A stretch of 20,000 bases of DNA, taken from the IMG/VR virus record IMGVR_UViG_3300009158_000042; one strand, written 5' to 3'. Position 1 is the first letter of the stretch. Each line of letters begins with the position of its first letter. The translations under genes were made by a program, and so were the position numbers. Origin of the DNA: an uncultured virus (IMG/VR IMGVR_UViG_3300009158_000042) (lineage: Duplodnaviria > Heunggongvirae > Uroviricota > Caudoviricetes). Shown piece by piece: positions 1 to 20,000 of this stretch. The notes beneath the pieces were generated by a model, which ran no database searches, was not told the origin of the DNA, and worked only from the letters and a program-made list of their open reading frames with translations.

Positions 1-3000
1 CTAGCTTTAGTTCTTCTTTATAGGCTTCATCTTCTTTGAAACGTTTTCTTCTGACATTTAGTATTTCAAGTGCTTTTGCCCAAGTATCAACATCTGGTCC
101 GAATGCTTCATTTAGTGCTCTAATTTGTGCTTCTTTGTCTATTTGTCCAAAACCATCTTCGGCAGGCTCAAGTCTGTTGTATCGCTTGTATTTTTCGTAA
201 AGTTCCCAATACTTGAATTTCTCCTGCTCAGGGTTGGCAAATTCGAGTGTTTGGTCGAAACTGTCATCATGATTTCCACCTCTGGCTACGGTAAAACGAG
301 TTGATTCTCTGCCAGAAGAAAGTCTTGTGCTTCCCTCTTCTTTCTGGGCTGCAACAAAAGACTCTTTGTCTGATTCAAATTTTTTTACATCGGCGTCAAA
401 CTTTTCGCGCTCAAGTCTTAGTTTTTCATCGCGGCGCTTTCTGCTAAGTACAGAAGTGTCCCAGTTGTTTTCTATAGCACCATCAATTATCTTTTGCATT
501 ACCTGACTGGTTGCGAAGGCATCAGCGTCTGCGTTGTGATGTCCGTCGCCAAGTTCCACGCCGAGGTATTCGGTAATGGCGGCAAGGCTGCTGGATGGTT
601 TGGTTGTCCCGTCTCTACTACTTACGATATGTGGGCCATCTGGGCTATCTTCGCTCCATACCGGAAGGGTAAGAGAACTTATTTCGCGAGTATCTAAATA
701 ACCGCGTGGTGTCCAATCGATACCGCTTTCACGTAAAGCATCATCAAGAACGTTCTTGTCGAAAGTTGCGTTCTGAACGCCGATGATTGCGTCTGGGCCA
801 ATAAACTCAGCAACCTGTCTATGCGCTTCAGCCATGGGCATTTGCGTGGCAAGCCATTCATTGGTAATCGGATTACCGTCTGCGTCTTTAAGATTTGCTA
901 AAGACCATTCTCCTAGTGGTTCTTCTGGGTTCATAAACAGATTTAATCTGCCTATTTCTTCCCCATTTTTCATGCGAACTAGGCCAATTTGTGTTGGTTT
1001 TCCGTTGGTTGTGGCTTTACCAAACTCGTCAAAATTCAGGCCGGTTGTCTCATAGTCGAGAAATACAATTTCGGCATCGTTGTATTTCTTCTTGAACTCT
1101 TCCCATGAATTAGAGTCGCCAAAGTATGAATCTGCTTCACCAAGGAAAGCTCCAAGCGTTGGTTCGCGTGGATATCGTGGAGCCTTGCCGCTAGATAGGC
1201 GGTCTCCCATCTGTTCCTCAAGCTGGTTAAATGCTTGAGAATCGTCAACTTCAGGAGCCCGTGAGGTTTTAACTGACAGAACCCTGGCAAGTTCTTCCTT
1301 GAGCACATCTCTCTTCCAAACATCTTTATCTTCTTCGCTCTTGCCACTAGGACCACGGTATTCAAATATAACAGGGAGTTTTTCGGACTTGACCAGAACT
1401 CTTAGCCATGCTTCATATGGCGTAGTTGATTTATCTGGGATTATTTCTTCTTTAGACAACCCCTTATCCCCGAAGTTTTTGTCAAACCACACATCTGTCA
1501 TTGCTGGGTTAAACATCTCAACATCGTCAGTTTTAAATACTCCGCCCCTAATGTTAGGAACTACCTCTATGCCATACTCTCGCATTAGTTCATCACGTGA
1601 TTGCGCCATATCAATCAGGAGACTCACATTGCTTTCGTTATTCTCGTTGTAGTCCTTGCTAAGTTCTCCCAACTCTTTTCTAAACTCTTTTGGTGTAGCA
1701 ATTATTGCTTGAACTTCTTCAGGCTTGAATCTTCCAAGAACTAATGCTTCTTTGTAACTTGCTGATATGCCATTGTCGGAACTAGCCTCAAATGCTCCGG
1801 ATGGTGTTGGGTAAGTGTCGCCAGTCTTGTAGTCATAAAGTATGCCAAGTGGACTAAAACTACTAAGAAACACTCCATCTTCACCCAGTGAACTGAGTTG
1901 AAGAGGCGCATTGTCTTTCATTGACATATCAACTGTGTCTGCATCAAAAACCCTAGTGCGCTCTGCAACTTCTGGTCGTAGCACAAAATGTGAATCGCCG
2001 TACTTTTGTGTTCTGTTCTGCGAAGCCTCTAGTGCTGCTCCTGCAGGACCTTCGTACATAAGTTTAATGTCGTCTCCGTATATTTTTTTAAACTTTTCTT
2101 CTCGTGCTAATGCTGTTTTTGAAGTAGTAACATAGCCCGATGATGGTCTAAGTTCTCTTACTTCTGGAGGGTCTTCCACCCCTTCTTCAAACGGTAAACC
2201 TAATAGATTGCCTTCAACCTTTCGTCTGGCACTGGTAGTAATAGCATCGCCTATTAGGTTCATAGACTCAATATCAGCTGCTTCTCTTTCTTCTTTGTCA
2301 TGTTGAGTGAGTATGGTGCGATTGCCCTTAATAAACGAGGCAATGCTTCTTGTCCTTACGAGCACCCGTGTGTCGATAGATTTACCATACGCTTCAGACG
2401 CCTTCCTCATGTCTGCATTCAACTGTTCTGGGGTGGCTGTTTTTAGATAAGTTTTAAACTCGTCAATTTTTGCAACCATTTCAGTATCGCCCCTAGCGAT
2501 ATGTATCTGTCTTGATATTTCTAATGCTACGCTCGGAGGAATAGGGTCTCCTTTTGCCCATACTCCAGACTCACGAAGTCTTGCTTGTATGGGGAAAAAC
2601 GCTGCCTCGGCATCCCTGCCGGTCATCTCCGAAGTAAAAAACTTTCCTTCTGCTACTACTTCGTTTATGTAATCAATAGCCTCTTGCGGAAGAATTGTAT
2701 CTTTTTTAAAGTAATAGTCAATTTGACGCTTGGCGGACTCTGCTGTTTCTTTTATTCTTGTATCGAGTTTTTCTTTGCTTACTTTTTCTTCAAAGTTCGT
2801 GCCGTAACCGAGTCGTTCTTTCAAGGCTCTTAGTTTCCCAAATATTTCCTGCGTATAAGCTGCGGATATATCGGCATTATTTATTTCGGTACCACTAGAA
2901 AGTTTTTTGGTTACTTCTGGGTCGTAGCCCCATTCAAGCCAAGAGTCGCCGGCTGTATAAATATCCTTAGCCTTGACTCGCTTCTTTATGATTTGATATT

Positions 3001-3805
3001 CGCCACGCAGTGCTCCATCGCCGTGCATAACTGCGTACTCTCGAATTGGGGTAACCCAGTCACCGGGGGTTATCTTCATGTCGTCTGGTGGAAGATTCTT
3101 TAGTCTCTCTATTTCGTCTCGAACACCCTGAGACCAATCGCTAGGTTCGATACTTCTGCTGGTTCCTTCTGGAAGTTTGCCACGCGCCATATATCTGGCG
3201 AGTTGTTTTTCTAGTTTTTCTATCTTTTTACTGTTTGAAAGAGGCACCGCACGATAAATAGTCACCTCGGCATTTGGCTTGCCTTTGTATTGCTTAATCA
3301 GGCTGGCGGCTATTGGGTCAAGCTGGTCATCCCCGACACCATAAAAACGTATTGCATCGGCAGAATAGACGTCCTCTGGATAAACTCCACCATCTGCCAA
3401 CATGTCATGTAGGGGAGCGCCTGCGCCTCTTTCTGGAGCTCCATGCTGGCCTCTGTAGTCCTCGTTAGCGCCCGAAGACATTCTTCTGGCTGTCTCAGTG
3501 CCTCTTGTGGGCGAATCTATGCCAATAAAACGTGGATTAGTTGAGCCTTCGTCTACCCAGCCGTCATTGTCGGGGTCAAAGTTGCTGAGGGTGGGTTTTC
3601 TGTAGCCACGAACTCCGCCCGTCGGTGCATCAATGTCCATCCCGCCACGGCGGCGTCTTCCTTCGCCAATGCTTGGCCTATCCACTAGTCGGCTACCGAC
3701 TAATCGGGCGAGTCTATTTCCAAGCGCTTTCTGCTCTACTGAGGCAGGGCGCGCTCTACGGGATTCCTCTATGGGAATAAGGAACTCATTATCATCGACA
3801 GACAT
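1..3805 (-). CDS. Giant multidomain (polyvalent) protein / candidate polyprotein, 5' part only (>1268 aa): leader, ART-like domain, DUF3626-like domain, DEDDh 3'-5' exonuclease, further module
   Basis: Manual translation from ATG 3805 (MSVDDNEFLIP...) to the window edge (...EDEAYKEELKL) shows no stop codon, so it is absent from the ORF track. Motifs: VTIYRAVP...ITPGDWVT...EWGYD; ELRPSSGYV...KYGDSHFVLRPEVAERT...YKEALVLG; VFLDYETTGL / QNATFD / HNADAD. Confidence 0.93.
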   Translation of the reverse strand, partial: MSVDDNEFLIPIEESRRARPASVEQKALGNRLARLVGSRLVDRPSIGEGRRRRGGMDIDAPTGGVRGYRKPTLSNFDPDNDGWVDEGSTNPRFIGIDSPTRGTETARRMSSGANEDYRGQHGAPERGAGAPLHDMLADGGVYPEDVYSADAIRFYGVGDDQLDPIAASLIKQYKGKPNAEVTIYRAVPLSNSKKIEKLEKQLARYMARGKLPEGTSRSIEPSDWSQGVRDEIERLKNLPPDDMKITPGDWVTPIREYAVMHGDGALRGEYQIIKKRVKAKDIYTAGDSWLEWGYDPEVTKKLSSGTEINNADISAAYTQEIFGKLRALKERLGYGTNFEEKVSKEKLDTRIKETAESAKRQIDYYFKKDTILPQEAIDYINEVVAEGKFFTSEMTGRDAEAAFFPIQARLRESGVWAKGDPIPPSVALEISRQIHIARGDTEMVAKIDEFKTYLKTATPEQLNADMRKASEAYGKSIDTRVLVRTRSIASFIKGNRTILTQHDKEEREAADIESMNLIGDAITTSARRKVEGNLLGLPFEEGVEDPPEVRELRPSSGYVTTSKTALAREEKFKKIYGDDIKLMYEGPAGAALEASQNRTQKYGDSHFVLRPEVAERTRVFDADTVDMSMKDNAPLQLSSLGEDGVFLSSFSPLGILYDYKTGDTYPTPSGAFEASSDNGISASYKEALVLGRFKPEEVQAIIATPKEFRKELGELSKDYNENNESNVSLLIDMAQSRDELMREYGIEVVPNIRGGVFKTDDVEMFNPAMTDVWFDKNFGDKGLSKEEIIPDKSTTPYEAWLRVLVKSEKLPVIFEYRGPSGKSEEDKDVWKRDVLKEELARVLSVKTSRAPEVDDSQAFNQLEEQMGDRLSSGKAPRYPREPTLGAFLGEADSYFGDSNSWEEFKKKYNDAEIVFLDYETTGLNFDEFGKATTNGKPTQIGLVRMKNGEEIGRLNLFMNPEEPLGEWSLANLKDADGNPITNEWLATQMPMAEAHRQVAEFIGPDAIIGVQNATFDKNVLDDALRESGIDWTPRGYLDTREISSLTLPVWSEDSPDGPHIVSSRDGTTKPSSSLAAITEYLGVELGDGHHNADADAFATSQVMQKIIDGAIENNWDTSVLSRKRRDEKLRLEREKFDADVKKFESDKESFVAAQKEEGSTRLSSGRESTRFTVARGGNHDDSFDQTLEFANPEQEKFKYWELYEKYKRYNRLEPAEDGFGQIDKEAQIRALNEAFGPDVDTWAKALEILNVRRKRFKEDEAYKEELKL

Positions 3806-3813
3806 TCAAAGCA

Positions 3814-3822
3814 ATAATAGCA
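3814..3822 (-). promoter_or_regulatory. Extended -10 promoter (TGcTATTAT), probably giving a leaderless or near-leaderless transcript of the giant ORF
   Basis: Minus strand reads gTGcTATTAT-tgctttga-ATG(3805); no Shine-Dalgarno present. Confidence 0.55.
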
Positions 3823-3854
3823 CTGCTTTCAGCGCTAAAACACAGATAAATAAG

Positions 3855-4178
3855 CTATGGGAGGCGTTGTCCACACTTCATGCAAGTCCTAGCCCACGGA
3901 TAGTATTTAACGAACTCTACGGGGTGACTACATTCAAGAATATTCTTGGCTTCAGTGTTGAGGGTTTTTCTAATCCACGCAGAAACTGTCAACTGTTCTT
4001 TTAAGGATGCATCTTTCCACCGGTCACGTTCGTAGTCTGTCGTGCGTATAAGTATTTGCTTATCTGCCGGACCATCGTCGTTTTTTACAATCGGAGCCAC
4101 AGACATGTCGATATTTTCAGCAACTTTATCCATTGCGGCCCTAATGTTTGAATTAGTTGGCTCTTCTATGTCACTCAT
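3855..4178 (-). CDS. Small DNA-binding protein (ribbon-helix-helix-like) with C-terminal Cys/His zinc-ribbon
   Basis: QILIRTTDYERDRWKDAS...TVSAWIRKTLN has the strand-helix-helix RHH pattern; CSH...CMKC at the C-terminus; overlaps the end of the upstream gene. Confidence 0.6.
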   Translation of the reverse strand: MSDIEEPTNSNIRAAMDKVAENIDMSVAPIVKNDDGPADKQILIRTTDYERDRWKDASLKEQLTVSAWIRKTLNTEAKNILECSHPVEFVKYYPWARTCMKCGQRLP

Positions 4179-4791
4179 TTTTTTCCTCTTCTATCACTTC
4201 AGCATCGATGATGTCAGAATCCTTGTCACCCATAAGCAAGCGAACGGTACTTTCTGGCAAAACACCAGAAATAGCCATAAGCTCCAAAAGCTTCTTGGAT
4301 TCAGATTCCGAGTCTACTCCAGTTAGTGGCTTCGTAACGCCAGGTTGACCGGCAATGGTAGCCCTAACGGTCTGTGAACCATTTACATCCATCTGGACGT
4401 TAATGTTCGTATGTTCCATTCCCAGCAGTTTTGTTCTGCGGTCCATGATTGACAAGACTTGCTGAATTGCCTTAAGGTCTGGCTCTACCTGTATTTCCGT
4501 GCCATCGTCTGTGACTACGCGCCTATGCTGGGTTAGTGGCCAAATAGCCTGCTGTAGGTTGTCTAGGCGCTCCAGCTCCATTCTCAAGACCTCGGGGTAG
4601 GCAAGTATTGCCTCTCTGTTCATCTTCTCAAGTTGACGCTGAATAGAGCGAGAGACAGATGACGTTGAAACGCCAAATCTTCTAGCTATCTCGTTTACGG
4701 ATGTACCAGCTTGACGCATCTTAAATATGCGCATGTCTCGTTCGCTTAAAAACTCTTTGGTTGTTATCGGCTTTGCTTTGTCGTCACTCAT
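4171..4791 (-). CDS. Phage helix-turn-helix protein (possibly terminase small subunit-like)
   Basis: N-terminal HTH GTSVNEIARRFGVSTSSVSRSI, then ELERLD..Q.AIW and AI..VL.IMDRR.KLLG, a pattern common in phage HTH proteins; ATGA-coupled to the primase-helicase. Confidence 0.65.
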   Translation of the reverse strand: MSDDKAKPITTKEFLSERDMRIFKMRQAGTSVNEIARRFGVSTSSVSRSIQRQLEKMNREAILAYPEVLRMELERLDNLQQAIWPLTQHRRVVTDDGTEIQVEPDLKAIQQVLSIMDRRTKLLGMEHTNINVQMDVNGSQTVRATIAGQPGVTKPLTGVDSESESKKLLELMAISGVLPESTVRLLMGDKDSDIIDAEVIEEEKNE

Positions 4792-6611
4792 TTAGATACG
4801 TGGTTCCACTCAATTACCTCAAACGGGAATCTTTTCCCACGTCTCATTTTAGTAGGCCAATGCCTCTCATCGCGTGCACCTCTGAAGTGTTTCACATCGT
4901 ACACATACTCACCTAGAGCCGTTGGGTCGGGAGTGAGGGAGATACCGAACTCTGGCCACCTCGACCATACCGCTGAACCAAATGGTCGCAATTCTCTTGA
5001 CGTCATGCTTGAGCCCAGTGGGGCGTGATGCTCAATCCATAGAGCACAGCCATACACGACACGAATAGTGTCAAGATACTTGGCTACTTCTAGAGCTACT
5101 GATTCTGAAGTTCTGCCACCTGGGTCAAGGAACGCTTTATAAAGAGGTCCTATCAACAGTATTTGTGGCTTCACGTCTTCAATAGCCTGCTCCAGTACTG
5201 CTCTGTCTGAGGCTTTCATTAGGTCCATGCCGGACGGTTTTGTTAATACGTAGGCGTCAAACCTGTCGGTCCTTGAATACGCCATTGCGTCTTTGGCAAT
5301 AGCACGAGAGGTTCGTCTAATAATCTTTTCTGGGTTTTCAAGGTCGACAGTTAATGTCCTAACCCTCGGCATTGGCTGCAACGAAAGGGGATGAATCCCG
5401 CACGAAGAAAGAATAGCAACCTGTCTAGCAAGCATTGTCTTGCCAACACCTTCGGCTGCTACGACGATTACACGCTCTGACTTTTCTAGCAAACCAGGGA
5501 TAACCCATTCGTAGGATTCGTCATCCGATTCACCCAGGAAGTCGTTCCACTGAACGAGTCTTCCAGTATCTACCGCCCTAGTCATACTGGCAGTAGCAAT
5601 AATTAAATTGCTTTTTGCAATCTTTTGAAGAGGGCTTATGTCTTTTCTGTCAAGCAAGTCTTGTAGTTTGGCTAGAGCCATTTCTTCAAGCGACTCTTGT
5701 TCTTCATCTTCTTCAACTAGTTGATTATTTGTGGATTCTTGAATCCCAACATTCTCTTGCTCTGTAAATCTGTATTCCTCAATAGCAATGAGTTCATCAA
5801 GTTCTCCACCAGCACCAATGTGGTCGGATATGTCTTTTGCTTCTGGACACATCCAAATCTGTGCATCACACCCAGCGTCAATTAATGTTTCAAATACTTT
5901 CTTAGCGTGAGCAATACCTACTTCATCATGGTCTGCAATTATTTCAATTACAGCACCAGACAAAGCCTCGGTATGAATGTCGAGCCACTTGCCCGCACCG
6001 CCAGGCATTGTTGTTGCTATCTCTCCAAGTGAGGCAAGCGTATTCGCGTCCTTTTCACCTTCTACCAACCAAATGGGAATTCCCTCTTGTTTGGCTGCCA
6101 GAACTAAGGGAAGATTGTAGAGAACTTTCGGTATCTCACCGAGACTGTATTCCCACCCACCGTTTCCATCCGGTTTGCGTTGGCGAAATGTTTTTTTTCC
6201 TTCTTCGTCTATGTAGCGAAGTTTCTGAAATAAAACGTTTCCGTCAGCATCAACATAGTTGTACGTATCTACCAGCGTTGTTTTCAATGCTTGCTTTGGT
6301 GCCTGTGCTGGCTTGTTAATCTTTAAAGGTTTCTCAGTAAGAAAACTTTTAGCAGAAGAAAGAGTATCGTCTCCTGGCATTAAGTCAGACACATGTAGTC
6401 CAACAGACGCACATATTGCTTCTACGTCACAAGATTGACCACGATGGCAAGTGACCAGTACTCGTCCATCATCCCCTTGCCCAACGGAGAGTGAAGGGTT
6501 TGAGTCGTCGTTTCTGCACGGGCATCTAGCCTGCCAGCCTGAACCAGTCTTGCGAACACCCTCAAGCCGCTGTAAAAAATTTTCTGTTATCTGAGATGCG
6601 ATTACTGACAT
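4788..6611 (-). CDS. DNA primase-helicase (Zn-binding + TOPRIM + RecA/AAA_25-type helicase)
   Basis: CPCRNDDSNPSLS...CHRGQSC zinc motif; TOPRIM VEGEKD and ADHD; Walker A AAEGVGKT; DLEN; HH and RPFGS motifs. Confidence 0.9.
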   Translation of the reverse strand: MSVIASQITENFLQRLEGVRKTGSGWQARCPCRNDDSNPSLSVGQGDDGRVLVTCHRGQSCDVEAICASVGLHVSDLMPGDDTLSSAKSFLTEKPLKINKPAQAPKQALKTTLVDTYNYVDADGNVLFQKLRYIDEEGKKTFRQRKPDGNGGWEYSLGEIPKVLYNLPLVLAAKQEGIPIWLVEGEKDANTLASLGEIATTMPGGAGKWLDIHTEALSGAVIEIIADHDEVGIAHAKKVFETLIDAGCDAQIWMCPEAKDISDHIGAGGELDELIAIEEYRFTEQENVGIQESTNNQLVEEDEEQESLEEMALAKLQDLLDRKDISPLQKIAKSNLIIATASMTRAVDTGRLVQWNDFLGESDDESYEWVIPGLLEKSERVIVVAAEGVGKTMLARQVAILSSCGIHPLSLQPMPRVRTLTVDLENPEKIIRRTSRAIAKDAMAYSRTDRFDAYVLTKPSGMDLMKASDRAVLEQAIEDVKPQILLIGPLYKAFLDPGGRTSESVALEVAKYLDTIRVVYGCALWIEHHAPLGSSMTSRELRPFGSAVWSRWPEFGISLTPDPTALGEYVYDVKHFRGARDERHWPTKMRRGKRFPFEVIEWNHVSK

Positions 6612-6629
6612 TTAGCAGGCCTGTCGTGG

Positions 6630-6959
6630 TTAGTTTGGCAAAAGAATGTTGATTGGTTCTCGCGGTACTACGAAAATATTTAAGCGCCGACGCATTGTTT
6701 GTCTTTCACGTTCAGTCATCCCGCCCCATATCCCGAAGTGCTCATGATACAGGCCGTATGAAAGACATTCTTCCTTAACGTGACAGTCGGAACATATTTG
6801 TAAAGCAATACCGGTATTCATTCTGGCTTTTCTGTAGTTATCAGAAAAATTTCCTGGCTGAGTTTTATCAGCGTGTGGATACCAGATGTTTGGGTTAAGA
6901 CCTTTGCAATCACCATCTCTTGGTGGTGTGTCAACTCTTTGCATCTTTTCCCCGTTCAA
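6630..6959 (-). CDS. whiB: WhiB-family Fe-S transcriptional regulator (start may be ATG 6944)
   Basis: Four Cys (CKG...ICSDCHVKEECL) plus GIWGG followed by ERER, the WhiB signature. Confidence 0.92.
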   Translation of the reverse strand: MNGEKMQRVDTPPRDGDCKGLNPNIWYPHADKTQPGNFSDNYRKARMNTGIALQICSDCHVKEECLSYGLYHEHFGIWGGMTERERQTMRRRLNIFVVPREPINILLPN

Positions 6960-6976
6960 GTAGTTAACGAAGAATA

Positions 6977-7387
6977 CTATCTTGCGTCAGACAGTCTTGC
7001 TACGTCGATTGAAGAAAGATATATCGTTGCGCTGCGTATAACAAGTTGACCATCAATGTCTTGAGCTTTTATGTCTACGGCGTCTTGTGATATGTTGAAC
7101 TTTGCTGCTATAGAAGCACGTGTTTGTTCTATGTGTAATTCTTCGTCAATCAATGTTGATTCGTAATATCTAGGAATCTTTGTATTTGCTAAAGCTTTTA
7201 ACTCTGTGTCTTTTTCGCTTGCGCGTAGGCACCATGCACAAGCTAAAACTTTTGTTGTTGCTGCTCTTTTACGAGACTCAACATGACCGCAAGAAAGTCT
7301 ATGAAGATAAACAAAATGACCCCATCTGCCGGTCTTCGATATTTCAATTATCTCCCTACGGGGAGCACGTCTGTGGTCGGTGGTCAT
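6977..7387 (-). CDS. Hypothetical protein with putative Zn-binding motifs
   Basis: 136 aa ATG ORF in the co-oriented cluster; LSCGH...CAWC; TATTGT -10 box 6 nt upstream of the ATG. Confidence 0.7.
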   Translation of the reverse strand: MTTDHRRAPRREIIEISKTGRWGHFVYLHRLSCGHVESRKRAATTKVLACAWCLRASEKDTELKALANTKIPRYYESTLIDEELHIEQTRASIAAKFNISQDAVDIKAQDIDGQLVIRSATIYLSSIDVARLSDAR

Positions 7388-7416
7388 TTAACCACAATAC
7401 ATCAATAAGTCAATGC

Positions 7417-7755
7417 TTATTTGAGGCGAAGAATCTTACGAATCCAGCTTTTCTTCTTTTTTACTTCAGAAGCAAATGTGACGTTAATTTTCTCAACTAC
7501 ATCGTCAACCTCGTCAAAAAAGATTCGAACTACTTCTTCTTTAACAGGGTCTGCCAAAGTAATTAATTCGTCGTCAAACTCAACAGCAATCGCTGTGGCT
7601 GATTTCTTTTTAGGAGCGGTCTTAGCAGCGGCAGCTTTTTTCGCCGGAGCTGGTTTAGGGGAACTCTTTTTTGGAGCAGCCTTTTTTGAAGTTGTTGCCT
7701 TTTTGGCGACCTGCTTCTTTGGGGATGTTTTCTGTGTGGTTTTTTTCTGAGCCAT
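7417..7755 (-). CDS. Histone H1-like Lys/Ala-rich protein
   Basis: KKAAPKK, PAPAKKAAAAKTAPKKK repeats followed by an acidic segment. Start placed at ATG 7755 (MAQKK), 7 nt below a TAGAGT -10 box, rather than at 7788. Confidence 0.7.
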   Translation of the reverse strand: MAQKKTTQKTSPKKQVAKKATTSKKAAPKKSSPKPAPAKKAAAAKTAPKKKSATAIAVEFDDELITLADPVKEEVVRIFFDEVDDVVEKINVTFASEVKKKKSWIRKILRLK

Positions 7756-7844
7756 GGGGAATACTCTAATACACCGGTATGTCGTCATGGCGGAACCAAT
7801 AACTCTTTACGGCCTGAAGTGCATGCATTGCTTAGTATCTAGGG

Positions 7845-8477
7845 ATGGAAGAGCATGTAAATGATATTAGTAAAATGGCACTTGCTCTCACCTCTGCCCA
7901 AATGGCAAAGGATTTGGCAATTTCTGAATTTGGTCTGGGCGAAGACGTTTCTATGCACTTTATGTCCTGGGACGACTCGTATTTAAGGGCTATTTGTCAA
8001 ATGGGCGAGGCCCTGTCCAAGAAAAGCCCTGAAGAACGATTTATTCAAGCCAGAAGTCTTTGTTTAATTCTACGCAAATACTGGTGGTCAACGGCCATTA
8101 CTATGGTTTCTGAAGGGTACTGCTCGCTAGATAACGAGAAAACCAAGGGAATGGACCTCTCTGTGGCTTTTGCCGACGCCGCACTGCCTGTATACGAATG
8201 CATAACCGTCAGTCATGTTGGCTCAGACGAGGATGGCAACGTACTGCCGATATCCATGGTTGCAGCCCCTTACAAGGTTGGTCTTGGGAGGAAGGTCACG
8301 TGGAACGAAGTTCTCGTATATCCAGAAATAGCCGAGAACTACATAAAACAGACAAAATACCCAACAATGCTTAAAAACGTCATGTTTGAAGACGTGGAGG
8401 AAGTGGCTAATCCGGCTGTACTGACTGACATGAGGCAGGAAATCGCATCCCTAGGTTTCCTTATGCAAGAATTTTAA
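7845..8477 (+). CDS. Hypothetical protein
   Basis: 210 aa ATG ORF, first gene of the plus-strand block; TAGTAT -10 box 6 nt upstream; no family recognised. Confidence 0.75.
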   Translation: MEEHVNDISKMALALTSAQMAKDLAISEFGLGEDVSMHFMSWDDSYLRAICQMGEALSKKSPEERFIQARSLCLILRKYWWSTAITMVSEGYCSLDNEKTKGMDLSVAFADAALPVYECITVSHVGSDEDGNVLPISMVAAPYKVGLGRKVTWNEVLVYPEIAENYIKQTKYPTMLKNVMFEDVEEVANPAVLTDMRQEIASLGFLMQEF

Positions 8478-8491
8478 ATATACACTTAATT

Positions 8492-8821
8492 ATGAGCGCA
8501 TTTTATAATACTGAATCATTTCAGGAAGACCATCTTTTCAGGAATTCTTCCGATGGAATAAGAATTACAAGAGCGGATAGGTCCCCGTGTCCGGTGTGTG
8601 GGCATCCAACCGGAGACTGTGTTGGGGACAGCGGACCGCCAACAATAATATTCGGATACGACACGCATTCAACGCTTGATGATAAAACAACGTTCTTAAT
8701 TACTGAAGACATTTTTGACGAAGTTGAGATAGCTCCAGGAATAAAAACGCGACTACTTATCCACAGGAAGGGAAAAACAATTCCTTTTGAAAAAGCCGTA
8801 GAGCTAGGTCTCGTAGATTAA
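8492..8821 (+). CDS. Hypothetical protein with Zn-finger-like motif
   Basis: CPVCGHPTGDC motif; TACACT -10 box 5 nt upstream of the ATG. Confidence 0.7.
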   Translation: MSAFYNTESFQEDHLFRNSSDGIRITRADRSPCPVCGHPTGDCVGDSGPPTIIFGYDTHSTLDDKTTFLITEDIFDEVEIAPGIKTRLLIHRKGKTIPFEKAVELGLVD

Positions 8822-8843
8822 ATAATTACGTCGACGCTAGACC

Positions 8844-8871
8844 TTTTCATTATTCATTCCTGCGCTACACT
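8844..8871 (+). promoter_or_regulatory. Putative promoter for the RNR gene
   Basis: TTTTCA-16 nt-TACACT in the intergenic gap; AGGA Shine-Dalgarno-like sequence just before ATG 8918. Confidence 0.35.
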
Positions 8872-8917
8872 CTATCCCTACACCTCATCAACGATGAACT
8901 AGACGATAGGAATTAAG

Positions 8918-10843
8918 ATGCCATTTATTGACGACGCTTTCGTTAATGCTTACGCAGTAAAGCAAGCCCCATGGGGCTTTAACGGTATGGGGGAGATTGT
9001 TTTTCTTCGTACATATAGTCGCAAGAAAGATAACGGGAACATTGAAACATGGCCTGAAACAATTCAGAGAGTAATCAATGGCGCTCTTGAAATAGGTGTT
9101 CCGTATACGCAGGAACAAGCAGAAGAACTGTTTGACCATATGTTTAATTTACGTTGCTCCATGAGTGGTCGCGCGCTATGGCAACTCGGTACGCCAATGG
9201 TTTCTAAGTTTGGTGGAGCTTCACTCAATAACTGCTACTTCACTAATATTGAAAAAGTTGAAGACTTCGAACTTCTTTTCGACTACTTAATGCTTGGCGG
9301 TGGCGTTGGCTTTTCCGTTGAACGCTCCAAGATTCACGACTTGCCAAAAGTTAAGGGTGGCGTAGTCATTACTCAAGAACGTTCTAATGATGCTGACATC
9401 ATTGTCCCAGATAGCCGTCAAGGGTGGCGTAGACTTTTGCACAGTGTTCTTAAGTCGTACTTCGATACGGGGAGAAGCTTTTCTTACTCAACAATCTTGA
9501 TTCGCGAATACGGCGCTCCACTTAAAGCTTTCGGTGGTACGGCAAGCGGTCCTGGTGCGCTGATTGACGGTATTGCTGATATTTGCAAAGTAATGGATAA
9601 CCGTGTAGGAAAGAAGCTTAGGTCTGTAGATGTTTTGGATATTTGCAACATTATTGGTCGCATTGTTGTTTCCGGCTCGTCACGTCGGTCCGCGCAAATA
9701 GCAATGGGTGACCCTGATGATGTCCTTTTTCTTCGTGCAAAGAATTGGTCATCAGGAAGTGTTCCTGCATGGAGAGCAAACAGCAACAACTCGCTCTATG
9801 CGGATGGTTACGATGAACTGAGCACTGAACTGTGGAAGGGCTACGACGGTTCTGGAGAGCCTTACGGCTTGGTGAACAGAAAGCTCGCCCGTACCTATGG
9901 TCGCCTTGGCGAGCGCCGTGTCGATAATTCTATTGAGGGTTTTAATCCATGTGCAGAGATTGCTCTTGCTGACGGAGAGTCGTGCAACCTTGCAACAATA
10001 TTCTTGCCCAATATTGAATCGTTGGCGCAGTTCTTGTCAATATCAAAACTTCTCTACATGGCACAGAAGCAGATAACGCGTCTTGCTTACCCATACGAGA
10101 AGACCACGAATATTGTGCGTCAGAATGCTCGTCTTGGACAGAGCGTAACTGGAGTTCTTCAGTCAACAGAAAAACAAGTTTCTTGGTTGTCTCAGGCATA
10201 TGAACACCTTCGTCAGTTTGACGCTGAGTATTCAGCCGAGCACGGATTCCCGCAGTCCATCAGAATGACCACCGTACAGCCCTCTGGGACGCTCTCCCTG
10301 CTGCCTGGAGTAACGCCGGGCATACATCCGGCATTCGCCCCTTATTATGTCCGTAGAGTGCGTTTTGGCTCCAATGACCCGCTTATTGACGCCTGCCGCA
10401 AGCGTGGCTACAAGGTTCAGTGGGATATCGGTTTGGACGGTCGCGAAGACCACACCAGACAGGTCATCGACTTCCCATGCATGTCACCAGAAGGCTCAAT
10501 TTTGGCCAAGGACATGACCGCAGTTGAACAGCTTGAATGGGTGAAAAAGATGCAGACAGATTGGGCAGACAATGCCGTATCTGTAACCGTCTATTACCGT
10601 AAGGAAGAGCTGGAAGAAATCAAGACATGGTTGTCAAAGAATTACGACAAGAGCGTTAAGTCAGTTTCATTCTTGCTTCACTCGGACCATAACTTCGTAC
10701 TCCCTCCATACGAGGAAATAACAAAAGAAGCGTACGAGAAGCTTGTAGCAAAGATTGACTTCACTATTCCTTTGGTTCAAAATAGTTTTGAAGGAACCGT
10801 AGACCTTGAAGATTGTGCAACTGGTGCTTGTCCGATAAAGTAG
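8918..10843 (+). CDS. nrdJ: Class II (adenosylcobalamin-dependent) ribonucleotide reductase, monomeric RTPR-like
   Basis: LNNCYF, GGGVGF, RRSAQI, catalytic FNPCAEI, ESCNL, TTVQPSGT and C-terminal CATGACPIK redox pair; no adjacent class I beta subunit. Confidence 0.92.
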   Translation: MPFIDDAFVNAYAVKQAPWGFNGMGEIVFLRTYSRKKDNGNIETWPETIQRVINGALEIGVPYTQEQAEELFDHMFNLRCSMSGRALWQLGTPMVSKFGGASLNNCYFTNIEKVEDFELLFDYLMLGGGVGFSVERSKIHDLPKVKGGVVITQERSNDADIIVPDSRQGWRRLLHSVLKSYFDTGRSFSYSTILIREYGAPLKAFGGTASGPGALIDGIADICKVMDNRVGKKLRSVDVLDICNIIGRIVVSGSSRRSAQIAMGDPDDVLFLRAKNWSSGSVPAWRANSNNSLYADGYDELSTELWKGYDGSGEPYGLVNRKLARTYGRLGERRVDNSIEGFNPCAEIALADGESCNLATIFLPNIESLAQFLSISKLLYMAQKQITRLAYPYEKTTNIVRQNARLGQSVTGVLQSTEKQVSWLSQAYEHLRQFDAEYSAEHGFPQSIRMTTVQPSGTLSLLPGVTPGIHPAFAPYYVRRVRFGSNDPLIDACRKRGYKVQWDIGLDGREDHTRQVIDFPCMSPEGSILAKDMTAVEQLEWVKKMQTDWADNAVSVTVYYRKEELEEIKTWLSKNYDKSVKSVSFLLHSDHNFVLPPYEEITKEAYEKLVAKIDFTIPLVQNSFEGTVDLEDCATGACPIK

Positions 10844-10847
10844 TGGC

Positions 10848-11477
10848 ATGGCAGGAAGAAAACCAATCCCAGAAGAAGAACGTTTTTGGGAGAAAGTAGA
10901 TAAATCCGGACCTAATCCAGATTTTCCGGATTGCTGGGAATGGACTGCGAACAGGGTGAAAACATATGGTATGTTTTCGTGCAAGCGAAATGGAATAAAT
11001 AAAAAAGTCCAAACGCATAAATACATTTGGGAAAAACTAAATGGCACTGTTCCTGAGGGGTTGGAAGTTTGCCATCTTTGCAATAACCCACCATGCGTTC
11101 GCCCTGACCATCTTGAGGTTGGAACTCGCTCCCATAATCAACGTTATTCAGTTGTGCACGGGAACCATAAGGAAAGCAGAAAAACACACTGCAAACACGG
11201 GCATCTCTACGATGAAGAAAACACAATTCACAAAATCAGTAAACGTACCGGTTTTTACACACGAGATTGTAAGGCTTGCCACAAGAGGTGGAAGAAAGAG
11301 CGCTTTGCGCGCAGGCGTGAGGAAAAGGGAATAGAGCCTAAAAAACCAAACCACTGCAGAAAAGGTCACGACTTTGGTGTTTACGGGGAAAAGTGGTACG
11401 TGAAAAAAAGCGGACGAAAGTATCGGACGTGCGCGGAGTGCATGCGAATCAGAAATGAAAAGAAAAAAAATGGCTAA
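10848..11477 (+). CDS. HNH homing endonuclease with two C-terminal Cys/His zinc-binding repeats
   Basis: RFWEKVDK..CWEW, VCHLCNNPPCVRPDHL..GT..HN, then KTHCKHGH...CKAC and NHCRKGH...CAEC. Confidence 0.88.
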   Translation: MAGRKPIPEEERFWEKVDKSGPNPDFPDCWEWTANRVKTYGMFSCKRNGINKKVQTHKYIWEKLNGTVPEGLEVCHLCNNPPCVRPDHLEVGTRSHNQRYSVVHGNHKESRKTHCKHGHLYDEENTIHKISKRTGFYTRDCKACHKRWKKERFARRREEKGIEPKKPNHCRKGHDFGVYGEKWYVKKSGRKYRTCAECMRIRNEKKKNG

Positions 11478-12030
11478 GAACTTGCCGCTCATTGAAAGAT
11501 TTTTCCAGAAGGTCGATAAGTCTGGTAGCGAGGCGTATCCGGATTGCTGGATTTGGAAAGGCGGAAGGACGAGCAAGGATTATGGCTCTTTCAAGTACTA
11601 TCAAGACAGGCCGGCGATTGGGTCGCATGTTTCAAGTCACCTATTCCATATAGGGGAAGTACCAAAAGGAATGCTTGTCTGTCACCATTGTGATAATCCA
11701 CCGTGCGTTAATCCTAAACATCTTTTTCTAGATACGAATTCAGGAAACATGAAGGATATGTTTAAAAAAGGAAGAAATGGCTCTTCTACAAAAAAACAAA
11801 CTCACTGTAAAAAAGGTCATTCTTTTGAGGAGTTTGAGCCTCTTGTTTACATCAAGAAGCAGGGCAGGCAAATTGGTGAAGAATACAGAACCTGCAGGGA
11901 ATGCAAGCGCATCAATGACTCAAAAAGAAGAGGGAAGAACCTTGAATACATGCGCGAGTACAATCTTAAAAATAAAGATAAATTGAACGAACAGCAGAGA
12001 AACCTGTATCATGCTCGAAAGAGTAAATAA
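11470..12030 (+). CDS. HNH homing endonuclease (paralog of the upstream gene)
   Basis: RFFQKVDK..CWIW, VCHHCDNPPCVNPKHL...N..N..D, THCKKGH...CREC; ATG 11470 overlaps the end of the upstream gene. Confidence 0.88.
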   Translation: MAKNLPLIERFFQKVDKSGSEAYPDCWIWKGGRTSKDYGSFKYYQDRPAIGSHVSSHLFHIGEVPKGMLVCHHCDNPPCVNPKHLFLDTNSGNMKDMFKKGRNGSSTKKQTHCKKGHSFEEFEPLVYIKKQGRQIGEEYRTCRECKRINDSKRRGKNLEYMREYNLKNKDKLNEQQRNLYHARKSK

Positions 12031-12038
12031 ATCATCTA

Positions 12039-12110
12039 GCCTTTATAGTTAAATGGATATAACAAGAAACTTCTAATTTCTCGTTCTAGGTTCGATTCCT
12101 AGTGGAGGCA
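12039..12110 (+). tRNA. tRNA-Arg (anticodon UCU)
   Basis: Acceptor GCCTTTA/TGGAGGC, D stem GTTA/TAAC, anticodon stem AGAAA/TTTCT with loop CT-TCT-AA, T arm CTAGG-TTCGATT-CCTAG; CCA not encoded. Confidence 0.9.
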
Positions 12111-12120
12111 CGTAATGTGG

Positions 12121-12129
12121 TGCTAGAAT
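12121..12129 (+). promoter_or_regulatory. Extended -10 promoter (TGcTAGAAT) upstream of tRNA-Asn
   Basis: TG-n-TAGAAT near-consensus match, centred in an imperfect inverted repeat. Confidence 0.5.
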
Positions 12130-12192
12130 GCTCCACACGGGGGACTGCGTGTATAACGCGTCTTAAACGACACTGTGGTGTGCCCTGTTATT

Positions 12193-12269
12193 TGGCAAGT
12201 AGCTCAGTTTGGCAGAGCAAGGGACTGTTAATCCCTGGGTCGTAGGTTCGAGCCCTACCTTGCCAGCCA
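12193..12269 (+). tRNA. tRNA-Asn (anticodon GUU)
   Basis: Acceptor TGGCAAG/CTTGCCA, D stem GCTC/GAGC, anticodon stem AGGGA/TCCCT with loop CT-GTT-AA, T arm GTAGG-TTCGAGC-CCTAC, discriminator G and encoded CCA. Confidence 0.95.
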
Positions 12270-12294
12270 GCACAAAAGAGAGGCAGTAACGTCA

Positions 12295-12660
12295 ATGAGA
12301 GAAATAGGAAAAGATGAGTCGTTTTCTCACATCCTTGAGCGGTTTAGTGAAGAAAATACTTGGGTACATATCGACTGTTTCCCAGGCTGGGCTGGATTAA
12401 TTTTGGACACCGATGCGCAATTGGCCAAGATTGACCCAGACTATAAGGTTTTGCAGATAAAACAAAAGTTTGGTCGTCTTCGCTATTACTTTAAGCCATC
12501 AAAAGATTCACTGCTTCCTAAAATGAATAGAGTTACAGTGAAGGCTGAGTCGATTTCAGGTGGCGTATGTGAGATTTGTGGAGCACGTGGGCAGGTCCAA
12601 AATCTTGGTGGTTCTTTATTTGTTCAGGCTTTGTGCATGAAACACAAGTTCGGTTATTAA
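12295..12660 (+). CDS. Conserved phage hypothetical protein
   Basis: GW..LI...QIKQKFGRLRYY...CEICG pattern typical of a widespread phage hypothetical family; GAGG Shine-Dalgarno upstream. Confidence 0.75.
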   Translation: MREIGKDESFSHILERFSEENTWVHIDCFPGWAGLILDTDAQLAKIDPDYKVLQIKQKFGRLRYYFKPSKDSLLPKMNRVTVKAESISGGVCEICGARGQVQNLGGSLFVQALCMKHKFGY

Positions 12661-13196
12661 AATCTATTAGCTTTTTGTATGCCGAGGCTTGCGCGAAGTT
12701 GCCATGCCCATTTTTGGGATGAATCAATTCTTTCTGCAATGAAGTTTGCAACACCCTGCTCGTTCATGTCATTGGCTATTGTGAAAACTTCTTTAAGCTC
12801 CATAATGTGTTCATTAATAGCTTTAAGCAATTCGGTACTCATTTCTTGTGGTGAGTCACCTTCTGAGATATCAAACTCCTCAATGGTTTTCATCTGAGCA
12901 AATCTTGACATATGAAATGGTGCATCATAACCAAGCTTGAGAATTAATTCAGCAGTTGGGTCTACTGCTCCAAAGAAGTCTTCATAGATGTTTGCATATA
13001 GCTCATGATATTGCGGGAAGTCTGGTCCTTTTACGTTCCAGTGAATACCATGCGTCTCGTGGTACAGGGTAAAAGTATTAGCCAAAAGTACCCCTAGCGC
13101 CGCAATCAATGGGTTAGCCCCAGTTGTGCGCTTGTTGTCTTGTATCTTGTCTTGAATCATTTGCAGTTCTTCGTAGAGATTATCTTCAGCAGCCAT
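12657..13196 (-). CDS. dps: Dps / DNA-protecting mini-ferritin
   Basis: HGIHWNVKGPDFPQYHELY and D-x3-E (DPTAE) ferroxidase ligands; C-terminal AWQLRA; AAGGA upstream. Confidence 0.9.
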   Translation of the reverse strand: MAAEDNLYEELQMIQDKIQDNKRTTGANPLIAALGVLLANTFTLYHETHGIHWNVKGPDFPQYHELYANIYEDFFGAVDPTAELILKLGYDAPFHMSRFAQMKTIEEFDISEGDSPQEMSTELLKAINEHIMELKEVFTIANDMNEQGVANFIAERIDSSQKWAWQLRASLGIQKANRF

Positions 13197-13201
13197 GGCT
13201 A

Positions 13202-13666
13202 TTATTTTCCTTCTTTTTCTTTACCGTCAGTGAGTGTTGGTCCACCAACAACCCATGCATCACATGTTCTTTCAGAGTGGCACTTAAAGTCAAATGCTTC
13301 ACAGTATCCAATTTTGCCAGCATCGATAATGTCCCATGCGGCACCTGATTCATTTCCAAGTGCGCTATCAATACATTCAAGTATTCTTGGTGAGCGAACA
13401 AATAGAATGCAGTTCCCACAAAGAGACTTTTTAGCATCTTCTTCAGATACTGACCATCTCTTTGCTTTCTTTGGCCAGAATGCAGCATCAGGTTCTTTTG
13501 GATTCATCGGTCCGTAAGCTGCTGTGTCTATGGCATTTTGACGGTTTTTAATATTTACGGCAATACTTTGTGTTGCTGGAGGACAATTGTTTGGGTCTGC
13601 TTTTGTTTCAAACCTAAACCCCTTAATCTCTCCGCTGTAGTTGCCCCATGTCTGTCCCGTGGTCAT
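13202..13666 (-). CDS. Cys-rich phage protein (CxxC...GYC...C..W, possible metal/Fe-S binding)
   Basis: CPPATQ, YGPMNP, CGNC, GYCEAFDFKC, RTCDAW; start set at ATG 13666, which overlaps the nuclease stop (ATGA). Confidence 0.7.
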   Translation of the reverse strand: MTTGQTWGNYSGEIKGFRFETKADPNNCPPATQSIAVNIKNRQNAIDTAAYGPMNPKEPDAAFWPKKAKRWSVSEEDAKKSLCGNCILFVRSPRILECIDSALGNESGAAWDIIDAGKIGYCEAFDFKCHSERTCDAWVVGGPTLTDGKEKEGK

Positions 13667-14070
13667 TTTGTTTCCTTCTTGAATTCGGTCCAAGTTTTAT
13701 CGCCTATACCAAAGTACTCGCGAGCATATCCTGATTGGATAATATCTTTATTTAAACAGGCCGTAGAAGGGTCTTCTATTTGGTCTGAAGAAAATATGCG
13801 GGCAAGAATTCTTCCGTATTTATCATTCTTGTCTGGGATTGTGTTTACAAATACCCACTTGTGGTTTGTAAGCCAGTCTTCCGTGAAATGCTTAGCTTTG
13901 AGGCCCATTTCTTTTTCTGCTAAATCTTTTGTTCGTGATTCAGGAGTATTAACTCCATAAAGACGAACACGTATTTTGTGATGAACGTTGAAACCAAGGT
14001 CAACCATTAACTCTATGGTGTCGCCGTCTATAACCTTAAGAAGGGTTGCTCCGTACCAGAAACGTTCCAT
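13663..14070 (-). CDS. Staphylococcal nuclease (thermonuclease/SNase) family protein
   Basis: VIDGDTI, VRLYGVNTPE, DKYGRILA motifs; TAATG coupling to the upstream gene. Confidence 0.9.
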   Translation of the reverse strand: MERFWYGATLLKVIDGDTIELMVDLGFNVHHKIRVRLYGVNTPESRTKDLAEKEMGLKAKHFTEDWLTNHKWVFVNTIPDKNDKYGRILARIFSSDQIEDPSTACLNKDIIQSGYAREYFGIGDKTWTEFKKETK

Positions 14071-15083
14071 TACTTTGCTTTTCTCTTCTTTTTTATGTCT
14101 ATCTGTACTTGTTTTCTAGCCTTACCCATTCTAGTTTTAACTCCAGGCATCATGCGAATGTCTTCTACGGCAATTACTCCTGTTCTTGCTGTTTCTGCAA
14201 GTTTCTTTTTTATTTCTGCACGGCGCTTCAATAGTTCCGCGTCAACATTTTCAGTTTCATCGTCGTAGAGGTCTAGTGGTTCATCTGTTGCAATATTTTT
14301 AGCTGTATTTTTTTCTGCAGCTACCGACTCTTCGGCGTATAGGTCCATATCGCTTGCGTCATCTATTCCGCGTAGGTCTGGGTCAATTGGTTTCTTTTTT
14401 GAAGTAAGAGCTTTTATTTCTTCATTAAAAGATAGTTCTTTTTTCTTTGTATTTGCATACTTCTCTAATAGTCTTTTGCCTTTTGCTGCAAGCGCAGCTG
14501 CATCTTCTGCGTTCTTTGGAACAGGCTCACCCCATGCAGCTGCCGAGAGGGCAAGTCTTGTTGCTCTACCTTTTTCGTCAATCATTGGACCTGATGGGTT
14601 GGTAAAAAATCTTGTTAGGAACGAGCCTTTTCGACGCATTTTCTGTGGAGTATTGGCTGGCCCTTTTACTCCTGGCTTGAGGTTCGCGCCTTCTTTGTTT
14701 TTAAAGTATTTTCTGCCGGCTGCGGTAAGCCCACCCTTCGGGTCGTGAAGTTGTTCAGCGCTTTTGCCTTCTACAGGGATGCAGTTAGGGACCATTTTCC
14801 CGCCCTTGCCTTTTTTCATCCCAAGCTGAACATATCCAGCCCAACATGGGTTGGCTGCTTTAAGCTCGAAAGAATTAACTACTGCCGAACCATAGAACTC
14901 ATCAAAAATTGGCATAAAGTCATCATGCTTTAACTCGACCATTGACTCTTCGACTATTTTGTTAAATTCAGTATCAGCGTCTATACGCTCAGATATGCGT
15001 AGAAGTTCATCAAACATGTCTTCTTCTGTTGGGTTTAGCTCATTTTGCATACTCGTCCAGTCTTTCACACCCATCTGGGCCAA
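14070..15083 (-). CDS. Modular phage protein: acidic N-terminus, PCW...VPNC micro-domain, DUF6321-like basic domain (start codon uncertain)
   Basis: PCWAGYVQLGMKKGKGGKMVPNCIP and GGLTAAGRKYF...NLKPGVKG...RRKGSFLTRF...AWG motifs recalled from phage proteins; the DUF label is from memory. Confidence 0.7.
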   Translation of the reverse strand: MAQMGVKDWTSMQNELNPTEEDMFDELLRISERIDADTEFNKIVEESMVELKHDDFMPIFDEFYGSAVVNSFELKAANPCWAGYVQLGMKKGKGGKMVPNCIPVEGKSAEQLHDPKGGLTAAGRKYFKNKEGANLKPGVKGPANTPQKMRRKGSFLTRFFTNPSGPMIDEKGRATRLALSAAAWGEPVPKNAEDAAALAAKGKRLLEKYANTKKKELSFNEEIKALTSKKKPIDPDLRGIDDASDMDLYAEESVAAEKNTAKNIATDEPLDLYDDETENVDAELLKRRAEIKKKLAETARTGVIAVEDIRMMPGVKTRMGKARKQVQIDIKKKRKAK

Positions 15084-15113
15084 TTGGGAACTGTAGTCCT
15101 TTATTATCCCACA

Positions 15114-15647
15114 TTAAATAGCATCTATGATTAAATGGATACGGTCGGTGTCGCCAGTATTTTCAACACTGTGATATCTATTGACATTGTCTATCACCCA
15201 TATCTCGCCAGTTTTTAAGTTCTTTGCTTCGTCGCCCACTTTGAAAATGCATTTTGTGCTGGTGATTACAGGGACGTGTATTCTGTGTGTTTTGGCAGTT
15301 AGTGGCCCTTTGTCCCTATGTCTGGGAATAACCGTATTCGCCTTAAGCCGGGTTAACATTGCCTGCTTAATGACCATCTCACCAAGAGTCTTTGCTGTCG
15401 TTCTGACTATCTCGTCAATGTGCCCCTCGAAGATAGCGTAGTTTTCATGTGTGATTCCAGAATTTAATCTTTGCGTTAGGTCATACATAAGTGGAATGGT
15501 ATCGGTGTTGGAGGCGGCTGCTCCACCATTCATTTTGCGTTCTTTATTTTTTTCCCAGTCTCTGTCAGTTAGTGAATTTACATCATTAAGAAGGTTTTCA
15601 AAAAGCGCCATGTTTCCTATGAATTGAAAAGCTTTACTTTCTTTCAT
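15114..15647 (-). CDS. Aspartyl/asparaginyl beta-hydroxylase-like 2OG-Fe(II) oxygenase
   Basis: HxD (PRHRD), RIHVP, YHSVEN.G..DRIHLIID. Start at ATG 15647 with GAGGT Shine-Dalgarno; the track start at 15680 lies inside the terminator. Confidence 0.88.
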   Translation of the reverse strand: MKESKAFQFIGNMALFENLLNDVNSLTDRDWEKNKERKMNGGAAASNTDTIPLMYDLTQRLNSGITHENYAIFEGHIDEIVRTTAKTLGEMVIKQAMLTRLKANTVIPRHRDKGPLTAKTHRIHVPVITSTKCIFKVGDEAKNLKTGEIWVIDNVNRYHSVENTGDTDRIHLIIDAI

Positions 15648-15665
15648 AACTACCTCATATATGGC

Positions 15666-15705
15666 AAAAACCCCGCCCACACCGTTCGAAGGTGCAGGCG
15701 GGGTT
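15666..15705 (-). terminator. Rho-independent terminator after the major capsid gene
   Basis: Minus strand AACCCCGCCTGCACC-TTCGAAC-GGTGTGGGCGGGGTT followed by TTT. Confidence 0.85.
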
Positions 15706-15719
15706 CCGCTTAGTGCTTA

Positions 15720-17069
15720 TTAGGCTTCTGGAGCGCCGTCGAATGTTACTTTGACGAATGCTTCTGGGCGCTTGACTGCAAGTGCAAGACGCTGTTCAGC
15801 AAGAACAACGATTGCGTTACGTACGAAGAAGTCGCTATGCTGTTCAGAAATTCTGATGCTAGCTTCTTCACGGTCGTACAATTGAGCACCAGTACCGAAG
15901 GCACCGACGAGTGCGACTCCTTCTGCGATTGCTGGAGTGTCAACCAATGGCATGCGCCAAACTTTTGGCTCGCCGCCCATTGCAACTGAAACTGCGATGA
16001 GGTATTGGCCATTCTTGTCCTTGGTCAATTCGATATCTTCCCAGTCGTTCGGGTGAAGAACAACGCCGGAAGGCTCGTAGTATGCAAGGTACGACAAGGT
16101 AGCCGCACGACGGATTGAGTCTGCCTTGGTGTCGGGCACTGGTAATGTTGCACCTTCTGACCATGAGTACTCCTGGATGTTTGGAGTCTGGAGAACACCG
16201 AGAAGGTTTTCGCCAGTTCCGTCACCGTTAAGGATTTGTGAATCCTCAAGAAGGCGGAGACCGTACATCAACTCGTTATCAATGATTGAACGAAGCTGTG
16301 GCTCGTCTGCAAGAACATTACGGTGCGCTGCTTCCCAGTGTGCGAGTGTACGCACTGGAGCTTGCTCACCAATGAAGTTGAATGACGACTGTGGCTTTGC
16401 TGCGAATGCTGAACCGTTACGCTCAGCTACTGCTGCCGCGTTATTTGTACCGCCACCGGTGAGGGTGGTGAAGCCAAGCTGGCGGAAGTATTCGATTACC
16501 TGTGCGTTTGTCTTGCGAACTGGGAACAAGTCACGAACACGCTTTGTACGCATTGGAGGGATAACGATTGAGTCACGCTGGATTGAACCGAAAACCGCAT
16601 CTGCACCACGGGCCATTGAGCCTGAAGGCATACCTGAGAAAACGTCTTTAACGTTGTACGAGGTAAGAGATGCTGAAATCTGCCAAGGAGCAGGCATGTT
16701 AGCGCCATTACGGCCACCGTTCAGTGCCTTGAACTCAGCGGAATCGGTGAACATTTGACCAATGCTCTTGATTTCGCGTGAGGAAAGCTGATTGATGTCT
16801 GCAGACGAAGCTGCATATGCTGAACCAACAGAACCAGATGCTGGCTCTGAAGACCAGCTATCAACGTTGTCCATGGTCTGAAGGTCACCAAGGAGAGACT
16901 TAATCTCTTTGATGTCACGCATGTTCTTGTCGAACGCGCTCTTCTGCTCGGTTGAAACGATAACTGTACCGTCTTCAATTTTGAATGAATCTGCGATGGC
17001 TTTATTATCTGCCATCTTTGTGCGAAGAGCTGATTGTAGCTCTTCTACGCGGGCTTTGTCTTGCGACAT
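15720..17069 (-). CDS. Major capsid protein, HK97 fold, with N-terminal delta (scaffold) domain
   Basis: Helical N-terminus, KSIGQMF..SAEFKA, AKPQS, LAHW, QILNGDGTGENLLG, VLHPNDW, FVRNAIVVLAEQRLALAVKRPEAF; strong AGGAG Shine-Dalgarno and downstream terminator. Confidence 0.95.
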   Translation of the reverse strand: MSQDKARVEELQSALRTKMADNKAIADSFKIEDGTVIVSTEQKSAFDKNMRDIKEIKSLLGDLQTMDNVDSWSSEPASGSVGSAYAASSADINQLSSREIKSIGQMFTDSAEFKALNGGRNGANMPAPWQISASLTSYNVKDVFSGMPSGSMARGADAVFGSIQRDSIVIPPMRTKRVRDLFPVRKTNAQVIEYFRQLGFTTLTGGGTNNAAAVAERNGSAFAAKPQSSFNFIGEQAPVRTLAHWEAAHRNVLADEPQLRSIIDNELMYGLRLLEDSQILNGDGTGENLLGVLQTPNIQEYSWSEGATLPVPDTKADSIRRAATLSYLAYYEPSGVVLHPNDWEDIELTKDKNGQYLIAVSVAMGGEPKVWRMPLVDTPAIAEGVALVGAFGTGAQLYDREEASIRISEQHSDFFVRNAIVVLAEQRLALAVKRPEAFVKVTFDGAPEA

Positions 17070-17119
17070 TGTGTACTCCTGTATGGGTAAAAGGGTTGGG
17101 TTTTTAAGGTTTTGTTTTC

Positions 17120-17165
17120 ACCAGCCTTAGGTAAGCACCCAGCCCTGGTACTACCAAAAGTAACA
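17120..17165 (-). promoter_or_regulatory. Capsid gene promoter (TGtTACTTT) followed by a 5'-terminal hairpin
   Basis: Extended -10 at 17157-17165; hairpin ACCAG...TGGGT-GCTT-ACCTA...CTGGT begins about 7 nt downstream. Confidence 0.45.
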
Positions 17166-17194
17166 CGCCGAAAGTATGGTTTAGTGGAACTAAT

Positions 17195-17225
17195 AATATT
17201 TACGCAAATAAAGTGTGTAAATATT
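17195..17225. repeat. AT-rich inverted repeat (12-bp arms, 7-bp spacer)
   Basis: AATATTTACGCA-aataaag-TGTGTAAATATT, 11 of 12 Watson-Crick pairs. Confidence 0.7.
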
Positions 17226-17251
17226 TATAGCGACAAAAACGTATACAGCAA

Positions 17252-17983
17252 TTACTGTTTCTTAATAGGCTTTTTCTTGAGGTTTTCGCGCATCACGGTA
17301 CGTACAGCTGTCTCAATATTTCTCTGCTGCCTAACACCCATGTTATGTCGTCCAAGGTCTGTAGAGCCAGCCCTGTTTGCGTAGTCAGACATGTTGGTGC
17401 ATGGCATCCAAACCGCACGACCTGTTTTCGATATTCGCCTACTCACGCCAATGCATCCCATTTCACGGGCTTTTTGACGTGCTGATTCGATATCCATAAA
17501 AACATTAGAGTCATTATCTCTGACGTATTCGGGACCGGCGGTCTTGCCTGATTTTTTAACGGAATCATTTGCTCTTGGCTTGTATCCATTTGTCATTGGG
17601 GGAACAATCCCCCCACCAAAAGCGGTAACCGTATTGCCAAAAGTATCTAACGATTCCTTGACAGCTACAGAGTTGGTGCCACTAACTAGTCCACCACCGG
17701 GAAGGGTATCTATGGCCAGAACTGGACGTTCACGCAGCCTTTCCCAACCGTCTTCTCTTCTTTTTTTACGTTTTGCAGTCATTCCATCTTTTTCGGCCCT
17801 TGGATTAGGAACAACAGAACGCCATTTCGACCCCTCTGCCATCGTGGAAATTCTGTCAAGTTCAGTTGGAGACGAACAGGGGTTCCACTTATTGTCTTTA
17901 TCTAGATGAGCGCCGGAACAGCCGATGTCTTTTGCAAGTCTAAGGGCTTGCATCTTTGGCGTTATTGATTCAACGTTTTTCAT
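17252..17983 (-). CDS. Protein with two DUF3721-like (GCxG...WxPC) repeats
   Basis: AKDIGCSGAH...WNPC and AREMGCIGVS...WMPC; the DUF label is from memory. Confidence 0.7.
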   Translation of the reverse strand: MKNVESITPKMQALRLAKDIGCSGAHLDKDNKWNPCSSPTELDRISTMAEGSKWRSVVPNPRAEKDGMTAKRKKRREDGWERLRERPVLAIDTLPGGGLVSGTNSVAVKESLDTFGNTVTAFGGGIVPPMTNGYKPRANDSVKKSGKTAGPEYVRDNDSNVFMDIESARQKAREMGCIGVSRRISKTGRAVWMPCTNMSDYANRAGSTDLGRHNMGVRQQRNIETAVRTVMRENLKKKPIKKQ

Positions 17984-18713
17984 TTTTTTGCAACCTTGAC
18001 TGAATTGACATTTTTATTTTTTCTGACATGTCAATATCTTCTTTAGTTTCTGTTTCAGCAATAGATTTAACTCTTCGCTCAACTCTTCTTGAACTGCTTT
18101 TTTCTTCAAGTTTTGAACTGTTATTCAAGAATCTTCTCATGGAGCCTTTACCTACAGACAGCATAAGTTTTTCTACTGTGTACTGGGAGAGCGCATCGTT
18201 CTTGCGATGAGTGAAAACGTTACTGCTCTTGTTGAATCCTATGTTTATGCCATCTATTGCTGCTATAGCAGTAGATGTTTTAGATGCAAGATTAAATTTT
18301 TTGGCTTTATAGTTGACAATATTTGACTTGTCTTCGCTATTTTTAAATATATTCATCGGGGCAGAAGAAGATGGAATATTCTTCTTTGTGCCAAGCAAGT
18401 TTCTGCCAACATGAAGCATTGGGGACTGTTCGGTAGTCTTTGTTGACCCAATTTGCTTTATTGTTTTTTCATAGACATCACCAAATGAGCTATTCAGCAT
18501 TTCTTCCATCTGCGGGTTTACTTCTCTAAATGGAGTAAGCATAAAACCTTCAGGAATTTGTTTTGTGTCTATTGAACCGAATCTAGACATGTCAGTGGCT
18601 ATTGATTTTCCAAATTCTGTAATGCCCTCAACATTTAAGGAGCTATCTTCTTTGATGAGGATTGCATGAGGAGTATTTCCAAACACGTCTTTGATTATTG
18701 ATACATGTTTCAT
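17970..18713 (-). CDS. Hypothetical protein (head-gene region)
   Basis: ATG 18713 overlaps the upstream stop (TAATG); no family recognised. Confidence 0.7.
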   Translation of the reverse strand: MKHVSIIKDVFGNTPHAILIKEDSSLNVEGITEFGKSIATDMSRFGSIDTKQIPEGFMLTPFREVNPQMEEMLNSSFGDVYEKTIKQIGSTKTTEQSPMLHVGRNLLGTKKNIPSSSAPMNIFKNSEDKSNIVNYKAKKFNLASKTSTAIAAIDGINIGFNKSSNVFTHRKNDALSQYTVEKLMLSVGKGSMRRFLNNSSKLEEKSSSRRVERRVKSIAETETKEDIDMSEKIKMSIQSRLQKNEKR

Positions 18714-20000
18714 TATGCAGTTCCCTTCATTAGCCACTTCAACACGTTTTTCTGAGAAGAAAGAGTGTTTAGTCTATTTGTGTATAGTTTTTGAATAATA
18801 TTCAAGTGAAGTTTTTCTCCAGTTGATATCCCGTATTTATCAAGATTATTTGAAAATCTACTCACATTAAAAGAACGAGCTTTAGCTATCAGGGAGTCAA
18901 TCATTTGAATATAGGCAACGCGTTGAGTGGCTTGAAGCTGCATGTAATACTGAGAGTAGGCAGGTATTAAGGTACTCTCAAAATAGGACTCAAGCCTTAT
19001 TTTGTTTCTTTGTGTTACTGATATCTTGTCGAGGTCAATAAGTCCTGAAGTTGAGTTTTGTCCAAGAACAAGACGCGCACCGTCAGGTGTCTCTACTGGA
19101 TAGATGGAAGACATTGGCCTGTCTCTTTGGTCGGTGAGAAAATCTGAAATCATCATTCTTGCAACATCCTGAGGAGGTAAATCTGCAAACTTTATATCTG
19201 GATTGAACTTCCCGCCAGGAATGGCAGACTGCACTTCTTGGCGAAGAAACTTTCTTTTATCCCCTGGAGGGCCAGCAAATATAACATCTGGAGACTCAAG
19301 GCCTAAATGTTGTTGCAGGTCAGATGCAAATCTTTCTCCAATGTGTTGGAAGTCTTTTGGTCTTTCGTAGAGGAAATACTTGTTCCCCCCAGCGGTTACA
19401 GCGGTTATGCCGTTTGCCATCTTTTGACTTTGCACTACATTTGACTGGGATAGTACTTTTGCCAAGATGTCGGGAGATATATCCGCGAGGCTTCCTCCGT
19501 CAGCTATGTGGTTTATAGCTTCATCAAGATTCCCTATCATTTCAGACGAACCAGCAAAACTAACCGTATTTCTTGCCGTACTGGATTCAATAGTCTGGGG
19601 AACTTCTCTCTTGGGGTTTGAGAATAACTGGTTTGCCCATCTGACGGTTCTTCCAGACCTTTCATTTGGGTTAGGGATGTTTATAAAGTTCTCAGTAAAC
19701 TTTATGCCATCTCCAATTTCTGCAGAAATACTTCTTAGACGAACAGATGGGTCATTTGCATTTGGAATAGCTTGAGATGAACTAACTAGTCTTCCAAGTT
19801 TTCTGCGTTCCCCAACTGTTAGTTGACGAGCTTTTTCTATCGAGATTGTAGAACCACCTGGAAGTACGTAAACAAGTTTTCCAACCCCCGTGTTGGAGAG
19901 CATGCCTAGTTCTTCTCCACCAATATCCCTCGGAGATAGGGCTGACATAATAAATGCCGCCCCTTCCATGTCTCTATTGTCAGGTATCGCACGAAGCACT
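18713..20000 (-). CDS. 3' part of a large protein with a degenerate HipA/PI3K-like kinase-fold domain
   Basis: Frame open to the window edge; GNKYFLY...IGERFASDLQQHLGLESPDV...MMISDFLTDQRDRP resembles the HipA-type E.la..l...LGl..P...D.l..N.DRH pattern. Confidence 0.7.
   Translation of the reverse strand, partial: VLRAIPDNRDMEGAAFIMSALSPRDIGGEELGMLSNTGVGKLVYVLPGGSTISIEKARQLTVGERRKLGRLVSSSQAIPNANDPSVRLRSISAEIGDGIKFTENFINIPNPNERSGRTVRWANQLFSNPKREVPQTIESSTARNTVSFAGSSEMIGNLDEAINHIADGGSLADISPDILAKVLSQSNVVQSQKMANGITAVTAGGNKYFLYERPKDFQHIGERFASDLQQHLGLESPDVIFAGPPGDKRKFLRQEVQSAIPGGKFNPDIKFADLPPQDVARMMISDFLTDQRDRPMSSIYPVETPDGARLVLGQNSTSGLIDLDKISVTQRNKIRLESYFESTLIPAYSQYYMQLQATQRVAYIQMIDSLIAKARSFNVSRFSNNLDKYGISTGEKLHLNIIQKLYTNRLNTLSSQKNVLKWLMKGTA

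What the first reader, a model, noticed from the sequence alone, without database searches (positions are those of the whole stretch)
311..3484. Phage polyprotein whose enzyme modules are delimited by a repeated [R/K][L/M]SSG pentapeptide: candidate proteolytic effector-release system
Seen: four copies in the giant ORF, RMSSG (3470-3484, aa 108), KLSSG (2891-2905, aa 301), RLSSG (1187-1201, aa 869) and RLSSG (311-325, aa 1161). Each falls between modules: leader | ART-like (~190 aa) | DUF3626-like (~560 aa) | DEDDh exonuclease (~290 aa) | next module. The copies use different codons (ATG TCT TCG GGC, CTT TCT AGT GGT, CTA TCT AGC GGC, CTT TCT TCT GGC), so conservation acts on the peptide, not on a DNA repeat. 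Known: phage head proteases process internal proteins such as T4 Alt, and phage polyvalent proteins string together unrelated conflict enzymes. Inference: SSG is a cleavage or recognition site that lets one translated and packaged precursor release several independent effectors, and acts as a fixed joint for swapping cassettes.
Basis: partly seen in the sequence, partly recalled or inferred. Interest (0 to 1): 0.92.

Follow-up and report, generated by a model that had tools for sequence, protein, structure and literature searches.

The report
Junction code in phage giant proteins
An uncultured phage of probable actinobacterial hosts joins the enzyme modules of its giant virion proteins with one short peptide (Leu/Met-Ser-Ser-Gly) that related phages replace wholesale with other "dialects", which looks like a protease cutting code, although no cut has been shown.

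Summary
They are 4 of 11 copies in a 4250-aa ORF (0.04 expected). In the complete 158.7-kb genome G001, 22 of 23 [FLM]SSG lie in four proteins: three giant multi-enzyme proteins and the probable tape measure (0.75 expected).

Codons differ at every copy, so selection acts on the peptide. Homology between 22 giant proteins (this one and 21 relatives) breaks at the motif: 47.6% of BLAST alignment ends lie within 15 aa of a site, against 8.2% by chance. Modules are reordered there.

Related phages use other motifs (FSSG, ISGRM/VSGKM, ITGAM, STRS, RSGFAS). Each genome uses one dialect in all its giant proteins, and at a homologous tape-measure position.

The best reading is a cleavage code read by a co-evolving phage protease. 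The embedded zinc metallopeptidase families track the dialect groups. The S78 head protease does not obviously track them. Cleavage itself is not shown.

The scan has noted similar junction motifs on other phage DNA. I found no published description.

The parts
2..3805 (-). First 1268 aa of a 4250-aa giant multi-module ('polyvalent') protein. The ORF continues beyond window position 1 (contig 22206-34958, locus L003).
   Evidence: 21 giant relatives of 2403-7353 aa
3482..3805 (-). N-terminal leader, aa 1-108. Residues 24-101 are 66% identical to an internal segment (aa 535-616) of the genome's S78-protease-bearing giant protein. Possible virion-targeting segment (inference).
3470..3484 (-). 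Junction copy 1, RMSSG (aa 108-112), between leader and module 1
   Evidence: alignments to relatives end near here (q 1-112, q 104-297)
2903..3481 (-). Module 1, aa 109-301. Possible ADP-ribosyltransferase (weak lead only); phrog_2579.
2891..2905 (-). Junction copy 2, KLSSG (aa 301-305)
   Evidence: alignment ends at q 296-308 and q 301-314 in 15 relatives
1199..2902 (-). Module 2, aa 302-869, function unknown. Weak local likeness to the DUF3626-bearing module. Homologs that are 44-73% identical lie at other positions in relatives that use other junction motifs.
2135..2149 (-). RPSSG (aa 553-557): not a junction; conserved residues inside module 2
   Evidence: R304, P305, S307, G308 invariant in 8 of 8 sequences
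1187..1201 (-). Junction copy 3, RLSSG (aa 869-873)
   Evidence: alignments start at q 863-876 in 20 relatives
323..1198 (-). Module 3, aa 870-1161: DEDDh 3'-5' exonuclease (PF00929 over aa 914-1102, window 500-1066)
311..325 (-). Junction copy 4, RLSSG (aa 1161-1165)
   Evidence: alignments end at q 1144-1167 in most relatives
2..322 (-). Start of module 4 (aa 1162-1421; ends at the next junction, outside the window)
15720..17069 (-). Major capsid protein (context). It carries no LSSG, only Q-L-S-S-R at the probable delta-domain/N-arm border.

Best explanation
The four copies are instances of a genome-wide junction code. In this phage a four-residue core, [Leu/Met/Phe]-Ser-Ser-Gly, often preceded by Arg or Lys, sits in flexible linkers between autonomous modules. 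It occurs in three giant multi-enzyme virion-associated proteins and at two places in the probable tape measure protein. A trans-acting factor reads the peptide and co-evolves with it, because related phages have replaced the motif at all their junctions at once with another one. The most likely reader is a phage-encoded endopeptidase that cuts the precursors into separate modules. One translated chain would then yield many independent enzymes, and any module placed between two junctions would be released correctly, which would explain the free shuffling. The best candidate reader is a zincin metallopeptidase module embedded in the giant proteins. In this ORF that is the HEWGH module at aa 1882-2235, which is followed directly by an invariant LSSG. 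The second candidate is the S78 prohead protease fused to a sister giant protein. Shown: the motif, its excess, peptide-level selection, its position at homology borders, its dialects, and its restriction to a few proteins. Inferred: that it is cut, by what, when, and that the products are delivered to the host.
For: EXCESS AND RESTRICTION. The ORF holds 11 copies against 0.04 expected. In complete genome G001, 22 of 23 [FLM]SSG lie in four proteins of 4250, 2645, 3369 and 1629 aa (0.75 expected there), and 1 in the other 174 ORFs. The same pattern holds in five other genomes: G002 22 of 23; G012 19 of 20; G009 16 of 16; G010 12 of 14 in giants and tape measure, plus 1 in the protease ORF; G011 35 of 35.

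PEPTIDE-LEVEL SELECTION. Nine LSSG copies use nine different codon strings. The flanks have no consensus.

BORDERS. Of 1982 BLAST alignment ends among the 22 giant proteins (P0002 and 21 relatives), 47.6% lie within 15 aa of a site. The chance value is 8.2%, with a maximum of 9.9% in 500 randomisations. The same module (aa 302-869) is flanked by LSSG here and in P0017 (73% identical), by VSG[KR]M in P0015/16 (70-71%) and P0019-21 (45-46%), and by SGFAS in P0018 (71%). Module order differs between relatives.

LINKERS. In the AlphaFold model of aa 1801-2280 the core (82-435) is folded. The flanks that hold RLSSG, LASG and RILSSG have pLDDT below 50.

DIALECTS ARE GENOME-WIDE. LSSG occurs in 3-4 proteins of G001 and G002; FSSG/LSSG in G012; ISGRM in G009; ITGAM in G010; STRS in five proteins of G011.

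COVARIATION AT A HOMOLOGOUS POSITION. In the probable tape measure (25-46% identical between genomes), the same N-terminal alignment column reads KRFSSG (G001), KKLSSG (G002), RLAGRM (G009) and NLTGAM (G010). In G011, AISTRS lies a few residues downstream of that column. Each protein also has a mid-protein site in its own dialect.

PROTEASES ARE PRESENT. There are two HExxH modules in this ORF. H, E, H and the downstream Glu are invariant in 12 of 12 aligned sequences, as is the LSSG right after the domain. The weak best fold matches are gluzincin metallopeptidases. The sister giant proteins carry MPTase-PolyVal (PF18818, E 4e-36), ArdC-N and Peptidase_S78.

ZINCIN FAMILY TRACKS DIALECT GROUP. 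The HEWGH-type module is found in the xSSG genomes G001, G002, G012, in P0022, and in diverged form in P0018. It is absent from G004, G009, G010 and G011. A second zincin family is found in the [IVL][ST]G[RKA]M sources P0016, P0019, G009 and G010, and in G004 (dialect unclear). It is absent from G001, G002, G012 and G011.

PRECEDENT. Iyer et al. 2017 (PMC5512222; section 8 and passages read) predict processing of polyvalent proteins by embedded zincins.
Against: No experiment or proteomic datum shows a cut. Everything is comparative.

The link between zincin family and dialect is confounded by phylogeny. The capsid N-arm region splits the genomes into the same three groups, and only seven genomes were compared.

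The two other LSSG-bearing giant proteins and the tape measure lack the HEWGH-type module, so it would have to act in trans. P0017 has 10 LSSG sites but only a different HExxH module.

The fold match of the HEWGH module to zincins is weak (E 6e-3, TM 0.18), and Pfam does not recognise it.

In favour of the S78 protease instead: the capsid protein has L-S-S-R or L-T-S-R at its probable maturation border in the xSSG clade. In G009 and G010 the protease ORF itself carries the local dialect.

The model of module 2, which would have covered two of the window's sites, failed (pLDDT 38).
Confidence: 0.6

Rival explanations
1. The junctions are cleavage sites, but the reader is the S78 prohead serine protease. 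It would act inside the procapsid as T4 gp21 or the phiKZ/SPN3US head protease does, trimming packaged cargo proteins.
For: Peptidase_S78 (PF04586, E 1e-10; phrog_80, E 1e-22) forms the N-terminus of the 3369-aa giant protein, which itself has 5 LSSG sites. The gene lies directly after the portal gene, and a second giant protein lies between it and the capsid gene. The capsid protein has Q-L-[ST]-S-[RHS] just before its conserved N-arm in the xSSG clade. The protease ORFs of G009 and G010 contain the local dialect motif. Multi-site cleavage of ejected head proteins by a head protease is established in SPN3US (PMC10052503 and PMC7411985; search listing and abstract start only).
Against: The S78 domain is 70-78% identical across genomes with unrelated dialects. 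That of LSSG genome G001 is closer to the STRS genome's (78%) than to the FSSG genome's (71%). The capsid proteins of the ISGRM, ITGAM and STRS genomes carry no copy of their own dialect at the N-arm border. In G001 the capsid protein, the 243-aa and 255-aa proteins between it and the 727-aa protein, and the portal have no LSSG-like motif. The tape measure, which is not a head protein, carries two dialect sites in every genome compared.
Confidence: 0.2
2. The motif is not cut. It is a short linear docking motif, read by a common partner that handles long internal virion proteins as beads on a string. Candidates are an assembly or ejection chaperone, the portal or the tail channel. The partner co-evolves with the motif.
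For: The comparative evidence (peptide-level conservation, genome-wide dialects, covariation in the tape measure) demands only a co-evolving reader, not a protease. N4 virion RNA polymerase, which has a zincin domain, is packaged uncut (PMC5512222, section 8). Both the tape measure and the cargo proteins must pass through the tail.
Against: A docking motif need not sit at essentially every module border, nor directly after each peptidase domain. Tandem copies 6-40 aa apart (LSSGRTTLSSG, ISGRMTSISGRM, STRSARYSLSTRS) and free reordering of modules fit punctuation better. No candidate partner was identified.
Confidence: 0.13
3. The junctions are cut by a host protease, and dialects reflect different hosts.
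For: Dialects differ between otherwise similar phages (capsid proteins 69-83% identical), which could follow host switches.
Against: Every genome examined encodes several peptidases inside the very proteins that carry the sites. The zincin family changes with the dialect group. No host is known for any of these genomes.
Confidence: 0.05
4. The motif is a modification site (for example serine phosphorylation or ADP-ribosylation by an enzyme of the same protein) or only a preferred hinge sequence.
For: R/K-x-S-S resembles basophilic kinase sites (recalled). Module 1 may be an ADP-ribosyltransferase (weak lead).
Against: The basic residue is not conserved in relatives. The dialects ITGAM and RSGFAS have little in common with a Ser acceptor. 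A generic hinge would not need an invariant Leu/Phe or switch in concert across a genome.
Confidence: 0.02

Closest known systems
Polyvalent proteins of phages and conjugative elements (Iyer, Burroughs, Anand, de Souza, Aravind 2017, PMC5512222)
   Same: Giant single polypeptides that string together unrelated enzymes (exonuclease, DUF3626, zincin peptidases; in the sister proteins ArdC-N + MPTase-PolyVal, helicases, a ParB-like DGHHRW sequence motif). They are encoded by a phage next to head genes, and embedded zincin-like metallopeptidases are predicted to process them.
   Different: That paper names no cleavage or junction motif: 'SSG' gives 0 hits, and the only 'cleavage site' hit is in a reference title. 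Here the junctions carry a sharply defined peptide. It is genome-specific, shared with the probable tape measure, and marks the recombination points. The paper states that assemblin-like peptidases always sit at the C-terminus of polyvalent proteins. Here the S78 protease is N-terminal.
Head-protease maturation codes of large myoviruses: T4 gp21 with its targeting-sequence removal, and phiKZ/SPN3US
   Same: One short motif is used at many sites in internal, ejected virion proteins. An N-terminal leader is followed by the first site, as with the T4 capsid-targeting sequence.
   Different: Those motifs are read by the head protease and also occur in the capsid and scaffold proteins. Here the capsid protein lacks the motif, and the S78 protease does not track the dialects. 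The T4 and phiKZ motif sequences are recalled, not checked here. For SPN3US only search listings and abstract starts were seen.
MARTX multifunctional autoprocessing toxins (works-like comparison only; recalled, not checked here)
   Same: Several effector domains sit in one chain, separated by unstructured linkers that carry a simple Leu-small-residue site. An embedded protease domain releases them after delivery.
   Different: No cysteine protease domain of that kind was found. These are phage virion proteins, not secreted toxins. This ORF is not a member.
Polyproteins of eukaryotic RNA viruses with an embedded protease and conserved cleavage sites
   Same: A protease and its sites co-evolve. 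Sites sit at every domain border and immediately after the protease domain.
   Different: The protease types and domains are unrelated, and this is a dsDNA tailed phage. Iyer et al. draw the same analogy (section 34 passage).
Tape measure maturation (lambda gpH to gpH*, T5 pb2), and junction peptides in giant tape measures noted earlier in this scan
   Same: The probable tape measure here has two conserved sites in the genome's dialect.
   Different: The sites use the same code as the head-module giant proteins, which links tail and head cargo to one reader. The lambda and T5 facts come from earlier notes and recall, and were not checked here.

Membership tests
Phage-type polyvalent protein (Iyer et al. 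2017) | One polypeptide combining several unrelated enzymatic or conflict domains | tested here: met
   RNase_T exonuclease (aa 914-1102), DUF3626 (aa 3745-3840) and two HExxH modules (aa 2104, 4122). 12-13 motif-delimited modules fall into separate homology families.
Phage-type polyvalent protein (Iyer et al. 2017) | Presence of a zincin-like MPTase hub domain | tested here: inconclusive
   In this ORF the HExxH and downstream Glu are invariant in 12 of 12 sequences, but Pfam PF18818 is not matched and the fold match to zincins is weak. The sister 3369-aa protein matches PF18818 at E 4e-36, with ArdC-N.
Phage-type polyvalent protein (Iyer et al. 2017) | Encoded in or beside virion morphogenesis genes and delivered with the DNA | tested here: inconclusive
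   Two sister giants lie between portal and capsid genes. This ORF lies about 12 kb from the capsid gene, with primase, WhiB-like and RNR genes between. Delivery cannot be tested with these tools.
Substrates of a prohead protease maturation code (T4 / phiKZ type) | A prohead protease is encoded by the phage | tested here: met
   Peptidase_S78, E 1e-10; phrog_80, E 1e-22
Substrates of a prohead protease maturation code (T4 / phiKZ type) | The same motif marks the maturation sites of capsid, scaffold or portal proteins | tested here: not met
   No [LMIFV][STA][STA]G in the capsid protein, the 243-aa and 255-aa proteins or the portal of G001. There is only an L-S-S-R tripeptide match in the capsid protein. 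The capsid proteins of ISGRM, ITGAM and STRS genomes lack their own dialect at the N-arm border.
Substrates of a prohead protease maturation code (T4 / phiKZ type) | Mature termini at the motif in virion proteomics | not testable with these tools
   No cultured member. The nearest cultured capsid relatives are 45-48% identical (Brevibacterium phage Cantare, Gordonia phages). No recurrent 4-mer was shared by six virion proteins of Cantare.
Self-processing viral polyprotein (functional class) | Protease and cleavage sites co-vary between lineages | tested here: inconclusive
   Two zincin families partition with two dialect groups, and S78 does not. However, only seven genomes were compared, and the partition matches the capsid-based grouping.
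DNA repeat / recombination joint | Conservation at the nucleotide level | tested here: not met
   Nine different 12-nt strings encode nine LSSG copies, with both serine codon families used. Only one pair of sites shares 33 nt at 88%.

The most novel reading that the evidence does not exclude
These phages may use a private, fast-evolving proteolytic 'punctuation code'. Embedded zincin peptidases would cut every ejected protein (the three cargo polyproteins and the tape measure) at a genome-specific four- to five-residue signal, possibly only after delivery into the host. One gene would then deliver a dozen separate enzymes. New cassettes would become functional simply by landing between two signals. 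The switching of dialects would keep the protease-site pair private to each lineage.
Probability: 0.25. Interest if true: 0.85.

Novelty: new variant of a known kind. Interest (0 to 1): 0.65.

Why it matters
If the junctions are cut, this family offers a defined and easily testable protease-site pair for the long-standing prediction that polyvalent proteins are processed. At least 435 capsid relatives of this family are in IMG/VR. It would give a rule for parsing giant phage ORFs into functional units, most of whose modules have no known family. It would explain how phages shuffle effector cassettes without breaking them. The natural set of orthogonal dialects (LSSG, FSSG, ISGRM, ITGAM, STRS, RSGFAS) would be a ready-made experiment on protease-substrate co-evolution. 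The shared code in head cargo and tape measure would link the maturation of the two kinds of ejected protein.

Tried and rejected
CHANCE OR LOW COMPLEXITY: rejected by shuffles and composition and by the restriction to four proteins.

DNA REPEAT OR RECOMBINATION SIGNAL: rejected by codon diversity.

RPSSG AT AA 553 AS A FIFTH JUNCTION: rejected; it is an invariant intradomain motif.

STRUCTURE OF MODULE 2 WITH BOTH FLANKS (alignment A3): the model was unusable (mean pLDDT 37.8). The two window sites at aa 301 and 869 therefore have no structural check.

A 1-1200 aa alignment (A2) was dropped because module 2 was misaligned with non-homologous modules.

COMPLEX PREDICTION of the HEWGH zincin core with a 35-aa junction peptide returned no verdict (score 0.01; controls not run). 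It counts neither way.

FOLDSEEK of the zincin model gave only weak matches.

The protein atlas gave nothing for the 255-aa protein upstream of the capsid gene.

PDB sequence search of the whole ORF found only the exonuclease.

LOCUS SEARCHES found nothing for P0016 and P0009 in viral contigs, or for P0019 in metagenome contigs. The VSGKM class was therefore seen only in protein hits and two short loci.

HEAD-PROTEASE READING tested through the capsid protein: a partial match (L-S-S-R) in this clade only.

LITERATURE: searches for LSSG + phage + cleavage; polyvalent protein + prohead protease + cleavage; bacteriophage + polyprotein + zincin + cleavage site; and MPTase-PolyVal / PF18818 found no description of such a motif. 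Supplementary files of PMC5512222 sit on an FTP site and were not seen; they might list linkers.

Dialect of G004 could not be settled (RLSD, GVSG, LTGAI).

Full report
**1. What is in the window**

The minus strand from 3805 to 2 is an open frame of 1268 codons that runs off the window. The window is the reverse strand of bases 6011-26010 of a 44,373-base viral record, G000, which CheckV rates 28% complete. In that record the frame is 4250 aa long (P0002).

- RMSSG, 3470-3484
- KLSSG, 2891-2905
- RLSSG, 1187-1201
- RLSSG, 311-325

**2. More than chance**

The whole ORF holds 10 strict [RK][LMI]SSG plus R-I-LSSG at aa 2241. Composition predicts 0.039. In 2000 shuffles the mean was 0.033 and the maximum 1. 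SSG occurs 12 times against 1.8 expected. The odd one, RPSSG at aa 553, is an invariant intradomain motif.

The nine LSSG copies are written with nine different 12-nt strings, using both serine codon families. Selection therefore acts on the peptide. Only two STRLSSG copies share DNA, at 88% over 33 nt.

**3. The motif marks module borders and shuffling points**

A search for proteins of similar length returned 21 giant relatives of 2403-7353 aa.
- 14 of the 21 carry 9-16 SSG against 1.2-3.6 expected. In the five whose contexts were printed, nearly all are L-SSG, and in several the preceding R/K is missing.
- BLAST alignments between P0002 and its relatives start and stop at the sites in both partners. 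For example, P0002 306-853 aligns to P0015 1697-2251, where P0015 has sites at 1692 and 2251. P0002 104-297 aligns to P0022 5204-5403, with sites at 5209 and 5414.
- Over all pairs among the 22 proteins, 47.6% of 1982 alignment ends lie within 15 aa of a site. The chance value is 8.2%, with a maximum of 9.9% in 500 randomisations; the median distance is 17 aa against 108. The ends are not independent, because related pairs repeat them.
- Cutting all proteins at the sites and clustering the pieces gives module families that recur in different orders.
- In the close relative P0003, the left flank of one P0002 junction is joined to the right flank of another. This looks like a recombination scar at the motif.

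**4. Linkers**

An AlphaFold model of aa 1801-2280 was built from a 12-sequence alignment and has mean pLDDT 65. Its core (local 82-435) is folded. Its flanks (1-81 and 436-480) score below 50, and they hold RLSSG, a degenerate LASG and RILSSG.

The model of module 2, which would have covered the window's second and third copies, failed (pLDDT 38). For the four window copies the evidence for a linker position is therefore comparative only.

**5. The modules**
- aa 870-1161 is a DEDDh exonuclease (PF00929).
- aa 3539-3954 hits DUF3626.
- aa 302-869 has only a 57-aa likeness to that module (E 8e-4).
- aa 109-301 has only weak ADP-ribosyltransferase neighbours in a language-model search (score 0.76).
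- Two modules carry HExxH, at aa 2104 and 4122. In the first, H, E, H, a downstream Glu and the LSSG that follows the domain are invariant in 12 of 12 sequences. Its best fold matches are gluzincin metallopeptidases, but they are weak (E 6e-3, TM 0.18).

**6. The code is genome-wide**

A complete 158,714-bp record with terminal repeats (G001) holds the same genes at 100% identity.

Of its 23 [FLM]SSG, 22 lie in four proteins:

| Protein | Sites |
|---|---|
| 4250-aa protein (this ORF) | 11 |
| 2645-aa protein | 4 |
| 3369-aa protein | 5 |
| 1629-aa protein | 2 |

Expected in these four together: 0.75. One more lies in the other 174 ORFs. Counting [LM]SSG only, the three giants hold 19 in 10,264 aa (0.47 expected). 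The other 175 ORFs hold 2 in 37,802 aa (1.7 expected).

- The 3369-aa protein follows the portal gene. It begins with a Peptidase_S78 prohead protease (PF04586, E 1e-10; phrog_80, E 1e-22). It continues with ArdC-N + MPTase-PolyVal (PF18818, E 4e-36) and helicase modules.
- The 2645-aa protein lies between the 3369-aa protein and the capsid gene. It has an HEISH motif and a ParB-like DGHHRW sequence motif.
- The 1629-aa protein follows the sheath, tube and tail-chaperone genes. In the cultured relative Brevibacterium phage Cantare that position is annotated as the tape measure. I call it the probable tape measure on synteny alone.
- The N-terminal leader of P0002 (aa 24-101) is 66% identical to aa 535-616 of the 3369-aa protein.

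**7. Dialects**

Seven of the 21 relatives lack LSSG.
- Five carry s-G-VSG-[KR]-M 5-6 times.
- One carries G-R-SGFAS-R about 7 times.
- One, P0023, has no recognisable junction motif and no HExxH.

Capsid-anchored loci show further motifs (80 of 435 IMG/VR relatives were fetched). Six whole or large records were read:

| Genome | Motif | Distribution |
|---|---|---|
| G002 | LSSG | 22 of 23 in four proteins |
| G012 | FSSG / LSSG | 19 of 20 in giants and a truncated tape measure |
| G009 | [IVL][STA]G[RK]M | 16 of 16 in five proteins |
| G010 | [IVL][ST]GAM | 12 of 14 in giants and tape measure, 1 in the protease ORF |
| G011 | STRS | 35 of 35 in five proteins |
| G004 | unclear | not settled |

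In every case the core is sharp and the flanks have no consensus.

The tape measures are only 25-46% identical, yet carry each genome's own dialect at the same N-terminal alignment column: KRFSSG (G001), KKLSSG (G002), RLAGRM (G009), NLTGAM (G010). In G011, AISTRS lies a few residues downstream of that column. Each also has a mid-protein site in its own dialect.

A motif that changes at all sites of several unrelated proteins in one genome, while the flanks drift freely, calls for a trans-acting reader that co-evolves with it.

**8. Who reads it**

The S78 protease does not obviously track the dialects.
- Its domain is 70-78% identical across dialects.
- G001's is closer to that of the STRS genome (78%) than to that of the FSSG genome (71%).
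- The capsid protein has no LSSG.
- Its probable maturation border reads Q-L-[ST]-S-[RHS] in the xSSG clade. This is a partial match found post hoc.
- That border carries no local dialect in ISGRM, ITGAM or STRS genomes.

The zincin families do track the dialect groups.
- A profile of the HEWGH module finds homologs in G001, G002, G012, P0022 and, in diverged form, P0018. It finds none in G004, G009, G010 or G011.
- The zincin of the VSGKM proteins is found in P0016, P0019, G009, G010 and G004. It is not found in G001, G002, G012 or G011.
- In both families the domain is followed at once by a junction.

This favours an embedded zincin, acting in cis and in trans. The sample is small, and the partition coincides with the capsid-based grouping, so I keep the S78 protease as a serious rival. 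A complex prediction of zincin plus junction peptide gave no verdict and counts neither way.

**9. What is known**

Iyer et al. 2017 defined polyvalent proteins and predicted their processing by embedded zincins. I read section 8 and searched the text: no junction or cleavage motif is given. Four further literature searches found no description of such a motif. Multi-site cleavage of ejected head proteins by a head protease is established in SPN3US-type phages, of which I saw listings and abstract starts only.

Earlier notes of this scan report junction motifs of other sequence in other phage giant proteins and tape measures, all unverified. This window adds three things:
- a complete-genome census;
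- one code shared by head-module giants and the tape measure, with covariation at a homologous position;
- the contrast between zincin families and the S78 protease.

**10. Verdict**

The reading 'cleavage or recognition site and fixed joint for cassette swapping' is partly supported. The joint, and recognition by a co-evolving reader, are well supported. Cleavage, packaging and release are inferences.

The host is probably an actinobacterium. The evidence is a WhiB-like gene in the window and nearest cultured capsid relatives that infect Brevibacterium and Gordonia.

Noticed in passing
window 3482-3805 (-), and G001 3369-aa protein aa 535-616 (locus L035): The N-terminal leader of the giant ORF (core DPDNDGWVDEGSTNPRFIG) recurs at 66% identity inside the protease-bearing giant protein. 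It heads 11 of the 22 giant proteins (module family 1). It may be a virion-targeting or assembly segment that the first junction removes.
   Followed up: partly
window 15114-15680 (-): An Asp/Asn beta-hydroxylase-like cupin (PF05118, E 7.5e-17) is encoded directly downstream of the major capsid gene. This is an unusual neighbour that might modify a virion protein.
   Followed up: no
window 10848-12030 (+): Two tandem HNH endonuclease genes (phrog_826, E 5e-41 and 8e-31) lie directly after the ribonucleotide reductase gene (window 8918-10843).
   Followed up: no
window 6630-6959 (-): A WhiB-like regulator (phrog_472, E 5e-15) points to an actinobacterial host. GC is only about 44%.
   Followed up: partly
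P0003 aa 296-330 compared with P0002 aa 296-312 and 860-873: In the 86-92% identical relative P0003, the junction after module 1 reads KKLSG...EEQMGSRLSSAAEIDNADT. The left flank of P0002's third junction is fused to the right flank of its second. This looks like the scar of a cassette exchange at the motif.
   Followed up: partly
window 15720-17069 (-), capsid protein aa 94-99: Q-L-S-S-R sits just before the conserved N-arm (EIKSIGQMF). It is conserved as L-[ST]-S in the xSSG clade and replaced by AAREFGF-type sequence in the ISGRM clade. It is possibly the capsid maturation site.
   Followed up: partly
G002 144738-148475 (loci L043-L044): A 1245-aa ORF made largely of collagen-like G-A-T-G / G-P-T-G repeats (75 GATG).
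   Followed up: no
window 13316: The window differs from its genome record at one base (G versus A).
   Followed up: no
P0010, P0004, P0023; loci L010-L016, L024: Several relatives carry pentapeptide-repeat modules (GANL/ADLSG runs; PF00805) among their cassettes.
   Followed up: no
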